Part shown: positions 1 to 64,000 of the stretch, in pieces
How the letters are laid out: each line of letters opens with the position of its first letter
Position numbering within the stretch: position 1 is the first letter of the stretch
From: Acinetobacter phage ZZ1
Strand: one strand, 5' to 3'
Length of the DNA stretch: 64,000 bases
Sequence record: NC_018087.3
Notes under the pieces: generated by a model
What the model saw: the letters and a program-made list of their open reading frames with translations, nothing else
What the model was told of the DNA's origin: nothing
Databases searched by the model: none
Translations under genes and position numbers: made by a program

Positions 1-2205
1 TTAAGTACCCAATAGTTTAACGATGTCATTTATCATATGATCATCGAGTGAATATTTGTTATCCAAAACATAATATATTGTAGGGTGTTTTTCGCGGAAA
101 GCGAGTAACTTTTTCTTATATGCATTTTCAGCCGCAATATGTCTTTCATTATATAAAACAATTGCGTCATTTAATCCTGGATAAGAAGACCCTCCAATTA
201 TACGAATATCTCTAACCTTTTTAAATAACCGATGCATTTCAACAGCTTCTTCACTGCGTGGAGCAGTTAATAAAGGTATAATAGATTTCACCAATTTTTC
301 ACTGCTTAACACATTTTGAATAAATGTTGATGTATTACTAAAAGAATATTTGCTTTCTGGAAAATCAGTTAGTAATTTAATCACAAGATCACACATATCT
401 TTGAATGCGCAAATTAAATTACTATTAGCAGATACTCGTTTATAAATTGATGGTCGAACCAAATACAATTTAGTAATACCTTGCTTCGCTAATATATCTC
501 GTACGGTATATTGACTGAGATTATTAATCGTACTAAAATTAAATGATTTTGCTGAAACATTATCGCGATAAAGACCCAACACATAACCATTTAATTCTTT
601 AATTTCATTACTAGTCAAATACAATAATTTAGTATCCCAAGATTTACGTTTTTCATTGTACTCCATAACTTCCGCATTTGGAGATGCAGGTCGTTTTTCA
701 GCCGGTGCAGTACGAGGTTTTTTAACGCCATATCCTGGAACTAATTTGCGAATATCTTCCATTTCACTTGATTTATACACATGTACAATATCATCGCCCA
801 TTACCGACTTAATTTCATTAATAACATTAAGACCGGATGGTGAATTTTGCACCACTAATACATGATCGTATTCTCTTAAAGCATCATCTTCTGTTGAATG
901 ACATAAACCTTTAATGGCAGCACGAGTTTTATGCATTGTTGTATCGCATATAATAATCCATGCCCGGCGGTTTGTATAGGTATAAATTCGATCTACTGAT
1001 GTTTCAGATACCTTTAAACGACGATATGAACTTGGCTCTACCAATTTACGCACCTTTGGTGAGTACTTATCGGCTATATAAACGGTTGAATGATTTACAA
1101 TTGCTTCGCGTAAATGAGGCATCTCAACTGATTTATTCAATTCTTTAATTGTCATGCCTAAAAATTTGATGCCTTTAGACTCAAGAATTGAATATTGTGA
1201 ACCTGGTAAATTATGCAACTTACGTAAAAGTTCACGACGATTTGTGATCTTTTGCAAAGAAGCAATATCTGCAGCCATTTGTTGCTCATTTAATGTGTTA
1301 ACACGTGTTCGCACATTTTTAAGAGTTCGTTCGTCAAATTGCAGTTCCTCTCGTGAAGGCTGCGGCATTAATTCACCTGATGCAAAGTGAATATATGTGA
1401 CGTCACTTTTTGTGCGTAACCAAGATGCATCAACGCCATCGACACCATTTAATGGATATACAATTGAGCCATAAATTGCATATACACCATTCGGTTCAAC
1501 ACTCATACGTTTATTTTCAATAATATGGCATTGACGAGTTGCAAACCAATCATCATTATAACCACGTAAATCATATAAAGATAATATATCCAGATTTACG
1601 CCTAAAACCTGATACGCCGATTTTGGGAATGGTCGTAAAATACGAACAAGTTCATTATGCCATTTGGGAATATCATCAATTTTACAAGGTACAGTTACTT
1701 CAATACCATCTTTATCCCCTTCTTCATATGGTCCAGAATAAACTTTAACCAATTGAGGTTCGCCGCCAGATAACATTGCATTATAAATTGTACAAATTCC
1801 AGCATGATATGACGCCACAGTAAAGGTATCTGTGTATGAGAATGGAGATTTTGCACCCAGTCCAAATGCACCCGTTTGTCTATCACAATCTGCTTTAGTT
1901 GATGCAAAGTATTGCGTGTAAATAGTGGTCATGTCTTCTTCATCTAGACCTGGACCAAAATCACGTACTACAAATCGAGGATCAAGCTCATTTGGTGCTT
2001 TAATTATAAAAGGTGTATCTTGATTATTTGCAATAATATGAGCATCATTTGCATTGCAAATAACTTCACGCACAACAGCACGAATTTTATGTTTATAGAT
2101 ACCACTTGACAAAATTTGGAATGCTTTTGCATTTGCCGCAATAGTAAAACTTTGTGCTTTACCTGCATTACCCAAAATAACTTCTTGTTCAACATGCATT
2201 TTCAT
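1..2205 (-). CDS. rIIA: rIIA-like membrane-associated protein with N-terminal GHKL (Bergerat-fold) ATPase domain
   Basis: 734 aa. N-box-like NANDAHII, G1 box DFGPGL and G2 box GAFGLGAKS near the N-terminus. Length and position next to the topoisomerase II gene match T4 rIIA. Positions 1-3 are the stop codon (tta), so the ORF is complete. Confidence 0.65.
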   Translation of the reverse strand: MKMHVEQEVILGNAGKAQSFTIAANAKAFQILSSGIYKHKIRAVVREVICNANDAHIIANNQDTPFIIKAPNELDPRFVVRDFGPGLDEEDMTTIYTQYFASTKADCDRQTGAFGLGAKSPFSYTDTFTVASYHAGICTIYNAMLSGGEPQLVKVYSGPYEEGDKDGIEVTVPCKIDDIPKWHNELVRILRPFPKSAYQVLGVNLDILSLYDLRGYNDDWFATRQCHIIENKRMSVEPNGVYAIYGSIVYPLNGVDGVDASWLRTKSDVTYIHFASGELMPQPSREELQFDERTLKNVRTRVNTLNEQQMAADIASLQKITNRRELLRKLHNLPGSQYSILESKGIKFLGMTIKELNKSVEMPHLREAIVNHSTVYIADKYSPKVRKLVEPSSYRRLKVSETSVDRIYTYTNRRAWIIICDTTMHKTRAAIKGLCHSTEDDALREYDHVLVVQNSPSGLNVINEIKSVMGDDIVHVYKSSEMEDIRKLVPGYGVKKPRTAPAEKRPASPNAEVMEYNEKRKSWDTKLLYLTSNEIKELNGYVLGLYRDNVSAKSFNFSTINNLSQYTVRDILAKQGITKLYLVRPSIYKRVSANSNLICAFKDMCDLVIKLLTDFPESKYSFSNTSTFIQNVLSSEKLVKSIIPLLTAPRSEEAVEMHRLFKKVRDIRIIGGSSYPGLNDAIVLYNERHIAAENAYKKKLLAFREKHPTIYYVLDNKYSLDDHMINDIVKLLGT

Positions 2206-2358
2206 ATTAAAATTCTCATTGAATACTATCTAAGTACAACATATACAATATCATAAGTTGTTTGATTTGTACAATCTTTAAGTCCTGCATTTGATTTGGA
2301 TCAAGAAATGTATTCAATTCTTGATCCAATGCAATTTCATAATCTGTATATGTTTTCA

Positions 2359-2565
2359 TTACAAACCATGGCGTTTAAGTAATTCAATTGCTTTACGTTC
2401 ATCTTCTTCGGATGCAACGCCTGCTTCTAAACGAGCCGCCATTTCCAGGTTTAAATTACGTTCAATTGCGGCTTCATGTACATCAAAAAAACGTTCAGTT
2501 GAATGATGTTGTCGTTTAATAGCTTCAGCAAGATTTTTTTTATTAATTACAGGTGGACAAATCAT
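2359..2565 (-). CDS. hypothetical protein (occupies the rIIA.1 position)
   Basis: 68-aa minus-strand ORF immediately upstream of rIIA. No recognisable motif. Confidence 0.4.
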   Translation of the reverse strand: MICPPVINKKNLAEAIKRQHHSTERFFDVHEAAIERNLNLEMAARLEAGVASEEDERKAIELLKRHGL

Positions 2566-2577
2566 TTCAATTTCCTC

Positions 2578-2904
2578 TTACATTGCAAGTAAAGTTACAG
2601 TAGCTTTACCATTTTCAAATTTAGATACTTCCATAATGAACTGTTCGCCGATGATTGATTTACATTCATATAAACCTTCACCTTTACGGATGTAGTTTAC
2701 ATTCCAGAATGCAATCATTGTATCATATTCTTCTTTAGAAGTTACATTAATTACAAAAGTAGACATACCTTTCTTATTAAAAACTTTCCAATCAATCTCA
2801 CCAATTTTACCTTCCATTTTGTTTAAAGTGAAAGATACATCAGAAAGAATAATGTTAGTCATTTTAATTTGAAAACGTTCTACTTTTTTAGTTAATGTAG
2901 CCAT
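2578..2904 (-). CDS. hypothetical protein
   Basis: 108-aa ORF, same strand and codon style as neighbours. A terminator hairpin lies just upstream at about 2981-3009. Confidence 0.5.
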   Translation of the reverse strand: MATLTKKVERFQIKMTNIILSDVSFTLNKMEGKIGEIDWKVFNKKGMSTFVINVTSKEEYDTMIAFWNVNYIRKGEGLYECKSIIGEQFIMEVSKFENGKATVTLLAM

Positions 2905-2980
2905 GATAATTTACTCAGTGTTTGTTCATTTGATGTAGTTATTATATAAGAATTTAATAAGCATGTAAACCCTTTAAATG

Positions 2981-3009
2981 AAAAAAGGTGCAAATAATGC
3001 ACCTTTTTA
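2981..3009 (-). terminator. rho-independent terminator (ggtgca-aataa-tgcacc hairpin plus T-run)
   Basis: aaaaaaggtgcaaataatgcacctttttatt. On the minus strand the hairpin is followed by TTTTT directly after the stop of the 3010..3639 gene. Confidence 0.6.
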
Positions 3010-3639
3010 TTAAAGTTTTAAAATAGTACCATATAAACGACGAACATATGTACGATAATCAACAAGAGTCTCTTCATCGACATAATATTGCGGAACATTT
3101 AACCAGTGTTCAGCACCCATATTATCAACAATATAAGGCACATTGAGTTGGTAATCATATTTGATATTATGAACATATCGACGACGTTGGCCGTCTGTAT
3201 AGTCTACAAGGATTTCAGCGCCAAGTAAAAATTTACAATCTCTAAAATATGGTGTTAGTTCAGGTCGTTCATATCTTTCATGTAAAACTACTTTTGCATT
3301 TACACCTTTTAAAACTAACATTTGACGACCATCATGTGGGTGTTCATCTACATAATAAGATTCGAGCCAACGATGTTCATTTGTAAATTCATCACCAAAA
3401 ATTAAATCCAACCAAGTTGTACCTGGGTTAAGTTTAACATTTGCACGAACGTTTACCGTAATAATATCAGTAAGATTATATTTATAATCAAGTTCAAAAA
3501 TTTGGCCGTCTTTATAATTATCTAAACGCATCCAACCCAAACCTACAATATTAAGTAGTGCAATATGAGTAAACTTTTCTGGGTTATAAACACCTGCATC
3601 CAAAATCAATTCACGTAAAGTATTCATATTAATCCTCAT
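3010..3639 (-). CDS. hypothetical protein (about 205 aa; true start probably the second ATG at 3627, preceded by TGAGGAT)
   Basis: ORF track 209 aa. The ATG at 3627 has a GAGGA Shine-Dalgarno; the first ATG has none. A weak HxD...H pattern (EHPHDG ... YVHNI) could fit a 2OG-Fe(II) oxygenase-like fold but is not convincing. Confidence 0.5.
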   Translation of the reverse strand: MRINMNTLRELILDAGVYNPEKFTHIALLNIVGLGWMRLDNYKDGQIFELDYKYNLTDIITVNVRANVKLNPGTTWLDLIFGDEFTNEHRWLESYYVDEHPHDGRQMLVLKGVNAKVVLHERYERPELTPYFRDCKFLLGAEILVDYTDGQRRRYVHNIKYDYQLNVPYIVDNMGAEHWLNVPQYYVDEETLVDYRTYVRRLYGTILKL

Positions 3640-3754
3640 TTAAATGCTTTTTAAACTTTTCTTTTCTGTCATATTTTGACTTGTCTTTTACAACCTGCAT
3701 CTTAAATGCAGGTGTTCTAACAGCTTTTGCAACTGGATTACGTTTATTTCTCAT
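3629..3754 (-). CDS. small highly basic protein (41 aa), below the ORF-track cutoff
   Basis: Manual translation gives MRNKRNPVAKAVRTPAFKMQVVKDKSKYDRKEKFKKHLNED. Its ATG (3754-3752) overlaps the TGA of the upstream gene (3753-3751) as ATGA. Its TAA sits beside the next gene start as TAATATG. Confidence 0.35.
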   Translation of the reverse strand: MRNKRNPVAKAVRTPAFKMQVVKDKSKYDRKEKFKKHLNED

Positions 3755-3990
3755 TTCTTCTCCTTGTATGATTGATACAATCGATATGGCGTCATGAGAC
3801 CAATAAGTAAATAAATTAGTAGATATACTAATGAAGAAAATAGCAATCCTATAACTGGCATTTGACCAATAAAATCGGTTTTGTTTGGACCGAATTTATG
3901 ATCATGATGACCTTCATTAACGTATCGATTCCAACTAAATGTACCTTTCAAATTTGTCTTAACAATTTTAATTAACTTTTTCATTTCCAT
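3751..3990 (-). CDS. small membrane protein (one transmembrane segment)
   Basis: 79 aa with hydrophobic stretch MPVIGLLFSSLVYLLIYLLIGLM. Confidence 0.45.
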   Translation of the reverse strand: MEMKKLIKIVKTNLKGTFSWNRYVNEGHHDHKFGPNKTDFIGQMPVIGLLFSSLVYLLIYLLIGLMTPYRLYQSYKEKK

Positions 3991-5249
3991 AACTCCAAAT
4001 ATTTGGTTTCTAAATCTTCTGGCACAAAGAAATGGCTTGCAAAAAATGCGTCCATACCTGTGACAAGATTTCGATCTTCACGAATAGACATACCACATGC
4101 TTTGTCACCAATAATCCATGAGCCAATGATCGGATAATATCCATCGTGCGGTTGAATTTCATGCCATTGTTGGTACATATAGCCCCAATGATCATATTCA
4201 GGTACTTTGTGAGAACCCGGAGCCAAATGACTAAGCTCTTCGCCAGAACAAAAATGCGAACGATAGATGTTTGAACCTTCGCGGCCATGAATTGCTTTCT
4301 TAGCATATTGACCCGATTTTGGATGATGATTCCCATCAAAACTCGCCAATAAATTAGGGTGATTAGGGAACATTTCCCATAACTTAATAAGCATTGCTTT
4401 GTTTGAAAGCAGCATTTTCCATGCGGGTTCCATCCAACGAGTGTTAGTACAGTCAAGAATGTCAGAACCAAATTTCTCTTCAGTCATCCATTCCCAAGGA
4501 TAAAGTTTAAAACAATTTTTGATCTCTTGGTCTTGAAGATCGATAAACGATTTAGTTTCAGGGCCTGTGCCAATACGTTCTTTCAAAAGACCAATATCTT
4601 GCATTTGCAATTCTTTAACAGATAAACCAGCACGAAGTGCAGAATCCATCAAATAAACTAAATTACCAAAGTCTTCATGACGGAATCCACCGCTTGATGC
4701 AAAATGAACTAATTCGCCTGGTTTAAATCGTTCCTGCCAAACTTCTTGAAGAGTTTCATCAATAAGATTATATTGAATACGCAGATCATCTGGATAATCA
4801 CGACCGTCTGGTAATTTTTGCATACTTTCAATATAATTCCATTGTGCTACAGAACATTCAAGAATTGAAACTGGAGTGTCGCCATTATACTCAAACATTT
4901 TTAATGAGTCATCAGAGCCAAAAGCAAGATCGAAACGTCCATATAATGATTTATCACCACGATTCCAAGATTGTTCAATTAAAGGAATCGAATTTTCATC
5001 CAAATTGAAGTACTCAGGATAATCACCAGATTTGATCATTTGTTCTACCATTGCATAAGACATATCGTGTAAGTCTTGTGATGCAGCTTGAATACGGTCA
5101 ATTTCACTTTCTGACATTCCATATACAACGCCTTCTTGCCAATATGGTGCAGCATCAGGTCCAGAAGGGGCATTCCAATAATTGAAGCCAATTCCCTCTA
5201 AAAGTTCAATGTGATTAGGACGGATTTCGAAATTGCTATGGCGTTTCAT
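3981..5249 (-). CDS. glutathionylspermidine synthetase-like (GspS/YgiC/YjfC family) ATP-grasp protein
   Basis: 422 aa. The motifs RFDLAFGSDD...FEYNGDTP and the overall length are characteristic of the stand-alone synthetase (pre-ATP-grasp plus ATP-grasp) family. Confidence 0.55.
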   Translation of the reverse strand: MKRHSNFEIRPNHIELLEGIGFNYWNAPSGPDAAPYWQEGVVYGMSESEIDRIQAASQDLHDMSYAMVEQMIKSGDYPEYFNLDENSIPLIEQSWNRGDKSLYGRFDLAFGSDDSLKMFEYNGDTPVSILECSVAQWNYIESMQKLPDGRDYPDDLRIQYNLIDETLQEVWQERFKPGELVHFASSGGFRHEDFGNLVYLMDSALRAGLSVKELQMQDIGLLKERIGTGPETKSFIDLQDQEIKNCFKLYPWEWMTEEKFGSDILDCTNTRWMEPAWKMLLSNKAMLIKLWEMFPNHPNLLASFDGNHHPKSGQYAKKAIHGREGSNIYRSHFCSGEELSHLAPGSHKVPEYDHWGYMYQQWHEIQPHDGYYPIIGSWIIGDKACGMSIREDRNLVTGMDAFFASHFFVPEDLETKYLELWK

Positions 5250-5311
5250 ACTTTACTCATTTTTTAAAGATTTCAGAAATTTTACACTAATAATAAAAAC
5301 ATGTAAACATT

Positions 5312-5596
5312 TTATCTAAATTTAGTGTATTCACATCGATGTTGTGGGATTTTCATATAACGATCGGCTAATGTTAAATTAACATATGTACCATCGGAAT
5401 ACCATGTAATAGAACTATCATTACCTGTATACGTGACAATCGAATCACCCGAAAGTGATAAACACTTAAGCGTAACTGTACCGGCAGGTGTATATTCTTG
5501 ATTTGCTTTTGGGTGTTGCATTACAAAAATACTTAATGCAATAATAATTCCAATAATTAAACAGAATATCATTTGACCATTATTTAATTTATTCAT
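5312..5596 (-). CDS. hypothetical exported/membrane-anchored protein
   Basis: 94 aa; N-terminal hydrophobic segment MIFCLIIGIIIALSIFV. Confidence 0.45.
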   Translation of the reverse strand: MNKLNNGQMIFCLIIGIIIALSIFVMQHPKANQEYTPAGTVTLKCLSLSGDSIVTYTGNDSSITWYSDGTYVNLTLADRYMKIPQHRCEYTKFR

Positions 5597-5606
5597 AAAA
5601 ACTCCA

Positions 5607-5625
5607 AAGGGCCGAAGCCCTTAAT
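5607..5625 (-). terminator. rho-independent terminator (aagggc-cgaa-gccctt)
   Basis: Hairpin at 5607-5622 followed on the minus strand by a T-run, directly after the stop at 5628. Confidence 0.55.
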
Positions 5626-5627
5626 TA

Positions 5628-6149
5628 TTAACCACCTGAAGATACTGCACCACCGAAACCACCACGAGAAGTTGACGTACTACGAGACACTGCAGCGGCT
5701 TTAGTTGAAACCGCACGTGATTCGGTTGCTCGATATGAATTTAACGTGTTTCGAGCCGGCGGAACATATGCACTTGATCCCATTGCTTGTTGACGAGATT
5801 TAAATGAATTATATGACCCATTAGACATCATATTGCCGAGCATCATGCCCATTGCGCCAGCCATCATCATATCCATACCACTAAATCCTGAATTTGATGC
5901 AGCTTGTGTTGCTGCTGCAGGATCAGTTTTATGTAATTCAAGTAATTTTACCCAATCTTCGTATGTGCCGGTATAACCTTTAGCTTTGGCCTCTTCATAT
6001 GATTTGCTTAAAGTATCAGCGACTTGAACAAATGCACCTTCAGGAGTTTGCGCTACATTTGATGCAACAGCAACAGAATCATCTTTGGCACAGCCTGCTA
6101 ATACAAAGGCAGGTACCATCAACATTACAATAGATTTTTTCAGTTTCAT
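5628..6149 (-). CDS. putative lipoprotein with Met/Gly-rich region
   Basis: 173 aa. Signal peptide plus lipobox (VLAGC). Carries the segment MDMMMAGAMGMMLGNMMSNGS. Confidence 0.55.
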   Translation of the reverse strand: MKLKKSIVMLMVPAFVLAGCAKDDSVAVASNVAQTPEGAFVQVADTLSKSYEEAKAKGYTGTYEDWVKLLELHKTDPAAATQAASNSGFSGMDMMMAGAMGMMLGNMMSNGSYNSFKSRQQAMGSSAYVPPARNTLNSYRATESRAVSTKAAAVSRSTSTSRGGFGGAVSSGG

Positions 6150-6156
6150 TTTTCAC

Positions 6157-6498
6157 CTAGATATCAATAGAAGAGAATTGTGCAATAATAGTCAAACCTA
6201 CTGAAATGAAGATAAGACCGACCCATGCACCAAGGTCTAAATTTTGATTAAGCATTATTTTTGCAAGAAATGCAGTAGCAACGGCACCAAGGCCTGACCA
6301 CATAACATACAATATACCAGCTTGCATATATTTTAATGCGATAACACAAGCAATAAATGATCCAGTATATAATATTGCACCAATTATAAGAGGTCCAATA
6401 TTATTAAAACCGTCTGCCTTTGCCATATAAATGGTTGATATTACATCAGTGGCTATTGCTACCAATAGCCACATTACACCTATTTGACTAGATGTCAT
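6157..6498 (-). CDS. small multidrug resistance (SMR/EmrE/SugE-like) family membrane protein
   Basis: 113 aa with four predicted TM helices. TM1 motif IATDVISTIYMAKADGF aligns to EmrE ILAEVIGTTLMKFSEGF, with Asp in place of Glu14. TM3 motif YVMWSGLGAV matches EmrE YAIWSGVGIV. ATGA overlap with the upstream gene. Confidence 0.6.
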   Translation of the reverse strand: MTSSQIGVMWLLVAIATDVISTIYMAKADGFNNIGPLIIGAILYTGSFIACVIALKYMQAGILYVMWSGLGAVATAFLAKIMLNQNLDLGAWVGLIFISVGLTIIAQFSSIDI

Positions 6499-6851
6499 TT
6501 GAATTCACCCAAAACATTATATGCCTTTTTAAGCCATTCATCACGAGTCAAATAAGGGCCAATATCCGATGTAAATAACTTGATGACTTTCCATGTACGT
6601 TCAGTATAACGAGAGTATGACCAATCAGCAAATAATCCAATCCCTGATTCATCCATATCTGGTTTTTTAATACCAAAAATACGACGAATAGTTCGGGATT
6701 CAGATACATCACCCCACTCGTCAGTAGACCATCCAAATGTTTTGCCGATAACACATGTTTTATATTCACCCATACTAAATTCAGTATCTTGAGGTAATTG
6801 TTCAACAGCTTCAATAGCACGGATAAGGCCGTTAATTAAATTAACTTTCAT
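6495..6851 (-). CDS. hypothetical protein
   Basis: 118 aa. Translationally coupled (ATGA) to the SMR gene. Confidence 0.5.
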   Translation of the reverse strand: MKVNLINGLIRAIEAVEQLPQDTEFSMGEYKTCVIGKTFGWSTDEWGDVSESRTIRRIFGIKKPDMDESGIGLFADWSYSRYTERTWKVIKLFTSDIGPYLTRDEWLKKAYNVLGEFK

Positions 6852-6898
6852 TTTGATTTGCTCATGTTATTTGGTATGTTCATATAATAATAAAAAAT

Positions 6899-6920
6899 CC
6901 AGGCTATGTACATAGCCTGG
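6899..6920 (-). terminator. palindromic terminator hairpin CCAGGCTATGTACATAGCCTGG (member of a repeated hairpin family)
   Basis: Perfect 22-nt palindrome, flanked by A6 upstream and T-run downstream on the minus strand, directly after the rnlB stop at 6936. Confidence 0.65.
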
Positions 6921-6935
6921 ACAAAAATATTTTAA

Positions 6936-7955
6936 TTATTCTACTTTATGCACAGCAAAATCTTGTTCAGTCCAATATTCACGCACATCAACTTGAACAA
7001 TTTTCTGCAATTCGCCCTTAAGTTTAGATGGAGCTTCTGCTTGATTAATACTAATACCTTCACGTTCAGCTTCAGTAAGTAGATCGTGCATTGTCATACC
7101 TAAAAGTTTACCAAACATTTTTGGATTTAATTCACCAATATGTGAGGCGACATTTGAAATACGAGCTTTTGTTGAAAACTCTGATAACTTATTCAAAAGG
7201 TCTTTATCTGCTTCCGATAAAGGTACCGGAATTTTAGGTAATTTACCTTTACCCTTTTCTTTAAATTTATCAGTTTTGTATTTGATGGCAACACGTGAAC
7301 CGTTATTTAAAAACAATGGGTATACAGGTTTAATAACAAGACCTTCACCTACATTATCAGTTGGAGCTGGTTGTGCATGATAACCATACATATTGTCCCA
7401 AGTTAATGATGGTACAATTGTATTAAATTCAACAGGCAATTTAAGAAGTTGTTCCAAACTACCATGGGCAATTAAAGGCGCAATTTTTAAACCATGATGT
7501 TCACAAAATGCTTGCACACTACGGTCATCCCACCAACCATTTGAAATTCCTGCCGCCGGCGCATCTAAAAAGATATCGAAAACATAAAATGATTTTGGAC
7601 CATAATCAACTTCTTTTTGAATATTACCACCAGCATATTCACCAAAGATTTGCATTGAATTCCAACCGTCGCCATTATCAATAAGTAATTTTTGAACAGC
7701 TTTAAATACATCATCCAAATCTTTCATTACATCTTCATAACCAAAGAATTTTTCAGTTGGGCCGATTGGCCCTGAACGTTTACAAGCTTGAATGTTGTCT
7801 TTAGTAATGATAATTGAGAAGTTTGTACCATGGATTTTTTCACGGGCCACAAATTCACATGCATTGCCACCATTTTGAGCAGCAACATCAAAACAGGCCT
7901 GGATGAATTTACCATTAGTATGATTTTCAAGGCTTGAATATTTTTTAAAAGTCAT
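6936..7955 (-). CDS. rnlB: RNA ligase 2 (T4 Rnl2-type)
   Basis: 339 aa. The N-terminus MTFKKYSSLENHTNGKF and the nucleotidyltransferase motif I REKIHGTNFS closely parallel T4 Rnl2 (MFKKYSSLENHYN...AREKIHGTNFS). Confidence 0.8.
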   Translation of the reverse strand: MTFKKYSSLENHTNGKFIQACFDVAAQNGGNACEFVAREKIHGTNFSIIITKDNIQACKRSGPIGPTEKFFGYEDVMKDLDDVFKAVQKLLIDNGDGWNSMQIFGEYAGGNIQKEVDYGPKSFYVFDIFLDAPAAGISNGWWDDRSVQAFCEHHGLKIAPLIAHGSLEQLLKLPVEFNTIVPSLTWDNMYGYHAQPAPTDNVGEGLVIKPVYPLFLNNGSRVAIKYKTDKFKEKGKGKLPKIPVPLSEADKDLLNKLSEFSTKARISNVASHIGELNPKMFGKLLGMTMHDLLTEAEREGISINQAEAPSKLKGELQKIVQVDVREYWTEQDFAVHKVE

Positions 7956-7991
7956 TTTATGTCTCCAAAATAATTTAGGGATAAGATTAAT

Positions 7992-8369
7992 TTAAATGTC
8001 GCTTTCTACAATACCAAAAATTACACTGGTATCCACATCTTCAAGTTTATGGATGATAATTCTAAGGCCTTTAACAATTCCGGTAATTTGGTTAAAATCA
8101 CCATCTGATAAGGTTTTAAAGGCATCTTGACCACCATAATGTACAATGAAAGGGTCGTCTAATTGAATATAATGAGTTTTTAATGGATTTTTTGCGTATC
8201 GTTTAATACTTTCCAAATCGTATGATAGATTCAGTTTTAATAAATCGTTATATTTTGGAAAGCGTTTAAGAGCTTTAATAATTAATGATCGATCTTTAGG
8301 GTCCGCCAGTTTAATGGCATCATTAAAAGACTTAATGAATGTATTATAAACATCTGGAGTGAGAAGCAT
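7992..8369 (-). CDS. hypothetical protein (paralogous to 8580..9044)
   Basis: 125 aa. Shares the N-terminal motif YNxxIKxFNDAI with the 154-aa ORF two genes upstream. Confidence 0.5.
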   Translation of the reverse strand: MLLTPDVYNTFIKSFNDAIKLADPKDRSLIIKALKRFPKYNDLLKLNLSYDLESIKRYAKNPLKTHYIQLDDPFIVHYGGQDAFKTLSDGDFNQITGIVKGLRIIIHKLEDVDTSVIFGIVESDI

Positions 8370-8370
8370 T

Positions 8371-8604
8371 TTATTTTCCTTTACTTAAATTTGCCCGAAC
8401 AAAACAGTCTTTTGCTTCTAATAACTTACGCAACCCCGTCTGTGTTTCTTCACATGCGGGCAAAGATAAAACCATTTTTGCAGCAAGATCGCCTATACCT
8501 TTAGATACTTCTTGTAAGTGTGGTGGCAAATGGTCATATGCAAAATACTGTAAAATTGGATAAGAATTTGCATAGAGTGTTAATTTCTCATTAGATTCAG
8601 ACAT
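8371..8604 (-). CDS. hypothetical protein
   Basis: 77-aa ORF. Confidence 0.4.
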   Translation of the reverse strand: MSESNEKLTLYANSYPILQYFAYDHLPPHLQEVSKGIGDLAAKMVLSLPACEETQTGLRKLLEAKDCFVRANLSKGK

Positions 8605-9044
8605 TTTTCGCCTCCAGGTTTTTGTGGTTTTGGCGTACCGCGCACAACTAATCCAATTACTGGTGTATTAGCATTAGTTGTTACATTGATACCTCGGGTA
8701 AAACGAATACAATAAACAACTTCAGCATCTAATATATTTGCAACACTATCACTACCTGTCGTTAAACTACCCATCCAGCTTTTAACCGAAACAAATTCGC
8801 CCATGTCATTTACATATGTTGGGTCATCAACAAATTTAATGCCTGACGCTTTTAATTCAGCATATTTTGGAAATTCATTACGCATCTTAATAATCTGGTC
8901 TTTAAATTGACCCAAGTATTGATCATAGACTTTTTTACCGTCTCCAAACGTAATATAGCCGTTAATAGCATCATTAAATGTTTTAATGAGATTATTGTAA
9001 ATTTCGGCATTTAAAGGTACTGCACGTTTTACTACTTTAACCAT
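8580..9044 (-). CDS. hypothetical protein (paralogous to 7992..8369)
   Basis: 154 aa. EIYNNLIKTFNDAINGY versus DVYNTFIKSFNDAIKLA in the paralog. Confidence 0.5.
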   Translation of the reverse strand: MVKVVKRAVPLNAEIYNNLIKTFNDAINGYITFGDGKKVYDQYLGQFKDQIIKMRNEFPKYAELKASGIKFVDDPTYVNDMGEFVSVKSWMGSLTTGSDSVANILDAEVVYCIRFTRGINVTTNANTPVIGLVVRGTPKPQKPGGEKCLNLMRN

Positions 9045-9065
9045 TTTAAATCTCCATAGTGGATG

Positions 9066-10892
9066 TCAAGAAGACATCCACTCTTTACGAAGTTCTGCAT
9101 TTTTACCTAACAACATTTCAAATTGTGTTTCCCATGATTCTGGTAATTTAACAACTTCGAAATATGGTTCGTTAATAACGCGTTCATATTCACTTTCTTC
9201 AAGTGAACCAAGTCCTTTGATATATCGACAAGTATAACCTTTAAGACTATCTTTATCGGCATCATATTCTTCTGATGTGTAATACCATTTTTGGTCTTTA
9301 CCCTTTTGACAAATCCAAACAGGTGTTTTTACAAATTTAATTCGGCCTTGTTCAAATAATTCAGGCCAATTACTGAAGAATGCAAGCAACGACGGGTAAA
9401 TTGAACCGGTACCATCAACATCGGCATCTGTCATAATCGCAACATTGCGATAATTAAGGCTATCAGCTTTTTCGCCAATAGTTAACCCCATAATCGCACA
9501 AATATCAAAGATTTCTTTATTCTTTAACATATCTGTTGCGGATAAGCCCCAGGTATTAAGAACTTTACCGCGTAACGGATATCCGCCATGTAATTCACGA
9601 TTACGTGTTGAAATTAAATAACCAATTGCAGAATCACCTTCTGTTAAAAACAGAGTTGTTTCTTTTTGATCATTACCATAACCATTTGCTTTAATATGCT
9701 TAGATACTTTGGCTTTAGCAGCAGCTTTATTTGCTTTGGTTTCTGCAGCCTTTTCTGCGGCAAGCTTACGTGCAAGAACAGCTTCAATAATTGGCATTAA
9801 AATATCTTCATTTGCCATAAACTGCTTAGCAATTTTCTTGATATCAATATCAATATGAGATTTAACTTCACCCGCCGGAGATGTTAAACGTTCTTTAGTT
9901 TGTGAATCAAACCGTAAATTCTTCATATCTTTTAAGAATAATAATACGGTTACACATTCTTTAATTCTGGCCTTATTAACATCAATTTTATATTTGCGTT
10001 TAATTGATGGGATAAGTTCATTTGCCAATTCATCCATTACATAATCAAGATGTGAACCACCCACTTTTGTATGAATAGCATTTACATATGATAAGTGACG
10101 GAATCCATCTTCCGAACGACCAATTGCAAATTGCACATTATCAGTTTCTGCTGTAATCGCAGATTCATCATATTGTTTTGCATATTTTTTAAAATTACCT
10201 TGAACTTTTTTACCATTAAATTTAAATTCAATTTCAGGGTAAACAACAGCCAATGTTTGCATTTGATCTTCAATAATTTGAACAATTACATCATCGATCG
10301 CATCGCATTCAAAATGACTAAAGTCTGGGGTAAATTTAACTTCAGTACCCTGCGTTTGTTTTGCATATACTTTTTGTGTCCAATCAATATTGTCCATATT
10401 ATTGACACAATGAACAATTAATGTTTGTTCCCCATCACATGTTGTACCAATAAATTCTTTTGAAAAAATATTAGTTAAAGATGACCCAACACCATTCATG
10501 CCTGAAGTTTTACGTTCAGAATCATCACCAAAATTACCACCGGCTTTTGTGCGTGTCCATGCTGCTACAGCACCAGGAATTTCTGTACCTTCGGGCGTTG
10601 TAATCATTGCTTGTGGAATACCACGTCCATTATCTGTTACAGTTACCCAATTATCTTTAATTGTGACTGCGATTTTATTTGCGTATTGGAAATTAGTACG
10701 AACCGCTTCATCAATTGAGTTATCACGAATTTCTTCAATTAATTTTACAATTGCCGGAACATATTTTAATTTTGTAAATTTACCAAATAAGAATCGATCA
10801 TATTCTTCATTTGAGGTAGAACCTACATACATACCAGGTCGTTTTAAGACGTGCTCTTTATCAGATAACATCTTAATTTCATTCTTGATCAT
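9066..10892 (-). CDS. 39: DNA topoisomerase II large subunit (T4 gp39 and gp60 fused, GyrB-like)
   Basis: 608 aa. GHKL ATPase motifs (ERKTSGMNGVGSSLTN) and Toprim motifs (LFLTEGDSA, IMTDADVDG). A single continuous ORF, as in most T4 relatives other than T4 itself. Confidence 0.85.
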   Translation of the reverse strand: MIKNEIKMLSDKEHVLKRPGMYVGSTSNEEYDRFLFGKFTKLKYVPAIVKLIEEIRDNSIDEAVRTNFQYANKIAVTIKDNWVTVTDNGRGIPQAMITTPEGTEIPGAVAAWTRTKAGGNFGDDSERKTSGMNGVGSSLTNIFSKEFIGTTCDGEQTLIVHCVNNMDNIDWTQKVYAKQTQGTEVKFTPDFSHFECDAIDDVIVQIIEDQMQTLAVVYPEIEFKFNGKKVQGNFKKYAKQYDESAITAETDNVQFAIGRSEDGFRHLSYVNAIHTKVGGSHLDYVMDELANELIPSIKRKYKIDVNKARIKECVTVLLFLKDMKNLRFDSQTKERLTSPAGEVKSHIDIDIKKIAKQFMANEDILMPIIEAVLARKLAAEKAAETKANKAAAKAKVSKHIKANGYGNDQKETTLFLTEGDSAIGYLISTRNRELHGGYPLRGKVLNTWGLSATDMLKNKEIFDICAIMGLTIGEKADSLNYRNVAIMTDADVDGTGSIYPSLLAFFSNWPELFEQGRIKFVKTPVWICQKGKDQKWYYTSEEYDADKDSLKGYTCRYIKGLGSLEESEYERVINEPYFEVVKLPESWETQFEMLLGKNAELRKEWMSS

Positions 10893-10950
10893 TTTGTCTC
10901 CAAGTGTTCATGGGATAAAGTAATATTATCATTAAATTATGAAAAGCAAA

Positions 10951-10971
10951 TTGGGATCCTACGGATCCCAA
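10951..10971 (-). terminator. terminator hairpin ttgggatcc-tac-ggatcccaa
   Basis: Perfect 9-bp stem with a 3-nt loop. On the minus strand it is followed by tttgctttt, directly after the lysozyme stop at 10977. Confidence 0.55.
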
Positions 10972-10976
10972 TATAA

Positions 10977-11549
10977 TTATTTTGTTTCAAATACTTTGCG
11001 TTCTGCCTTACGTCTGTTGGCAAGACCTGGAATAACTTGTAACACACCTTTAACTCGGCCTTTATTCCATACTTCAAATTGTTCTGCTGCGCCTTTATAA
11101 TCGCCAGCATTCAATTTTCTCAATAAAGTTGAATTCGCAAATGCCGTTTCGCCAATATTGTACATTAATGAAACTAAAGCATCAAATTGATTTTGATTTA
11201 ATGGTACAGTAACTAACTTATTAACAGCAGATACAAATACTTTTAAATCATTTTTCATATACATTTTAGCCTGGGCTTCGGTGCATACATCGCCTTTGGT
11301 AACACGTTTACCACTTGGATATTTAATTGTCCCGTATCCAATAGTCCAAACATTAACACTATCGAGATATGCACTTGTACGTAAGCCTTCAAAACCTCGA
11401 ATTAAATCAACACCATAGTCAGATATATTTTTTTCTTCGGTATCAGGTGTAAGACGATCCACAACTTTGTTTAAATCATCTACTTGTGCTTGTGTTAATT
11501 TGCCGCCCGCGATTTCACGAGCAGCATCAAAGAATGGTTTAACGTCCAT
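10977..11549 (-). CDS. lysozyme (GH24, T4-lysozyme fold) with N-terminal extension
   Basis: 190 aa. Motif GFEGLRTSAYLDSVNVWTIGYG resembles the T4 lysozyme catalytic region (E...D...T triad context). Confidence 0.7.
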   Translation of the reverse strand: MDVKPFFDAAREIAGGKLTQAQVDDLNKVVDRLTPDTEEKNISDYGVDLIRGFEGLRTSAYLDSVNVWTIGYGTIKYPSGKRVTKGDVCTEAQAKMYMKNDLKVFVSAVNKLVTVPLNQNQFDALVSLMYNIGETAFANSTLLRKLNAGDYKGAAEQFEVWNKGRVKGVLQVIPGLANRRKAERKVFETK

Positions 11550-11582
11550 AATACTTTCTCTATAAAGAAAGTATTTATCAAC

Positions 11583-12098
11583 TTATGCCGCTCGAGCCGC
11601 GACCGCTTCTAATGACCAATCTTGACCAGGATAATGCTTTCTAAAAGCTTCTATTGGTGTAGGTAATCGACGTTCAACCCCTTCAGTTGTTCCATATGTC
11701 ATTTGCGGTGGATGATAAACAGGCGTTGAAACTACCATTACTCGATTCTTACGTGGAAACTGAATAATGTTGTCATGAATTTCCTCAAATGGATTTGGGT
11801 TCGGGGGAATAGCTTCAATGCACATTGGTTCCGGTTCAATCGGAGCAAAAAATTTATGAGCATGTTTACTAATGATTTTTTCAATAGGTACACCTGTTCC
11901 AAGTCGTACTTGAATCGCATCGCCGCCATGCGAAACACGTAGGACTTCAACAGTCCCGCCCGCACTAATAATTTCTTTTGCATTAACCGGATATATATCA
12001 CGATTACTAAATGATAAAGCATGTCTATTAAGAAATTCCTGATAACCTTTTACATCAATTAAACGATAACTTAATTTGAAAAAACGATTAAAAGCCAT
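11583..12098 (-). CDS. hypothetical protein (171 aa; start revised from ORF-track 12227 to the ATG at 12098)
   Basis: The ATG at 12098 is preceded by GAAAGAGGT and overlaps the stop of the upstream gene by about 10 nt. The N-terminal 43 residues of the track ORF overlap the neighbouring gene. Confidence 0.5.
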   Translation of the reverse strand: MAFNRFFKLSYRLIDVKGYQEFLNRHALSFSNRDIYPVNAKEIISAGGTVEVLRVSHGGDAIQVRLGTGVPIEKIISKHAHKFFAPIEPEPMCIEAIPPNPNPFEEIHDNIIQFPRKNRVMVVSTPVYHPPQMTYGTTEGVERRLPTPIEAFRKHYPGQDWSLEAVAARAA

Positions 12099-12315
12099 TT
12101 GGATATACCTCTTTCGTACAAAGATTTGATTTAATAGGATTTGCATATGATACTTTAGTATAAATTGCAACGATATTATCATTTTCATCAAACTCTGAAA
12201 TGATTTCAACAAAATCATTACAATCATTGTGTGATTTTACAATAACATTTGGTAACGTACGAGCATGTTCAAATAGTTCATCATCGATAACAACCGTAAC
12301 AGTTTCAATATTCAT
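12088..12315 (-). CDS. hypothetical protein (75 aa; start revised to the ATG at 12315)
   Basis: The ATG at 12315 is preceded by GAGGA. The track start at 12423 would lie inside the terminator hairpin of the dexA gene. Confidence 0.4.
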   Translation of the reverse strand: MNIETVTVVIDDELFEHARTLPNVIVKSHNDCNDFVEIISEFDENDNIVAIYTKVSYANPIKSNLCTKEVYPNGF

Positions 12316-12352
12316 TTTAAAATCCTCATATAAGTTAATCTTATTATAAATT

Positions 12353-12384
12353 AAAAAAGGCCGTATGTAAACGGCCTTTTTATT
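12353..12384 (-). terminator. rho-independent terminator (ggccgt-atgtaa-acggcc plus T-run)
   Basis: aaaaaaggccgtatgtaaacggcctttttatt, immediately after the dexA stop at 12383. Confidence 0.6.
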
Positions 12385-13057
12385 AAAATTTGCTTTTCTT
12401 AATTGAACTTGGGTCTGTATCATCAGGGTCAGGAACTTCTTCTAAACCTGCGGCGTAACGCTGGGCAGTTTTAAGCATGATAACATCTTTTGCACAATCG
12501 TGGATTGAGTCATGGGCAACAAATCCATCTAAGCGACCTTTACGTAAAGGTGTCATCGTCATACCACGAGTCATTGAATACGCTTCAATTGCAGTACGAA
12601 TATCACGTTGATTCCAAAATGCAACAGGTTCAAGCTTATTGGTTTCAAATACTTTATACGCTTCACCAATCATATGCACAAAAATTGGAAAGTCAAATGA
12701 TTGCCCACGACAATAACCAAATGACTTAAATGGTTTTACACCTTGGTCTTTTAAGTACTGAAGAATTTCAGGAATAGCCTGTTCAATTGTCATATCTTCT
12801 GCTGAAGGGGCCAAGTTTTTACGGGCTTCTGCAGATTGGTCTTTCCACCATTGAACTGTAGACGGTGATACGGTACGAGTACCCTTTTGACTTGCAATAC
12901 TTAATTTCCAGCGACGACCTGCTTTGATAAGTTCATCAATGCTTTCAACAGGCTGGGTATAATCTGAGTCAAATACTAAAACTGAAATATCTACAACAAC
13001 CGAATCTGAACGACTACCCAATGTTTCCATATCAATAATAAAATCTTTATAACTCAT
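12383..13057 (-). CDS. dexA: exonuclease A (DEDDh 3'-5' exonuclease)
   Basis: 224 aa. The motif IIDMETLG (Exo I DxE) and the C-terminal HDSIHDCAKD (H-x4-D) fit the DnaQ-like fold. Size matches T4 DexA (227 aa) and it lies next to dda. Confidence 0.75.
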   Translation of the reverse strand: MSYKDFIIDMETLGSRSDSVVVDISVLVFDSDYTQPVESIDELIKAGRRWKLSIASQKGTRTVSPSTVQWWKDQSAEARKNLAPSAEDMTIEQAIPEILQYLKDQGVKPFKSFGYCRGQSFDFPIFVHMIGEAYKVFETNKLEPVAFWNQRDIRTAIEAYSMTRGMTMTPLRKGRLDGFVAHDSIHDCAKDVIMLKTAQRYAAGLEEVPDPDDTDPSSIKKSKF

Positions 13058-13332
13058 ACATCACCTTCATTTGCTTTGCCCGATAATAGCTCTTTAATCA
13101 TAGTAATATTTGAAATTGTGCCTTCTGTTAAAGGATATGTAATTTCGCTATTAGTAATTTCAGAGAGCGCTTTCATTTGCACTTGGATTGATTTTAATTT
13201 TGCAATAACCCATTTAGCTGAGTTATGCGTATTAACCCGAGGGTTAATATTTAATACAACATTGGGATTTTCCAAAGCATTCTCTGCAAAATCAATAATA
13301 TCTTGTACTGCTTTTTGATTTACATAAATCAT
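13054..13332 (-). CDS. hypothetical protein
   Basis: 92-aa ORF overlapping its neighbours by 4 nt. Confidence 0.45.
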   Translation of the reverse strand: MIYVNQKAVQDIIDFAENALENPNVVLNINPRVNTHNSAKWVIAKLKSIQVQMKALSEITNSEITYPLTEGTISNITMIKELLSGKANEGDV

Positions 13333-13616
13333 TTGTCATATACCTCATACTGTTGAAAAATAGAATTAATTGTATGAAATGAAAGTTCTTCAGAAAGAAG
13401 AACTTTCATTTCATTTGTGCCGATTACTTTATTAAGGCGATTTGCTTTATCAATTTTACGCTCAATATATTCAATCATACGAGGAATAATTTTCTTTCCA
13501 TATCCAACAGGATCGATCCAACGTTTGTCAAGTCGACCGCTTTCATTGATTTCAGTCAGCCTGGCTACAATAAGTTCAGCCGATTTTACAGATATACTTT
13601 GAAACATAATAATCAC
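13329..13616 (-). CDS. hypothetical protein
   Basis: 95-aa ORF. Confidence 0.45.
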   Translation of the reverse strand: MIIMFQSISVKSAELIVARLTEINESGRLDKRWIDPVGYGKKIIPRMIEYIERKIDKANRLNKVIGTNEMKVLLSEELSFHTINSIFQQYEVYDK

Positions 13617-13628
13617 CTCAAACTTTCA

Positions 13629-13910
13629 TCAATTTTGTTGGGTATGTGCGTGTTTTAAAACAATAGAGTTAATATCCATAGCCAAATCAAAAGGAATTAT
13701 CACTGTTGCACCAGGACCGGCCGCCAAAAGAGTATTTCGCAAATTATAGAATGGCTTAAATGCATACCATGTATTTCTGGCAAAATCATTCTCATGATTG
13801 CCAGACGTCCATGCATTATGAATTAATTGCATCAATTGAATTAAATTTTCATATGTTAAATTCATTTTAAGACTCAAATAAAATACACATTTGTTCTTGC
13901 TCTTGTACAA
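13629..13910 (-). CDS. hypothetical protein
   Basis: 93-aa ORF. Confidence 0.4.
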   Translation of the reverse strand: MYKSKNKCVFYLSLKMNLTYENLIQLMQLIHNAWTSGNHENDFARNTWYAFKPFYNLRNTLLAAGPGATVIIPFDLAMDINSIVLKHAHTQQN

Positions 13911-15202
13911 CCAACGTACAAGAGTTGTTGAGCAAGAGCAGGGTCCGCTTTATGCATACAGGGTGTATACAAAAATACGGAATCAACTGTTGAACCTTGT
14001 GATTTATGAACAGTTCCCACAGGTAACGCTTTAACTTTCAAGAAACTATTACGTAATTTCCACCAATCTTTCCAATTTGGTTTTGGGCCGTGTCCTTTCA
14101 TTGCTTTAAATTCTGATGCCGCACGGGATAAGTAGAACTGAAATTTATTTTGTTCTTGCTCATCTGAAATTACTTGGATTGTTGCGACCATATCAGAATC
14201 GACACCTCTAACATCTAGGGCCCAAGCTTTAATTGGTAATTTTTCTGCAAAAGTTTTGATTTCCAGATTAACTGTAATTTCTTTACAGTCATGAATACGC
14301 ACCAATTCACCATTATTAAAAATAGTTTCTGTAAACTTTTTACCTTCAAATGAGTGTGTCTTAATTAAAGGCTCTTGCATTACTAAAACTTCATGCTTAA
14401 TAAATGGTAATTCAGTTTGATATAAACGCTTACGAATAATAGCATTTAAAGAATCAACTGATTTATTTGTATATGCTAACATACGATTATCAAAAAGCGC
14501 ATCTGCGTCTGGAACAATTTCAAAATACTTTTGCATAAAGTTTGCAACAGATTTTCCAGGGGCATTTAAATTATGCACTCCGGCACCATCAACAAGATTT
14601 TCACGAATCCATGAACCATTGCGAATTTCGGTCGCAACTTTAATAATTGGAGCATTTGAACGCATAACTTCTGTTAAGTTTGCTTGAACAAAATGTTCAT
14701 TAAAAAAGAATGCAGACAATTCAGGAATAGATGAGCCTGGAGCAACCGGGCGGATTTGTGCAATATCACCAAGTCCAATAATTGTACACCAACGTGGCAC
14801 GGATGTCATTAAAATACGGAATAATTCACGATCATACATTGACACTTCATCACAAATTAATACACGACATTCACTAAGATCAGGCGCATCAGATTGTTCA
14901 AATGATGTTTGATCTTCATAATTTGTCGGACTAATTTTAAGTAATGAATGGATTGTATGAGCATCCATTCCGGCAAGCTTTGAAAGAATTTTCTTGGCCT
15001 GGTGTGTAGGTGCAGCAAGCATTACACCTTTTTCGCCCGAATCAATTAAATGATTAATTAAAAATTTTGTTAAAGTTGTTTTACCTGTACCGGCTGGACC
15101 ATTGATAGTAATATGCTTACCTTGCGTTTGCATTACTTCTAAAGCAGCATTAAATGCTTGTTTTTGCCCTTCATTCAAGTCATCAAATGTTAAATCGTTC
15201 AT
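13874..15202 (-). CDS. dda: Dda-like SF1B DNA helicase
   Basis: 442 aa. Walker A INGPAGTGKTT and Walker B-like LICDEVSM, plus a C-terminal SH3-like region. T4 Dda is 439 aa and sits next to dexA. Confidence 0.8.
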   Translation of the reverse strand: MNDLTFDDLNEGQKQAFNAALEVMQTQGKHITINGPAGTGKTTLTKFLINHLIDSGEKGVMLAAPTHQAKKILSKLAGMDAHTIHSLLKISPTNYEDQTSFEQSDAPDLSECRVLICDEVSMYDRELFRILMTSVPRWCTIIGLGDIAQIRPVAPGSSIPELSAFFFNEHFVQANLTEVMRSNAPIIKVATEIRNGSWIRENLVDGAGVHNLNAPGKSVANFMQKYFEIVPDADALFDNRMLAYTNKSVDSLNAIIRKRLYQTELPFIKHEVLVMQEPLIKTHSFEGKKFTETIFNNGELVRIHDCKEITVNLEIKTFAEKLPIKAWALDVRGVDSDMVATIQVISDEQEQNKFQFYLSRAASEFKAMKGHGPKPNWKDWWKLRNSFLKVKALPVGTVHKSQGSTVDSVFLYTPCMHKADPALAQQLLYVGCTRARTNVYFI

Positions 15203-15257
15203 AATAATACCAAATTAAACTTTAAAATTATTTTACATTATTAATTAGGAAAGCGTC

Positions 15258-15560
15258 TTAAATGACGCCAACCTTTCTAACATGTAAAGTTTTTAATTGT
15301 TGGTTCAACTGCTTTCGTTGGTAATCGGGTAAAGGAAGAGGTTTAACTTCTTCAACAACTTTTTTAAAGAACCCTTTGCGCATTGTTTTATAAACAATTT
15401 TTGGATGAAGTATTGCGTCTATACTTTCTTTAAGTTCTTCCAAGCGTTCTTTTGCTTTACCTTCATTTGGGTAAATGGTAAATTCACCATATTCAGTTAA
15501 AGGCAATTCATACCCATCTGTATCTTTATAATAAACAGTATATCCAATATGCTGTGACAT
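15258..15560 (-). CDS. hypothetical protein
   Basis: 100-aa ORF. A small hairpin overlaps its stop. Confidence 0.45.
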   Translation of the reverse strand: MSQHIGYTVYYKDTDGYELPLTEYGEFTIYPNEGKAKERLEELKESIDAILHPKIVYKTMRKGFFKKVVEEVKPLPLPDYQRKQLNQQLKTLHVRKVGVI

Positions 15561-15561
15561 A

Positions 15562-15927
15562 TTATTTCTCCTGGAACTGTGGAATATTATTTAAAGTAAT
15601 TACAAAGTTTTCACGAATAATTTTTTCAACTTGACGTTGGCATTCTTCGTGCACCATGTCTTCGATACGGGTTTTATTAGAAGCCCAATGACCACGATCT
15701 TTATTAATTAAATCATTAAGATGTGATTTAATAGTTTGATTAACAATTCTATCAATTGTCTGATGAATATTGTTAGCTTTAAACAATTGTTCTACACGTT
15801 TCTTAACTTGCTCGCGAGTAATTTCCTGGTACATTTCCATCATTTCACCGCGAGTAATATTATGACCCGCCATAAGATTTTGAATGTGTCGTTTTACAAT
15901 TGCAATTGTATCAATAGGATTAGTCAT
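15562..15927 (-). CDS. hypothetical protein
   Basis: 121-aa ORF. Confidence 0.45.
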   Translation of the reverse strand: MTNPIDTIAIVKRHIQNLMAGHNITRGEMMEMYQEITREQVKKRVEQLFKANNIHQTIDRIVNQTIKSHLNDLINKDRGHWASNKTRIEDMVHEECQRQVEKIIRENFVITLNNIPQFQEK

Positions 15928-15929
15928 AC

Positions 15930-16355
15930 TTATTTCTCCATCATCTCATTAATTTTGCGCCATAATTCTGTTGTTTTGCCACCATTTTTATCTGGATGCA
16001 TAACAAAACGAATTCGCTTAAGTTCATCATATGAAAACTCATTTTTGCCAACAGGTTTAAATGAGTTTTCTGTTTTAATATACTCATCTTTAATGCCTTT
16101 ATGGGATAACACTGCTTTATATTTTATAAGAAGCTTATTATAATCCTCTACATTTGCATTATGTTTTTTAACAATACGATTATTTTCTCGTAGAGACGCA
16201 TTGTATAATTCCTTCAAAGCCTTACGATTACGCACAACATTATTGTATTCTTCAATTCGATACGCATGCCGTTTACATTCATTCATATATAAAACATAAA
16301 ATCCAGCAGCAATACCCAATCCAAGTACAAACATTAAACTACCAAAAACATCCAT
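15930..16355 (-). CDS. membrane-anchored J-domain (DnaJ-like) protein
   Basis: 141 aa. N-terminal TM helix (FGSLMFVLGLGIAAGFYVLY). The C-terminus SYDELKRIRFVMHPDKNGGKTTELWRKINEMM matches J-domain helix II, the HPD motif and helix III. Confidence 0.55.
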   Translation of the reverse strand: MDVFGSLMFVLGLGIAAGFYVLYMNECKRHAYRIEEYNNVVRNRKALKELYNASLRENNRIVKKHNANVEDYNKLLIKYKAVLSHKGIKDEYIKTENSFKPVGKNEFSYDELKRIRFVMHPDKNGGKTTELWRKINEMMEK

Positions 16356-16365
16356 ATCAATTTCC

Positions 16366-17346
16366 TCAGATGTGATTATTGAGTAAATTATAACCTGTTT
16401 TATGTTTAAGCAACTTAACTATTGACGTTGATAATGGTAAACCATATGCAATCTTTTCACAGTCTGTTGCAGAAAGATTTTCAAAACGAATTAAAGCCGG
16501 TTTAATTAATTTTAAATCTTCAATAATCTCTCGCTGACGTTGAATGTCTGCGTACAATTTATCAGATTTGTCTTTATATGCATCAAGTTGTTTAGTTATA
16601 GTTTCAACTTCACTCGTATTGACATCTTCATATGCAGTTGAGGTCATTACACGTAACCCTTTAACAAACTTAGCTAAGAATGTTTTTTGTGCATTAATAA
16701 TAACTTCTTGACTTTTCAACTTGAGTTCAATTCTACCATTGGCTTTAGTTAAGTGCTGCTTTTCAGCTTTAGATGTTTTAGGATGAAGAATTTTCATCGT
16801 ATTCTTATCAATAAGGGCTTGACGTTCACCTAATTTTAGTTGGGCCGCAACTAAATTATTAATGGCACGACGATATTTGTCACACTTATGTGCAGGAATA
16901 ACATATTTTTTAATTAAAACTTGCTCTTTTTTACAAACATGTTTACTTTCATCTAATGAATTAAGACGAATATTTGTATCATAAATTGTACGTTCAAGTT
17001 CCATTAGAGCATGTTCAATTGATGTAATTTTATCAATACGATATTGAATTTCATTATCAATAGTTTTACTTGTTAAATTATTACGCAATGAATTATATTT
17101 CTTCATCACAGGTACAACGTTACCATTAATATAGCCTTTATCATTATCGATACGTTCCATCGTCATCTTTTTTTCTTCGATGGTATCGGAAAAAGGTAAA
17201 CCTGTATAAGCACAATGAGTTTGCAATTTCATATTAATAAATGCTTGCAAAGATAAAGTAAACTCGAGTTTACGTCGAGTTGCGTCTTTTTTCTTTGCAA
17301 TATAGCATTCAGCGAATTTAATATTCTGTTCTACAGTAGTAAACAT
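16366..17346 (-). CDS. hypothetical coiled-coil protein with possible degenerate HNH-like N-terminal motif
   Basis: About 326 aa. Start taken at the first ATG (17346); the track start at 17385 is a TTG. CAYTGLPF...ERIDNDKGYINGNVVPV loosely resembles an HNH motif in which the His is replaced by Arg. The remainder is Lys/Glu/Leu-rich coiled coil. Confidence 0.4.
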   Translation of the reverse strand: MFTTVEQNIKFAECYIAKKKDATRRKLEFTLSLQAFINMKLQTHCAYTGLPFSDTIEEKKMTMERIDNDKGYINGNVVPVMKKYNSLRNNLTSKTIDNEIQYRIDKITSIEHALMELERTIYDTNIRLNSLDESKHVCKKEQVLIKKYVIPAHKCDKYRRAINNLVAAQLKLGERQALIDKNTMKILHPKTSKAEKQHLTKANGRIELKLKSQEVIINAQKTFLAKFVKGLRVMTSTAYEDVNTSEVETITKQLDAYKDKSDKLYADIQRQREIIEDLKLIKPALIRFENLSATDCEKIAYGLPLSTSIVKLLKHKTGYNLLNNHI

Positions 17347-17454
17347 GGCAATATACTCATTTGTTGATAAAGCAATAATACACAAAAGATAAGATTATGT
17401 AAACCTTTAATAATTCGTTTGAATATTTTTTAACCAATCAATAAATGCAAAACT

Positions 17455-17568
17455 CGCTTTTCATAAAAAGCGTGTTATATTATGTATAATGCCCGGGCGG
17501 CCAGCCCAGGGGGGAGATTATATATGTCGGGGATGAATATAAGAGGCGTAGCCTCCGTCCGTAGGACG
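17455..17568 (+). repeat. structured intergenic element, copy A (H1 hairpin, TATAAT-like box, H2 and H3 hairpins) on the plus strand
   Basis: H1 cgcttttcataaaaagcg (17455-17472). tgtataat at 17483-17490. H2 gaggc-gta-gcctc (17543-17555). H3 cgtcc-gta-ggacg (17556-17568). A second copy lies at 60346-60451 on the minus strand and carries compensatory stem changes. Confidence 0.55.
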
Positions 17569-17591
17569 TAATTTGATAATTTAAATGTAAT

Positions 17592-17620
17592 AAAAAAGGA
17601 CGCGAAAGCGTCCTTAATTT
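17592..17620 (-). terminator. rho-independent terminator (ggacgc-gaaa-gcgtcc)
   Basis: aaaaaaggacgcgaaagcgtccttaatttt. On the minus strand the hairpin is followed by TTTTTT, directly after the macro-domain gene stop at 17620. It is symmetric enough to act in both directions. Confidence 0.6.
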
Positions 17621-18063
17621 TATAAGTATAAAACAACAATACCGACATCAGGTGTAACATCCTGGATAATCTCTGCAATTTCATCCCAGTTGCCACCGGC
17701 AATGCCCGCACCAATTTTTGGAATACCTAATACTTTCCCTTTATAATCAACGTTCAGCTTCGTGAATAATTCACGGATGTTTGCATATAGCTGGTTACGC
17801 GGGCATTTGCCGGGTCGATATTGTGTATATCCATTAATAATGTCGCCATAAACTGTAGTGGCTACAGAGTAATCACCCAATTTACCCCAATCACTGTATT
17901 CAGTTCGTTTATCGGCCTCAACTGCAACTGGGAATCGTCTTGCTATTTCTCCTGCTATTCCGGCTCCCATTGTATGGAAACAATTACAACCGTGGACAAT
18001 TGCATCAAAATCGGAATGTTCAAAAGAATCTAACAAATTATGTTGTACATAATACTTAATCAT
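17620..18063 (-). CDS. macro domain protein (ADP-ribose binding/hydrolase fold)
   Basis: 147 aa. AIVHGCNCFHTMGAGIAGEIARRFP and LGIPKIGAGIAGGNWDEI align to the macro-domain signatures (VNAAN...GGGVxxAI and FPxISTGIYG). Confidence 0.55.
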   Translation of the reverse strand: MIKYYVQHNLLDSFEHSDFDAIVHGCNCFHTMGAGIAGEIARRFPVAVEADKRTEYSDWGKLGDYSVATTVYGDIINGYTQYRPGKCPRNQLYANIRELFTKLNVDYKGKVLGIPKIGAGIAGGNWDEIAEIIQDVTPDVGIVVLYL

Positions 18064-18069
18064 TGTTTA

Positions 18070-18258
18070 TTATCCACCTAGGGCCAATAAACCTAATGCT
18101 TGTTTAATTAAATTAATCGCAACATCAGGTTCAATAGTGCCTGTTAATACACCAATAACAGCAGCTAAACCTGCAACACCAATTGCACCAAGGCTTAATG
18201 TTGCACGTGGGTTCTTGCTAAAGTTATCTTTTACTTTTTTAATAGCTTCTTTAGCCAT
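18070..18258 (-). CDS. small membrane protein (62 aa; start revised to the ATG at 18258)
   Basis: MAKEAIKKVKDNF... with a hydrophobic core LSLGAIGVAGLAAVIGVL. GAGGAAG lies upstream of the revised ATG. Confidence 0.4.
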   Translation of the reverse strand: MAKEAIKKVKDNFSKNPRATLSLGAIGVAGLAAVIGVLTGTIEPDVAINLIKQALGLLALGG

Positions 18259-18442
18259 TATATTCTTCCTCGTAAGCTTCACGCGCATCGGAAACTTCTT
18301 GACCTTGTAGTACATTCAAGCATACACCTAAGTTAGCATATTCCTCTGAGTCATATGCATGTACTGCATCTAAAAGTGAACGCGCATGTTCAATTGTGAC
18401 ATGAAGAAATTCTAATTGTTCTTCGTTTAAATGAATAGACAT
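18251..18442 (-). CDS. hypothetical acidic protein
   Basis: 63-aa ORF. Confidence 0.4.
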   Translation of the reverse strand: MSIHLNEEQLEFLHVTIEHARSLLDAVHAYDSEEYANLGVCLNVLQGQEVSDAREAYEEEYNG

Positions 18443-18456
18443 AAGGTCTCTCCTAA

Positions 18457-18648
18457 TTATTTAACACGTGAAAAATATTTGCCCAAAACTGCTTGGTTAT
18501 TTGAATTAACAGGCACCCAAATTTGTGAACCAATTGGATGTACAATGGACCCTTTATAAATTAGTGGGGTGTGACATTCCCAACATTCTACAGTAATTGT
18601 TGAAAGACGAGTTATAGCCGCTCGCCATTCATCTTCAAGACTGCTCAT
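18457..18648 (-). CDS. hypothetical small Cys-containing protein (possible zinc ribbon, CWEC)
   Basis: 63-aa ORF. Confidence 0.4.
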   Translation of the reverse strand: MSSLEDEWRAAITRLSTITVECWECHTPLIYKGSIVHPIGSQIWVPVNSNNQAVLGKYFSRVK

Positions 18649-18694
18649 AATTTAACCTTTTAAATATAATAAATATTTTAAAAAAACTTAAAAT

Positions 18695-19102
18695 TTACCC
18701 ATACCACCGATGTTTAATCGGAAGCTCTCCTGCCGATTGCGCAAGATATTTATTTAAAATATCGGATACTTTCATTGTTGATCTTTCATGATAACATTCA
18801 CGGAGTCTGCAAATACTTGCGCCTAATGCATCTCGCTCTCGAGTTTGTCTGTACAAGGTTTCAAAAGATTGTTGATGTTCATGCATAATCTTTTTCAATT
18901 GACTTTCAATATAAACACTATTACCTCGACGTAAACGGTAACGGTTTAATTCTGTAATCTTTTTGGCCAATCGAGCTATACGCACTTCTGTTTTATGAAT
19001 CTCTTCCTTTACATTTTTAAGTTTAAATGTAAATCCATCAATCATTTCACGGACCAAGAATTTTTTAGTGTCAATTTGAATTACATGAGCTTTATCAAAC
19101 AT
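18695..19102 (-). CDS. hypothetical protein
   Basis: 135-aa ORF. Confidence 0.45.
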   Translation of the reverse strand: MFDKAHVIQIDTKKFLVREMIDGFTFKLKNVKEEIHKTEVRIARLAKKITELNRYRLRRGNSVYIESQLKKIMHEHQQSFETLYRQTRERDALGASICRLRECYHERSTMKVSDILNKYLAQSAGELPIKHRWYG

Positions 19103-19641
19103 TATAATTTCTCCAAATATTGCGTAAGAGTTTTAATTAGAAATTCTACATATTCCCAACGTTTAGGATTAATCCACAATGTTCCCGTTGCAGCATCAGC
19201 ATCATAACAAGTTTCACCTTCAACAGGATATGATCGATTATATTCGATATTTTGTTCTACGGACCAATCTTTTGCAATTTTGGCCCGCATATCATATGAA
19301 AGCTCAATTAAAGAAGCATAAAAGCAAATACCTTCCATTAAGTCAAGTTCAGTCCCATCACTTAATGCAAAATAACCTGATTGATATCTTTCCCAATTTT
19401 TATGATTAAGTTCAATGTAATGAATGATATTTTGCTTATTTTCTAAAAGCATATTAAGGCGTTTAATACACTCTTCCAATTGACTTTTTAAAGTAATATT
19501 CAAGGCAACAACAAGTTCTAAACCTTTAAACTCGCCTGTTAAAGGTACAACAATTGTATCACTAACCCACTTGACTTCTTCAATATCCAAGTGAACATAT
19601 ACTTTTTCAGTTAAACCTAGTTCAGCTTTTGCTTTGTTCAT
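19102..19641 (-). CDS. hypothetical protein, member 1 of the YPxGG...LWLNxxRW paralog family
   Basis: 179 aa. C-terminal SYPVEGE...TLWINPKRWEYVEFLIK. Confidence 0.5.
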   Translation of the reverse strand: MNKAKAELGLTEKVYVHLDIEEVKWVSDTIVVPLTGEFKGLELVVALNITLKSQLEECIKRLNMLLENKQNIIHYIELNHKNWERYQSGYFALSDGTELDLMEGICFYASLIELSYDMRAKIAKDWSVEQNIEYNRSYPVEGETCYDADAATGTLWINPKRWEYVEFLIKTLTQYLEKL

Positions 19642-19643
19642 TT

Positions 19644-20243
19644 TTAATCTTCCAATTTTTTAAGTAAGTTGGTAACATATTCTAAACAGAATTCCACGTA
19701 CAACCAACGGTCTTGATTTAACCATAAAGTGCGAGTTTCACATTCTATTTCAAATTGCCATTGGCCACCTGGAATTGGGTAAGACTCTTCAAATTCAATA
19801 GTTGTTTTCCGTTCAAATTCAAGATTTGAAACAAAATCTGCCGCCATTTTACTACGTAAATTTTTACGTACACCATATAAGTCTACATTATCACAAAGAC
19901 CTTCATCAAGACTAAATCGATACCATGCGTACGCATCAGGCTTTTCGTGAGGGCCTGCAGGCATTTGGATATCGGTCCATTGCGCAAGTTCTTCATCGGA
20001 TGATTCATATGCATCTAATCCACTATCACGCCATGCAATAGCTTTTTCTTCAATTAAAGCCCGATTTTCTAAGACCCACTTTAGTTTGAAAATGATATTT
20101 TCGAGATTTTCTTTATATGTAATATGACCATATGGAAGATAATCAATTTCATCACTTGCAAACGATGTTGTATCTTTAGGGTCACTTAAATGTACGTCAA
20201 TAATTTTAGTTTTGTAATAAACTTTAAAAGTTTTCTGTTTCAT
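19644..20243 (-). CDS. hypothetical protein, member 2 of the YPxGG...LWLNxxRW paralog family
   Basis: 199 aa. C-terminal SYPIPGG...TLWLNQDRWLYVEFCLEY. Confidence 0.5.
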   Translation of the reverse strand: MKQKTFKVYYKTKIIDVHLSDPKDTTSFASDEIDYLPYGHITYKENLENIIFKLKWVLENRALIEEKAIAWRDSGLDAYESSDEELAQWTDIQMPAGPHEKPDAYAWYRFSLDEGLCDNVDLYGVRKNLRSKMAADFVSNLEFERKTTIEFEESYPIPGGQWQFEIECETRTLWLNQDRWLYVEFCLEYVTNLLKKLED

Positions 20244-20288
20244 AACAATTAACTCACTATGGCTGATGCTTATTATAATACGAAAAAA

Positions 20289-20312
20289 GGGAACCCATGT
20301 AAATAGGTTCCC
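20289..20312 (-). terminator. rho-independent terminator (gggaacc-catgtaaata-ggttccc)
   Basis: Hairpin after the stop at 20323, followed by T-rich sequence on the minus strand. Confidence 0.55.
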
Positions 20313-20322
20313 TAAAAATATT

Positions 20323-20844
20323 TTAATAAAATGGTGAATATTCGCCCGTATTTAAAAATAAACGAAGTTTCTTTAATACTTCAACTTCGCCTAATCGTGA
20401 TCCCAGGTTGAAAATTGGAATATCATAATCAAATGCGATTCTTAAAGCCATTGCTGTACCACCGGTTAACTTTCCATCTGGTGTCCAACATACTACAAAA
20501 TCTACTGGTGTTTTTAGATCATCACCTAAAACAATTTGAGCATTCCGACCATGCATTTTACGAGCAGAGAAACTACATGCTTTCCAATTAGGATGATATT
20601 TTGCAGCAAAATCAATATGTCTTTGATACAATTCTGGTGTATCCGAATAAAATCCATTATATCCTTGCCAGGGTAACCATAAAACAGTAGATGACGGCGC
20701 ACCATCAAAGAAAGCTTTATCTGCGCCGATTGCTCCGCCTGTATGACAGATATGCCCAGCAGAATCAAGTTCTTTTGAAATTTGTCGCATGATTGCAAGA
20801 ATGTTCATTGGTGTTCGGCGACTACCGATGCCAGCATAATTCAT
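20323..20844 (-). CDS. SLOG/DprA(Smf)-like Rossmann-fold protein
   Basis: About 173 aa. Start taken at the ATG at 20844 (GGAG upstream; ATGA overlap with the upstream gene). NYAGIGSRRTP...HTGGAIGADKAFFDGA matches the DprA/SLOG GSR...SGGAxGxDxxAHxGA signature. Confidence 0.5.
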   Translation of the reverse strand: MNYAGIGSRRTPMNILAIMRQISKELDSAGHICHTGGAIGADKAFFDGAPSSTVLWLPWQGYNGFYSDTPELYQRHIDFAAKYHPNWKACSFSARKMHGRNAQIVLGDDLKTPVDFVVCWTPDGKLTGGTAMALRIAFDYDIPIFNLGSRLGEVEVLKKLRLFLNTGEYSPFY

Positions 20845-21089
20845 ACGATCTCCACATAAGTGCATTTATATTTTCGAGTCCATAATCGCATCATTTGTGA
20901 AAGGTCTCTTGCACTCCATTTTCTCCAACTTGATGGCGAATTTATTACAAAGGGCATTTGACCATTTCTATAATTTGAATATGAAGAATCACTTTTATGT
21001 AATTGAATTAATAAAGTAGCAGAACCATCTGCATTAAGTTTAATACATTTACGATTCTTTTTACTTAACATTGATGTAACACATTTCAT
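20841..21089 (-). CDS. hypothetical protein (82 aa; start revised to the ATG at 21089)
   Basis: GGAGAAGTTT precedes the ATG at 21089. The track start is a TTG. Confidence 0.4.
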   Translation of the reverse strand: MKCVTSMLSKKNRKCIKLNADGSATLLIQLHKSDSSYSNYRNGQMPFVINSPSSWRKWSARDLSQMMRLWTRKYKCTYVEIV

Positions 21090-21109
21090 AAACTTCTCCA
21101 AAAATTAAA

Positions 21110-21127
21110 GGGCCTAAATGGCCCTTT
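21110..21127 (-). terminator. rho-independent terminator (gggcc-taaat-ggccc)
   Basis: Hairpin followed by a T-run on the minus strand, after the stop at 21130. Confidence 0.55.
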
Positions 21128-21129
21128 TC

Positions 21130-21636
21130 TTATAATACATCAGAAAGATATTGATATGGACCTAAAACAATTTTATCACATTGTGTATCAAACTCACATG
21201 TATCAATAAAGTCGTCCCATTTTTCATCCATTAATTTAATAAAACCTTCTGGACTTCCGCGTCGTTTATAACGCTCAATGTATTCACCTTTTAAAGATCG
21301 ATCTGGATAAACAAGAACATATGGAATACCGACTTTTTGCATTTCCTCTCGGACTTCTGCATGGCTGGATACCATCACCAAATAATTATCGCCCGCGTGT
21401 CGATGAATAATTTCTCGCATGTGTTGGATATAATTGCCTGGAAATTCTGCTTTGTCAAAAGTTGAACTATCCGAGTCATATACAAATGCATCGCCTGGGC
21501 CTGGGACCATACGGAAAATTGCTGTCCCATTTGCACGAACTGGATATAATCCATTCTTTGGTGCATTACCATAAATTGATGATTTACCTGTACCTGGAAA
21601 GGCGCTAATAAATCCAATAGTTTCAATACGTTTCAT
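21130..21636 (-). CDS. P-loop NTPase (putative nucleotide or nucleoside kinase-like)
   Basis: About 168 aa. Start taken at the ATG at 21636, which is preceded by GGGGA. Walker A FPGTGKSS near the N-terminus. Confidence 0.45.
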   Translation of the reverse strand: MKRIETIGFISAFPGTGKSSIYGNAPKNGLYPVRANGTAIFRMVPGPGDAFVYDSDSSTFDKAEFPGNYIQHMREIIHRHAGDNYLVMVSSHAEVREEMQKVGIPYVLVYPDRSLKGEYIERYKRRGSPEGFIKLMDEKWDDFIDTCEFDTQCDKIVLGPYQYLSDVL

Positions 21637-21637
21637 A

Positions 21638-21745
21638 TTATCCCCAAATCCAATAGCCGATACCAAGTCCAATTAAACCGAATGTCGAACATCCTGCAAT
21701 AAATACCGCCAAACAAGCTGACGCAACACCGTCAATATTAAACAT
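21638..21745 (-). CDS. small hydrophobic peptide (35 aa), below the ORF-track cutoff
   Basis: Manual translation gives MFNIDGVASACLAVFIAGCSTFGLIGLGIGYWIWG. TAATG overlap with the upstream gene (21745-21747). Its TAA lies 1 nt before the next ATG (21636). AAGGA upstream. Confidence 0.4.
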   Translation of the reverse strand: MFNIDGVASACLAVFIAGCSTFGLIGLGIGYWIWG

Positions 21746-21933
21746 TATGATGATCCTTTACGATTAATACCATATGATCGCAAAACTTTACTCGGGGTGA
21801 CTTTCCATTCACGGGTTATACGCCACCCAAGACAAATATAAAGTTTCATAAATTTTCGAAGGACTAATGTTTTAACAATTAAATCACCTTCGGTTTTTGC
21901 CATTTCAACATATTCATTATCTTGCATAAGCAC
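21745..21933 (-). CDS. hypothetical protein
   Basis: 62-aa ORF. Confidence 0.4.
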   Translation of the reverse strand: MLMQDNEYVEMAKTEGDLIVKTLVLRKFMKLYICLGWRITREWKVTPSKVLRSYGINRKGSS

Positions 21934-21940
21934 CTCAAAA

Positions 21941-21958
21941 AGGGCCCGAAGGCCCTTA
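21941..21958 (-). terminator. rho-independent terminator (agggcc-cgaa-ggccct)
   Basis: aaaaagggcccgaaggccctt. This GC stem with a cgaa-type loop recurs at 24388, 40323 and 50580. Confidence 0.55.
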
Positions 21959-22067
21959 TATCATTTTCCAAGTAAGCGCTTAGTGCGAGCAAAGCCTAAT
22001 TCAAGAGACAACTTCATGGTTGCTTTTGGATCACGAATTTTACCGCGTTTAGAAGTATTAAATTCAG

Positions 22068-22370
22068 TTACTTGTACAGTTTCTTTCTTAGCCATGATTT
22101 CATGTCCTTTAAAATAGATTTAAGAGTAATTTCTCGAGATTCTAATATTTTATCAGAATAACGAATAAAGATTTGTGTTAAAGATTCATTATCTTTAACG
22201 TCTAGGGAGAAACCCGCCTCCCAACCTGCGGGATAACTTACATCAAAAATATCATAAGAATTTTGAAGTAAATCATCAATTGCATCATCAGTCAATGTTA
22301 TTGTCTGATTTGAATTTTTCGAGTTCCGCATCTGCTTTTTCCTTAGCTCGCTGACTGTGCTCTTCAGCAA
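22068..22370 (-). CDS. hypothetical protein
   Basis: 100-aa ORF. Confidence 0.45.
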   Translation of the reverse strand: MLKSTVSELRKKQMRNSKNSNQTITLTDDAIDDLLQNSYDIFDVSYPAGWEAGFSLDVKDNESLTQIFIRYSDKILESREITLKSILKDMKSWLRKKLYK

Positions 22371-22439
22371 GTAGGATGCCTAACGCAATCGGTAATCCTA
22401 TTATGCCACAAAGAAATCCAAAAGCGAGAATAGTGCCTA

Positions 22440-22748
22440 TCACAATTCAATTCCAAAAAGACCGCCACAACGATTATCGGAATTGAATTCTTCCAATTCG
22501 AAATACATATTTTCCCATGTAGGAATTTCCATTTGTAAATCGGCGACTTCAACCCATTCGCCTACTGTATCCCATGCATCTCCATTTGGAAATACTGCAT
22601 CACCTTTTGATGCAAATGCATGAATTTTACCATCTTTGTCAATTGCAACAGCAACTGTTTCTTCAGGCACATACAGCGTTTCAACCACAAAAGGTTTAAT
22701 GTAATGCATGTTTAACAAAATATGTGCAGGTTGAAAAGTTTTTAACAT
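22440..22748 (-). CDS. hypothetical protein (paralogous to 42980..43306)
   Basis: 102 aa. AIDKDGKIHAFASKGD versus AIDKDGSIAVFSSDEP in the paralog. Confidence 0.45.
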   Translation of the reverse strand: MLKTFQPAHILLNMHYIKPFVVETLYVPEETVAVAIDKDGKIHAFASKGDAVFPNGDAWDTVGEWVEVADLQMEIPTWENMYFELEEFNSDNRCGGLFGIEL

Positions 22749-22849
22749 GATAATTTACTCACATTATGTTGATTTGATAAGATCATTTATACACTTTGTG
22801 TTAATTATATAATCATTAACACAAAGTGTAAATTATTTTAAAGACTTTT

Positions 22850-23206
22850 CTAAATGTCTTTCGATTGCAACGTATCTGTCCAATCTAATGTATCAAAGTC
22901 CACGTTTACAAAAGTGAAAACACTATTTGACAGATCTAAATACTTGTCCACATCAGAGTCTGACCAAATACCTTCCGACAATATTGCCGAAGGCTCATTT
23001 TCATAGGCTCGCCATCCTCCCAATTGATCCATCGCTACAAAGTGATAATTTTCTGGAATTTTAGTCCAGTCAATCAAAATTTTAGAATTGTCCAATTTAC
23101 ATATAAAATTATTGACAATAAGTTCAACTTCTTTACCGTGAAAATTATTAAACTCACTTAATGTTTCTTCAAGTGATACTTTGATTTGTGCGATTGAAAA
23201 TTTCAT
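22850..23206 (-). CDS. hypothetical protein
   Basis: 118-aa ORF preceded by the duplicated leader cassette. Confidence 0.45.
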   Translation of the reverse strand: MKFSIAQIKVSLEETLSEFNNFHGKEVELIVNNFICKLDNSKILIDWTKIPENYHFVAMDQLGGWRAYENEPSAILSEGIWSDSDVDKYLDLSNSVFTFVNVDFDTLDWTDTLQSKDI

Positions 23207-23276
23207 AACCTTTTACTCATCGTTGATTTGATAAGATCATTATATAATAGTTAAATTATAAAGTACACACTTATTT

Positions 23277-23621
23277 TTAACTATTTTCCATTGCAATAAT
23301 GGCGTTTACCCATTTTTTACACATTAAAGAATGACTTAATTTAGATAATTTTGTTTCTCTCCATCCGTCTCGTATATGTTTACGAGCATCACTTTTACGT
23401 ACAACTCGTTCCATATAATTAAAACCTAAACCTTTACAAAGCTCAACATATTCATGTTTAGGTTCCCAATGTTTAGGTAAAAGAGTTGGATACACTTCAA
23501 TATTATCCAAATACATCTTAACAAAGGCAGTATGATCCGCATCTTTAACTTCATCTACGGACAAAATCATTTTATTAATGTCTTCACCAAGTAATTCTGC
23601 GAGTGATTTAATCTTGCTCAT
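23277..23621 (-). CDS. hypothetical protein (paralogous to 24047..24322)
   Basis: 114 aa. Shares GWRxTxLSKxSxSLxxKKW with the 91-aa ORF. Confidence 0.45.
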   Translation of the reverse strand: MSKIKSLAELLGEDINKMILSVDEVKDADHTAFVKMYLDNIEVYPTLLPKHWEPKHEYVELCKGLGFNYMERVVRKSDARKHIRDGWRETKLSKLSHSLMCKKWVNAIIAMENS

Positions 23622-24045
23622 CTTTAACCCTTAGTATATCAAAATCAACTTGAACCTCGTATACACCATTAGAATATTCATTGAGATATATGCAGTGATC
23701 TGCAGCATCTTGAATATTATCAAATGTTTTAACATGATTATATTCGCCATAATCAAATTCAACAACATTATATTTAAAATTATGTGCGATTTTATGAACA
23801 ATTTCTTCTTCTTTGTATTCAACAAATAATTTAATGTCATCGCATGTTAATTTTAAATGTGAATTTAAATGTGCAACTTCACGTTGACGCCAAATAGGCT
23901 CATTTGTTAATGAATACACAAATCCATCATCACTAATTCTTACAAAGGAAGTTTGGCATAAAGGATGCGTTGCATGTAAAGGTTTTGTCGAATTACCCAA
24001 TACTTTGCCTAAAATGTTACCTTTAATAACTTTATAAACTTTCAT
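23608..24045 (-). CDS. hypothetical protein
   Basis: 145-aa ORF. Confidence 0.45.
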   Translation of the reverse strand: MKVYKVIKGNILGKVLGNSTKPLHATHPLCQTSFVRISDDGFVYSLTNEPIWRQREVAHLNSHLKLTCDDIKLFVEYKEEEIVHKIAHNFKYNVVEFDYGEYNHVKTFDNIQDAADHCIYLNEYSNGVYEVQVDFDILRVKDEQD

Positions 24046-24046
24046 A

Positions 24047-24322
24047 TTATTGTTGCTCCATCATATCAATTTCTGTGCGCCATTTCTTAATAACTAAAGA
24101 TGGACTAACTTTTGAAAGGCTAGTAATGCGCCAGCCAGCTTCTATATGTTGTTTAACTTCAGACTTTAACACAATCTTTTCAATATAAGTATGATTTTCG
24201 CCACAATAAAGTTCAACATATTCCTTTTTAGGGCGGTTCTCAAGACTTTTAAGAAGACGCTTTGCAAAAGCACTTTCAGGTTTAGCTTTAAGTTCATTAA
24301 CAAGATATGCAACTTTGCTCAT
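24047..24322 (-). CDS. hypothetical protein (paralogous to 23277..23621)
   Basis: 91-aa ORF. Confidence 0.45.
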   Translation of the reverse strand: MSKVAYLVNELKAKPESAFAKRLLKSLENRPKKEYVELYCGENHTYIEKIVLKSEVKQHIEAGWRITSLSKVSPSLVIKKWRTEIDMMEQQ

Positions 24323-24404
24323 AACAATATACTCATCAGATTATGCAAGTATTATATAATGAATTTTTTTAAATGTACACTAAAAAAGGCCCGAAGGCCT
24401 TAAT

Positions 24405-24821
24405 TTATTTCAAAAATGTATTGAATCGTTTGATATGATCTTCTGCATCATCAATTGTATCAAATGGTTCATAATTAAGAGTATGATCATCAAAACGAAT
24501 TCCATCGCTAGTTGTAGTACATCCGACAATCATATAATACCAATCATCAAGATGTGATACTGAATAAATCACATAGCTGTTAATTACAGGTTTACCGTCA
24601 CGAGCGTCTGCCGTAATTTTAGTAATATGATTTTCAGCAATATGACGAAGGGCAATAAGAGGGAAATGTTGTTTTAAAGCAGTAAGCAATTCTTGGTTTG
24701 TTGGAACATTGATAGTTAATGATTTCATAATATTTTCCTCAAGTGTATCAGTGTATCTGATGTAATCATTATAAACCAGGTTAAAAATAAAGTAAACTGT
24801 TAAATGAAAAAAGGCGCTCAT
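24405..24821 (-). CDS. hypothetical protein
   Basis: 138-aa ORF. Confidence 0.45.
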   Translation of the reverse strand: MSAFFHLTVYFIFNLVYNDYIRYTDTLEENIMKSLTINVPTNQELLTALKQHFPLIALRHIAENHITKITADARDGKPVINSYVIYSVSHLDDWYYMIVGCTTTSDGIRFDDHTLNYEPFDTIDDAEDHIKRFNTFLK

Positions 24822-24836
24822 TGAGCGCCTTTATTT

Positions 24837-25361
24837 TTAGTAACCCCGGTCTTGACGAGCAAAGTTTTCAGCATTTTTAATGAAGTAGCCTTCAAAAATA
24901 TCTTCAGAAGTAAGACCTAACGCAATGTTCATGTTCAAGAAGAAATGCCATAAGTCTATAATTTCAAAGAAGATTTCACGACGATCATCAGCAGAAAGAT
25001 CTTCAAGTTTTGTATTACGCATATCTAAGTTTTTGGCACGCCATGCTTTCCATACAGAAGTCGCTGCGGATTCGCCATTAGACATACCACCAAACGATGT
25101 AAGCAATTCACGGAATTCATCACTCATTGAATCCCATTGTGTACGCATCCAATCAACTGCTTGGCCTGCGGTTTCGATTTCATTTGGATTTAAGTTCATT
25201 TCGGGTTTTTCTTTTGCAAGTTTAACTTGTAATGAACGTTGCATTTGCATCATAATATCAAGATATTGTTCGCCATTAGAACGGATGCCTTCAGCTGCAT
25301 TACGCGCTTGTTGAGTTGCTTCGTCTGTAACTAATTGTGCGCAAGCGTTAAATTGTGCCAT
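24837..25361 (-). CDS. 56: dCTP pyrophosphatase (MazG-like, T4 gp56-type)
   Basis: 174 aa. Size, the EIIDLWHF-type MazG motif and a C-terminus ...NFARQDRGY resembling T4 gp56. Position matches T4 (between dda and gene 61). Confidence 0.6.
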   Translation of the reverse strand: MAQFNACAQLVTDEATQQARNAAEGIRSNGEQYLDIMMQMQRSLQVKLAKEKPEMNLNPNEIETAGQAVDWMRTQWDSMSDEFRELLTSFGGMSNGESAATSVWKAWRAKNLDMRNTKLEDLSADDRREIFFEIIDLWHFFLNMNIALGLTSEDIFEGYFIKNAENFARQDRGY

Positions 25362-25414
25362 GTGTATTTCTCCAAGATAATTTGGGTTGTTTATTTGATA
25401 AAGTTATAATAACA

Positions 25415-25729
25415 TTAAATTTTGAAAAGCGGTTTAAATACAATATTTCTATTTTTTAAACCATCTTCAGACACTGATTGTATTTCGAGGGGATCGCCAT
25501 TTAAAATACGGCTAAGAATTTTAGTTTCTTCCGACCAGGACTCCGATTGAACTAGTAAAAATTCTAAGGCCCAATCAATCCAATTTCGCACATGTTTGGC
25601 ATCAATGGACCATTCTAATATAGCATTATGGACAGTATTGCAAACTTGACGTTTTGATTCCGTCGAGTTATACATTAAATGTTTGCTATATTCAATTTCA
25701 CTGGCTATAATTTGAATACGAATTGTCAT
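25415..25729 (-). CDS. hypothetical protein
   Basis: 104-aa ORF. Confidence 0.4.
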   Translation of the reverse strand: MTIRIQIIASEIEYSKHLMYNSTESKRQVCNTVHNAILEWSIDAKHVRNWIDWALEFLLVQSESWSEETKILSRILNGDPLEIQSVSEDGLKNRNIVFKPLFKI

Positions 25730-25935
25730 TTGTTGGCCTCAAACGGTATAAGTTCTATGCCTTCTCTTTTATACATCCGTAATGCATGGCGTAACCCTCT
25801 TGCATTACAAAGACCTGGATATATTGTGAATCCAAATATAGGAGATTGCTTATCCATCCGCATTTTCACATCTATTGTACCGTCTTCATTAAGTCTGACT
25901 AACTTTGCATCTTTTCTTGAAAGCATTGAAATCAT
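25726..25935 (-). CDS. hypothetical protein
   Basis: 69-aa ORF with a 4-nt overlap to its neighbour. Confidence 0.4.
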   Translation of the reverse strand: MISMLSRKDAKLVRLNEDGTIDVKMRMDKQSPIFGFTIYPGLCNARGLRHALRMYKREGIELIPFEANK

Positions 25936-25943
25936 TTTATTAC

Positions 25944-26273
25944 CTATTTTAATGGATGCATTGTAACAGTAGCATGAGTTTCTGACGCATTGGTAAACAC
26001 ATATTTGGCTTCAGCTTCTAAGAATACATATGTATTCTTATCCGTTTCTACTGTTAATTTAGAAATATTTTCATAGTCTAATGATATTAATTTATCTTGA
26101 TGATCGGGCAAGTTAAGAAGATTTACAGTAAATTTCATCTCATCAAATCCATGAAATTCACCATAATCACTCACATTAGTTGTGATATTTTTAATTGAGA
26201 TTTCAGCTGGTTCAAATTTAACTGAGCCTTCATCACCCATATATCCAAATTCAATTTCAATTTGCATCTTCAT
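25944..26273 (-). CDS. hypothetical protein
   Basis: 109-aa ORF. Confidence 0.4.
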   Translation of the reverse strand: MKMQIEIEFGYMGDEGSVKFEPAEISIKNITTNVSDYGEFHGFDEMKFTVNLLNLPDHQDKLISLDYENISKLTVETDKNTYVFLEAEAKYVFTNASETHATVTMHPLK

Positions 26274-26502
26274 TTACCTTTGATACCAACATAACTTTAT
26301 CATTTTTAATTAAATTTTCAATAAATGAAATTACTCGGGAGACTTGTTCTCCTTCTTCATCTATCCAAATATACGCCCAAGATCCCTTTTCATCCTGGAC
26401 GCAAAATGCTTCTTCATGAAGAGTAGTATAAACTACACCCATCTCTTCACAAAATGTACCCACAATTACGTCGATTTTATTGCGATCGATTAGCATCTTC
26501 AT
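26257..26502 (-). CDS. hypothetical protein
   Basis: 81-aa ORF. Confidence 0.4.
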   Translation of the reverse strand: MKMLIDRNKIDVIVGTFCEEMGVVYTTLHEEAFCVQDEKGSWAYIWIDEEGEQVSRVISFIENLIKNDKVMLVSKVNEDAN

Positions 26503-27109
26503 TTACCATTTCATCAACAATTTCCGCAACGTGTTCACTCCACCAACGAGCAGTTTGAGGCCGTTCCAATTTATCCGCAAATCGACGCAACTCATCTGGA
26601 GTATATTCAATAAGAGGAATCCACTTATTATGCAAGTGTTGGCGTTTTTCTCTTTCAATTGTCTCTTTGTTTTTATTAACAAAAAGCGATTTCATTTGGT
26701 CTTCATCTTGATTGACAAATAAATCAAAAGGGATATTATTAAAACTGAAACGCTCAGTTTCATCACCTGAATAATCATCTTCATCTGGAGTTTCAGTGCA
26801 GACAATATTTACCATAGGTTCACGTTTTTCAATCCAATTAAATCCTGTTGATTTTGCAATATTTTCAGGTGTATGAGGTGCCGAAGGGTCATAATCTGGA
26901 TTTGGTGGATATGTAACAACTTCATGATAATATGCTTCAATACTATATCCAGGGTATCTAGACGTCATCCAAGACGGTAAAAGGGCTGTACAAAATTTAC
27001 CGTCTGTGTGCAACTGTAATAAATTAACAGCTTTAGCTACAAAGTGTTCAGCCGTTGAGCGAATATTTTGCTCTGCTTCATCTCTTAGTTTAAAGATATT
27101 TTTGTTCAT
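26477..27109 (-). CDS. hypothetical protein
   Basis: 210-aa ORF. Confidence 0.45.
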   Translation of the reverse strand: MNKNIFKLRDEAEQNIRSTAEHFVAKAVNLLQLHTDGKFCTALLPSWMTSRYPGYSIEAYYHEVVTYPPNPDYDPSAPHTPENIAKSTGFNWIEKREPMVNIVCTETPDEDDYSGDETERFSFNNIPFDLFVNQDEDQMKSLFVNKNKETIEREKRQHLHNKWIPLIEYTPDELRRFADKLERPQTARWWSEHVAEIVDEMVNEDANRSQ

Positions 27110-27420
27110 ATTTCGCCACCCAATGAATCAATAAGATAAACAAATGCTTGAGATATTAAAGATAATGCAATTGCGGCAAATATACTATAATCTTTAAAAA
27201 TTGCAACAGACGTAATTGTACAAATCGCTGTACATGTTATCCATACTAATGGTTTAACTTTATCCCAATGATTCATCCAAGACCATGTAGAAATACCCAA
27301 AATTACATAATATAAAATAAGCTCAAATACATTTGTATCAATTGCAAGGGATATAAAAAAGAATGCGGACATTAAAGCCGAAAGTCCGCATACTTTATAT
27401 AAAACTGTATTACCAACCAT
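27106..27420 (-). CDS. multi-pass membrane protein (about 104 aa; start revised to the ATG at 27420)
   Basis: Track start is a TTG. The ATG at 27420 is preceded by GGTGAG and overlaps the upstream stop by 11 nt. Three hydrophobic segments. Confidence 0.45.
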   Translation of the reverse strand: MVGNTVLYKVCGLSALMSAFFFISLAIDTNVFELILYYVILGISTWSWMNHWDKVKPLVWITCTAICTITSVAIFKDYSIFAAIALSLISQAFVYLIDSLGGEI

Positions 27421-27865
27421 ATGGATGCTCACCATGACGTAAGTTATAATAAGGGACATGTAAAATATTTTCAATAAAATCTTCTTTAATTAGTCGAAGT
27501 TTTATATCAGTAATACTTTTACCTAATGCATGTGCCCGATCATTTAAAGAAATTGCTTGTTGAATTGCTTTACCAACTGCGCGTTGTTTTTGCGCTAAGT
27601 TATAATCAATTTTTTCCAAAGATTCAATGCGAATTTGTGCTCTATCGACAATGTGACTTTGTGTACGCGCAAGATGCGTATAATTTTCTTCCAAAGCCCG
27701 TGTAATTTTATATTCAGCGTCTGTAATAAGCACATATTGCGCTCGAATATGTGCTTTTATACGTTCGCGGTCAAGTCGAATAGATTTACCTTGTTCACGA
27801 AGTTTTCGGATAAATTTAAAAATACCTAAACGCATATTATTTTCCTCTGTGATCACTATTTTCAT
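27410..27865 (-). CDS. hypothetical protein (151 aa; first ATG at 27865)
   Basis: Track start is a TTG. The ATG at 27865 follows the upstream TGA as TGATATG. Confidence 0.45.
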   Translation of the reverse strand: MKIVITEENNMRLGIFKFIRKLREQGKSIRLDRERIKAHIRAQYVLITDAEYKITRALEENYTHLARTQSHIVDRAQIRIESLEKIDYNLAQKQRAVGKAIQQAISLNDRAHALGKSITDIKLRLIKEDFIENILHVPYYNLRHGEHPYGW

Positions 27866-27866
27866 A

Positions 27867-28163
27867 TCATTCACATTCAATAATCAATTCATGTATATAA
27901 CCATTATCATCTTCGAATTTAAAAATCGTTTGATGATTACACATACTCCACACTGAGCTGACAATAGGTTTCATAAATTCATCGCTGATTCTACCTCCAA
28001 CGAATTTATGACCCATGACATTATGTAATGGATGACGCAACGCAAACCCAAGCATTTCTAAACTTGGAACACAAACAGTAAACTTACTTTGCGTCACACG
28101 TTTTAATTTGCCAAACCAACGCTTTTTATATGTGTATTCCTGGATTCTAAATTTACGACTCAT
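27867..28163 (-). CDS. hypothetical protein
   Basis: 98-aa ORF. Confidence 0.4.
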   Translation of the reverse strand: MSRKFRIQEYTYKKRWFGKLKRVTQSKFTVCVPSLEMLGFALRHPLHNVMGHKFVGGRISDEFMKPIVSSVWSMCNHQTIFKFEDDNGYIHELIIECE

Positions 28164-28188
28164 AATTATTTCCTCAAAAGAATATAAT

Positions 28189-28686
28189 TTATTCTATCGA
28201 GATTTCAAAGTCTTGTACACTGTTTTTAGAAATTTTATCCGTAATAAAATCTGCGCAAATTTTGGCTATTTCTAAATCGGATTTCCCACGCACAGCTAAT
28301 GCTTCGTAAGATTCTGTAATTGCCTGAATTAGCATAAAGTCGCTAGATGAAAATTCCTTTAAAAACTTTTTGGCCTTTGCAAAATTAGCTTGCTTAATAA
28401 TTTGCAAACATTTATCAAACCATTGTTGTTTAATATAGTCTTCATCAATAGCAAGAGTTAAGTGCCGAGCTATATCAAATGAAACTCGAGGATTAACATC
28501 TTCAAAGTTCATAAGATTAAGAGTTACTTTATGCTCATCTTCTTTGCTTGGCTCAATTTCAAGTCGTTTAATATCCGATAATCGAATAATACCAAATGGG
28601 TCATTTGCTTCAAGAATCGCATAAACATTACGAGCTATTTGTTGAATTTGATCTTTTGATTCAACATACTGATTTAAAACGTCCAT
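28189..28686 (-). CDS. hypothetical protein
   Basis: 165-aa ORF. Confidence 0.45.
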   Translation of the reverse strand: MDVLNQYVESKDQIQQIARNVYAILEANDPFGIIRLSDIKRLEIEPSKEDEHKVTLNLMNFEDVNPRVSFDIARHLTLAIDEDYIKQQWFDKCLQIIKQANFAKAKKFLKEFSSSDFMLIQAITESYEALAVRGKSDLEIAKICADFITDKISKNSVQDFEISIE

Positions 28687-29045
28687 TAGATTATACCTGT
28701 TGTCATCATTGTAAACAATTGATCATTTGTATAATGTTTCCACATTGGCCCAAGGGCTTCTTGAGTTTCATTATATAATTCATTAAATTCAGATTTATAT
28801 GTTTTACATAAAATTTCAAGTTGACTATATTCAATACGTTCAATATCACCAGATTGCTGGCTCCAATTAAGATGAGCTTTATCAAATTCACTTCTATTAA
28901 CATCTAATGCTTTACGCAAAAGAGCCGCAGATCGGGCTTTCCATGGATTATCATTGGATAATTCCGACTGATACTCTGCTTTTAATTTCAATACGTCTGT
29001 ATTGATTTTTTTAATAACTTCGAGATATTCAAAAATAGTATACAT
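28686..29045 (-). CDS. hypothetical protein
   Basis: 119-aa ORF. Confidence 0.45.
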   Translation of the reverse strand: MYTIFEYLEVIKKINTDVLKLKAEYQSELSNDNPWKARSAALLRKALDVNRSEFDKAHLNWSQQSGDIERIEYSQLEILCKTYKSEFNELYNETQEALGPMWKHYTNDQLFTMMTTGII

Positions 29046-29046
29046 A

Positions 29047-30087
29047 TTAAATTTTCCTATATTTCATCATACGAACTTTAGCCATTAACCCTGATGCATA
29101 GTTATTAAGAATATAATCCTCAATCTGTTCAGGTGTTGCACCATCTTTAACAATCATATCATTAATATCTTTAGATGGCCATGGCGCAGAATCCCAAAAA
29201 CAAACGCTTTCTCCCGCATCAATAAGAGATTGCATACGTTTAAGAGTGTCTTCATGTCGGCATTCATTATCCATAACCCATATACGATTGCCTTCATATG
29301 GGACCTGGTCCAGACTTAATTTACCGCCTGTAATCGCACATGCATTTGATAAAAATAAACTGTCGAGTGGACCTTCTAACATTAATACCGGTTTCGATTC
29401 ATCGACTGTATCTTGGCCATAAATTTTTGTCGATTCTTCATCGACTTTAATAGTCATATATTTTACGCGTGATTCTTTAAGTGCTCTTCCTTGAAAAGAT
29501 TCGATTTGACCATCTTTATTAAAAATCGGAATGACTAATCGATACTCAGGCATTACTTTTGCAAATGTACCGGGTTTAACTTTATTACAAAGCTCTTGCC
29601 ATTGCGATGTAAACCATAATCGATTATACTTTTCAGTGGGAATCTTTCGAGCTTCAACATACTTAATAATTGGATGGGATTTTGGTAAAGTATCCAATCG
29701 TTGACAATAATCCAATTTTTCAATATGTTTTACTACGTCAGCCTTTTTGGGCTGAACATATAATTCTTTACCTGGTTGTGTGTATCGATTATTAGTTTTA
29801 TGTGCACCTTCTTTAAACTGCGTCATTTGGTAATTTTTAAATGCATCTTCATCATATTCACGTAAAAACATACCAAAGCTATTTGAATAATCACAGTTAT
29901 AGCAGTGAACGAATTTTGTACCCTTATGTTCATAATACCAAAATCGAGCCATAAAAGTATCTTTTGCTGAGTCCCCACACACAGGACAACTACAATTTAA
30001 TTTAAGGGGCATTGCTCCTACTTGTTTAAAGTTTCTCTGTAAAGAGAAATATTGCAATGCGTATTCATCATCAATAAAACTACTCAT
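29047..30087 (-). CDS. 61: DNA primase (T4 gp61-type; zinc-binding domain plus Toprim)
   Basis: 346 aa. Zinc ribbon CSCPVCGDS...HCYNCDY and Toprim LMLEGPLDSLF. T4 gp61 is 342 aa. Confidence 0.85.
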   Translation of the reverse strand: MSSFIDDEYALQYFSLQRNFKQVGAMPLKLNCSCPVCGDSAKDTFMARFWYYEHKGTKFVHCYNCDYSNSFGMFLREYDEDAFKNYQMTQFKEGAHKTNNRYTQPGKELYVQPKKADVVKHIEKLDYCQRLDTLPKSHPIIKYVEARKIPTEKYNRLWFTSQWQELCNKVKPGTFAKVMPEYRLVIPIFNKDGQIESFQGRALKESRVKYMTIKVDEESTKIYGQDTVDESKPVLMLEGPLDSLFLSNACAITGGKLSLDQVPYEGNRIWVMDNECRHEDTLKRMQSLIDAGESVCFWDSAPWPSKDINDMIVKDGATPEQIEDYILNNYASGLMAKVRMMKYRKI

Positions 30088-30105
30088 CTCAACCTCAAAT
30101 AAAAA

Positions 30106-30123
30106 GGGACCCTATTAGGTCCC
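30106..30123 (-). terminator. rho-independent terminator (gggacc-ctatta-ggtccc)
   Basis: aaaaagggaccctattaggtccc, after the stop at 30140. Confidence 0.5.
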
Positions 30124-30139
30124 ATTATATAATATAAAA

Positions 30140-30640
30140 TTAAAAAGCGTCCTCGTTATCCTCTTCAATTTCTGAAATAACGTCTTTTAATTTAGTACGT
30201 TTTTTACCAACTGTTTGTGGACCTGCTGAAGTCACTGCACCCGTAGTTGTACCTGACGCAATTTTTTCTGTATTTCCGCCCGCATCACCGGCCGTCATTT
30301 CTTCTGTAAGTATTTGAATACCTTCAGTCAATTCAGCAAGTTCAGACTCTGTAAGACCAAAGCGTGTGCCGATTGCCGATATAGAACTAGAAATTGTAGC
30401 CCATGTGCTAGCGCCGGGAACAGTTGAAACCATTTTCTTAAGAGCACGCACAGCACCATGAAATGGAGTGTATGCACTTTTTTCTTCATCTGTTTTTGGA
30501 CGTTTAATAACATTTCCACGTTCATCAATTACACCAACTTGGAATGCTTTCCACTCGCTAAAATCTTTTTGCATTAAGCGGATAAATCTATACGCAAAGG
30601 CCGAATCTAATGCGGTTTTAGCCGCGCCTGCAATACTCAT
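30140..30640 (-). CDS. hypothetical protein (acidic C-terminus, Thr/Gly-rich linker)
   Basis: 166-aa ORF directly upstream of the primase gene. Confidence 0.5.
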   Translation of the reverse strand: MSIAGAAKTALDSAFAYRFIRLMQKDFSEWKAFQVGVIDERGNVIKRPKTDEEKSAYTPFHGAVRALKKMVSTVPGASTWATISSSISAIGTRFGLTESELAELTEGIQILTEEMTAGDAGGNTEKIASGTTTGAVTSAGPQTVGKKRTKLKDVISEIEEDNEDAF

Positions 30641-30649
30641 AACCTTCTC

Positions 30650-30949
30650 CTAAAGAAAGTATTTACCTTCGCGTAAAAGTTCTGCCTGGACAGTCCACCA
30701 AAAAGCACAGTCTGCATATGGGTGAATAGTAAGTTCTGCTTTACCATTAGCAACTAATTGATCACGAAACTTTTCAACTTCGGCTACATCATACTTACCT
30801 TTGTAATAATTGATAGATTCAAATATCTCATCTAATGATTTAAAAGACATTTGAACATCAGTAACTACATTTAAGTCCAGACCATCAATAGTTACGGATC
30901 GATCTTCTTTTGTAAGAACACAATATAATGCATCATTCATATGCGCCAC
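30650..30949 (-). CDS. hypothetical protein
   Basis: 99-aa ORF. Confidence 0.45.
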   Translation of the reverse strand: MAHMNDALYCVLTKEDRSVTIDGLDLNVVTDVQMSFKSLDEIFESINYYKGKYDVAEVEKFRDQLVANGKAELTIHPYADCAFWWTVQAELLREGKYFL

Positions 30950-31263
30950 CGTTTCGTATATGTTTCAGCAATTTGAAGTTCTTCTGGACCAAATCCGACT
31001 AATTTTAAATCATCTTTTTCCAGACCAAAGAATTTCAAGAGGTATCGAGATTCAAAAATAGCACGATCAATACACTCTTCAATCGTCAAATCATGCTTTG
31101 TTTGATGACATGCATATTCTAAAATATTATCCGTGTTAAAAATTGACAGGTCTTTTAAGTCAGTGCGTACTGCACGTAAAAAGAACTGGGGGTTACCTGA
31201 ACTTTCATAGGCCCGTACAATCTGTACGGATACTTCATTAATGCGCGGATTTTTATTTGTCAT
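30937..31263 (-). CDS. hypothetical protein
   Basis: 108-aa ORF. Confidence 0.45.
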   Translation of the reverse strand: MTNKNPRINEVSVQIVRAYESSGNPQFFLRAVRTDLKDLSIFNTDNILEYACHQTKHDLTIEECIDRAIFESRYLLKFFGLEKDDLKLVGFGPEELQIAETYTKRWRI

Positions 31264-31274
31264 TTTAAATTTCT

Positions 31275-32315
31275 CTATGATTTATCAAATTTGCCGATTG
31301 TACGTAAATAATTTTCGATTTCATAATCTTTAAAATTACTTTTCATATCCATCATCTTTAAAAATGACATATATGAATCATAACATTTAATTGGTGCAAT
31401 AAATCCACCACCATGATTTATCATAGAATCTGCTACTTGTTTGTAAGATGCAAAAATATAATCCATATGTGCCGAAATTTCTTTGTAGCGATCGGCAAGT
31501 TCTTTGGCCTTTGTTGACGCGAAAGCTTCAGCCCAAATAATTTTAGGTGAATCAATTTCAACCCATGATGAATCTTTAGGCCCTAATTCATTTAATGTAT
31601 TAATAGCTTTTCTTAAAAAGCTTTCTCTTTCTTCGCGAAAGCTACATTTAAATTCAATATGTTCTACAAGGCCATTAACTAATTTATAAATGTTTAATGA
31701 ACCGGCATCAGCTTTAATAATAATATTATCCTTTTTCCAATATTTCCCATCATTAAATCCATACGCTTTATATCGTTTATGGCGATATGGCTTAATAATA
31801 AGGTCTTGATTATCGATAAGAGTTTCAATAATTTCAAAACACCCTTCCACCGATAATAATTTTTCATTTTTAGGGCAAAGTTCCATAGGATTTAAGCCCG
31901 CGACATGAGGGGTATATTTACTTCTTGATATTGTTATATTCAAGTTAAAAGGTATATTATCATTAGAAATATCAAGAGCCCATTGAAAACTAATAGATAC
32001 TAATCCTCCTTTACCGTCGGGCATATTATGTAAATTAATAGTTTTAAAATCAAGTTCATATACATAAATGCTATTGGAATTCATATTATATTTTGAATTC
32101 CATTTTATTGATGAGTCATTTAACAATTCATATAATTTATTAAATCGAATTACAATTGGGTCATTTTTTAAATCGACTTTCGGGGTATATGTAAATACTT
32201 TTTCTGTACCAAATGGGAAAAAGTCGATAACATGTAAACTATCGGATATATTTTGCCATTTATTAGATTCTTTGCGGTTATTTGTACCAAATAAAAATTC
32301 ACTAAACCAACTCAT
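31275..32315 (-). CDS. hypothetical protein (about 346 aa; start revised to the ATG at 32315)
   Basis: Track start at 32396 is a GTG and overlaps a coupled small ORF. The ATG at 32315 (MSWFSEF...) is preceded by TGAGGAT. Confidence 0.5.
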   Translation of the reverse strand: MSWFSEFLFGTNNRKESNKWQNISDSLHVIDFFPFGTEKVFTYTPKVDLKNDPIVIRFNKLYELLNDSSIKWNSKYNMNSNSIYVYELDFKTINLHNMPDGKGGLVSISFQWALDISNDNIPFNLNITISRSKYTPHVAGLNPMELCPKNEKLLSVEGCFEIIETLIDNQDLIIKPYRHKRYKAYGFNDGKYWKKDNIIIKADAGSLNIYKLVNGLVEHIEFKCSFREERESFLRKAINTLNELGPKDSSWVEIDSPKIIWAEAFASTKAKELADRYKEISAHMDYIFASYKQVADSMINHGGGFIAPIKCYDSYMSFLKMMDMKSNFKDYEIENYLRTIGKFDKS

Positions 32316-32325
32316 TTTAATATCC

Positions 32326-32496
32326 TCAAAAATTGCTGTAATTGCATGTTTTGCAGATACGATGATCTGCATGGCCAGGTTTATTGTGATCACCACACTT
32401 GTCTAATGATGATTGACATTTAGGGCATTTTCTTAAAGGTGATGAAAACTTTTTAGAACTATTACGTTTAGCTCCTTTACCATCACGATTACTCAT
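32326..32496 (-). CDS. small Cys4 zinc-ribbon protein (56 aa), below the ORF-track cutoff
   Basis: Manual translation gives MSNRDGKGAKRNSSKKFSSPLRKCPKCQSSLDKCGDHNKPGHADHRICKTCNYSNF. ATGA overlap with the upstream gene (32493-32496). The stop is followed by GAGGAT and the next gene's ATG. Confidence 0.4.
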   Translation of the reverse strand: MSNRDGKGAKRNSSKKFSSPLRKCPKCQSSLDKCGDHNKPGHADHRICKTCNYSNF

Positions 32497-32807
32497 ATTT
32501 CCTCAACAAAAGACCAGGCTGCGTGATATACGCTAGCGCCTTTAGTATCATTCATACAAACCATATCAACAGGACATACTACGCGATAAATCTTTGGTTC
32601 ACCGCCAAATTGATTACATGCACGTCCGGCATAAACTTTAGCCAAACCAAGATCAGCAGTAAAGAACACGCGATCAAGATTTTTATTACGACCTTTTTCT
32701 GATAAAGTATCAGATACAATAGGAGGTAACAACATGTTTTCAATTCCACACGCACTTGAAGAGCCGTGATAAAACACTTTAACTTCAGCAGGAAATAAAT
32801 TGACCAT
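32493..32807 (-). CDS. Tpt1/KptA C-lobe-like (NAD-binding ADP-ribosyltransferase-fold) protein, tentative
   Basis: 104 aa. FPAEVKVFYHGSSS, DRVFFTADLGLAKVYAGR and PKIYRV parallel E. coli KptA [36 protein letters not shown] and PVILTV. The N-terminal RNA-binding lobe is absent. Confidence 0.35.
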   Translation of the reverse strand: MVNLFPAEVKVFYHGSSSACGIENMLLPPIVSDTLSEKGRNKNLDRVFFTADLGLAKVYAGRACNQFGGEPKIYRVVCPVDMVCMNDTKGASVYHAAWSFVEEI

Positions 32808-32857
32808 GATTGTTACCTTAATTAGTTGATGAGTTTATTATACACCAGCTTGGTTAA

Positions 32858-33055
32858 TTAAGTACACCACTTTTTACACCCTTTTGCATGATAAACAGGT
32901 TCTTGAGGTACTCCATCTTTAATTATAAACCCCATTGCAGTGATTGGCGTACCATTAACATCATTTAAGAACGCACTATGCACTTGAACTTCACCTTTAC
33001 CATGAATAGTAATTGATTGATCACATTCTGGAGTTACATATTTTTTAATTTGCAT
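32858..33055 (-). CDS. hypothetical protein
   Basis: 65-aa ORF followed by a promoter-like TGTATAAT before the next gene. Confidence 0.4.
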   Translation of the reverse strand: MQIKKYVTPECDQSITIHGKGEVQVHSAFLNDVNGTPITAMGFIIKDGVPQEPVYHAKGCKKWCT

Positions 33056-33374
33056 TTTTCAATTCTCCGCATTTATATAAAGATTGTTCAATATTTGCAT
33101 AATAACTTTCTTGGCCTGTAACGTCAACACCACCATTCATAGTAAATGCCAATGAGCGACATGTTTTTGCAAGTTCATTCGTATCGTTATATGTGACATC
33201 ACGATTTGAATTACCTTTCATACACATTTTAAAGTCTTCACGAATTTGAGCCCGATTGACAATGTTGTTTTTAACTAATACGCGATTTGAATCACCAATT
33301 TCGCATAAAGGTGTTTCAACTTGTTTTAAACACCCTGTGAATAAGATGGGTAATAAAAGAAGTACGTATTTCAT
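33045..33374 (-). CDS. putative lipoprotein
   Basis: 109 aa. Signal peptide plus lipobox LFTGC. Confidence 0.5.
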   Translation of the reverse strand: MKYVLLLLPILFTGCLKQVETPLCEIGDSNRVLVKNNIVNRAQIREDFKMCMKGNSNRDVTYNDTNELAKTCRSLAFTMNGGVDVTGQESYYANIEQSLYKCGELKNAN

Positions 33375-33376
33375 TT

Positions 33377-33634
33377 TTATTCATCCGCAATTAATTGAAT
33401 TGTTGTTCCAGCAGGACAGATATCCCAACCCTGAACAGACGGCCAGGTTTTAGAATGATATCCAATTTGAAAAGAGGGTTCAAATGTCTTAGCATCAGCT
33501 TGTACAACCGTGCCCTCTTGGGCTGATGTAAACAAAACTGTAATACAATGACTAGAATTAGGGTGCATACGACGTCTAGCCAATAATGGGAATTTGAGTT
33601 TTGTTGGACCATTTAATTTAAGAATACATTTCAT
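33377..33634 (-). CDS. hypothetical protein
   Basis: 85-aa ORF. Confidence 0.4.
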   Translation of the reverse strand: MKCILKLNGPTKLKFPLLARRRMHPNSSHCITVLFTSAQEGTVVQADAKTFEPSFQIGYHSKTWPSVQGWDICPAGTTIQLIADE

Positions 33635-33640
33635 TTCTAA

Positions 33641-33916
33641 TCACCCAAAGCTAAGATTTGAACCAGTTAAAACTGCACATAAATCAGATACGGCTTCTTC
33701 AATATTGTCATTCCAATATTCATTTTCCCATGTAATAAATGTTACATCGCCTGTGCGCGTTTGAACAAGTAAAGTAATATCTTTATACTTGATTTTAACA
33801 ACGTGCTTGTCATCGGTATGTTCCAATGTAATTTGACGCATTGAACCGTCATTAATTACCCATAATGGGCCTGGGTATTGTTGTGTAACAATCGGTGAAA
33901 TTTTGTGCTTAATCAT
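33641..33916 (-). CDS. hypothetical protein
   Basis: 91-aa ORF. Confidence 0.45.
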   Translation of the reverse strand: MIKHKISPIVTQQYPGPLWVINDGSMRQITLEHTDDKHVVKIKYKDITLLVQTRTGDVTFITWENEYWNDNIEEAVSDLCAVLTGSNLSFG

Positions 33917-33932
33917 TTTAATTTCCTCAATT

Positions 33933-34325
33933 TTATTTCATTACATGAATTTCAAAGTATACTTGTTTCATATTTGTATGATCATCAAAATCTACATTAT
34001 GACGCATTACACTTACTTCAAAGCTAGCTTTACCTCGTGAATTAAAAAATTCTAAGCTAGTATTATTATTTGTTTCATAGTTAACCATACCGCCCATGTT
34101 TTTAAGTTCAGTTTTGATTTCTTCTAAACGATTTGTAATAGCATTTTGAGTAATATCGTCAATTGCCATATCAGCATTATAAATTACACCAGCAGAAATC
34201 ATACGCACTAATTTACCTGCAGTATCTCTAAGGGCACAACGTTTTTGATTTGAATCAATCACATACACAGTTTCTTTAGGACATACTTTGTTTAACTGGC
34301 TTAATACTTGGCGTTGATTTAACAT
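33933..34325 (-). CDS. hypothetical protein
   Basis: 130-aa ORF. Confidence 0.45.
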   Translation of the reverse strand: MLNQRQVLSQLNKVCPKETVYVIDSNQKRCALRDTAGKLVRMISAGVIYNADMAIDDITQNAITNRLEEIKTELKNMGGMVNYETNNNTSLEFFNSRGKASFEVSVMRHNVDFDDHTNMKQVYFEIHVMK

Positions 34326-34381
34326 TTTAATTTCCTCATTTAAAATGCTTTATTGCATTTGATGTAGCCATTATAGTAAAA

Positions 34382-34405
34382 AAGGTTATGCTTGTACATA
34401 ACCTT
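34382..34405 (-). terminator. terminator hairpin aaggttatg-cttgta-cataacctt (variant of the TATGTACATA hairpin family)
   Basis: Lies after the stop at 34421, flanked by an A-run and a T-run. Confidence 0.5.
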
Positions 34406-34420
34406 TTGAATAATTTTTAA

Positions 34421-34894
34421 TCATTTAAACCATTTTGGTGGATTACGTTTAGACCACTTCGCAAGATGTGCTTTCTCATTTGAATATAAGCTACGATAGT
34501 GTTTAACTGCATTTTGATAATGAATTTTGCCTGGCATAACTGCTACAAATTCAGTTAATTTATTTTTACCCACAGGAATACGTTCGATTGAATCAATAAG
34601 TTCAGGAATTAAACGCGAACTTGCATGTACTTTTCCATAACGATGCGTGTATTCGGCAAATAATTCAATAACCAAATTTAATAAGTATTCAAAATTTTGG
34701 CGAGATTCCATAACCCAAAGTACGCTTGGATGATTTTTATGTGTTGCTTTATATAAAGTTTCGCTTTCAATTCCATTTAAACGACATACCGTAGAAAGAA
34801 TTTGGCAATATTCGACACACATTTTAACAACGTGTTTATCACAATGTGCTTGTGCATTGAAAGATGGATTCACATCAAAAAGAAAAATATTCAT
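34421..34894 (-). CDS. hypothetical protein (all-alpha, Cys/His-rich N-terminus)
   Basis: 157-aa ORF. Confidence 0.5.
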   Translation of the reverse strand: MNIFLFDVNPSFNAQAHCDKHVVKMCVEYCQILSTVCRLNGIESETLYKATHKNHPSVLWVMESRQNFEYLLNLVIELFAEYTHRYGKVHASSRLIPELIDSIERIPVGKNKLTEFVAVMPGKIHYQNAVKHYRSLYSNEKAHLAKWSKRNPPKWFK

Positions 34895-34904
34895 ATTAAA
34901 TTAC

Positions 34905-35447
34905 TCACTTAAATTTTGTAAATGTAATCAAACGGATTATACGGTCACATTCCGAGATTAGAAAATCAACTGCGTTCCAACGAGCGTTATTAAGCCATAT
35001 TGTACCACGTCTTGATTCATGATCAAACTCTCTTTTACCTCCAATTGGATATGCAAGTTGACCATAATGACAATTCCAACCGTCAAAAGCATCGCGAGTT
35101 TGTTTGGCTAAAGCTAATCGGTGCAAAGGAACTGCACCGCAAATACCGCGAGATAACGATACGGTATTTTCTAAGCTTTTAATATAAACGCGATATGATT
35201 TTTTATCATGTCTTACAGAGCATTCCTGTAAAATATCTTTAGCTTGAACTAAAGATACTAATTGTGTTTTAAGAGCTTCCATTTCGGCAACTGTTATACA
35301 ATCAATACCATATAACTTAATTTCCGTATTTCGCATTGTTTTTGCACGATATCGTGTATATGAACCATCATATTTTTCAATGGATTGTAAAATATAAACT
35401 TCTCCGCGGTACAAAACTTTTGTACCTAATGGTATTTTGTCATACAT
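34905..35447 (-). CDS. hypothetical protein, member 3 of the YPxGG...LWLNxxRW paralog family
   Basis: 180 aa. LAYPIGGKREF...GTIWLNNARWNAVDF. Confidence 0.5.
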   Translation of the reverse strand: MYDKIPLGTKVLYRGEVYILQSIEKYDGSYTRYRAKTMRNTEIKLYGIDCITVAEMEALKTQLVSLVQAKDILQECSVRHDKKSYRVYIKSLENTVSLSRGICGAVPLHRLALAKQTRDAFDGWNCHYGQLAYPIGGKREFDHESRRGTIWLNNARWNAVDFLISECDRIIRLITFTKFK

Positions 35448-35493
35448 TTCAATTTACTCATCATTAATTGATATAATCTATAATACTAAAAAA

Positions 35494-35517
35494 CCAGGGT
35501 TATGTACATAACCCTGG
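35494..35517 (-). terminator. palindromic terminator hairpin CCAGGGTTATGTACATAACCCTGG
   Basis: Perfect 24-nt palindrome flanked by A6 and T-rich sequence, after the stop at 35527. Confidence 0.6.
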
Positions 35518-35526
35518 TCCTTATTT

Positions 35527-35685
35527 TTAACCTAAAATATTGTATTTGGTTAACAATTGATCAATAATCAAATACCATCCTATAGGAGGAAATAAAACTG
35601 CACCTAATGTCCACCAAAATCCTTTGGCGATAACAATACCTGCAATATAAACAATAAATGCAAAAAGTCTAACTAATGCGCTCAT
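35527..35685 (-). CDS. small membrane protein (52 aa), below the ORF-track cutoff
   Basis: Manual translation gives MSALVRLFAFIVYIAGIVIAKGFWWTLGAVLFPPIGWYLIIDQLLTKYNILG. ATGA overlap with the upstream gene (35682-35685). Confidence 0.4.
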   Translation of the reverse strand: MSALVRLFAFIVYIAGIVIAKGFWWTLGAVLFPPIGWYLIIDQLLTKYNILG

Positions 35686-36152
35686 ATTTTATCCCTTTTA
35701 CGTAAAGTGTCGATTGTGCTTAAAACATTTTCCATTGACGCTTTCATATAACGTGCCAGGCTAATGCGACGAGGGTTTAACCATAAGTTTAGTTCATCTT
35801 GCGGTCGTGTACCATATTCATTTTGTCCACCCACTGGATAAACCGGACTATATTCTGGGTTATATTCGGGCCATTCCGATATTAATTTATATTTTAATGT
35901 GCCAAATGTAATATCGGCCGCATAACATAACCCATCTTCTTTAGGTTTAATTACTAAACGACTTTCACCCAATACTACAACATGTTGATTGGTGGTTTGC
36001 AATTCATCTAAATTGTCTAAGATGACATTAATTTTACGGATTGCAATTGGTAAATATTTAACAAAATAATCCAAACGAGCTGGATCGTGATGCTGAAGAT
36101 ATTCAATGTATTCTGTTGAAGTCATTTTTTGTATATATTCAGGCATAGTCAT
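35682..36152 (-). CDS. hypothetical protein, member 4 of the YPxGG...LWLNxxRW paralog family
   Basis: 156 aa. SPVYPVGGQNEY...LNLWLNPRRISLARY. Confidence 0.5.
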   Translation of the reverse strand: MTMPEYIQKMTSTEYIEYLQHHDPARLDYFVKYLPIAIRKINVILDNLDELQTTNQHVVVLGESRLVIKPKEDGLCYAADITFGTLKYKLISEWPEYNPEYSPVYPVGGQNEYGTRPQDELNLWLNPRRISLARYMKASMENVLSTIDTLRKRDKI

Positions 36153-37108
36153 AACTGATCGTCCATATGCATAATAAGTTTATCTGAATCACGAGCAAGA
36201 ATAAATTTATCAACATAAATTCCGTCATACATACGTGATACCAATTCATAATTTTCCCAAGCAAATTGCCTAAACCAACCACTTGTTATTGAAGTACAAA
36301 CTTTTTCTAAAGCCATGTCAAAGGCTTGACGAGGTTTAACATTAAAATTATTTGGGATTAACACACGTTCAATCGCAAGAACATATGCTTCTTCTAATAC
36401 ACCCAATAATTGAATTTCCCGAGGTTGTGCAAAAAATTTCTCTCTTGAGCTTTTAACTTCTTGATCATATTCCATATAATACATATATGCAGGTCTATCT
36501 AAAACTTTAACTGCATTATGAATAGAATCGTGATCATACACATATGCAAAATTTGAATTAAAGAAATCCGATTTGCTCACATTTAATTTAGGATGCGAAT
36601 AATCATAAGTTTCTTTTTCACGTAACTTTAACCATTCTTCGTCATAAACTTTTGCACCAATTTTTTGCAAATTGCGAATAGTCACCATTGTCTTTCTAAA
36701 ATGAGGTGAATTTTTAAGATAACGATGAGACCATTTCAGCATAAACAATACATCTAATGGCGCAACTTTACAAATTACTCCATTAATAGTCGTGTATTCT
36801 TTCCAATAAGAAGAAAGCAATAATAAATTTGATGTACTGGTATCATCAGTATAATCAAGAGGATGAGTAATTTCAAAAATTACTCCATCACATTTAAATG
36901 CTTTAGTATGAGTATTAAACTTTTTAGAAGTTATACTAACTAAAGGGGTTGTTTCAATTGCATTTTCTTGAATTACACTACTAATACCTTTTGCATCATA
37001 TTCATCTTGTACAATAAGATCATAATCTTTAGGCACAATATTATGCGCAATTTCCATTTTATCAAGATGGTATGCGAGTGCTGCAGAACCAATTAAAAGA
37101 GGTCTCAT
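36149..37108 (-). CDS. putative nucleotidyltransferase-fold (Pol-beta-like) protein
   Basis: 319 aa. N-terminal LIGSAALAYHL...KDYDLIV resembles the GS...DxD minimal nucleotidyltransferase motif but with a longer spacer. Confidence 0.35.
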   Translation of the reverse strand: MRPLLIGSAALAYHLDKMEIAHNIVPKDYDLIVQDEYDAKGISSVIQENAIETTPLVSITSKKFNTHTKAFKCDGVIFEITHPLDYTDDTSTSNLLLLSSYWKEYTTINGVICKVAPLDVLFMLKWSHRYLKNSPHFRKTMVTIRNLQKIGAKVYDEEWLKLREKETYDYSHPKLNVSKSDFFNSNFAYVYDHDSIHNAVKVLDRPAYMYYMEYDQEVKSSREKFFAQPREIQLLGVLEEAYVLAIERVLIPNNFNVKPRQAFDMALEKVCTSITSGWFRQFAWENYELVSRMYDGIYVDKFILARDSDKLIMHMDDQL

Positions 37109-37293
37109 TTTTTACGTCCTGTATTAATATTAAGAAGACGTTTAATGTCTTTTTGAATACGGTTCAATTCATCATAATCGGCACGGTCAGTAATACATAC
37201 CGTTGCAATACTTGGCCCAGGCCGCATGGTTTTCATTACACTTTTAATATTAGTGCGAGCCGCAATAATAAGTTGTGTTTGTAAATTATTCAT
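37105..37293 (-). CDS. hypothetical protein
   Basis: 62-aa ORF. Confidence 0.35.
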   Translation of the reverse strand: MNNLQTQLIIAARTNIKSVMKTMRPGPSIATVCITDRADYDELNRIQKDIKRLLNINTGRKK

Positions 37294-37352
37294 GATATTT
37301 TCCTCTAAGACGTGTCAAATTATTTTAAACCAAAATACCTCTTATGTACATA

Positions 37353-37892
37353 TTATCCTGCTGCTTTGTTAATCATTTCTTCAATAATTGACACAACTTT
37401 AGGATTTTTTAACATTGTTGATGCAGTACCTTGTATTGTCATGTTAGTACCATCTTTAATGTTTAACTGTTTAGGATCACCAGCCGCTTTATCCGCAGCA
37501 ATTTCTAAATCATCTTCAGAAATAAAATATGCTTTTTTCCGATCATTTGGAGAAATTGCTACATGCGCCCCATGCAAAATTTTGTTAACAATTGCAGGAT
37601 TTACTCTATGGTATCCGGTACTAAATTTGTCAAGTGTGGCATACCACCCTTTAATTTCAAAGTTTACCGCATCTTTAAGAGTTTTACCATAGCCAAATTG
37701 ATTTTTTGCTGGGGCAATAACAAGGGTAAGAGTAAAATGTTCACCTACTGCATAACCGGGACGATCTGCATAAGAGTTGATATGTACTGCAATCTCATCG
37801 CCTGATTTTTCTGTATGCATATAATCCCGGTCTTTTTTAATTACAGTTAATTGAGGTTTAGACGCTTCATATAATTTACTAAATTTTGACAT
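37353..37892 (-). CDS. hypothetical protein
   Basis: 179-aa ORF. Confidence 0.5.
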   Translation of the reverse strand: MSKFSKLYEASKPQLTVIKKDRDYMHTEKSGDEIAVHINSYADRPGYAVGEHFTLTLVIAPAKNQFGYGKTLKDAVNFEIKGWYATLDKFSTGYHRVNPAIVNKILHGAHVAISPNDRKKAYFISEDDLEIAADKAAGDPKQLNIKDGTNMTIQGTASTMLKNPKVVSIIEEMINKAAG

Positions 37893-37957
37893 ATAATGCC
37901 TTCCAATAAAAGTGTTATTAACTATTTATGAAAATATTATAACAAATATTTTAATCG

Positions 37958-38332
37958 TTAGGTATAGAATTTTTTACAATTATCAAAAAGAATTTGTTTC
38001 CATTTAGTTTCAGTCATTTGATCTTCATCATCCCACATCATACTATCAAATCCGTATTTTAAATAATCGGCGTATGCAAATAATGGAATTTCATCATGAA
38101 TAATTTCATAAATGTTGCGTACATACTCTTCAAAATACATACGTAATATACGAAGTTCAGTTTGAAATGATACACTAGTTAGTGCACCATTATATTTTTG
38201 ATAAAGTAATTTGCATGCGATGTTTGCAAAAATTGCTCGGTCATCACGGACCTGTTCGGGTTCACAAAAAGTTCTAGTCATTGCTTGCATACCATGTAAT
38301 AGTTTTACGACCGTATTCATCGGTAACTTCAA
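37958..38332 (-). CDS. hypothetical protein
   Basis: 124-aa ORF. Confidence 0.45.
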   Translation of the reverse strand: MKLPMNTVVKLLHGMQAMTRTFCEPEQVRDDRAIFANIACKLLYQKYNGALTSVSFQTELRILRMYFEEYVRNIYEIIHDEIPLFAYADYLKYGFDSMMWDDEDQMTETKWKQILFDNCKKFYT

Positions 38333-38540
38333 AATCTAATTCTGCCAAGTCACCATTATGTGTACGAAGATGATCATCTTCATAAATCATATCTTCGATT
38401 AGTTGTGCCTGTTCTTGGATATGAGCAAGAATTTCTTTAATCAATACAACTTTACGCCGACTTGATTTAATCTTTATTTCTTCAAGCTGATTTTGTAAAT
38501 CACGCTCGAGAATAGATGCACCCACATGTTTTTTAGGCAT
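38274..38540 (-). CDS. hypothetical protein
   Basis: 88-aa ORF. Confidence 0.4.
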   Translation of the reverse strand: MPKKHVGASILERDLQNQLEEIKIKSSRRKVVLIKEILAHIQEQAQLIEDMIYEDDHLRTHNGDLAELDFEVTDEYGRKTITWYASND

Positions 38541-38728
38541 TAACTATTCTCCGAAGATGCGGACCATTCACCAGTTTCATGGTCATATGTACCACCCATG
38601 CCGTATGCAGGGCCCGAAATATAAAAAGTAAGCTTATGTTTATCTGCAAAAACTTCGGCTTCTAAAACGGCTGAATTAATTGCATCTTTTAAGCGTTTAA
38701 GTTCTTTTTGCTGTTCATCATATGTCAT
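38540..38728 (-). CDS. hypothetical protein
   Basis: 62-aa ORF. Confidence 0.4.
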   Translation of the reverse strand: MTYDEQQKELKRLKDAINSAVLEAEVFADKHKLTFYISGPAYGMGGTYDHETGEWSASSENS

Positions 38729-38785
38729 GTCATGTTCCTCAATTGGCTATTACTCATTCTAACATAAGTAATAGCCAAAGCAAAT

Positions 38786-40270
38786 TTAAAAGGTTAAAGA
38801 TTCTGCCAATGCATCCAATTCACTTCGTGAAGCTGCTGCGACACGGTGCACTTTATCCATTTCGACAGATTTGTGTAATTCAATAGATTCTTGTGTAACA
38901 GGTACTTGATCTGCTGCACCGATACATGCTTGAATAATTTCTTCTTCACTTGGAATAATTGGAGCACTTGGACCATCTTCTTCATGCCAACGCTGATTAC
39001 CTTTCTTAACACACAAGTTAAACTTATTATTAACCATCTTATCACCGTATCGGGATTTGATTTGTTTCATAAGTTGAATACCTTGTGCTGCTAAATCTTC
39101 GGTTTCAATAACAGCTAAAATAAAATCGGCTGTGTGACTCAAGCCCGCAGATTCTGCAATATCTCCCATTGTAATATCAGAGTTATCCCACCCACCACGT
39201 GTTGTTTGTGCCGCGGTCCAAATTGGCACTTCCTCTTCAACTGCTAAAGCCCGAAGCTCTTCTGCAATTGCTTTTACTAAAGTATATGAGTTTTCACTAA
39301 ACACTTTAATGCGAGAAGATGCACAAATACCTAAGTAATCGACAACAATAATATCAGGTTTAAACCCCTTCTTTAACTTCAATTCATTTAATAATGCCTT
39401 AAATGTTAAAGCGTGCGCACCACCGATTGGATATTGCTTAATATAAAGTTGGCCAAGTACATTGGATTTTCTCCAACGTTCCATTTTACCTTTATATTCT
39501 GCATAAGATACATGACCTTCATCCAGGTCATCCATTGTAACATCTAGTAAGTTGGCATCAATACGTTTTGCTACAACTTCTTCAGCCATTTCCATGGAAA
39601 TGTATAAAACATTTTTACCCATTTGTAAATAATCGGCTGCAAGAGAACACAGACCCAATGATTTACCAACGTTTACACCCGCAAGTAAAATATTCAAAGT
39701 ACCGGTTTCAACACCACCTTTTGTAATAACATTTAACTTATTAAGTTTAAATGGTACTTTACGGGTTTTATTTTGATATGAAAGCCATCGGGCTTCGTAA
39801 TCATCCATCCAAGAATGACCGATTGATGAGTCAAAACAAATAGATAAGGCTTCTTTCATAATGTCTGGAATTGCACCAACATCAGGTAAATACTTATCTC
39901 GTTTTTCTTTTGGCTTTTCCGCATTTAATTGAATTTGGACAATGCGAGTGGTTGCATTATACATTGCAACATTTTTAACATATTGCTCTGTTTCAGGTAC
40001 TAGCCAATCATTAGATTCTTTTTCAAGTTTCAAACGATTTAATAATTCCATTGCACCCTTATATTCAGTTTCGGGCAGTTGAGAATTACCTATTGCAATA
40101 TCAAGAGCTACTTTGCTTGGAACCCCATTATAAGCATCAACATGTTTTTTAATAGAATTAAAAATAGTACGAGCGGGACCTTTTTCAAAGTACTCGTCTT
40201 TCATATATGGCCATACCCGACCAAAATATTCCTGGTTGGATATCAGTTGGCCCAAAATTACATCAATCAT
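38786..40270 (-). CDS. 41: replicative DNA helicase (T4 gp41, DnaB-like)
   Basis: 494 aa. Walker A GVNVGKSLGLC. Near-collinear similarity to T4 gp41 (MIDVILGQLISNQEYFGRVWPYM versus T4 MVEIILSHLIFDQAYFSKVWPYM). Confidence 0.9.
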   Translation of the reverse strand: MIDVILGQLISNQEYFGRVWPYMKDEYFEKGPARTIFNSIKKHVDAYNGVPSKVALDIAIGNSQLPETEYKGAMELLNRLKLEKESNDWLVPETEQYVKNVAMYNATTRIVQIQLNAEKPKEKRDKYLPDVGAIPDIMKEALSICFDSSIGHSWMDDYEARWLSYQNKTRKVPFKLNKLNVITKGGVETGTLNILLAGVNVGKSLGLCSLAADYLQMGKNVLYISMEMAEEVVAKRIDANLLDVTMDDLDEGHVSYAEYKGKMERWRKSNVLGQLYIKQYPIGGAHALTFKALLNELKLKKGFKPDIIVVDYLGICASSRIKVFSENSYTLVKAIAEELRALAVEEEVPIWTAAQTTRGGWDNSDITMGDIAESAGLSHTADFILAVIETEDLAAQGIQLMKQIKSRYGDKMVNNKFNLCVKKGNQRWHEEDGPSAPIIPSEEEIIQACIGAADQVPVTQESIELHKSVEMDKVHRVAAASRSELDALAESLTF

Positions 40271-40321
40271 AATGGCACCTCAATTAATATAAAAATTATA
40301 TCATACCCTTATAAAAAGCAA

Positions 40322-40341
40322 AAAGACCCGAAGGTCTTTTT
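40322..40341 (-). terminator. rho-independent terminator (aagacc-cgaa-ggtctt)
   Basis: aaaagacccgaaggtcttttt, after the stop at 40340. Confidence 0.55.
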
Positions 40342-40666
40342 AAAAGAAGAATGATTTTTTAACGCGCCGTGGATTTGGTGCAGGCTCATTTAAGGCCAAC
40401 TGAGTTAAAGCAGCTTCAACATGTTTTCCTAATTCATCTTTGCGATCCGTAGAAGGCGTACTAAAGTCTAAAGAAATACGACCTGAGACATCAACATCGC
40501 ACCCATGAATATAAACGATATGATGTGTATCGTCTTCAAGGGTGATAACCATTTCATGCTTAACATCTTTCATGGCATCTTTGATGATATCAAATGATTG
40601 ATTGAATAAGTTATCACCCGGAGTATATGTATGCGTTTCTGTTACAATTTCTGAATCTGTGCTCAT
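40340..40666 (-). CDS. hypothetical protein
   Basis: 108-aa ORF. Confidence 0.45.
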   Translation of the reverse strand: MSTDSEIVTETHTYTPGDNLFNQSFDIIKDAMKDVKHEMVITLEDDTHHIVYIHGCDVDVSGRISLDFSTPSTDRKDELGKHVEAALTQLALNEPAPNPRRVKKSFFF

Positions 40667-40983
40667 TTATTTGTCCTTTTAATTGAAAACTGAATATAAG
40701 CTTTTTCATATACCACTGGGTGATCAAATTCATCATGAAAAATTACATCCAGTTGTGTTTTATTTAACTTAACAAAATGTTTTTTAATTAAGTTATACAT
40801 TTCTTTTACTTCAGATTTAGGTCGGTATTTCTCCGGCCAATTTACACCCCAATATGATAGCTCAGGGTGCAACTGAATTAAATTCAATACTTGGTGTTCG
40901 GCATTATTTAAAACTTTTTCAGCACTTTCAATAGTTATAGATTTGTCTGGCAAACCCTTTAAAACATTTTTAAAATCAATCAT
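40663..40983 (-). CDS. hypothetical protein
   Basis: 106-aa ORF. Confidence 0.45.
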   Translation of the reverse strand: MIDFKNVLKGLPDKSITIESAEKVLNNAEHQVLNLIQLHPELSYWGVNWPEKYRPKSEVKEMYNLIKKHFVKLNKTQLDVIFHDEFDHPVVYEKAYIQFSIKRTNK

Positions 40984-41315
40984 ATTAAACGGTCCTTTCG
41001 TTCAATATAAAATTTAATGCTTGGTTCCCGGCTACGTGCAAATTGTTGGTCCGTATTAACAAACTCAATTTGCATTTGGGTTTTTCCTGTTTTTACATAG
41101 TTGTCTCGAATATATGTAAAAGCGCGGCGAAGTAAATCCGGTGGTAATTCTATAGACGGAGCCTCAATTGAAACCCATTGATTTCGTGAAATATCTGCAG
41201 TAATTTTATCTTGTAAAATCTTTTCATTGGATTCAACTAAAGCTGCAGCTATTTTTTGCAAATTCTCTGTATCGGCAATAGTTAATGCCTGTATATGTGC
41301 GTGTAAGTCGATCAT
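40980..41315 (-). CDS. hypothetical protein
   Basis: 111-aa ORF. Confidence 0.45.
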   Translation of the reverse strand: MIDLHAHIQALTIADTENLQKIAAALVESNEKILQDKITADISRNQWVSIEAPSIELPPDLLRRAFTYIRDNYVKTGKTQMQIEFVNTDQQFARSREPSIKFYIERKDRLI

Positions 41316-41548
41316 AATAAAATACTCAAAATAATTATAAATTGAATGGATAATGTTATTGTAACACCTAATGATATATAAGCGGCTTTCTTATACCAAA
41401 GCTTACGTTTATACTCTTCACCTATACCCCACATTAAATCTGTAAAAACCTTTTCATTTTCACGTGTATCTAATGCAGAAAATGAGGCATAAGAAACTAA
41501 TGATAAAATTATGCCGAGTACGAGTATATATCCGATATTAATTAACAT
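41312..41548 (-). CDS. small membrane protein (two TM segments)
   Basis: 78-aa ORF. Confidence 0.45.
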   Translation of the reverse strand: MLINIGYILVLGIILSLVSYASFSALDTRENEKVFTDLMWGIGEEYKRKLWYKKAAYISLGVTITLSIQFIIILSILL

Positions 41549-41859
41549 TTAAGAAGACCCTTTAAAGTTTCAATACATTTATCGAGACGTTGAAATAAAC
41601 TTTTCAAATCAACTTCACTTTCAAGAAGCTCATCTGTTGCTTTCCCTGGTACTACCGTTTCAATATGATCAATAATTATATCTGGTCCAGTGCAAGCAGG
41701 TTTCCATCCATTTGAATAAATGCGTAAGTCGGCTTGCTGAATGTGCGGATAGTATTGATAAAAACAATCAACTCCTTGATGTTGTAATTTAAAACATAAA
41801 TCCAGGATTTCATGATTTTTATCTTGAATTTGCTTAGTAACAGTCGCTCGGATATCCAT
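41542..41859 (-). CDS. hypothetical protein
   Basis: 105-aa ORF. Confidence 0.45.
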   Translation of the reverse strand: MDIRATVTKQIQDKNHEILDLCFKLQHQGVDCFYQYYPHIQQADLRIYSNGWKPACTGPDIIIDHIETVVPGKATDELLESEVDLKSLFQRLDKCIETLKGLLKC

Positions 41860-42341
41860 TAGTATAAGTTCTCACTATAAAGAGTTCCACCTTTAGATGT
41901 GTCACCACCCACACGACATACAATTTGTTTTTGTTCGACGGCAATTTTCCATGCTTCTTGTCGATCAACAAATCGATGTTTATTTGTCAAAAAGCCTTGT
42001 ACTTCAGTGCTACGATATAAAATATCTTCACCGCTATTATGACCTACAAATGAACTATGCATAACACCACAGGCATGACGAACACCAGCAATAACAATCT
42101 TTTTACCATTGTGATCTTCATATTGATTCGCAGCGCAAACAATGCGTTCGGGTGCAATATAATCACGGCCATCTGGTAAATTATTGATATTATATGTATC
42201 TCGATACCATACTTCACTTTTTGTTACATTAATATTCGGGGCGTGGTTATCAACACTCATATTATAATATCCTACATTTGGAAGACTATCAAGAGTTTCT
42301 TTAGTAATTACATCAAGTGGGTTAGTCATAAGAAATTCCAT
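41859..42341 (-). CDS. hypothetical protein
   Basis: 160-aa ORF. Confidence 0.45.
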   Translation of the reverse strand: MEFLMTNPLDVITKETLDSLPNVGYYNMSVDNHAPNINVTKSEVWYRDTYNINNLPDGRDYIAPERIVCAANQYEDHNGKKIVIAGVRHACGVMHSSFVGHNSGEDILYRSTEVQGFLTNKHRFVDRQEAWKIAVEQKQIVCRVGGDTSKGGTLYSENLY

Positions 42342-42690
42342 TAGATTTTAAACATGCGCCATAAGATGACGTGTAAAAAGATGATTTGATATAACCAAAT
42401 CGTAATTGTGCTTCTTGAATTGAAATTTGTCTACATGCTTCTGCAATTAATTCACGAGCACCGGCTTTCGGTTGGTTTCGAATGATTTTATCAACTTCGC
42501 GTTGCTTTTCAACAGCCACATTAATTTGACTTTGCATCCACTTGCGATGACTTGCGATATCGTCATCAAGAGCTTGTTGACGTTGATATTCTTTTTCAAT
42601 GCATTTTGTATCCCAATTATAACAACCAGGCACAGCAGCATTTACTGAAGTTAATGTGCATACACTCAAAATTAAAATAAGATTTTTCAT
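42322..42690 (-). CDS. hypothetical secreted protein (signal peptide)
   Basis: 122 aa. N-terminal MKNLILILSVCTLTSVNAA. Confidence 0.45.
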   Translation of the reverse strand: MKNLILILSVCTLTSVNAAVPGCYNWDTKCIEKEYQRQQALDDDIASHRKWMQSQINVAVEKQREVDKIIRNQPKAGARELIAEACRQISIQEAQLRFGYIKSSFYTSSYGACLKSNGISYD

Positions 42691-42983
42691 TAGATTACTC
42701 CAATCATACTTGCAATTACAGCAAGTTCACCGGCACCAATGATGAAAACTAAAAACATTAAAAATATAGCAAATGCGATTGATTTTAATGTATTAGCAAG
42801 GCCAATTGAAATTGCAGAAACAATAAATGCAATAATTGTGGTAAGACCCATTGTAACAAAGCCAAGTAAATTTAAAATAAGACTTGTTAAAATTATGCCT
42901 GTTGACCGTTTATAATACACTACCATAACAGTTGGAAAAAATGATAAAAATAACCCAACTAATGCTGCTAAAATAAGACTCAT
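42690..42983 (-). CDS. small multi-pass membrane protein
   Basis: 97 aa, almost entirely hydrophobic. Confidence 0.45.
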   Translation of the reverse strand: MSLILAALVGLFLSFFPTVMVVYYKRSTGIILTSLILNLLGFVTMGLTTIIAFIVSAISIGLANTLKSIAFAIFLMFLVFIIGAGELAVIASMIGVI

Positions 42984-43306
42984 AATTTTTTCTCCCGAGC
43001 ATCTACATGGATGATACGGATATTATTTGCATCGGGATATACTTCCCAACGATAGTTTTCCCAATTTTCAAGAAGTACATTATCAATTTTTGCAACGCCC
43101 ATATATCCTTGGTATGCATCCCAACAAGTTTTATCTTTAATTGGTTCATCGGAACTAAACACTGCGATTGAACCATCCTTGTCGATTGCAAGCCATTTTG
43201 CATTCTTTGGTATATAAATTGTATGATCAATGCCTTCAGGCGACCATTCAGTTTTTAATCGAAGAATAACTTGAGGCGGAGTATATAGATTTTTAAAAAT
43301 TGCCAT
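42980..43306 (-). CDS. hypothetical protein (paralogous to 22440..22748)
   Basis: 108-aa ORF. Confidence 0.45.
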   Translation of the reverse strand: MAIFKNLYTPPQVILRLKTEWSPEGIDHTIYIPKNAKWLAIDKDGSIAVFSSDEPIKDKTCWDAYQGYMGVAKIDNVLLENWENYRWEVYPDANNIRIIHVDAREKKL

Positions 43307-43352
43307 AATAAAATTCTCAAATTTGTATCTTGAATATAATATTACTAAAAAT

Positions 43353-43376
43353 CCAGGACTATGTACATAGTCCTGG
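43353..43376 (-). terminator. palindromic terminator hairpin CCAGGACTATGTACATAGTCCTGG
   Basis: Perfect 24-nt palindrome flanked by an A-run and T-rich sequence, after the stop at 43387. Confidence 0.6.
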
Positions 43377-43386
43377 ATAATTTATT

Positions 43387-43698
43387 TCAACTTTTTTCTA
43401 TGAATCGTATTTTATACTCTTCACAAATTTTATCCGCCGTATTAAAAGCTTGTGTTGGAGTAGAACCATCTTTTAATCTACTTAATACGGATGTTAACCA
43501 TATCGGGCCCAAATCAGGATGTTCTCGTTTAGGCTTGTTAATAGAATCAAACTCTTTTGCTCGACGCTTTGCATCATAAACCTGAGCATCCGATACAATC
43601 ATAGTAGTTCTACATTTTCGACAACGGACTTGCGGAGGATTACTCAACAAGACCGAATTGTAGTTAAAATCATGAACACATGTTTCTTGATTTGCCAT
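43387..43698 (-). CDS. hypothetical zinc-ribbon protein (CxxxxxxC...CRKC)
   Basis: 103 aa. 4-nt overlap with the upstream polymerase ORF. Confidence 0.45.
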   Translation of the reverse strand: MANQETCVHDFNYNSVLLSNPPQVRCRKCRTTMIVSDAQVYDAKRRAKEFDSINKPKREHPDLGPIWLTSVLSRLKDGSTPTQAFNTADKICEEYKIRFIEKS

Positions 43699-43700
43699 AA

Positions 43701-44885
43701 TTAGAATCCAAAAATATCTTCAAGCGATGCCCGCTTTTCAAATTTAAGCCCTGCTGCGTCACTCATTGCCTCTAGAGGTTTTTTGAATGATTTCGCAAAC
43801 ATTTCTGCCGTATCAATATGACGTAAAACATCATCTCGAATTTCTTTTGGTAAATCATTACCAGACGGCCAAGCCATAACTTTTTCACCAAATGGATTAC
43901 CCTGTTTGAGTGGGATAACCATAACTTTTTCGCCTTCCATAATATCAGGAAGACCTTGGAATTTTTTAATTGCTCGTTTATATGCAAGTACACCACGAAT
44001 ATGACCAGGACATTTTAATCCAGGGAATCCTTTATCGTCATATTTTGCAATATTGTTTGCTGCTGATACTTTAGCAACCACCTTATAATCCAATTTACGG
44101 AATTCTGCATCAAATTCCTTATAATATTCTTGTAAAGATGATTCACCTTCTTGTAACATACGACGAACAGCTTCATATAATGCATCTTTAACCGCTTTTG
44201 GTGTAGATGATTTTTGTGTTTCCAGCCCCATGATTTTTAAATATGGTTCTTTAAAACGCACGCCTTCCATGTCGTATACATTTAATGCATAACGTTTCTT
44301 CGCGGTCCAGAATGCACCAATACCGTCAGAACCTAATGGTGGGCATGCAATTGCTTCGCGGTCCATAAACATTAATTGTTCATAATTGTTTAAGTATTCG
44401 CACATTTCAGCAAAGCCTGCATTAATAACAGGTTCGATCTTTTTAGATGCAACAGCATCCAAGAAATCTACAAGTTGTTCAGTTGTTGTAAATCGGTCCA
44501 ACCCAACCTTTTCAATCAATGGTGATAGTTCAAGATATAATGAATCAGTATCACCATAAATGACATATGCATGATTTGTAGTACCACACATCTCATTCAA
44601 ATATGCGTTAATCTTTCGTTCGGTCCATTGTAATACAAGTTGACCAAAAATAGTAATAGCTTCTGCATTTCGAAGATCATAAAAGCGGAACCAAATATTA
44701 CCCAATGCACCATAAAGTGAGTTAATCAATAATTTACGGTTAATCTGATTCGTGTCACATAATGTAATATAGTCTTCGCATTGGTCTTCTAACGCAATAA
44801 GTTCTTCTTGCGAAAGTGTCTGCAAATATGCAATTTCTTCTTCTGTAAAGTCCCGGCTAAAGTCAAGAACCATATCATACTCCAA
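43701..44885 (-). CDS. 43: DNA polymerase (family B, T4 gp43) C-terminal portion, 43B
   Basis: 394 aa. Motif B KLLINSLYGALG, motif C YGDTDS and the C-terminal ...ASLEDIFGF are collinear with T4 gp43 residues from about 490 to the end. Confidence 0.85.
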   Translation of the reverse strand: MEYDMVLDFSRDFTEEEIAYLQTLSQEELIALEDQCEDYITLCDTNQINRKLLINSLYGALGNIWFRFYDLRNAEAITIFGQLVLQWTERKINAYLNEMCGTTNHAYVIYGDTDSLYLELSPLIEKVGLDRFTTTEQLVDFLDAVASKKIEPVINAGFAEMCEYLNNYEQLMFMDREAIACPPLGSDGIGAFWTAKKRYALNVYDMEGVRFKEPYLKIMGLETQKSSTPKAVKDALYEAVRRMLQEGESSLQEYYKEFDAEFRKLDYKVVAKVSAANNIAKYDDKGFPGLKCPGHIRGVLAYKRAIKKFQGLPDIMEGEKVMVIPLKQGNPFGEKVMAWPSGNDLPKEIRDDVLRHIDTAEMFAKSFKKPLEAMSDAAGLKFEKRASLEDIFGF

Positions 44886-44930
44886 TATAAGGGTTTAAAT
44901 TATTATACAATTAATATAAAAATAAGCGCT

Positions 44931-45170
44931 TTAATCATCATCTCGTGGGTTAATGGTATAAGTTAAACCAATGTAGCCTACAACTTCATCAGGTAAATCA
45001 ATGAATAAAATCTTTGCAACTTCAATTAGTTCATTGATTTTTAGTTTAGCAATATTCATGTCATCAGAATAATCACCACTTGAATAAGTATTAGAATAAT
45101 CGGCATATGTATAATCATACACGTGCTTTTCTAAACGCTTAATAAAATTATCATGTTGAGATTTAGTCAT
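44931..45170 (-). CDS. hypothetical protein (inside the gp43 split)
   Basis: 79-aa ORF. Confidence 0.4.
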   Translation of the reverse strand: MTKSQHDNFIKRLEKHVYDYTYADYSNTYSSGDYSDDMNIAKLKINELIEVAKILFIDLPDEVVGYIGLTYTINPRDDD

Positions 45171-45212
45171 ATGTACCTCAAAAATAAAAAGAAGGCTTAA
45201 AGCCTTCTTTAG

Positions 45213-45593
45213 TTAAATTGATAACATCCTATTATTCAGAACAATGCGAATTACCTTATCGACGGTTATACTGTTTCTTAGTGATGCATTGGCTGAAATT
45301 TTACTTAGGCCTTCATGTGCCAAATAAAATAAAAGTTTATTTGGGTCTGCATCATAATGAACAACATGATCTAATTTGGGTTCCCACTTTTCCTTTTTAA
45401 CAAGATGTACTGTAAAATCCGTTGAAAACGGATTTTTACGTATTTGATCCATTAAATTATTAATAACATCATTTAGAATTGCTTCAAATGTCTTCTCATA
45501 TTGAGAGATTTGTTTACGAGCTTCGTCGCATATAAATTGATCTAAAGTTGTCATTAAATATTCCATATAAAAAGTGGCCAGTAATTTGACCAC
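45213..45593 (-). CDS. hypothetical protein (inside the gp43 split)
   Basis: 126-aa ORF. Confidence 0.45.
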   Translation of the reverse strand: MVKLLATFYMEYLMTTLDQFICDEARKQISQYEKTFEAILNDVINNLMDQIRKNPFSTDFTVHLVKKEKWEPKLDHVVHYDADPNKLLFYLAHEGLSKISANASLRNSITVDKVIRIVLNNRMLSI

Positions 45594-45603
45594 TTATATA
45601 TAT

Positions 45604-45804
45604 TTAGAACATTGCGTTTACAGTTTGAGACCCCGCTTCAAATGGATTTTTAAACATTACACAACCACATAAAAACCCAGCCAGATATAATAATGGGATA
45701 CAAAACAATAATCCAAATAAAATACGCCAAGCCAGAGGTGCTTTTTCGCTAAATCCTTCAGCATCTTCCCATGCATTTTTAATTTGAAATAAAATATCAG
45801 ACAT
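45604..45804 (-). CDS. small membrane protein (inside the gp43 split)
   Basis: 66-aa ORF with a hydrophobic core. Confidence 0.4.
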   Translation of the reverse strand: MSDILFQIKNAWEDAEGFSEKAPLAWRILFGLLFCIPLLYLAGFLCGCVMFKNPFEAGSQTVNAMF

Positions 45805-46154
45805 TATATTACTCCTACCAAATAATTTAATATATGTAGTGTCGGTGTAATTCGTAAATCAGATTGATATGATTGCATTGCCATAGTATGAACATATTCA
45901 ACTGTTGAATTATGTGTACAACGAGCGTTTAATGTTGTTTCAATATTTTTACGAACTTGATCCACAGTATTAAAATATGTTTTCGGCCTTGGCAAATTTA
46001 AGGCTTTTAAAATTGCGGGTTGCCAATTAACAGAGAAGCCTTGTGGCTTCTCTTGAATAATAAACAAATGTGTTTCTAAACGCTCAAACACTTCATTTGT
46101 TTGACTAGATTTCATAACGTTTAACCACCATATCGTAACGAGGATGTTTTGCAC
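45804..46154 (-). CDS. hypothetical protein (inside the gp43 split)
   Basis: 116-aa ORF. Confidence 0.45.
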   Translation of the reverse strand: MQNILVTIWWLNVMKSSQTNEVFERLETHLFIIQEKPQGFSVNWQPAILKALNLPRPKTYFNTVDQVRKNIETTLNARCTHNSTVEYVHTMAMQSYQSDLRITPTLHILNYLVGVI

Positions 46155-46428
46155 GTAATTCTGATTGAATTTTTACAAAACCATCAAAAATTTCATGTAA
46201 CAAAGGTACTGTAATTGCTTTATGACTTAATGTTTTAGCCAATTCTAAAATTGCATCGCGAATATCTTTACGAACATCATCAGCAAACTGGTTTATAAAC
46301 ATATCATCACAATCTAATAATGCATTACCGTCACGAATTATGCATAAGTATGGATATACATTAACACTTTGAACTTGTGAGTTATGTGAAATTACGCCAG
46401 CATCAAATTCAATAAAATTGGTTTTCAT
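46105..46428 (-). CDS. hypothetical protein (inside the gp43 split)
   Basis: 107-aa ORF. Confidence 0.45.
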   Translation of the reverse strand: MKTNFIEFDAGVISHNSQVQSVNVYPYLCIIRDGNALLDCDDMFINQFADDVRKDIRDAILELAKTLSHKAITVPLLHEIFDGFVKIQSELRAKHPRYDMVVKRYEI

Positions 46429-46455
46429 AACATTTTCCTCAAATACTTTAAAAGA

Positions 46456-46728
46456 TTAAGCAATAACTAATTTAGTTGCGATTGGCTCAAGTTCATCTGC
46501 TAAGGCCGCTAAGTTTAATGTTGTTACATCAACACCAATGTAATTATGGATAATACGTTCCATTTGTTGGATTTCATTTAAATTTGATTCGCGAATATAT
46601 TCGGGTACAACAAATTTAACTGAATCATTTGCAAATAAAACAGATACTTCACCCAAAGTAATTTTACCGTCAAGCGAACGTGTTGCGCGAGCATCTACAA
46701 CTGCTTTACATTGATTTAATACTTTCAT
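46456..46728 (-). CDS. hypothetical protein (inside the gp43 split)
   Basis: 90-aa ORF. Confidence 0.45.
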   Translation of the reverse strand: MKVLNQCKAVVDARATRSLDGKITLGEVSVLFANDSVKFVVPEYIRESNLNEIQQMERIIHNYIGVDVTTLNLAALADELEPIATKLVIA

Positions 46729-46789
46729 TTCATTTACCTTGTTTGCTTGATGTGATCATTATATCACATCCCTGTGATAATGGAACCCT

Positions 46790-48298
46790 TTATTTAATTA
46801 ATTTTTTAATTATTTCTGCATTACGTTCTGCAGTCTTCATTTTCTTCTTCCATTCTTTACGTTGGAAGAAAACTTTAGCTGTTTCACGTGGAATCACACC
46901 TTGTTTGGTCTTATCATACATCATGCCACTCGGTGAACATGAATAACGATCAGAAGGTTTCTTAGCAATTCGTCCAATATAGTCTGCTAAAGGTGCCGGT
47001 GCAAATTGGCCAGCAATTGTTTCTGGACTAATATTAACTTGTCGAATAATCGATGGGTAAAGTGATGTTACGTCAAATGATACAACATACTTATATGCCC
47101 CAGGTTTTGGTTCTTTAACAAATGCACCTGCATATGGTTGTCGTACATTAGATTTGGTTTCCGGTAACACCAAATGATCAGGTTTCAATGAGTTAAAAAT
47201 AATCGCATCCCAGGTTTTTACTGGACTCATTACACCTTGAATATTCATTTTAGCATAATAACCCATCGAAATAGATAGATTAATAAATCCACGCTTCATA
47301 TCAATAGCTTGTACACAGTATACGTCTACAATGTTATATGAAATATAACGCTGATGATTTGTACTTCGTAATTTATTAATTGGACCATCATATGCCAATT
47401 TATTGATTTTTGCTTCATACTCTGCAATATAATCAAGTTTATATGTAGGCTGAGTAGTAAATGAGAACTTTTTATAAAGATCAATATAATCTAAAATTTG
47501 AACACCTGAAATACTAAAAATTTCAGCGTCACCATACATATTTGTAATTGTCTTAGATGTAATACGACCAAATGGACTCATTTTTTTCATATAAGAAACG
47601 CCGAGTACGTTCTTAATACGATTTAATAAGTACGGGATATCAAACCCTTCAATATTCCATCCTGTGAAAATAACGGGAGGTTTTTCTTCCCAAAGACGAA
47701 CATATTCTTGCAGCATTTCATGTTCAGTATCAAATGCGAAGTATACAACTTTATCTAAAATATGTTGTGGGACTTCATCACCACCTTCAGACTCAGGCAA
47801 AGCTGCTTTAATACGATCCCAGGGTTCAACACGCCCATCGCTAGAATTTAATAAATCAAATACATAATACTTATCATCTATCGAATCATAATGCGTAATA
47901 GCATCAATTTCGTATTTTGCAAATGCAGGCTCAGGGAACTCAGGTGCTGTTACCTCAATGTCACAATTGGCAACACGAATCGCTTTGCGGTCATATGTGA
48001 TATCTGAATTATATGTGTCAGAAATATAGGCTAGTTTAAAATCGTCCATGCCTAAAATTTCAACAATACCACGAGTCTTTTGGGCCCATTCTTTTGCTGC
48101 ACGAATAGATGTAAATTCTTTTGGTAAACACGGTTTACCATAAATGTCTTTATGCTTAGTTACAGTACCTTCTTTTGCATGAATAAACAATGTTGGTTCA
48201 TATGCAACTTCACGACGTTTTTCAATACCATCTTCAATATAACGTTCCTGAATTAAATCACCGGATTGTTCTACTACTAGATAAAAAGTATTACTCAT
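46790..48298 (-). CDS. 43: DNA polymerase (family B, T4 gp43) N-terminal portion, 43A (3'-5' exonuclease domain plus motif A)
   Basis: 502 aa. Exo motifs (FDIEVT...) and motif A FDVTSLYPSIIRQVNISPETIAGQF are nearly identical to T4 DLTSLYPSIIRQVNISPETIRGQF. The ORF ends at ...NAEIIKKLIK, corresponding to about T4 residue 475. Confidence 0.85.
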   Translation of the reverse strand: MSNTFYLVVEQSGDLIQERYIEDGIEKRREVAYEPTLFIHAKEGTVTKHKDIYGKPCLPKEFTSIRAAKEWAQKTRGIVEILGMDDFKLAYISDTYNSDITYDRKAIRVANCDIEVTAPEFPEPAFAKYEIDAITHYDSIDDKYYVFDLLNSSDGRVEPWDRIKAALPESEGGDEVPQHILDKVVYFAFDTEHEMLQEYVRLWEEKPPVIFTGWNIEGFDIPYLLNRIKNVLGVSYMKKMSPFGRITSKTITNMYGDAEIFSISGVQILDYIDLYKKFSFTTQPTYKLDYIAEYEAKINKLAYDGPINKLRSTNHQRYISYNIVDVYCVQAIDMKRGFINLSISMGYYAKMNIQGVMSPVKTWDAIIFNSLKPDHLVLPETKSNVRQPYAGAFVKEPKPGAYKYVVSFDVTSLYPSIIRQVNISPETIAGQFAPAPLADYIGRIAKKPSDRYSCSPSGMMYDKTKQGVIPRETAKVFFQRKEWKKKMKTAERNAEIIKKLIK

Positions 48299-48340
48299 AT
48301 TTTAATCCTCATCAAGATATACTAATTATAAAATAAAAAA

Positions 48341-48359
48341 GGGGAAAGCAACTTTCCCC
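48341..48359 (-). terminator. rho-independent terminator (ggggaaag-caa-ctttcccc)
   Basis: aaaaaaggggaaagcaactttcccctttt, after the stop at 48365. Confidence 0.55.
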
Positions 48360-48364
48360 TTTTA

Positions 48365-48598
48365 TTACTTGTCGCCTTGGACAACAGCTGTTTTTGTCAT
48401 TTCTTCTTGAGGTACAAATCCATTATCTGTTTTTACAAAACACCCACTAATTAATGAATATTTTGTGGTACGGCCTGTAATAGATTCATAACTGTTACAT
48501 TTAATATAGCCACTCACTGTATTGTATGTTAAGCCTACTACAACAATAACACAGACGATAATAACAGAGAATATGAGTTCAATTAAATTATTGCTCAT
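48365..48598 (-). CDS. small membrane protein
   Basis: 77 aa with one TM segment. Confidence 0.45.
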   Translation of the reverse strand: MSNNLIELIFSVIIVCVIVVVGLTYNTVSGYIKCNSYESITGRTTKYSLISGCFVKTDNGFVPQEEMTKTAVVQGDK

Positions 48599-48982
48599 TT
48601 ATGCACCTACAACATATTTTGATTTAAGAGTCCACTCGGCTTTCTGTGCAGCTTTAATAACACGAAAATTATTGGTAACTTCAATTTCAGGTGGCGCAAA
48701 TTCAACCTCAACAAGACCCCATGTTTCAAGTGTCTTAGCAATAGAAACAGTACGTTGAACATCTTCATCGCTAATATTAACTACTTTACCATCCAAGCGC
48801 ATCATATCTTTAAAGTGAACAATATAAAATTTAGGTTCACCTGTCGCAGGGTCTTGTTTTTTCAAGATATGACATGATTGATATAAAACTTTATCACGTT
48901 GATTTGCAATACCCATACGGGTTAAGGTTTCTTTTACTTTCAAAAAGTTTTCAGATTGTACAAGTTTAATAGGGATCATCAT
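48599..48982 (-). CDS. regA: translational repressor RegA
   Basis: 127 aa. FLKVKETLTRMGIANQRDKVLYQSCHILKK is nearly identical to T4 RegA FLKVKETLTRMGIANNKDKVLYQSCHILQK. Confidence 0.9.
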   Translation of the reverse strand: MMIPIKLVQSENFLKVKETLTRMGIANQRDKVLYQSCHILKKQDPATGEPKFYIVHFKDMMRLDGKVVNISDEDVQRTVSIAKTLETWGLVEVEFAPPEIEVTNNFRVIKAAQKAEWTLKSKYVVGA

Positions 48983-49566
48983 AGTAGTTTCAACTCTTTA
49001 AGTTCTTTGGGATTTTTGGTAATTGACTTTAAAAAGTCGTCTGTCGCTAATGCTTTAGCATCGCGTAATACTTCAGTTAACTTACCTTTATGCTCAAGTA
49101 ATTTTCGATAGTCATAAGCCGTATTTGCATTAACTTTATAATATTTCATTAAAAGCTGAATAATATATTTGTCTTTAAAACTCTCATCCAGCTTTACAGT
49201 TTTGCTAAATCTACGACCTTTTGGAATCAACATTGTCAAATAATTATGATGATGTTGATCACTAAGACCTTGTAATACCATATTGGACATATACACAGCA
49301 GGCATACATTCAATGTGTCGACTTAACATGTTGTCAATCATAAACTTTGAATAGTCCATATGCATTACAGACATTTCACGTTTATTTTGATTGATATTAT
49401 TTAAGATTTTAAACAAATCGGCTTCTGGCTTTTCTTTAAATTCGTCAGCAAGTTTTTTAACTGCATCCCAATCTTTATTCATCCAAGCAACTTCATGAGG
49501 ATTAAGTTGAACTTCATCCTCATCAAATAAACAAATCATACTCATTTTATCACTCCAATTATACAC
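48979..49566 (-). CDS. 62: clamp loader small subunit (T4 gp62)
   Basis: 195 aa. Position between regA and gene 44 and a size close to T4 gp62 (187 aa). Confidence 0.65.
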   Translation of the reverse strand: MYNWSDKMSMICLFDEDEVQLNPHEVAWMNKDWDAVKKLADEFKEKPEADLFKILNNINQNKREMSVMHMDYSKFMIDNMLSRHIECMPAVYMSNMVLQGLSDQHHHNYLTMLIPKGRRFSKTVKLDESFKDKYIIQLLMKYYKVNANTAYDYRKLLEHKGKLTEVLRDAKALATDDFLKSITKNPKELKELKLL

Positions 49567-49598
49567 CGGTCATTATAACATATATGACCGGCAAAGCA

Positions 49599-50558
49599 TT
49601 AGTTAAATTGCATTTCTTTAAGTAATTGGATAAACATATACACCAGGTGAATTTCCAAATTTGCACAAAGCCCTTTCATTTGATTATTTTCACCAATGAT
49701 TTCATACATTCGTAAAATTGAAACTTTGTTGACACGAGTATATAATTCGTTTGCCAATTTTTCAATAAAATTTGAATAATCCGGTGCATATTTTGCAGCC
49801 AATGCTCTAAGTTGTGCAAAGTCTTTGTTTTGAATTGCTGTAAGAACATCATCAATAGACCCACGAGTTTCCATAACAATAGACAGGATACCCGCATCAA
49901 TTTTGCCATTGGTTGAGTAATGATCTAATGCAACAATTGTTGACCGGAAGTCAGGGAAGTTCTTTTTAACTAATGCAGCTAATACTTTAGGCTCTTCAAC
50001 AACAATACCTTCGTTTTTACAAATTTCCATTGAACGTTGAATCATTTCACGCATCATTTGAACCGAATCTTCTGCAGTCGGTTGACCAAATTTAATAACG
50101 CGCGAACGTGAACGAATGGCTTCAAGAATACCATCAAGATTATTTGCCGTAATAATCAATGAACATGATTTGCCATATGATTCCATAAATGAACGCAAGT
50201 AACGTTGTGCCTCGCCAAGTTGTGCACGGTCAAACTCATCAAGAATAATAACTTTTTGTTTACCTTCTAATGATTTTGATGTTGCAAAACGAGTTAATTC
50301 ATTTTTAATGAAATCAATACCAACACCAGATCCGTTCACAAACATATATTCAGCATCGACATCATTACATAATGCATTTGCAACTGTAGTTTTACCGGTA
50401 CCGGGAGAATTTGATTGTAATACTAAATGAGGTAAACGTTTTTTCTTAACTAGACCACGAAAAATTTCTTTATCCGCGGCTGGTAAAATACACTCTTCAA
50501 TTGAACCTGGACGATATTTAAGTTCAAACATGTGCTCGCGTTCATTAACTGTTAACAT
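49599..50558 (-). CDS. 44: clamp loader large subunit (T4 gp44, AAA+)
   Basis: 319 aa. Walker A NSPGTGKTT, DEFD box and SRC-like sensor. Collinear with T4 gp44 (319 aa), which starts MITVNEKEHILEQKYRP. Confidence 0.9.
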   Translation of the reverse strand: MLTVNEREHMFELKYRPGSIEECILPAADKEIFRGLVKKKRLPHLVLQSNSPGTGKTTVANALCNDVDAEYMFVNGSGVGIDFIKNELTRFATSKSLEGKQKVIILDEFDRAQLGEAQRYLRSFMESYGKSCSLIITANNLDGILEAIRSRSRVIKFGQPTAEDSVQMMREMIQRSMEICKNEGIVVEEPKVLAALVKKNFPDFRSTIVALDHYSTNGKIDAGILSIVMETRGSIDDVLTAIQNKDFAQLRALAAKYAPDYSNFIEKLANELYTRVNKVSILRMYEIIGENNQMKGLCANLEIHLVYMFIQLLKEMQFN

Positions 50559-50579
50559 ACTATTTTACTCCGATCAGGT

Positions 50580-50595
50580 GAGGCCCGAAGGCCTC
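50580..50595 (-). terminator. terminator hairpin gaggcc-cgaa-ggcctc
   Basis: Between the gene 45 stop (50601) and the gene 44 start. The weak T tract suggests attenuation rather than a full stop. Confidence 0.4.
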
Positions 50596-50600
50596 AATTA

Positions 50601-51290
50601 TTAAAAGTTGTGTGATGATTCATCTTCAACTGCGATTACATAATTTGCAGCAGTACCTTCAAAACGGGCTGCAAATAAATGATCTTTTGCCCATAATTGA
50701 ACTTTATAAGTATCAGACTGTAATTTTAAATTTGTTAAATTAATCACAAAATTAAAATCACGTGAACCATCATAGTCCGAAACTTCAAAAGTTGAAAGTG
50801 GTTTTTCAAGATTTGGATCAATTGTTTTGTTGAATGCATTAATAACGACCAATCCAGACTTATTTGTAATCGCTACTGTATCAGCGCCAAGACCACGTGC
50901 AATTTTCATAACCTGATTATATTCTTCGGCAGGCAACTCAAATTCAACTTCAGCTGGCGGGAATTGAATTGGTTTTTTAGGATACACAATTGCCGATGGG
51001 TCACACGATGGCCAAATAATTTCAGAACGTTTACCTTTAATAATAATATCTGCACCTTTAACAGACACTTCCGAATCTTCACCAGATAAAGATAAAATAC
51101 TTAAAAATGCATTTAAATCATAAATAGCAACATCAAAATCAATAGTGTCTTCAGGCTGAAGATTTACTTCACCGTATGTTGCACCATTTGCGGCACGAGT
51201 CATAATAAATGTGCCAGCTGTTAAGTTAATGCCAGTATTAATAGTTGCAAAGTTTTTAAGAGTTGCAATTAGACCTTTAGAAAATTTCAT
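50601..51290 (-). CDS. 45: sliding clamp (T4 gp45)
   Basis: 229 aa. MKFSKGLIATLKNFATINTGI... parallels T4 gp45 MKLSKDTTALLKNFATINSGI. The C-terminus YVIAVEDESSHNF parallels T4 YVVALEADSTHDF. Confidence 0.9.
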   Translation of the reverse strand: MKFSKGLIATLKNFATINTGINLTAGTFIMTRAANGATYGEVNLQPEDTIDFDVAIYDLNAFLSILSLSGEDSEVSVKGADIIIKGKRSEIIWPSCDPSAIVYPKKPIQFPPAEVEFELPAEEYNQVMKIARGLGADTVAITNKSGLVVINAFNKTIDPNLEKPLSTFEVSDYDGSRDFNFVINLTNLKLQSDTYKVQLWAKDHLFAARFEGTAANYVIAVEDESSHNF

Positions 51291-51321
51291 TCATTACACC
51301 TTTCAAATCAATTAAGTTAAA

Positions 51322-51792
51322 TTATTTTACATCACGTTGTGCGAAACGCGTAATAAACATTTGGGCAGCTTGAATCAATAATTCATCCGGATTTTTACAG
51401 AATTCATCTGATAAACGTTTAAAACCGCCGACACGAATTTCTTTAGCACCAGCCGCTTCAGCTTCTTTATTTGCATTTGCTAAAAGTTCAACCCAAATTT
51501 CATTAGTCTCCTGGTCAAATGATTTATATAATTGTCGTTTTACATCACCAGGAAAATGTGCAAATTTGGCTTTTACTTCATCCGGCATTTGCAATGACCA
51601 TGCTTTTCGAATACGATTATCAGCAGATTGACCTACGGCGTCATTCGTTGTATTTGCTGCGGTACGTTTAGGTTGCAAGTCATTTACCGTAATTTCTTTA
51701 AAGATCATAATAAGATTACCTTGTTTCGTTACATCTATTTTAATATAAAATTTGTGAAGCATTTGAAGTTGTTTGGTCGTTAAAATTTTCAA
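51322..51792 (-). CDS. hypothetical protein in the rpbA position
   Basis: 156-aa track ORF. The true start is probably internal, since it overlaps the upstream ORF. Call is by synteny only (upstream of gene 45). Confidence 0.35.
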   Translation of the reverse strand: MKILTTKQLQMLHKFYIKIDVTKQGNLIMIFKEITVNDLQPKRTAANTTNDAVGQSADNRIRKAWSLQMPDEVKAKFAHFPGDVKRQLYKSFDQETNEIWVELLANANKEAEAAGAKEIRVGGFKRLSDEFCKNPDELLIQAAQMFITRFAQRDVK

Positions 51793-51964
51793 TCAACGAC
51801 CATGCTTTACTACGACCCGATTTAATTTTCATTAATTCGGATTCATCAGTAAAAGCTTGTTCAAGCATTGCGTCCGTAACTAAACGCTCTTCACCTGTGA
51901 ATAAGTTAATTAGTGTCCATGTTTTAAATTCAGGATATGTTTCTAAATCACTGAATACACTCAT
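51740..51964 (-). CDS. hypothetical protein
   Basis: 74-aa ORF. Confidence 0.35.
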   Translation of the reverse strand: MSVFSDLETYPEFKTWTLINLFTGEERLVTDAMLEQAFTDESELMKIKSGRSKAWSLIENFNDQTTSNASQILY

Positions 51965-51976
51965 TATACACCTCTC

Positions 51977-52189
51977 TTACATTAAGCGAATTAAATTTAA
52001 GTCCCGAATATATTCATATGGAGATTGATCATCAGGATGACATTCTATAAAAAGTTCCCAGTGCTGACGAACTTTATGCATCCACTTATCGTAATCACCT
52101 AAATTACGATCATTAAAATCTGCAATTGCCCCATCCAGGCAGTATAACAGATCATCTAAGACTTCTTTACATTCTGGTGTTAAACTCAT
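51977..52189 (-). CDS. hypothetical protein (T4 45.2 position)
   Basis: 70-aa ORF. Confidence 0.4.
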   Translation of the reverse strand: MSLTPECKEVLDDLLYCLDGAIADFNDRNLGDYDKWMHKVRQHWELFIECHPDDQSPYEYIRDLNLIRLM

Positions 52190-52190
52190 T

Positions 52191-53888
52191 TTATGACTCC
52201 ATTACAGTAAATCGACCAACTTTTTTCATTTGCAGGTGTTGGCCATAATCTTGGGGATTGTGGTCTCGATGTGAAATAATAAAAATATTTGCATCCGGCA
52301 TATTATTCAATACCGTTGTAATATTTTTTGAACCTTGTGCATCAAGGCATGAATCAAATACTTCATCCAAGAATAAACATGAAATTTTAATGCCTGAAAT
52401 CTTTTCGGCAATATCTCTCCATGTAAACATTAAAGCTAGGTCAATACGTCCTTTTTCGCCTTGTGAGAATGAAGCATACGAAAAGTCTTCTCGACCTCGT
52501 GAACGTATAGTTTCACTAAACTCTGAATTTAGCGTAAATGAATAATCGGCTTCTAACAATGAAAGATAATAGTTGATTTGTTTATTAAACAAAGGTAGGT
52601 ATTTTTCAATAATAGAACCTTTTACACCGCTATCTTTTAACATTTCAACTATTAAAGATCGACGGTGTTTTTCAACCACTAAATTGGACTTAGTTTCAAC
52701 AAATTGAGTATATTCACCTTTAAGACGATCAATACTATCTTTATTGCTAACAAATTCCTTTTTAGCTTCATCTAAAGCTGCATTAATTTTTTTAATACGA
52801 TCAACATGCTGAATGGCCAATTGTCTATTAGTCGCAATTTTATTTTCATATTGACGAATTTCTTCTTTAGCATTTAAATATGCAACTTTACGATTATGCA
52901 CTTCAGTATGAACTTTTTTAAGACGTTCAAGTTCTGCATGCAATGAATCTTTAGAGTCTTCAATTTTACTAACTAAAGAAGCATCAGAAAGTTGTTGTAA
53001 ACATGTTGGGCAAGCACCACCTTTCTGATAAAGTGATAATACACGGACCGTTTGATTAAACTCACCTTCAATCTGCACTACGGCTCGATGTGAGTTATGA
53101 CTTTCTTCTGACGGGTCTTCGCCAGCATTTACAGAAAGAATTTTATCATTTAAAGACTGATTTTCAGCTTTGATCTTTTCAATTTCTGTCATTGCATCAG
53201 ATTTCATCGTCTCTAGGCGAGTTAAGTTGTCACCAGACAGCTTTTTCTGACGATCATCTGCTTCCTGAAGAGTTTTAATTTGTGTATTGATATGACCAAG
53301 TTGAAGCTCGATTTTTGACAATTCCGCATTGATTACTTTGATAGCATCTTTGTTCATCTTATCCATATCTGCTAGAACTGATACTTCCAATAAGTCTTCA
53401 ACAAGTTTACGGCGTTCTGCAGCTTTTAATCCCATAAATGGTGTATAACCGGCTGTACCTAAAACTACAACTTGTTTATATGAGACATAATTCATGCCGA
53501 TCATTTCTTCAAATTCAGTTTGGAAATCTTTGACCGATGCTGCAGCATCAAGAGGTAAGCCATCTTTTAACACTTCAAATACAGTCGGTTTTTGACCACG
53601 GCGTACAAGATACTCATGGTTATCATATTCCATAATTAATTCTACCAACATATTCTTTTTATTAATAGAATTAATTAATTGACCTTTTTTAACATCTCGG
53701 AAAGGTCTGCCAAATAGAGCAAAGGTAATAGCTTCAAGCATAGTTGACTTGCCGCCACCATTACGACCTGTGATAAGCGTCTTATGGCAAGCATCAAGTT
53801 TAATTTCAATTGGGTCGTTTCCAACCGACATAATATTTTGATACTTGATATTTTTCAACTTAAAAATTTTCATTTCACAATATCCCAA
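52191..53888 (-). CDS. 46: recombination endonuclease subunit (T4 gp46, SbcC/Rad50-like ATPase)
   Basis: 565 aa. Walker A GRNGGGKST, long coiled coils, a CPTC zinc hook-like motif and the C-terminal signature plus D-loop (LFLDEVFD). Confidence 0.85.
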   Translation of the reverse strand: MGYCEMKIFKLKNIKYQNIMSVGNDPIEIKLDACHKTLITGRNGGGKSTMLEAITFALFGRPFRDVKKGQLINSINKKNMLVELIMEYDNHEYLVRRGQKPTVFEVLKDGLPLDAAASVKDFQTEFEEMIGMNYVSYKQVVVLGTAGYTPFMGLKAAERRKLVEDLLEVSVLADMDKMNKDAIKVINAELSKIELQLGHINTQIKTLQEADDRQKKLSGDNLTRLETMKSDAMTEIEKIKAENQSLNDKILSVNAGEDPSEESHNSHRAVVQIEGEFNQTVRVLSLYQKGGACPTCLQQLSDASLVSKIEDSKDSLHAELERLKKVHTEVHNRKVAYLNAKEEIRQYENKIATNRQLAIQHVDRIKKINAALDEAKKEFVSNKDSIDRLKGEYTQFVETKSNLVVEKHRRSLIVEMLKDSGVKGSIIEKYLPLFNKQINYYLSLLEADYSFTLNSEFSETIRSRGREDFSYASFSQGEKGRIDLALMFTWRDIAEKISGIKISCLFLDEVFDSCLDAQGSKNITTVLNNMPDANIFIISHRDHNPQDYGQHLQMKKVGRFTVMES

Positions 53889-54424
53889 TCTACATTGTAA
53901 TAACCGTACTCTTGATAGTGGTACTCTCGCTTTTTCATTATCTCACGAATTTCAAAAAGCGAAATTGGTTTAAACCCAATATTTTCTAAAGATGTATTAA
54001 AGTAATTGCTATCTTTAATATTTTGGTTATGCACATGTCCGTGGATATTAAACTTTCCACGCAATTCGGCCGGATGCATCGGGGCATGAGAAAGCCAAAA
54101 CTCTTTATACTTCTTCAAAGCATATACGCTATCAAAAGTTTCGCAAAGTTCTTTCATAGACAATCTATCTGTATCATGATTGCCACAAATAAGAATTTTT
54201 TGACCAGGCCACTTAGCCACTTGACGGGCACGTTCTAGTGTAAAGACGGCATCTCCGGTAAAGTAACACACATCTCGTTTAGTTACGCGTTTATGATATT
54301 CAGATTCAACATGTTCAAAATGGTCTTGTTCATCCCGAAATTGAGTGCGATATTTTGCGATAGCATTATGACCAGCGTGCAGATCGCCTAAAAATAATAC
54401 ATTAGCCAAAGATTTTACCTCCAA
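53870..54424 (-). CDS. calcineurin-like metallophosphoesterase
   Basis: 184 aa. GDLHAGH, GDAVF, GNHD and GHVHN motifs. Confidence 0.6.
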   Translation of the reverse strand: MEVKSLANVLFLGDLHAGHNAIAKYRTQFRDEQDHFEHVESEYHKRVTKRDVCYFTGDAVFTLERARQVAKWPGQKILICGNHDTDRLSMKELCETFDSVYALKKYKEFWLSHAPMHPAELRGKFNIHGHVHNQNIKDSNYFNTSLENIGFKPISLFEIREIMKKREYHYQEYGYYNVDWDIVK

Positions 54425-54495
54425 TAAAAAAGCCCAAAGCTAAACTAGCTAACGGCAATAAAGCCGTTAGCCAAAAGTCTATAGGTGGAAACTTC

Positions 54496-54753
54496 TTACC
54501 ACTCATGAGGATGAACTTCCACATAATTATTATCTTCCATCGCAGCTTCAATAGAGGCTTCAACTTGGTGTGGTTTAAGGTATGCAATTCGGCCAGTGCT
54601 TGGGCATGTGATTTTTAAATCACCAACTTTCCCATATTTCATACGAACTGTATATTCAATAATAAATCGAGCAGGATATTCATCCGCTAATTTAAACATT
54701 ACATGTTTAGACTTAGGCTTTTCTTTGATCAAGATAATATTTTTTAAATTCAT
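54496..54753 (-). CDS. hypothetical protein
   Basis: 85-aa ORF, with a 4-nt overlap to gene 47. Confidence 0.4.
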   Translation of the reverse strand: MNLKNIILIKEKPKSKHVMFKLADEYPARFIIEYTVRMKYGKVGDLKITCPSTGRIAYLKPHQVEASIEAAMEDNNYVEVHPHEW

Positions 54754-55769
54754 CGCGTTGCTTCCAAATATAAGTTGGTGGTCATAGTTTTAACTTCATT
54801 AACATCTTCTGGTGTTAAATCGGGCAAGGCATCAATATAATCACCAATAATATCAATTAAAGGTTTAACTTCTTCTGTCGTACTAGTATCAATATCTAAA
54901 ACTGCATCGGTATCAATACGTGAAACTAGCTTAACTTCATGTGCAACAGCTTCTAAATCAGTTTCAAGTTTTGCTAAATTATCATCAACTTTAGTAATGA
55001 ATACCCGCACAGATAAATTACGATACATTTCAGGGTTAATTGAACATGGATATGTAATCTTACGATGCCACATTGTATTATTTGCAATAAAAGTATTTTC
55101 ATGTGTTTCGGTATCAAAAATCCAAAACCCTCGCACATCATTTTCATCGCCTGCTGTTAAAGTCCAAGGTGTTCCAATAAATCTAATATTTTTACCTTCA
55201 GATTGTGTATGAAAATGACCAGATTCAACAAGTTTATATTTGGCTAAAAAATCAGGTTCAATACCATGCGATTTAAGACCTTTATAAAATAAGAATCCAT
55301 TAAGTTCATAGTGACCAATATTGTATAAAGACTTTGAATTTGCAATAAACGTCATAATCTCATCTTTATTTTCATCACAAATCCAGGGTACCAGATCTAT
55401 TGCAACACCATCATATTCAACAGTTGTTGCTTTATTATACACTGTAAAGTTTGAAAATTGTGATAATAATTCATCACAGGCATTCGGCGTTAATTTGTTC
55501 TTAAAGGTTGCATCGTGGTTACCAACAATAACATCAACATGAATTCCAGCATTTCGAATTTCTTCACAAATTAAGCGGTTAAATTCCATAGTTTTATGAG
55601 TAATTGCTTTACGTACGTCAAACCAATCGCCAGCCTGGATCCACTTTTTAATATTAAATTTCTTTGAAATTTCAATTGCTTGTCGGATACCTTGCAATTG
55701 TATATTTTGCACCCAAGGGTCATCTTGTTTTACACCAATGTGTAAATCACCCAATTTCAGAATTTTCAT
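54750..55769 (-). CDS. 47: recombination endonuclease subunit (T4 gp47, SbcD/Mre11-like nuclease)
   Basis: 339 aa. Phosphoesterase motifs GDLHIG, GDWFD, GNHD and GHFH. The size is identical to T4 gp47. Confidence 0.85.
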   Translation of the reverse strand: MKILKLGDLHIGVKQDDPWVQNIQLQGIRQAIEISKKFNIKKWIQAGDWFDVRKAITHKTMEFNRLICEEIRNAGIHVDVIVGNHDATFKNKLTPNACDELLSQFSNFTVYNKATTVEYDGVAIDLVPWICDENKDEIMTFIANSKSLYNIGHYELNGFLFYKGLKSHGIEPDFLAKYKLVESGHFHTQSEGKNIRFIGTPWTLTAGDENDVRGFWIFDTETHENTFIANNTMWHRKITYPCSINPEMYRNLSVRVFITKVDDNLAKLETDLEAVAHEVKLVSRIDTDAVLDIDTSTTEEVKPLIDIIGDYIDALPDLTPEDVNEVKTMTTNLYLEATR

Positions 55770-55829
55770 GTCAAGACCTCGATTAAAGATAATACAATTA
55801 TATCACTTAAAATAAAAAGGCAAATAAAA

Positions 55830-55848
55830 AGGACCCTTAATGGGTCCT
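55830..55848 (-). terminator. rho-independent terminator (aggaccc-ttaat-gggtcct)
   Basis: aaaaaggacccttaatgggtcctt, after the stop at 55857. Confidence 0.55.
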
Positions 55849-55856
55849 TAAATTTA

Positions 55857-56231
55857 TCATTGTTGTTTTTGTGCAATTTTTACAATATTAAACAATGTTT
55901 GTCGACTATCATCATACATGACAATTAGTTCAGTTCTGCTTGCTTTTGGACGACGATAAAATTCACGCAACTTATTAATTGCATATCCATAACCTTCAAA
56001 GTTATCGGTTAATAGACATTTTTGTGCATGATTTTTTAATCGTTCAATTTCGCGCTTATTTTTACGTAAACTTTTTTCTGCTTGCTGACCCGCTTCACGT
56101 TCGATACGTCGTTGAATTTCATCGGTATCAAATTTATTTTCTAATAAGTCATCAATAGATAACGTTTCATCTTCATCAGTCTCTCGGCCTTCTGCTTCAA
56201 TTAATTGTTGCTCAATATTGATGGCTTGCAT
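55857..56231 (-). CDS. hypothetical acidic/coiled-coil protein
   Basis: 124-aa ORF. Confidence 0.45.
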   Translation of the reverse strand: MQAINIEQQLIEAEGRETDEDETLSIDDLLENKFDTDEIQRRIEREAGQQAEKSLRKNKREIERLKNHAQKCLLTDNFEGYGYAINKLREFYRRPKASRTELIVMYDDSRQTLFNIVKIAQKQQ

Positions 56232-56370
56232 AATTTATTCCTTAACAGTTAAAGATAATCCTGAATCATGAACATTAAAAGAGTAGTCCCAGTCAGGATT
56301 GAATTCAAAAAGTATATTAATATCATCTTTTGCGCACGAGTCGCAATCTTCATTTAATAAATGAGTTATA

Positions 56371-56916
56371 TCAAGTGTCCGTTCTGCCATAAAGAAATTC
56401 TAGAACATTCACATCCTCATCTGCTTCCGTATCTTTAGGTTTTGCTTTTGCGGATGCTTCGTATTGTGTCATTTTATCGTAAATGTCCTGGATAAAATTT
56501 TCATCTGCAATAGATGTCATTTCAGGATCACGAGAATCATACACGTTATGGATGAAATAACTATATTTTACAGCCGTTTGTTTTCGTTCTTTTTTAATAC
56601 GTTGAACGAAGGCATTAAAACAAACCATTGTAATATATGCATGTGGATTACTAAAACGATTGGTATCAAAATTAATTAAGCCTTTAATTGCAGCTTCGAT
56701 GCCGTCACCAATCATTTCCTCCTTCCACGCAGGAGTATATCCGGAAAACTTAAAATACTTTGATAAACCGTGTGAAATTAATAGTATAGCTCGACCAATT
56801 TCATCACTCTGTTTTACAACTTCACCAGCTTCTTCGCATTTCGCTTTCCACGTACAAATAGCTTCATAAAGTTTCTTGTTGTCGACATAATCATTGCGAC
56901 CTTCTGATTTAGACAT
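56371..56916 (-). CDS. 55: late-transcription sigma factor (T4 gp55)
   Basis: 181 aa. GYTPAWKEEMIGDGIEAAIKGLINFD and NPHAYITMVCFNAFVQRIKKERK are nearly identical to T4 gp55. Confidence 0.9.
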   Translation of the reverse strand: MSKSEGRNDYVDNKKLYEAICTWKAKCEEAGEVVKQSDEIGRAILLISHGLSKYFKFSGYTPAWKEEMIGDGIEAAIKGLINFDTNRFSNPHAYITMVCFNAFVQRIKKERKQTAVKYSYFIHNVYDSRDPEMTSIADENFIQDIYDKMTQYEASAKAKPKDTEADEDVNVLEFLYGRTDT

Positions 56917-56946
56917 AATATCAATCTCCTTAAAGTATATTATACT

Positions 56947-57336
56947 TTACATTTCAAATGAAGCATAAAAATATTTATTGGATATAATCTGTTGCACATA
57001 AAATATCTCGTAATTGTCTATACGCTTTAAGATAATCTTCTTGGTCAAGAGGCCCCCCGATGGATCTCCATCCGGCTTAGATGATACTCTCATACTTTCA
57101 ATATCGATTATATTATTACAAATATCAATGCTAGCTTGAAAAATACATTCACCAGACGGGGCATGTAACCATAAACAACGATTTCCAGGTTTACCAACTA
57201 AAGTAACTGAACCCAATTTGTATTGTTCAGTTACTGTTTTCTTAAAAATCCAAAACCCTTTTGTGGTCAAACGAGTACCGTATAGACCATATGAGCCATT
57301 TGGCTTGTGTGACAATTTATCTGTATAAACTTTCAT
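56947..57336 (-). CDS. hypothetical protein (129 aa; start revised to the ATG at 57336)
   Basis: Upstream lie a terminator hairpin, an extended -10 (TGGTATAAT) and GGAGAA before the ATG at 57336. The track start at 57420 lies inside that terminator. Confidence 0.45.
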   Translation of the reverse strand: MKVYTDKLSHKPNGSYGLYGTRLTTKGFWIFKKTVTEQYKLGSVTLVGKPGNRCLWLHAPSGECIFQASIDICNNIIDIESMRVSSKPDGDPSGGLLTKKIILKRIDNYEIFYVQQIISNKYFYASFEM

Positions 57337-57394
57337 ATCATTCTCCGCATATAATTTCTTATTATACCACGAATAAATTTTATGCAAATAAAAA

Positions 57395-57410
57395 GGGCCA
57401 TATGGCCCTT
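57395..57410 (-). terminator. rho-independent terminator (gggcca-ta-tggccc plus T-run)
   Basis: Directly after the stop at 57410. Followed on the minus strand by TTTTTATTT and then the TGGTATAAT promoter-like box. Confidence 0.55.
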
Positions 57411-57673
57411 TAATAATCAATTAAATCTTTAAATTCAGAAAATGTCACATAATTATTATCAATAAAAATATATGGCAATTTTAATATTCCAACTTCTATA
57501 CGTTGTTTTAATTCGTGAAGAATATCATCGTCTTTGGTAGGAACTCCATCTTTCATTACAATAATTCGATTAAACTTATATTTGTGACCAGATTCTTCGC
57601 ATATTTTTTTAACTTGTTCACATCCTGCACATCTATAATTCGGTTCATCAATTCCATATATTTCAATTTTCAT
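57410..57673 (-). CDS. glutaredoxin/thioredoxin-fold protein (CxxC)
   Basis: 87 aa. Active-site motif CAGCEQ near the N-terminus. Confidence 0.55.
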   Translation of the reverse strand: MKIEIYGIDEPNYRCAGCEQVKKICEESGHKYKFNRIIVMKDGVPTKDDDILHELKQRIEVGILKLPYIFIDNNYVTFSEFKDLIDY

Positions 57674-58155
57674 TTGGCCACACCTTTTAGATAATTACGT
57701 AATGCTTTTTTATATAATGTACATAATTGCGCTTTTGTCGCTTTGGCTGGAATAACTGCATTAATCGATTCAAGTTCGGCTATCATTTCTGGCTTGTTCA
57801 AATACTTAAATGCTTTGGCTTTATCATTAACATAAACTGGGTGTATATTGGCATTTGATAAATCTCTAAATTGATACGATAACCAATTTGTTATCCAGGT
57901 ATTTAAATCAGCACCTTTAGCGACTAAACCGCTTGAATTAAACTTGTGTAATAATTGACCATCCAATCCATTACATAAACAACACAGTAAGCCCCGTACT
58001 TTACCTGCATTTGGCCCCTCTAATGAATGATCATGGTCCAAATGATTAGAGGTAACGTCAGGATTTAATTCATTACCACAAATGCAACAAACGCCATTTT
58101 GTTCTTTATATAAACGATGTTTCTCTTCGATAAACTTTTTACCCACTAACAACAT
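57670..58155 (-). CDS. 49: endonuclease VII (T4 gp49, Holliday junction resolvase)
   Basis: 161 aa. MLLVGKKFIEEKHRLYKEQNGVCCICGNELNPDVTSNHLDHDH...GKVRGLLCCLCN is collinear with T4 gp49. Confidence 0.9.
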   Translation of the reverse strand: MLLVGKKFIEEKHRLYKEQNGVCCICGNELNPDVTSNHLDHDHSLEGPNAGKVRGLLCCLCNGLDGQLLHKFNSSGLVAKGADLNTWITNWLSYQFRDLSNANIHPVYVNDKAKAFKYLNKPEMIAELESINAVIPAKATKAQLCTLYKKALRNYLKGVAK

Positions 58156-58195
58156 ACAAAAATACCCATATCAGTTGATATGGGTATTTATTAAT

Positions 58196-58468
58196 TTATT
58201 GCTGCGGGATTATACGATATGAATCATCGGCATCTAATAGACACCAATAATCTTTTAACGCATCTACTGTTGAAATATCAATAACTTCACCAGTTTCAGT
58301 ATTTTCTAATTTATCAATACCCCATATATCATCAATTAAAATCGCAATACTTTTAATTGTGTAAGGTACACCAGGTTTTAATTCAGGAAAATATTGTGAA
58401 ATTAAAACATTGTGTTCAAAATACTGTTTATTAATGAGAACTATATCACCAATTTTAGGTTTTGCCAT
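58196..58468 (-). CDS. hypothetical protein
   Basis: 90-aa ORF. Confidence 0.45.
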   Translation of the reverse strand: MAKPKIGDIVLINKQYFEHNVLISQYFPELKPGVPYTIKSIAILIDDIWGIDKLENTETGEVIDISTVDALKDYWCLLDADDSYRIIPQQ

Positions 58469-58471
58469 TTA

Positions 58472-58786
58472 TTACTCCTTACGAATAATGAAATTTTCCG
58501 GCGTATGTTCAGTAAAGAAGGCCCAGAAATCAGGATCATCTGCTTCAATGCGGATAACCTCACCACTTTCAACATGTTTAATTGCAGTGCAACCTAGTGT
58601 TTCATCAAGCAGTTCAGTGTGTTCATCTTCAGCTAAACAGTCGCGAATATCTACAACTTCAAAAAGACCTAAACCAATAATAGGATTTTCTTTTTGAAGT
58701 CGACGGATTTCGGATAAACCTAATTCAGTGAATACAAAACGAGTACCGATTTCGAATTTTACATTGTTTAAGTATGAAGTAGTCAT
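58472..58786 (-). CDS. hypothetical protein
   Basis: 104-aa ORF. Confidence 0.45.
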   Translation of the reverse strand: MTTSYLNNVKFEIGTRFVFTELGLSEIRRLQKENPIIGLGLFEVVDIRDCLAEDEHTELLDETLGCTAIKHVESGEVIRIEADDPDFWAFFTEHTPENFIIRKE

Positions 58787-58819
58787 GTCATGATCCTAAT
58801 TTATTCAATTAATTAAAAA

Positions 58820-59098
58820 TTACTTACGAGCGATATGTGCACGGAGTTCATTGAATCCACCAATATGTTCACCATCGGCAAATACAACAGGAAGACTTAA
58901 ACCTGCAGGTCCAGTACGACCTAATTTTGCTAACATACCATGAAATTGCGCATTAAAAACTGGACCATGTTCATTTACTGAATCTGCAATTGAAATAAAT
59001 TCAAATTCTTTTTTCTTTGCTGTGCAAAGACGCTTAGCGCTGTCGCAATTAATACACTTTTGAATTTCAGGTAGATACCCATAAATTTGATACATCAT
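58820..59098 (-). CDS. nrdC: thioredoxin (T4 NrdC-type glutaredoxin-like)
   Basis: 92 aa. QIYGYLPEIQKCINCDSAKRLCTAKKKEFEFISI and LPVVFADGEHIGGFNELRAHI parallel T4 NrdC KVYGYDSNIHKCVYCDNAKRLLTVKKQPFEFINI and MPQVFAPDGSHIGGFDQLREYF. Confidence 0.75.
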   Translation of the reverse strand: MMYQIYGYLPEIQKCINCDSAKRLCTAKKKEFEFISIADSVNEHGPVFNAQFHGMLAKLGRTGPAGLSLPVVFADGEHIGGFNELRAHIARK

Positions 59099-59115
59099 TA
59101 TGTTCCATTGTTAAG

Positions 59116-59149
59116 TTGATGTAAACTATATTATCATAATTTACATCAA
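59116..59149 (-). promoter_or_regulatory. 10-bp inverted repeat (ttgatgtaaa / tttacatcaa) whose loop carries a TATGATAATAT -10-like box
   Basis: Lies between the stop of the 386-aa ORF (59159) and the nrdC start (59098). May act as a combined terminator and promoter. Confidence 0.4.
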
Positions 59150-59158
59150 AGCAAATAA

Positions 59159-60319
59159 TTATTTACTATTAGGACGTCGTAAAATAGACAAAGCTGATTC
59201 AAGTGCTTGAATATCACCCAAAAGAAGTGTTGCCCTTGAATTTGCTTCTTTTGCTTTTTCCACATAGTCTTTATGCGATCGCATTAAAGAATCATGTTTT
59301 GATTTCATATCTTTAATACGTTCTTCAAGTTGGTCATCCAACGACTTGAGCAAGTCAAGAGGTGATCGAGCCTCAATTGTACTAGTAGTGATACGGCCTG
59401 CACTAGGCTGTACTAATGGTTGAACAATATTTGGACTAATTCTATCGTATGGATTTTTAAAAATATCGATACCTGTACCTAATGGTGGAATAGTTACATT
59501 TGATACAATCATATCATTTACCTTGGATGACGATTTAAAAATAACATCTAAATAATTTTCACCTACTGCAGTAGCAGATAAATTTGGGCACATATTTAAA
59601 AATATTAACCAACGGCGTTGATATTCTGTCGATCGATGTTGTACAGTACGATAATCATGTGATCGAAATGCAGAACGATTTGAATCACATGAATAAACAA
59701 AACGCAATCTTACGCCACTAAGTTGTTTTTCAATATAAATTTTCATGTCATATGATGCACGAATACATCGGCCTGACGAACTTTTTGAAATATAATGTGC
59801 GCCTTCTACATCACGAGAATTTGCTCGAGACCAACGTGCTTCCATTGGTACAAGTCGCGGCATATTTTCTAAGAACAAATCATTTAAAATATCACTTGAA
59901 TTTGCATCAGTAGACCACCAATGTGTATGAGCTAAACCATTTAAAATAATAGATTTTTGCTTAGCTAAAGGTGTAACATTTTTAGCAAATGCATTTAAAC
60001 GAGCACGTACTACTTTATCTGCGAACCATCGAGAACGAATAATACGCTTGGCAATAACATTAACATTGTTTAAGTGAATATCGCGTTCTAAATTAATAAC
60101 ACTTCTAATAAGACGTTCAATTTCTGGAGCAATCGGTGCAGAAGGCTCACCAAATCGAGTTATGGCATTAGTCAAATATACAATGTACTGGCTTTTAACA
60201 GTATGTGATAACGGAGTATAACTTTTTGCATCTCGTTTGATAGGTCCATTTAATTGAGTGATAACATCTTTAATAATAGTTGTAAGTTTGTTCTCAAGCT
60301 CTTTACGTATGTGTAGCAT
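59159..60319 (-). CDS. hypothetical Arg/Ser-rich protein with C-terminal coiled coil
   Basis: 386 aa. No recognisable catalytic motif and unusual basic composition. Bounded by structured element B upstream and an inverted-repeat hairpin downstream. Confidence 0.5.
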   Translation of the reverse strand: MLHIRKELENKLTTIIKDVITQLNGPIKRDAKSYTPLSHTVKSQYIVYLTNAITRFGEPSAPIAPEIERLIRSVINLERDIHLNNVNVIAKRIIRSRWFADKVVRARLNAFAKNVTPLAKQKSIILNGLAHTHWWSTDANSSDILNDLFLENMPRLVPMEARWSRANSRDVEGAHYISKSSSGRCIRASYDMKIYIEKQLSGVRLRFVYSCDSNRSAFRSHDYRTVQHRSTEYQRRWLIFLNMCPNLSATAVGENYLDVIFKSSSKVNDMIVSNVTIPPLGTGIDIFKNPYDRISPNIVQPLVQPSAGRITTSTIEARSPLDLLKSLDDQLEERIKDMKSKHDSLMRSHKDYVEKAKEANSRATLLLGDIQALESALSILRRPNSK

Positions 60320-60345
60320 TTTTAAATCCTCAAAACAATTATTTC

Positions 60346-60451
60346 CGTCCTACGGACGAGGGGCGAAGCCCCTATATCTATCCCGGCTTAAAGAGACAAA
60401 CCAATGGGCCAACCTTCGGTTTTATTATACACGCTTTTTAATGGAAAGCGA
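60346..60451 (-). repeat. structured intergenic element, copy B (H1, TATAAT box, H2 and H3 read on the minus strand)
   Basis: Read on the minus strand: H1 cgctttccattaaaaagcg, then gtgtataat, then H2 ggggc-ttc-gcccc, then H3 cgtcc-gta-ggacg. Same architecture as copy A at 17455-17568, with compensatory base changes in H2. Confidence 0.55.
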
Positions 60452-60481
60452 CTTAATATCAACTTTCCATTAATTGTTTGT

Positions 60482-61195
60482 TTACTTTTCAGTCAAATCT
60501 ATAAGAATTGACGCACCTGCAGCTACTGCAACATCAATATTAGCAAAACGTGTGTCATGCCATTCATTTTTTGCCGAGTTCCATACTAATAAAATATTTT
60601 TAATACGACACTGGCGGTATTGATAAACTGTACGTTGATGCCATGACCCTCTGGTTGGCCACTGCAACACATATTCAACTTTATTATGATTGTCTTTAAA
60701 TTTTTGCCAATCCCAATATTCTGGTTTTTTGAATAAAACAGTTTTAGATGATTTTGGTCGACTTTCAATTGATATAATTGTATGAATACCGAATTCACCG
60801 TATGGCACATTATCTGCAATACATTCATAAATCGTATCACGAATTTCTTCTAAGATATCGTCACCGTATTCTTCATACGCTTCATCACTTTCAAGATCGA
60901 TGCCATATAAAGCCAAAGCCGTCCAACGTACTGTTTTATATGCTTCATCGCGATCATCATATTCATCACGACCCCAATTGTGTAATGTATCTACTTTAGG
61001 CATTTGCAATGCAACAATAAGAGCGGCCATAAATTCTTCAAAAGTTTTATCTACAACTCCTGGTACATTAGCAAAAGAATATTCGCTGGCTTTGATAAAA
61101 ACTTCAGTATCTCCAGGAGTATAATCAATAGTTGTATTGATATAATCCGCGTCGTTTGTATCGCCTGTGATTAGATATTCATGTGTATGTTTCAT
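60482..61195 (-). CDS. hypothetical protein (C-terminus paralogous to 61986..62867)
   Basis: 237 aa. The C-terminal motif WHDTRFANIDVAVAAG matches WFDPEFAHIDVALAAA in the other ORF. Confidence 0.45.
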   Translation of the reverse strand: MKHTHEYLITGDTNDADYINTTIDYTPGDTEVFIKASEYSFANVPGVVDKTFEEFMAALIVALQMPKVDTLHNWGRDEYDDRDEAYKTVRWTALALYGIDLESDEAYEEYGDDILEEIRDTIYECIADNVPYGEFGIHTIISIESRPKSSKTVLFKKPEYWDWQKFKDNHNKVEYVLQWPTRGSWHQRTVYQYRQCRIKNILLVWNSAKNEWHDTRFANIDVAVAAGASILIDLTEK

Positions 61196-61482
61196 TTGTA
61201 AAAGTCCTGTGCTAATGATAAAATTGCTTTTCGCATACGACGATTTTTCTTAATCATCTTTTTATGCCATTTCATATAACGCTTGTGTAATGCAAGTAAA
61301 GGTTCTGCATCTTCAGGTGCATCAAAAACCTGGAGTATAGTATGCTTCATATATCGTCTTGGCACTTTAGATGAAGTTTCTACCATCACCATTGCACCTT
61401 CATCCGCAATAACTTTAAATGTATGATCGATAATAACTTCAGTGTCATATTTGACAATTATATATTTGCCAACTAAGCTCAT
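61192..61482 (-). CDS. hypothetical protein
   Basis: 96-aa ORF. Confidence 0.45.
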   Translation of the reverse strand: MSLVGKYIIVKYDTEVIIDHTFKVIADEGAMVMVETSSKVPRRYMKHTILQVFDAPEDAEPLLALHKRYMKWHKKMIKKNRRMRKAILSLAQDFYK

Positions 61483-61985
61483 TTTGGATCAACTCCATAA
61501 AATTTATTACAAAACTCCATTAAATTATCACGAGATTCAAAGGCCTCATCTGTAATAGAATCTAACATTTTACTACGAGCTTCTGGGTCCATAGTGCGTA
61601 ATGGTGATAACAATTCAGACAGTTTGCGAGCTGAACGTCGAGCAATTTGTTGCTTTGCTTCATGTTCATACCATTTTTTGATTTCATCTATTTCTGCTTC
61701 TTCAACAATAAAATCTGGTACCATTAACCCTACACTCATATGCGAGTCTTGTGTATAACGAGTTTCTCCTTTCTTTTTATAGCCAAATACGTAACGATAT
61801 TTGCCATCAAGAATACTAATTGATGCATAATCATCCATTTGGCCATCTAATTTATATCGAAGTTGAAGATCATTTATGCGACCAAAGGTAAATTCTTTGA
61901 ATACATCAGTTAAGAATGTTGTACGCTTCTTTAAAAAATTAATGTGTTCTTGAAACTGCTTGGCAGAATATTGTTGACGACTCAT
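61479..61985 (-). CDS. hypothetical protein
   Basis: 168-aa ORF. Confidence 0.45.
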   Translation of the reverse strand: MSRQQYSAKQFQEHINFLKKRTTFLTDVFKEFTFGRINDLQLRYKLDGQMDDYASISILDGKYRYVFGYKKKGETRYTQDSHMSVGLMVPDFIVEEAEIDEIKKWYEHEAKQQIARRSARKLSELLSPLRTMDPEARSKMLDSITDEAFESRDNLMEFCNKFYGVDPK

Positions 61986-62867
61986 TTAAATTTCCTCATA
62001 CTCAATTAGAGTTTTACCATTAAATTTGCTACGATGTTCCTTGTACTTGTAGCCCACATATTTTGCAGCATCTTTACGACTATACAAAATATTATCAATA
62101 ACTACATAATCATCAAGATTGCCGAATGTGCCGAAGCCTTCTGAAGGAATCCAGTTCTCCATCGCTTCAAGGTAATTATTTGCACACGTACGGAAAGTAT
62201 TACACTTTCTATACTTGACGTTGTTTCGTATTTTACGGCAAATCTTACTAATATGTACACCGCCTTTTGAATGTTTTCTAATCAAACGAACAACATTATT
62301 TTTCGCACGACGGTACCCTTCCCAATTGCAATGACGATGAATAGGATCATACCAAGCTGCAGCCAATGCAACATCAATATGTGCAAACTCTGGGTCGAAC
62401 CAACGGTAAACCGTATTACTCTGACTAAGAGTCTTAAGCTTATGATATGAAACATGTTTTGTATCAATCCAAAGCTCAATACCTGTTTCAGGGTCTAAAT
62501 CGTCTTCAGGATCATAATCATAATTATAGTCAAAATAGTTCATCATATCGGATGAACATGCATCAAATGCAGTATCATCCCAAGATGTTCCAAATGGTGC
62601 GTAATCAATAGACCATTTATACTTAACAGCTTCATACGTAAAGTGTGAACCGCAACGACTAACTTCAGCAATCATAGAACGAGTTAAATTGAGGCTATTC
62701 TCTTCTGCGAAATACATAATTTCATCAAAATCAAGAGGATGCATCGCTTCTTCACATTTTGCATTTAGTGTTTTACACAGAGCAATAGCTTCACTTGCTT
62801 CGGGTAAAATACAAACAATATTTTTGTGATGCTCGTAATCCTTTAAAAACACAACAAAATGATTCAT
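61986..62867 (-). CDS. hypothetical protein (paralogous region shared with 60482..61195)
   Basis: 293-aa ORF. Confidence 0.45.
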   Translation of the reverse strand: MNHFVVFLKDYEHHKNIVCILPEASEAIALCKTLNAKCEEAMHPLDFDEIMYFAEENSLNLTRSMIAEVSRCGSHFTYEAVKYKWSIDYAPFGTSWDDTAFDACSSDMMNYFDYNYDYDPEDDLDPETGIELWIDTKHVSYHKLKTLSQSNTVYRWFDPEFAHIDVALAAAWYDPIHRHCNWEGYRRAKNNVVRLIRKHSKGGVHISKICRKIRNNVKYRKCNTFRTCANNYLEAMENWIPSEGFGTFGNLDDYVVIDNILYSRKDAAKYVGYKYKEHRSKFNGKTLIEYEEI

Positions 62868-62883
62868 TTAACTCTCCAATAGT

Positions 62884-63189
62884 TTAAGTAGAAGATTGTC
62901 TTTCTTTATAATATGATGATACAACATTTGGATGAATCTTGCCTTGTGCCAATTTCATCACATAATGAATAAAAAACTTCTCGTCCATTTCCATAATGTC
63001 AATTTTATTTTCTGTAAAATATTCATCCAAATGTGGTTTACTAAATGTAAAGTAATCATATGTTAATGCATTTTGACGAACATATTCCATTGCATTTGGG
63101 CGATGTTTATTTTCAGTGTATACTTTAGCGCTAATCATTCCCCAAGCATACATTTCTTCAAAGTTTTTAGGTTCAGTGCGTAATGACAT
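62884..63189 (-). CDS. hypothetical protein
   Basis: 101-aa ORF. Confidence 0.45.
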   Translation of the reverse strand: MSLRTEPKNFEEMYAWGMISAKVYTENKHRPNAMEYVRQNALTYDYFTFSKPHLDEYFTENKIDIMEMDEKFFIHYVMKLAQGKIHPNVVSSYYKERQSST

Positions 63190-63430
63190 TTTGAATAGCC
63201 TCGATAATTTTTGGATAATTTGAACGAATATTAACTTTTAAACCCTTTGAGGTAATTTCAATTTTAATTCTACAAATCGATTCATAACCTCGTACGAATT
63301 CTGTACACATATAATTTTGTGTATAATGAATTTCTACATCATTTGGATACCCAAATTCTGCCAAAATTGCATTTGTTACTGCTTCTTTAATAGCATATTC
63401 GTACGCCAGTACTCGATTTATTAAACTCAT
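63173..63430 (-). CDS. hypothetical protein
   Basis: 85-aa ORF preceded by AATGAGGAAATCAAT plus ATG. Confidence 0.45.
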   Translation of the reverse strand: MSLINRVLAYEYAIKEAVTNAILAEFGYPNDVEIHYTQNYMCTEFVRGYESICRIKIEITSKGLKVNIRSNYPKIIEAIQNVITH

Positions 63431-63445
63431 ATTGATTTCCTCATT

Positions 63446-63479
63446 TGGAATTTCATGAAATTATATCATGAAATTCCAA
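63446..63479 (-). promoter_or_regulatory. 13-bp inverted repeat (ttggaatttcatg / catgaaattccaa) with a GATATAAT-like box in the loop region
   Basis: Lies between the stop at 63487 and the start at 63430. A nested palindrome aatttcatgaaatt is also present. Confidence 0.4.
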
Positions 63480-63486
63480 TAATGTG

Positions 63487-64000
63487 TTAACGTAATTGTG
63501 TTACTTCTGCAATTTCTTTCCAATTATGTTCATCAGTTTTAACAAAACTTGCAAGATATAATGCTGTACGTAAACTAACATTACGTAAGCGAGAAATATT
63601 GGATTTCATCCACTCTAAAATTTCTAAAGTTTCAGATTCAAGTAATCCTGCTTTAAACATCATATCAGTATTTAAAATTACGTCTTCAACACGGACCATA
63701 ATTTCTTCGTTTGTATGAACACCTAAATCAAGATAAACTGAACGTGAAATAAGAGCATCTAAATGTGGAGCCAACTTGCTTCCACGAGACAATTCACGAT
63801 CAAAATCAACATTTGAAATAAACACAATTGTACCTTCAAATTCAAATTCAAGTGGAATTCCTTCATCTTTAAGGTAAGATGAAGCAGTAGACCAACATAC
63901 TTTACGAGTTTCAGAAGTATCCAACGCTGCTTTAAGAAGATTTAAAGCGTCTTCTGAAGAAAATACATCAACATCATCAAGAACTAATACAGAATTTGAA
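63487..64000 (-). CDS. partial CDS running off the window edge (N-terminus missing); Walker-B-like VLVLDDVD suggests a P-loop/AAA-type ATPase
   Basis: The track start at 63924 is a TTG. The frame stays open to position 64000 and reads ...SNSVLVLDDVDVFSSEDALNLLKAALDTSETRK... upstream of the track start. Confidence 0.4.
   Translation of the reverse strand, partial: SNSVLVLDDVDVFSSEDALNLLKAALDTSETRKVCWSTASSYLKDEGIPLEFEFEGTIVFISNVDFDRELSRGSKLAPHLDALISRSVYLDLGVHTNEEIMVRVEDVILNTDMMFKAGLLESETLEILEWMKSNISRLRNVSLRTALYLASFVKTDEHNWKEIAEVTQLR

What the first reader, a model, noticed from the sequence alone, without database searches (positions are those of the whole stretch)
17620..18063. Macro domain protein at the genomic position where T4 carries the ADP-ribosyltransferases modA/modB
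The 147-aa ORF shows the macro-domain glycine-rich signatures (GCNCFHTMGAGIAGEI and IGAGIAGGNW). In T4 the segment between dda and soc/56 encodes the ADP-ribosyltransferases ModA and ModB. Here the same segment encodes a putative ADP-ribose binding or removing domain instead. That fits an anti-defence role, such as reversal of DarT-type DNA ADP-ribosylation or degradation of ADP-ribose-derived immune signals, or regulation of a phage ART encoded elsewhere.
Basis: partly seen in the sequence, partly recalled or inferred. Interest (0 to 1): 0.55.

Follow-up and report, generated by a model that had tools for sequence, protein, structure and literature searches.

The report
Phage Tk.4/AdfM-type macrodomain gene
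This is a real macro-domain gene, but it is the ordinary counterpart of phage T4's own Tk.4 gene (recently named AdfM, needed for T4 to resist DarTG2), so it does not replace T4's ModA/ModB enzymes.

Summary
Window 17620-18063 (minus strand) encodes a 147-aa macro domain: Pfam Macro scores above its gathering threshold, the AlphaFold model has pLDDT 95, and the closest folds are TARG1, Poa1p and DarG. It lies immediately upstream of srd, in the slot where T4 has modA/modB.

The "instead of ModA/ModB" reading fails, because T4 has the same gene elsewhere. Tk.4, between tk and vs, is 38% identical end to end, is the reciprocal best hit and falls in the same PHROG. Homologs occur in about 2,550 phage records, in lineage-specific positions. 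The Acinetobacter phage AM101 ortholog is already annotated "Tk.4".

A 2025 preprint showed that T4 tk.4 (renamed adfM) is required to resist DarTG2.

One nuance: the family has an invariant Gln where DarG and TARG1 have the catalytic Lys, as in SCO6735, which cleaves thymidine-linked ADP-ribose on DNA.

The 98%-identical phage W16 also carries two Alt-type ARTs and a gp30.3/AdfN homolog, but no ModA/ModB.

Verdict: an ordinary, already known gene family; low interest.

The parts
17620..18063 (-). Coding sequence of a standalone 147-aa macro-domain protein, the ortholog of T4 Tk.4/AdfM. Key residues are H24, N27 and Q81 (at the position of the DarG/TARG1 catalytic Lys) and G118/G120/G124/W126 in the diphosphate-binding loop.
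   Evidence: ORF. Pfam Macro above gathering score. phrog_335 E = 6e-53. 38% identity to T4 Tk.4, E = 1e-30, end to end. Reciprocal best hit. pLDDT 95 macro fold. Catalytic columns. dN/dS about 0.05 versus W16.
18073..18079 (-). Shine-Dalgarno-like AGGTGGA, 9 nt upstream of the ATG. It overlaps the end of the preceding small ORF, so the gene is probably co-transcribed with the upstream early genes.
   Evidence: Read directly from the sequence.
17588..17615 (-). Intrinsic terminator 4 nt after the stop codon: 8-bp stem AAGGACGC/GCGTCCTT, 4-nt loop and a T-run.
   Evidence: Terminator scan. The stem is kept by compensatory changes in AM101, GGAGCC/GGCTCC.
16366..17385 (-). Synteny landmark: srd (anti-sigma factor) homolog immediately downstream in the direction of transcription. 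In T4 the gene upstream of srd is modA.
   Evidence: phrog_1400 Srd E = 8e-63. tblastn with T4 Srd E = 2e-17. T4 map.
13874..15202 (-). Synteny landmark: dda helicase homolog.
   Evidence: ORF. Annotated as Dda-like helicase in Henu6, W16 and AM101.
24837..25361 (-). Synteny landmark: gp56 (dCTPase/dUTPase) homolog that closes the dda-56 segment.
   Evidence: tblastn with T4 gp56, 45% identity, E = 4e-51.

Best explanation
The ORF encodes a standalone early-expressed macrodomain enzyme, the Acinetobacter T4-like phage (Twarogvirinae-type, about 98% identical to phages Henu6 and W16) ortholog of T4 Tk.4, now called AdfM (anti-DarT factor Macrodomain).

Proposed mechanism: the host DarT2 toxin ADP-ribosylates thymidines in single-stranded phage DNA and blocks replication. 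The phage macrodomain binds the ADP-ribose through its Gly-rich loops (residues 33-37 and 117-124) and hydrolyses the ribose-thymine bond, which restores replicable DNA.

The chemistry is probably of the SCO6735 type rather than the DarG/TARG1 type. The catalytic Lys is replaced by an invariant Gln81, held in place by Asn27, which positions the distal ribose for water-mediated cleavage.

Shown here: macro fold, orthology to Tk.4, the active-site residue pattern, gene reality and genomic context.
Shown in the literature for homologs: T4 tk.4 is necessary for resistance to DarTG2, and SCO6735 (Gln-type) cleaves dT-ADPr on DNA.
Inferred: this protein has that activity, and DarT2-type defence is its relevant target in Acinetobacter.

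Its place next to srd is a lineage-specific arrangement in a variable early region. It is not a functional swap for ModA/ModB.
For: Macro fold and family.

Orthology to T4 Tk.4:
- 38% identity over the full length, E = 1e-30.
- T4 Tk.4's only hit in the window and in the whole W16 genome is this ORF.
- The window ORF, T4 Tk.4, AM101 'Tk.4' and KVP40 gp0092 all match the same part of phrog_335.
- The AM101 ortholog (68% identity) is annotated Tk.4 and has the same srd-adjacent position.

Function of the T4 ortholog: tk.4 was the single transposon-screen hit on a DarTG2 host, and a clean knockout sensitised T4.

Similarity to DarG: the only PADLOC hit is DarG at 1.3e-7, and the best NCBIfam hit is antitoxin DarG.

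Active site:
- Gln81 aligns with DarG Lys80, TARG1 Lys84 and SCO6735 Gln85.
- Asn27 aligns with SCO6735 Asn27.
- G118 and G120 align with SCO6735 G126 and G128.
- In SCO6735, Q85A and N27S abolish activity, and the enzyme cleaves dT-ADPr DNA and rescues DarT toxicity (PMC9411070).

Context:
- W16 also has a gp30.3/AdfN (anti-DarTG1) homolog at E = 1e-37, which is the same paired toolkit as T4.
- DarTG systems are catalogued in A. baumannii defence hotspots (PMC11723918).
Against: - No experiment exists for this protein or for any Acinetobacter-phage ortholog.
- For T4 AdfM only the genetic requirement is shown. DNA de-ADP-ribosylation is the authors' inference.
- Identity to T4 Tk.4 is only 38%.
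- The DarG/TARG1 catalytic Lys is absent. The SCO6735-specific Val25 is Gly25 here. SCO6735's DNA-contacting Lys34 aligns with Ala34, and its Lys89 lies in a loop that is three residues longer in SCO6735 than here.
- The protein is acidic (pI 5.5), unlike SCO6735 and TARG1 (pI 9-10). PhiKZ AdfM, which does act on DNA, is equally acidic, so this point is weak.
- Whether Acinetobacter DarTG systems are of the DarT2 (thymidine) type was not checked.
- SCO6735-type enzymes also act on U-ADPr RNA and on protein substrates, so DNA may not be the only or the main substrate.
Confidence: 0.65

Rival explanations
1. It is a broad or different-substrate de-ADP-ribosylase. Its main targets would be ADP-ribosylated RNA (uracil-linked or phosphate-linked) or Glu/Asp-linked protein ADP-ribose laid down by other host ART-based defences, with DarT2-modified DNA being at most one substrate.
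For: The Gln-type relative SCO6735 hydrolyses protein-linked ADPr and uracil-ADPr RNA (PMC13036486). RNA-targeting ART defences against T-even phages exist (CmdTAC, PMC11618068). The family lacks SCO6735's DNA-contacting lysines.
Against: In T4 the only phenotype found so far for tk.4 is on DarTG2. No data link Tk.4-type proteins to RNA or protein substrates. The CmdTAC paper mentions macrodomains only in its reference list and no phage macrodomain.
Confidence: 0.15
2. It processes small soluble ADP-ribose derivatives: ADP-ribose-1''-phosphate (Poa1p-like phosphatase, the source of the 'phosphatase' annotation), O-acetyl-ADP-ribose, or Thoeris-type signals such as gcADPR or His-ADPR. In that way it would detoxify metabolites or quench immune signalling.
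For: The best single-sequence PDB hit is yeast Poa1p (E = 5e-7), with a shared H-x-C-N-C motif in which Poa1p His23 aligns with His24. Iyer et al. 2022 argue that phage Macro, NADAR, SLOG and Nudix proteins mainly target diffusible ADPr derivatives. A SLOG/DprA-like gene lies 2.3 kb upstream. In KVP40 the ortholog sits beside pseT, an RNA-repair gene.
Against: With a family profile, the Gln-type DNA-acting enzymes outrank Poa1p. Poa1p Phe152 aligns with Ala122, and Poa1p's position matching Gln81 is Ser. The T4 genetics point to DarTG2. No anti-Thoeris phenotype has been reported for Tk.4.
Confidence: 0.12
3. It is an eraser or regulator of the phage's own ADP-ribosylation, removing or limiting the marks made by the two Alt-type ARTs.
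For: The 98%-identical phage W16 encodes two Alt-like ARTs (PF03496, E = 4e-12 and 3e-11). T4 likewise combines ARTs with Tk.4.
Against: Alt- and Mod-type enzymes modify arginine, and TARG1/ALC1-class macrodomains are not known to cleave Arg-ADPr (general knowledge). No linkage or co-variation between the ART and macro genes was seen. The macro gene also occurs in phages of many other genera.
Confidence: 0.04
4. It is a positional and functional replacement of ModA/ModB: the macro gene took over the modA/modB slot and their host-takeover role.
For: The gene lies directly upstream of srd, where T4 has modA. The phage has no ModA/ModB homolog.
Against: T4 has both ModA/ModB and an ortholog of this gene. 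There is no sequence similarity between the two, and the chemistry is opposite. The gene's position differs between lineages, as expected for a variable early region.
Confidence: 0.02

Closest known systems
T4 Tk.4 = AdfM (anti-DarT factor Macrodomain; bioRxiv 10.1101/2025.11.20.689424)
   Same: Standalone macro domain of about 150 aa in a T4-like myovirus. It is 38% identical over the full length, is the reciprocal best hit and falls in the same PHROG. It shares the H-G-C-N-C, Y-T-Q and IGAGI-x-x-G-N-W motifs, including Gln at the DarG Lys80 position. Both sit in an early-gene region on the early strand.
   Different: Genomic slot: T4 has it between vs and tk, whereas here it is directly upstream of srd. 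The host is Acinetobacter rather than E. coli. This phage lacks ModA/ModB. No functional data exist for this ortholog.
Streptomyces coelicolor SCO6735 and Bacteroides BT1257 (Gln-type ALC1-like macrodomains; PDB 5E3B, 2FG1)
   Same: These are the best profile-to-PDB hits (E = 5e-13 and 8e-15). Gln occupies the catalytic-Lys position, and the Asn27, His24, G126 and G128 equivalents are conserved. SCO6735 cleaves dT-ADPr on DNA and neutralises DarT.
   Different: They are bacterial and basic (pI 9-10 versus 5.5). SCO6735's Val25 is Gly25 here. Its loop after the catalytic Gln is three residues longer, and the Lys34 and Lys89 DNA contacts are not conserved. Identity is only about 22-24%.
DarG antitoxin macrodomain of DarTG2 (PDB 5M3I, 5M31)
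   Same: Same fold (Foldseek E about 5e-9, TM 0.75). It is the only PADLOC hit and the top NCBIfam hit. It has the same presumed substrate, thymidine-linked ADPr on ssDNA.
   Different: Gln replaces the catalytic Lys80. There is no C-terminal DarT-binding domain (147 aa versus about 340). There is no adjacent darT gene. The score is far below the NCBIfam equivalog cutoff, 27 versus 250 bits.
PhiKZ gp104 'AdfM' (chimallivirus DarG2-like macrodomain; Cell Rep 2026, PMC13309987)
   Same: A phage-encoded standalone macrodomain that counters DarTG2. It is acidic and also lands in phrog_335.
   Different: It is Lys-type (N23/K78, motif FPTK) and only about 18% identical to this family (hhalign probability 95%). 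It is imported into the phage nucleus. Its DNA de-ADP-ribosylation has been shown in vitro.
Yeast Poa1p (ADP-ribose-1''-phosphate phosphatase; PDB 6LFQ-6LFU) and human TARG1
   Same: These are the top fold matches (TM 0.76-0.83). Poa1p shares the H-x-C-N-C motif.
   Different: Poa1p has Ser and TARG1 has Lys at the Gln81 position. TARG1 Asp125 and Poa1p Phe152 both align with Ala122. Poa1p carries a large insertion.

Membership tests
Macro domain superfamily (Pfam PF01661) | Sequence match to the curated profile above its gathering score, over the whole domain | tested here: met
   29.4 bits against a cutoff of 22, E = 8.5e-7, profile positions 1-118 of 118
Macro domain superfamily (Pfam PF01661) | Three-layer alpha/beta/alpha macro fold | tested here: met
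   AF2 pLDDT 95.3. Foldseek probability 1.00 and TM 0.75-0.83 to TARG1, Poa1p and DarG, and 205 PDB chains with E <= 0.001.
Macro domain superfamily (Pfam PF01661) | ADP-ribose-binding loops: Asn in loop 1 followed by G-x-G, and a Gly-rich diphosphate loop 2 | tested here: met
   N27, G33, G35, G118, G120 and G124 are invariant or nearly invariant in 58 homologs
Macro domain superfamily (Pfam PF01661) | Binds or hydrolyses ADP-ribose derivatives | not testable with these tools
   Needs biochemistry
T4 Tk.4 / AdfM family (T4-type phage macrodomain) | Full-length homology and reciprocal best hit with T4 Tk.4 | tested here: met
   38% identity, E = 1e-30, residues 1-145 against 1-149. Tk.4's only hit in the window and in W16 is this ORF.
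T4 Tk.4 / AdfM family (T4-type phage macrodomain) | Standalone macro domain of about 150 aa with the HGCNC...YTQ...IGAGI-x-x-G-x-W signature | tested here: met
   Alignment A3. Same PHROG region for T4, AM101, KVP40 and the window.
T4 Tk.4 / AdfM family (T4-type phage macrodomain) | Confers resistance to DarTG2 | not testable with these tools
   Shown genetically for T4 only
T4 Tk.4 / AdfM family (T4-type phage macrodomain) | T4-like synteny (vs, Tk.4, tk); not a defining feature, recorded for completeness | tested here: not met
   Here and in AM101 the gene is upstream of srd. The ORF beside vs in W16 is not a macro domain.
DarG antitoxin (DarTG2) | Catalytic lysine (Taq and Mtb DarG Lys80, motif FPTK) | tested here: not met
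   It aligns with the invariant Gln81, motif YTQ
DarG antitoxin (DarTG2) | C-terminal DarT-binding domain (protein of about 330-350 aa) and score above the NCBIfam equivalog cutoff | tested here: not met
   147 aa, matching only positions 10-138 of the 338-position model; 27.3 bits against a cutoff of 250
DarG antitoxin (DarTG2) | Operon partner darT | tested here: not met
   The neighbours are a small hydrophobic ORF and srd. No ART domain was found in the flanking ORFs.
SCO6735/BT1257 Gln-type ALC1-like macrodomains | Gln at the catalytic-Lys position, locked by Asn27 | tested here: met
   Q81 and N27 align with SCO6735 Q85 and N27. Their roles are described in PMC9411070.
SCO6735/BT1257 Gln-type ALC1-like macrodomains | Val or Ile at position 25, and an extended mobile loop carrying Lys89 (features specific to the SCO6735 subclass) | tested here: not met
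   Gly25 here. The loop after the Gln is 3 residues shorter, and K34 aligns with A34.
Poa1p-type ADP-ribose-1''-phosphate phosphatase | Residues probed in the Poa1p structures: His23, Ser30, Phe152 | tested here: inconclusive
   His23 aligns with His24 (kept), Ser30 with Thr31 (conservative) and Phe152 with Ala122 (lost). The Poa1p paper is not in the library.
T4 ModA/ModB ADP-ribosyltransferases (the positional comparator) | Sequence homology to ModA or ModB | tested here: not met
   tblastn with T4 ModA and ModB against the window and the whole W16 genome: ModA gave only chance-level hits (E > 0.5) and ModB gave none at E <= 1

The most novel reading that the evidence does not exclude
Tk.4-type phage macrodomains, including T4 AdfM, may not be DarG mimics. 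They may form a separate Gln-type (SCO6735-like) clade with a water-mediated mechanism and a broader substrate range covering dT-ADPr DNA, U-ADPr RNA and Glu-ADPr protein. In this Acinetobacter phage, which lacks ModA/ModB, the enzyme may chiefly counter a nucleic-acid- or protein-targeting ART defence in Acinetobacter that is not DarT2 and has not yet been described.
Probability: 0.12. Interest if true: 0.4.

Novelty: already known. Interest (0 to 1): 0.12.

Why it matters
It matters little as a discovery. Macro domains occur in about 41% of myoviruses (PMC9503650). T4's own copy has long been annotated, and it now has a published anti-DarTG2 role. The practical value is in annotation: the 'phosphatase' or 'hypothetical protein' labels on this gene in Acinetobacter phages Henu6 and W16 should read 'Tk.4/AdfM-like macrodomain, putative anti-DarT2 ADP-ribosylglycohydrolase'. 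That is relevant when choosing therapeutic A. baumannii phages against strains carrying DarTG. One minor mechanistic point deserves a biochemical test: the Tk.4 clade carries Gln, not Lys, at the catalytic position, so it resembles SCO6735 more than DarG or PhiKZ AdfM.

Tried and rejected
- **Second macro gene in T4's slot.** I tested whether the phage keeps a second macro gene beside vs. The 143-aa ORF there in W16 has no Macro hit and belongs to phrog_4957.
- **ModA, ModB, Soc and Mrh.** tblastn against the window and the whole W16 genome found nothing above chance.
- **GC-rich intergenic stretch, 17473-17595.** There is no Rfam family at gathering threshold and no tRNA or tmRNA. Fold z-scores are modest (-3.15 and -2.68) and conservation in AM101 is only partial. 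I left it as a side note.
- **Net charge as a test of DNA binding.** Rejected as uninformative, because PhiKZ AdfM acts on DNA and is equally acidic.
- **Poa1p catalytic mechanism.** The paper is not in the library, so I used only the mutant names in the PDB titles.
- **Phage macrodomains in other papers.** The CmdTAC paper mentions none. The two recent hydrolase-specificity papers tested no phage enzyme.

Full report
**Observation.** The ORF is at window 17620-18063 on the minus strand: ATG start, 147 aa. It contains both quoted motifs, at residues 25-40 and 117-126. It is a genuine gene. Against the 98%-identical phage W16, 12 of 13 nucleotide differences are at third codon positions, and dN/dS is about 0.05. 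An AGGTGGA ribosome-binding site lies 9 nt before the ATG. A strong intrinsic terminator follows 4 nt after the stop, and its stem is maintained by compensatory changes in phage AM101.

**Is it a macro domain?** Yes.
- Pfam Macro (PF01661) matches over its full length, at 29.4 bits against a gathering score of 22.
- A profile of 58 homologs hits solved macrodomains: BT1257 at 7.6e-15, SCO6735 at 5.3e-13, Poa1p at 2.5e-12, TARG1 at 3.7e-11 and M. tuberculosis DarG at 2.5e-10.
- The AlphaFold2 model is very confident (pLDDT 95.3, pTM 0.90). Its best structural matches are TARG1, Poa1p and the DarG macrodomains, with TM 0.75-0.83.
The protein aligns with macro profiles, and the Asn and Gly positions (N27, G118, G120, G124) are invariant in the family.

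**What phage, and what is known about the gene?** The window is about 98% identical to Acinetobacter phages Henu6 and vB_AbaSt_W16, which are T4-like myoviruses of about 167 kb. tblastn finds homologs of the ORF in 2,549 phage records, including T4 itself. The T4 hit is gene tk.4, annotated 'contains A1pp phosphatase motif', between vs and tk.
- The two proteins align end to end at 38% identity, E = 1e-30.
- T4 Tk.4's only hit in the window and in the complete W16 genome is this ORF.
- The window ORF, T4 Tk.4, the AM101 ortholog (68% identical and already labelled 'Tk.4' in GenBank) and KVP40 gp0092 all match the same part of phrog_335.

This is the Tk.4 ortholog.

**Position.** T4 reads dda, dda.1, srd, modA, modB ... 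soc, segF, 56. The window reads dda, three small ORFs, srd, macro ... gp56 homolog. So the macro gene sits in the modA slot, and neither the window nor W16 has any ModA/ModB homolog.

The inference of a replacement does not hold. T4 has Tk.4 in addition to ModA, ModB and Alt. The location of the macro gene is lineage-specific:
- srd-adjacent in Acinetobacter phages, both here and in AM101, a Lazarusvirus of the Twarogvirinae;
- between vs and tk in T4 and in Karamvirus;
- beside pseT in KVP40.

The ORF occupying the T4 slot beside vs in W16 is unrelated. The coincidence reflects gene shuffling in a variable early region.

**Function.** A 2025 preprint (HIDEN-SEQ, bioRxiv 10.1101/2025.11.20.689424) reports that tk.4 was the single significant transposon-screen hit when T4 infected a DarTG2-expressing host. 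A clean deletion sensitised T4 to DarTG2. The authors renamed the gene adfM. They infer, but do not show, that it removes ADP-ribose from DNA. In line with this, the only PADLOC hit for the window protein is DarG (1.3e-7), and the best NCBIfam hit is antitoxin DarG.

**Mechanistic nuance.** The protein is not a DarG member.
- It has 147 aa and no DarT-binding domain.
- It scores 27 bits against an equivalog cutoff of 250.
- It has no darT neighbour.
- The catalytic lysine (DarG Lys80, TARG1 Lys84) aligns with a family-invariant Gln81, also present in T4 Tk.4.
- TARG1's Asp125 aligns with Ala122.

The same Lys-to-Gln change defines the SCO6735/BT1257 subclass, which also gives the best profile hits. 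In SCO6735, Gln85 and Asn27 are essential. The enzyme cleaves thymidine-linked ADP-ribose on DNA, rescues DarT toxicity, and is proposed to use a water-mediated mechanism (PMC9411070). The window protein keeps the equivalents of H24, N27, Q85, G126 and G128. It lacks SCO6735's Val25, its longer loop and its lysine DNA contacts.

The other protein called AdfM, PhiKZ gp104, is a Lys-type, DarG-like macrodomain (N23/K78) with DNA de-ADP-ribosylation shown in vitro (PMC13309987). It is only about 18% identical to this family. The Tk.4-type and PhiKZ-type AdfM proteins are thus distinct sub-clades.

**Wider toolkit.** The near-identical phage W16 encodes two Alt-type ARTs (PF03496), a gp30.3/AdfN homolog (the NADAR-type anti-DarTG1 factor, E = 1e-37) and a Nudix protein. 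These genes lie outside the window. A DprA-like/SLOG gene lies 2.3 kb upstream of the macro gene. [quoted passage not shown] The same survey found macro domains in about 41% of myoviruses (PMC9503650). DarTG systems are catalogued in A. baumannii (PMC11723918). I did not determine whether they are of type 1 or type 2.

**Rivals.**
- A broader or different substrate (RNA or protein ADP-ribose) is plausible, because SCO6735 acts on those too.
- Small-molecule processing (Poa1p-like phosphatase, O-acetyl-ADPr, Thoeris signals) is suggested by the shared HxCNC motif with Poa1p and by Iyer et al.'s proposal. Neither has support from the T4 genetics.
- Erasing the phage's own Alt marks is unlikely, because those are arginine linkages.
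- Functional replacement of ModA/ModB is contradicted by T4 having both.

**Verdict.** The gene belongs to a known, widespread and recently characterised family, so interest is low. The only mildly new point is that the Tk.4 clade is Gln-type (SCO6735-like) rather than Lys-type (DarG-like), which a simple hydrolase assay with N27A and Q81A mutants could test.

Noticed in passing
window 17473-17595 (between the macro gene and srd): A GC-rich stretch (52% GC against 34% for the window) bracketed by two terminator-like hairpins, at 17596-17615 and 17455-17472. It matches no Rfam family and no tRNA. Fold z-scores are -3.15 on the plus strand and -2.68 on the minus strand. It is only partly conserved in AM101. 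It contains a conserved ATATAAT on the gene strand that could be a promoter -10 element for srd.
   Followed up: partly
window 18070-18258 (-): A small hydrophobic ORF immediately upstream of the macro gene. The listed ORF is 81 aa, but the true start is probably Met20, giving 62 aa. It matches phrog_37935 at E = 2e-37 and is not annotated in the W16 record.
   Followed up: partly
window 20323-20865 (-): A standalone 180-aa DprA-like/SLOG protein (phrog_768, E = 2e-54; Pfam DNA_processg_A is below threshold). A 'DprA' gene is also annotated about 4.4 kb upstream of the AM101 ortholog. SLOG domains are proposed to sense or degrade cyclic ADP-ribose signals, so this gene may be part of the same NAD/ADPr counter-defence toolkit.
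   Followed up: partly
window 19102-19641 and 19644-20243 (-): Two adjacent ORFs of 179 and 199 aa. Both match phrog_11598, have no Pfam domain and have no known function. They look like a tandem duplication.
   Followed up: no
window 16366-17385 (-): The srd homolog is 339 aa against 248 aa in T4. It also matches HNH-endonuclease PHROGs (phrog_3118, E = 9e-21), and AM101 annotates its counterpart as an HNH endonuclease. The listed TTG start is doubtful, because a promoter-like site overlaps it and the Srd profile match begins at residue 18.
   Followed up: no
window 21130-21672 (-): A 180-aa ORF with a Walker-A-like GTGKSS motif (phrog_4182, unknown function, no Pfam hit). It may be a small kinase or NTPase.
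   Followed up: no
W16 genome outside the window: L004 13055-15142, 15202-17352 and 19815-20291: The near-identical phage carries two tandem Alt-type ADP-ribosyltransferase genes and a gp30.3/AdfN (anti-DarTG1 NADAR-type) homolog, but no ModA/ModB. That is T4's ADP-ribose toolkit minus the Mod enzymes.
   Followed up: yes
window about 3981-5249 and about 6157-6498 (from the W16 annotation): The W16 record labels these genes 'glutathionylspermidine synthase' and 'quaternary ammonium compound-resistance protein QacE'. These are unusual annotations for a lytic phage. I did not verify them.
   Followed up: no
protein family level: PHROG 335 ('phosphatase') lumps together the Gln-type (T4 Tk.4-like) and Lys-type (PhiKZ gp104-like) phage macrodomains. 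Both are now called AdfM in the literature, although they probably differ in catalytic mechanism.
   Followed up: partly

Follow-up and report, generated by a model that had tools for sequence, protein, structure and literature searches.

Is the replicative DNA polymerase gene of Acinetobacter phage ZZ1 genuinely encoded in two pieces, and how could two pieces yield one enzyme? The question is raised by two ORFs about 1.9 kb apart in the window, the whole 64,000-nucleotide stretch of record NC_018087.3 that was analysed, which an earlier note had read as a family B polymerase (gp43) split between motifs A and B. Pfam places DNA_pol_B_exo1 and DNA_pol_B profile positions 18-144 in the first ORF and positions 146-236 in the second, the two pieces being exactly contiguous on the profile. 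BLASTP aligns gp43A with T4 gp43 residues 4-500 (63.9% identity) and gp43B with residues 517-898, while phmmer against the PDB gives T4 residues 3-500 and 519-898, and RB69 residues 3-502 and 517-903. The identity of gp43B to T4 517-898 and RB69 516-903 is approximately 60%. Furthermore, a tblastn search with T4 gp43 against the whole window found no gp43-like piece beyond 43A and 43B. These results confirm that the replicative polymerase gene is encoded as two separate, collinear cistrons, with the break falling between motifs A and B. The boundaries of the earlier note (T4 residues 1 to about 475, and from about 490) have to be moved to those given here, but its estimate of some 15 missing residues comes close, with about 16 absent by T4 and 12-14 by RB69.

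Structurally, the polymerase is interrupted at the fingertip, and the active site is thereby divided between gp43A and gp43B. On gp43A, which ends in ...NAEIIKKLIK, lie the N-terminal domain, the 3'-5' exonuclease with its residues, motif A with D409 in the initial portion of the palm, and R480 and K484 in the ascending fingers helix. On gp43B, motif B (K47, N51, Y54) sits in the descending fingers helix and motif C (D108, D110) in the later portion of the palm; the same polypeptide carries the thumb and the C-terminal tail ...SLEDIFGF. All catalytic and dNTP-contacting residues of the RB69 enzyme are kept, distributed over both halves.

Translation signals are present for each half separately. 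The ATG of 43A is preceded by the Shine-Dalgarno sequence GAGGA. For 43B, the mechanical ORF call (43701..44885, 394 aa) begins at a TTG, where the earlier note had assumed a Met; this TTG (44885-44883) overlaps the Shine-Dalgarno GGAG (44883-44880), and ATG 44873 is therefore the likely start on sequence grounds. Henu6_gp146 is annotated from the equivalent ATG (390 aa), the compared Acinetobacter relatives have a GGAG similarly close ahead of their 43B ATG, and Aeromonas phage Aes151 has the Shine-Dalgarno-like gagggg. The candidate -10 element upstream of 43B is a perfect TATAAT, for which sequence reading found no recognisable -35; it is not kept in the relatives compared, where other elements stand at this place.

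Table 1. Features of the split gene 43 locus of phage ZZ1 (window coordinates).
Feature	Coordinates	Strand	Basis or context
Terminator-like 12-bp hairpin, then T run	48337..48363	-	between upstream gene and 43A
Gene 43A (gp43A, 502 aa)	46790..48298	-	ORF list, Pfam, BLASTP, phmmer
Promoter plus stem-loop element	46747..46786	-	directly 3' of 43A stop codon
o1, 90 aa, first gene of conserved intercistronic cassette	46456..46728	-	ORF list; phrog_21960 match, E=9e-43
o2, 107 aa	46105..46428	-	ORF list; good GAGGA Shine-Dalgarno; annotated in Henu6
o3, 103 aa, conserved cassette member (probable extent)	45804..46115	-	
o4, 66 aa, predicted membrane protein, conserved cassette member	45604..45804	-	ORF list; phrog_24434, E=1e-38
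Terminator-like hairpin, then T run	45572..45595	-	closes o1-o4 block
o5, 117 aa, variable part of interval (probable extent)	45213..45566	-	annotated in Henu6
Second terminator-like hairpin, then T run	45188..45210	-	between o5 and o6
o6, 79 aa, variable part of interval	44931..45170	-	ORF list; good GAGG Shine-Dalgarno
TATAAT, candidate promoter element	44902..44907	-	28 nt upstream of 43B start codon
Shine-Dalgarno GGAG of 43B	44880..44885	-	6 nt upstream of ATG 44873; sequence reading
Gene 43B (gp43B, 390 aa from likely start ATG 44873)	43701..44873	-	ORF list, Pfam, BLASTP, phmmer

The interval between the halves holds six small ORFs, the number given earlier; the extents of two of them (45804-46154 and 45213-45593 in the ORF list) are probably shorter, as listed in Table 1. 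Most of the six are preceded by a recognisable Shine-Dalgarno sequence. o1 is 100% identical to ZZ1p0101 and has syntenic homologues (36-47%) immediately following 43A in PhT2, Kimel, AM101, Maestro, AB1I1M-1, Acj9 and Acj61; its dN/dS is 0.39 and its AlphaFold model is weak (pLDDT 64.7). Syntenic homologues of o4 are found in seven relatives (38-56% identity; dN/dS 0.20), with the Maestro homologue annotated as a transmembrane protein and o4 left without annotation in Henu6. Weak similarity (23-27%, E ~1e-4 to 4e-3) links o2 to its positional counterpart in the Lazarusvirus and AB1I1M-1 intervals. Searches of Pfam, PHROG and NCBIfam gave no match for o2 or o5. Among the intervals compared, o5 has homologues only in PhT2 (46%) and AB1I1M-1 (57%), and the sole homologue found for o6 comes from Acj61, whose interval measures 4.0 kb (35%, E=6e-13). 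Interval length among relatives ranges from 1.8 to 4.0 kb with the order of o1, o3 and o4 kept, while o5 and o6 are replaced by other ORFs, by a MobE HNH endonuclease (AM101) or by a DNA-binding protein (Acj9, Ac42). At the DNA level, full-length matches to the spacer come only from the same species (Henu6, W16); a stretch of about 270 bases matches six further records at 67%.

The element that opens the interval consists of a -35-like GTTCCA (46786-46781), a 17-nt spacer and a -10 TATAAT (46763-46758), the latter flanked by the stem arms GATGTGAT (46770-46763) and ATCACATC (46756-46749), with ATCAA at 46751-46747. Relatives carry GTTTAC(A/T)-17-TATAAT at the same place after 43A, and further GTTTAC-N18-TATAAT...ATCAA elements occur on the minus strand of the window. 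Like the PeSLs described previously (PMC2839356; PMC4122927), the element combines a sigma-70-like early promoter with a stem-loop and borders variable ORFs; however, its -35 is degenerate, its stem-loop surrounds the -10 and it lacks a T run. Because the stem-loop encloses the -10 and no T run follows, terminator activity of this element is doubtful. PeSL-like sequences were noted between g43A and g43B of phages 44RR and 25 (Arbiol et al. 2010; PMC2839356), whose intercistronic sequences have a promoter-like hairpin after the 43A stop, as in the window; no description of PeSLs in Acinetobacter phages was found in the literature searched. On the upstream side of 43A, phage Maestro has a terminator annotated at the site equivalent to the 12-bp hairpin.

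The earlier note had suggested that the split might place the phage in the Aeromonas lineage; instead, it belongs to the T4-like phages of Acinetobacter, species Zedzedvirus zz1 (Twarogvirinae). A 6-kb query (43000-49000) is 99.2% identical to Henu6 and W16, with the same genes, and Henu6_gp152 is 100% identical to gp43A. Separate 43A and 43B genes are present in both of these phages and in PhT2, Kimel, AM101, Maestro, AB1I1M-1, Acj9, Acj61, Ac42, 133 and DLP2. Several of these records carry the annotation 'split DNA polymerase' (in Henu6, for both halves) or 43A/43B, and the split is annotated in ZZ1, Henu6 and W16 as well as in the other Twarogvirinae PhT2, Kimel, KARL-1, AM101, Acj9, Acj61 and Ac42. 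In the other genera, 43A and 43B show 77-80% protein identity, the break is at the same place and o1/o3/o4 form a syntenic block. In DLP2 the halves are 29 kb apart on opposite strands (PMC10051250), which precludes a shared transcript if the assembly is right; an inverted repeat of roughly 125 bp flanks this inversion, which could be an assembly artefact.

One rival reading is that the ZZ1 arrangement is itself an artefact, with a continuous gene 43 and a misplaced 1.9-kb interval, and the ZZ1 authors did meet spurious split genes in their first assembly; however, gene 43 was still split after their PCR recheck and correction of such genes (PMC4177764). Since the same arrangement recurs in every related genome examined, including the independently sequenced Henu6 and W16 (99% identity) and homologous forms throughout the Twarogvirinae, and since the interval contains conserved, constrained genes between a clean 43A stop and a 43B with its own Shine-Dalgarno and ATG, an assembly error is practically out of the question. 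Very improbable as well, if not to quite that degree, is that a group I intron, trans-splicing, a split intein or ribosomal bypass joins the halves into one polypeptide. Precedents exist: translational bypass is known from T4 gene 60, Aeromonas phages 25 and Aes151 have a group I intron inside 43B, and Aes516 is annotated with an 'intein-containing split DNA polymerase precursor'. Against this, Rfam found no intron model match in 43000-49000, Pfam found no Hint/intein, HNH or GIY-YIG domain, and no intein, intron or homing endonuclease was found in the window. The two proteins hold only polymerase sequence and leave no room for intein halves, and the interval carries six same-strand ORFs and two terminator-like hairpins. 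The earlier exclusion of an intein or single reading frame is thus borne out. Equally improbable is decay of one or both halves while another polymerase replicates the genome. Nothing specific favours it, beyond broken essential genes sometimes being pseudogenes, whereas every catalytic residue is kept and purifying selection acts on both halves (dN/dS against PhT2 of 0.145 for 43A and 0.114 for 43B, at ~21% protein divergence). Furthermore, both halves are conserved in the Twarogvirinae genera examined, tblastn detected no other PolB-like sequence in the window, and the annotations of relatives show only the split gene in this region.

The best explanation, to which we assign a probability of roughly 0.93, is a natural bicistronic 43A/43B replicative polymerase of the T4 family, broken at the fingers tip. 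The halves would be translated independently, each with a start codon and Shine-Dalgarno of its own, and gp43A and gp43B would associate non-covalently into one enzyme whose dNTP site and metal-binding site are formed by residues from both chains. As no single frame, intein or intron joins the halves, the enzyme would have to assemble from two polypeptides, as the earlier note had held; we infer that it assembles and is active from the parallel with Aeromonas phage 25, whose 43A and 43B products co-purify and show polymerase activity (PMC2988022). The interval would represent a small variable gene island that opens with the early-promoter plus stem-loop element and holds an old conserved block (o1, o3, o4, probably o2) followed by the variable o5 and o6. 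Counting against this explanation, two terminator-like hairpins separate the post-43A promoter from 43B, and the sole promoter-like element ahead of 43B is the TATAAT that lacks a -35.

Phages 133, 44RR2.8t, 25, 31 and 65 have the same enzyme, the same fingertip break, the same 43B start column and own translation signals for each half, as in the window. A multi-kb spacer is common to ZZ1 and phage 133, but their ORFs mostly differ and only o3 is shared; the ZZ1 spacer also has neither the homing endonuclease seen in phage 25 or AM101 nor the group I intron of 25 or Aes151, and its gp43A stops 9 residues earlier than that of Aes151. The engineered fingertip-split Pfu polymerase is likewise a family B enzyme that functions as two non-covalently associated fragments divided in the fingers, but its split, produced by frameshifting with translational coupling, lies inside helix alpha-O (Hansen et al. 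2011; PMC3061061). The PolB of Methanothermobacter thermautotrophicus also consists of two non-covalent fragments, but is split in the palm with genes 85 kb apart (PMC3061061).

It is conceivable, although we lean away from it, that the split in Acinetobacter phages and the one in Aeromonas phages have separate origins, through convergent insertion into a tolerant, hypervariable fingertip rather than through one ancestral or laterally transferred event. Pointing to independence, the ZZ1 gp43 is 61.5-63.2% identical to the unsplit gp43 of T4, RB69 and a Klebsiella phage and 53.4% to the split enzyme of Aes151, and the fingertip is a known hotspot (PMC3061061). Stem-loops of the same stem consensus are dispersed, terminator-like, through the genome, so the post-43A hairpins could each have been inserted separately, as copies of a common type of mobile cassette; moreover, the shared hairpin and the majority of the cassette genes are missing from phages 133 and Ac42. 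On the other side, both lineages have the 43B start codon at one and the same alignment column, and over its first 28 residues gp43B shares 57% identity with Aes151 compared to 14-39% with unsplit relatives. The hairpin with its -10-like loop directly follows the 43A stop in Acinetobacter and Aeromonas phages alike and covaries, with compensatory changes at 7 of 13 pairs.

That gene 43 is split in T4-like Acinetobacter phages is already known from publications and annotations. Besides the ZZ1 genome paper (PMC4177764), PMC3061061 describes natural fingertip splits in phages 133, 44RR, 31, 25 and 65 with spacers of 2 bp to 3 kb, citing Petrov 2006 for phage 133, and PMC2839356 describes the bicistronic enzyme in Aeromonas and Acinetobacter phages. 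These two papers and PMC2988022 attribute the split to Petrov 2006 (J Mol Biol 361:46) and Petrov 2010 (J Mol Biol 395:457). The finding of a split is therefore correct but ordinary. What is added here is the likely start of 43B at ATG 44873, the variation of the interval with conserved o1, o3 and o4, and the promoter plus stem-loop element after 43A.

The T4-type DNA polymerase gp43 is encoded in the window by two separate minus-strand cistrons, 43A and 43B. The ORF listing of this strand contains two long ORFs, at 46790..48298 (502 aa) and 43701..44885 (394 aa when read from a TTG), and between them six ORFs of 66-126 aa (o1-o6), as the earlier note had described. In Pfam, the 43A ORF carries DNA_pol_B_exo1 together with positions 18-144 of the DNA_pol_B profile, while the 43B ORF covers positions 146-236 and abuts the 43A piece on the family profile. 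BLASTP and phmmer searches against PDB chains align gp43A residues 4-501 with T4 gp43 from residue 3/4 to 500 (64% identity) and with RB69 3-502, and gp43B residues 3-390 with T4 517-898 and RB69 516/517-903 (~60% identity). Thus, pairwise alignment of both ORFs to T4 gp43, which had been proposed as a check, yields collinear N- and C-terminal parts of one protein. The T4 break residues first estimated at about 475 and 490 were some 25 positions too low, but the estimate of about 15 missing residues was close: 16 T4 residues at the fingertip, equivalent to 12-14 in RB69, are absent from both halves. According to BLASTP, phmmer and Pfam, nothing else of gp43 is absent from the two cistrons, and a tblastn search of the whole window with T4 gp43 detected no piece beyond 43A and 43B.

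Features of the split polymerase region and related elements in the window
Feature	Position	Strand	Remarks
43A	46790..48298	-	gp43A, 502 aa; ATG at 48298 preceded by GAGGA; stop TAA at 46792-46790
o1	46456-46728	-	protein 100% identical to ZZ1p0101
o2	46105-46428	-	
o3	45804-46115	-	
o4	45604-45804	-	66-aa predicted membrane protein; phrog_24434, E=1e-38; same position in seven related phages
o5	45213-45566	-	
o6	44931-45170	-	
43B	43701..44873	-	gp43B, 390 aa from the very probable start, ATG 44873; GGAG at 44883-44880
Promoter-hairpin	46786-46747	-	just 3' of the 43A stop
Terminator-like hairpins	45595-45572; 45210-45188	-	
-10-like TATAAT	44907-44902	-	upstream of 43B
Terminator-like hairpin	48337-48363	-	strong, 12 bp, T run after; 38 nt before the start of 43A
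Palindromes	6898-6921; 35493-35518; 43351-43378		T run after each on the minus strand
Early-promoter-like elements	~24797, 23268, 22833, 12372, 2970	-	GTTTAC-N18-TATAAT, often followed by ATCAA

The break point was located by aligning the joined halves with the unsplit gp43 of T4, RB69, two Klebsiella phages, one Vibrio phage and one Pseudomonas phage. The junction falls in the fingertip, between the two long helices of the fingers domain and between RB69 residues ~502 and 516, leaving RB69 R482 and K486 on the 43A side and K560 on the 43B side. Residue mapping found all 13 RB69 reference residues conserved in the two halves. Of these, gp43A carries D113, E115, D220 and D325 of the exonuclease, D409 and Y414 of motif A, and R480 and K484, which contact the triphosphate; gp43B carries K47, N51 and Y54 of motif B as well as D108 and D110 of motif C. 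With the reference residues all conserved and divided in this way, the active site is predicted to be composite, built across gp43A and gp43B. Comparison with the relative PhT2 (Nei-Gojobori) gives dN/dS values of 0.145 for 43A and 0.114 for 43B; therefore, both halves are maintained under purifying selection. In Aeromonas phage 25, the 43A and 43B products co-purify and polymerase activity is present (Edgell et al., PMC2988022).

The region is 99.2% identical to the Acinetobacter phages Henu6 and vB_AbaSt_W16, both members of Zedzedvirus zz1 (Twarogvirinae, Straboviridae). The Henu6 record already labels both genes 'split DNA polymerase', and the ZZ1 genome paper reported gene 43 to be split after a PCR recheck of suspect split genes (PMC4177764). 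The split is therefore real and already known for this species, and the earlier note was correct in substance; the window presents a textbook example of the 43A/43B polymerase known from T4-like Acinetobacter phages. According to Hansen et al. (PMC3061061, summarising Petrov 2006, 2010), gp43 is naturally split at the fingertip in phages 133, 44RR, 31, 25 and 65, with a cistron spacing of '2 bp (Aeromonas phage) to 3 Kb (Acinetobacter phage)'.

The view that neither an intein nor a single reading frame could connect the halves is borne out as well. No Hint/intein domain was detected by Pfam in any of the eight proteins, neither junction end of gp43A and gp43B carries surplus residues beyond the gp43 alignment, and the interval is taken up by protein-coding ORFs. 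An Rfam E-value scan of 43000-49000 gave only three weak, unrelated matches and no intron model. Furthermore, no HNH or GIY-YIG domain was found in o1-o6 (Pfam, PHROGs, NCBIfam), and these ORFs have no tblastn match to the MobE part of the interval of the relative AM101. Taken together, these results exclude, as far as the sequence goes, splicing or bypass as a means of joining the halves. This differs from phages 25, Aes151 and JSE, in which gene 43 contains a group I intron, and from phage 25 (GIY-YIG), 50AhydR13PP (HNH) and AM101 (MobE), in which a homing endonuclease lies between 43A and 43B; neither was found in this region of the window. The record of Aeromonas phage Aes516 (JN377905.1) lists an 'intein-containing split DNA polymerase precursor', and split and intein may be combined in some Aeromonas relatives. 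In the GenBank record of Maestro (segment 383-4840), 43A and 43B are given as one 'join' CDS across five independent genes, as if spliced, which is an annotation oddity.

Both cistrons are preceded by translation signals. That 43B has a start of its own was rightly noted, but the length of 394 aa does not hold: TTG 44885 overlaps the Shine-Dalgarno sequence GGAG, and the true start is very probably the downstream ATG, in agreement with the Henu6 annotation. Thus, 43B has its own ribosome-binding site and start codon. A strong terminator-like hairpin lies upstream of 43A (table). T4 gp43 autoregulates its own translation through an operator formed by a hairpin upstream of gene 43.

The 43A-43B interval varies in length among the relatives, measuring ~1.8 kb in Maestro and AbTZA1, 1.9 kb in the window and Henu6, 2.0 kb in Kimel and KARL-1, 2.15 kb in PhT2, 2.4 kb in Acj9, 2.5 kb in Ac42, 2.9 kb in phage 133, 3.0 kb in AM101, Apostate and AB1I1M-1, and 4.0 kb in Acj61. 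At the DNA level, only members of the same species match the interval of the window over its whole length, and six other records share ~270 bases at 67% identity. The 3-kb interval of Lazarusvirus corresponds to the 2-kb version plus an opposite-strand MobE-type HNH homing endonuclease directly upstream of 43B (AM101 segment 1663-2787). A difference of ~1 kb in this interval also separates Konradin (2.0 kb) from Konradin-v2 (3.0 kb), two records matched by name. A non-coding gap of ~195 nt, present in Lazarusvirus and Hadassahvirus phages and absent from the window, is found in Kimel (segment 8915-9110) and contains, besides a terminator-like hairpin and a TATAAT, ~100 nt of GC-rich sequence; Rfam gave no match for this GC-rich leader, and the energy of its folding is not unusual (z-score -1.0).

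Within this variable interval, o1, o3 and o4 keep their order in Hadassahvirus, Lazarusvirus, Acj9 and Acj61, with 33-56% protein identity, and a homologue of o3 is also present in phage 133. Among the relatives compared, o5 has homologues only in PhT2 and AB1I1M-1 and o6 only in Acj61, while no homologues of o1-o6 were found in Ac42 or the Aeromonas phages compared. The o4 ORF is absent from the annotation of the 99%-identical Henu6 record and has a dN/dS of 0.20. Searches of Pfam, NCBIfam and PHROGs with o1-o6 gave only PHROG families of unknown function. A weak match of o3 to Pol III delta' was dismissed (17.8 bits; cut-off, 456). No paralogy is detectable among o1, o2 and o3. The alignments for the intervening ORF proteins are shallow, because the homologue search returned only near-identical ZZ1-type proteins; the AlphaFold models are mediocre (pLDDT 73.8 for o3 and 64.7 for o1).

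The upstream border of the interval is marked by a promoter-like element in a hairpin, just 3' of the 43A stop. It consists of GTTCCA, 17 nt, TATAAT and ATCAA, and an 8-bp inverted repeat, GATGTGAT/ATCACATC, encloses the -10. The -10 is perfect and the spacer is 17 nt, with the -35 matching at 3/6 positions. The relatives have GTTTAC(A/T)-17-TATAAT at the same site, within a hairpin of 11-13 bp. The short intercistronic sequences of the Aeromonas phages 44RR, 25 and Aes151 consist of a closely similar hairpin, the loop of which resembles a -10, and then the 43B Shine-Dalgarno sequence. When six distinct versions of the hairpin were aligned and base pairs counted, 87% of cells were paired, compared to at most 49% when partner columns were slid, and both sides had changed in 7 of the 13 pairs. 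The covariation score of 0.426 (0.206 in shuffles) was reached by none of 500 shuffles. The putative promoter was found by comparison with relatives alone; a sigma-70 consensus scan of the region gave 31 promoter-like sites against 29.5 in shuffled sequence, hence no excess. The element matches the promoter-like pattern TATAAT..ATCAA of the window itself, and the bordering interval of variable length (1.8-4.0 kb) and content holds mostly ORFs of unknown function. These properties would fit the concept of the promoter-early stem-loop (PeSL) cassette; Arbiol et al. (PMC2839356) had already mentioned PeSL-like sequences in 44RR and 25, where they lie between g43A and g43B. The stem-loop of the window lacks a T run and is a putative terminator at most. 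Among the early-promoter-like elements elsewhere in the window (table), the one at 22833 sits in a 16-bp hairpin and that at 12372 overlaps a terminator-like hairpin, and both look PeSL-like.

The junction column is the same in the window, PhT2, Kimel and Acj9. In Aeromonas Aes151, too, 43B begins at the alignment column of the window's start codon. Over its first 28 residues, gp43B shares 57% identity with Aes151 and only 14-39% with unsplit relatives, and the hairpin after 43A is common to both lineages. The similarities to the Aeromonas phages favour a common origin of the Acinetobacter and Aeromonas splits, or lateral transfer of a split fingertip, over independent splits that arose, for example, by separate insertions of one cassette type. 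However, whole gp43 of the window is closer to the unsplit T4, RB69 and Klebsiella-phage proteins (61.5-63.2% identity) than to that of the split Aes151 (53.4%), as independent events would predict. In addition, the stem consensus GG..CTAT/ATAG..CC recurs in three dispersed terminator-like palindromes of the window, which makes the hairpin weaker as proof of a single origin. Independent insertions are thus conceivable, although somewhat doubtful. The palindromes themselves are near-perfect, have the form CCAGG(N)nTATGTACATA(N)nCCTGG and vary in the stem in a compensatory way; in its consensus, the stem is similar to the post-43A hairpin of the relatives, and they are probably intrinsic terminators, since each is followed by a T run on the minus strand.

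Common origin or lateral transfer, the favoured alternative, can be combined with the PeSL concept into a single event, in which a PeSL-type cassette landed in, or was laterally moved with, the fingertip segment. The gap in Twarogvirinae would then be a landing pad for genes, yet with o1, o3 and o4 retained across most of the subfamily. This joint scenario is unlikely; if true, it would suggest a functional link of o1, o3 and o4 to the expression of the split polymerase or to its assembly.

How 43B is transcribed can only be inferred, because two terminator-like hairpins intervene, setting apart o1-o4, o5 and o6, and only a -10-like TATAAT precedes the gene; inspection by eye of the sequence upstream of 43B found no convincing MotA-box or late-promoter motif. 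In phage DLP2, for which a 31-kb inversion has been reported (PMC10051250), one breakpoint lies within the 43A-43B interval (OP946502 15000-20500, 45500-51000). As a result, 43A and 43B are 29 kb apart on opposite strands, with two interval ORFs remaining with 43A and four with 43B. At each junction there is an inverted repeat of ~125 bp, with 93.6% identity, that stems from the intergenic gap of Kimel. The arrangement could be a real recombination event or, because of this repeat, an assembly artefact. If real, it would mean that the halves can be expressed independently.

New to this region are the corrected 43B start, the unannotated o4, the conserved o1/o3/o4 block in a variable interval and the covarying promoter-hairpin shared with Aeromonas phages. 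The split gp43 would be a useful example from nature of how a family B replicative polymerase can be interrupted at the fingertip and have its active site divided over two chains, an idea already exploited in engineered Pfu polymerase (PMC3061061). The additions could guide annotation of, and experiments on, therapeutic Acinetobacter baumannii phages, all of which have this arrangement.
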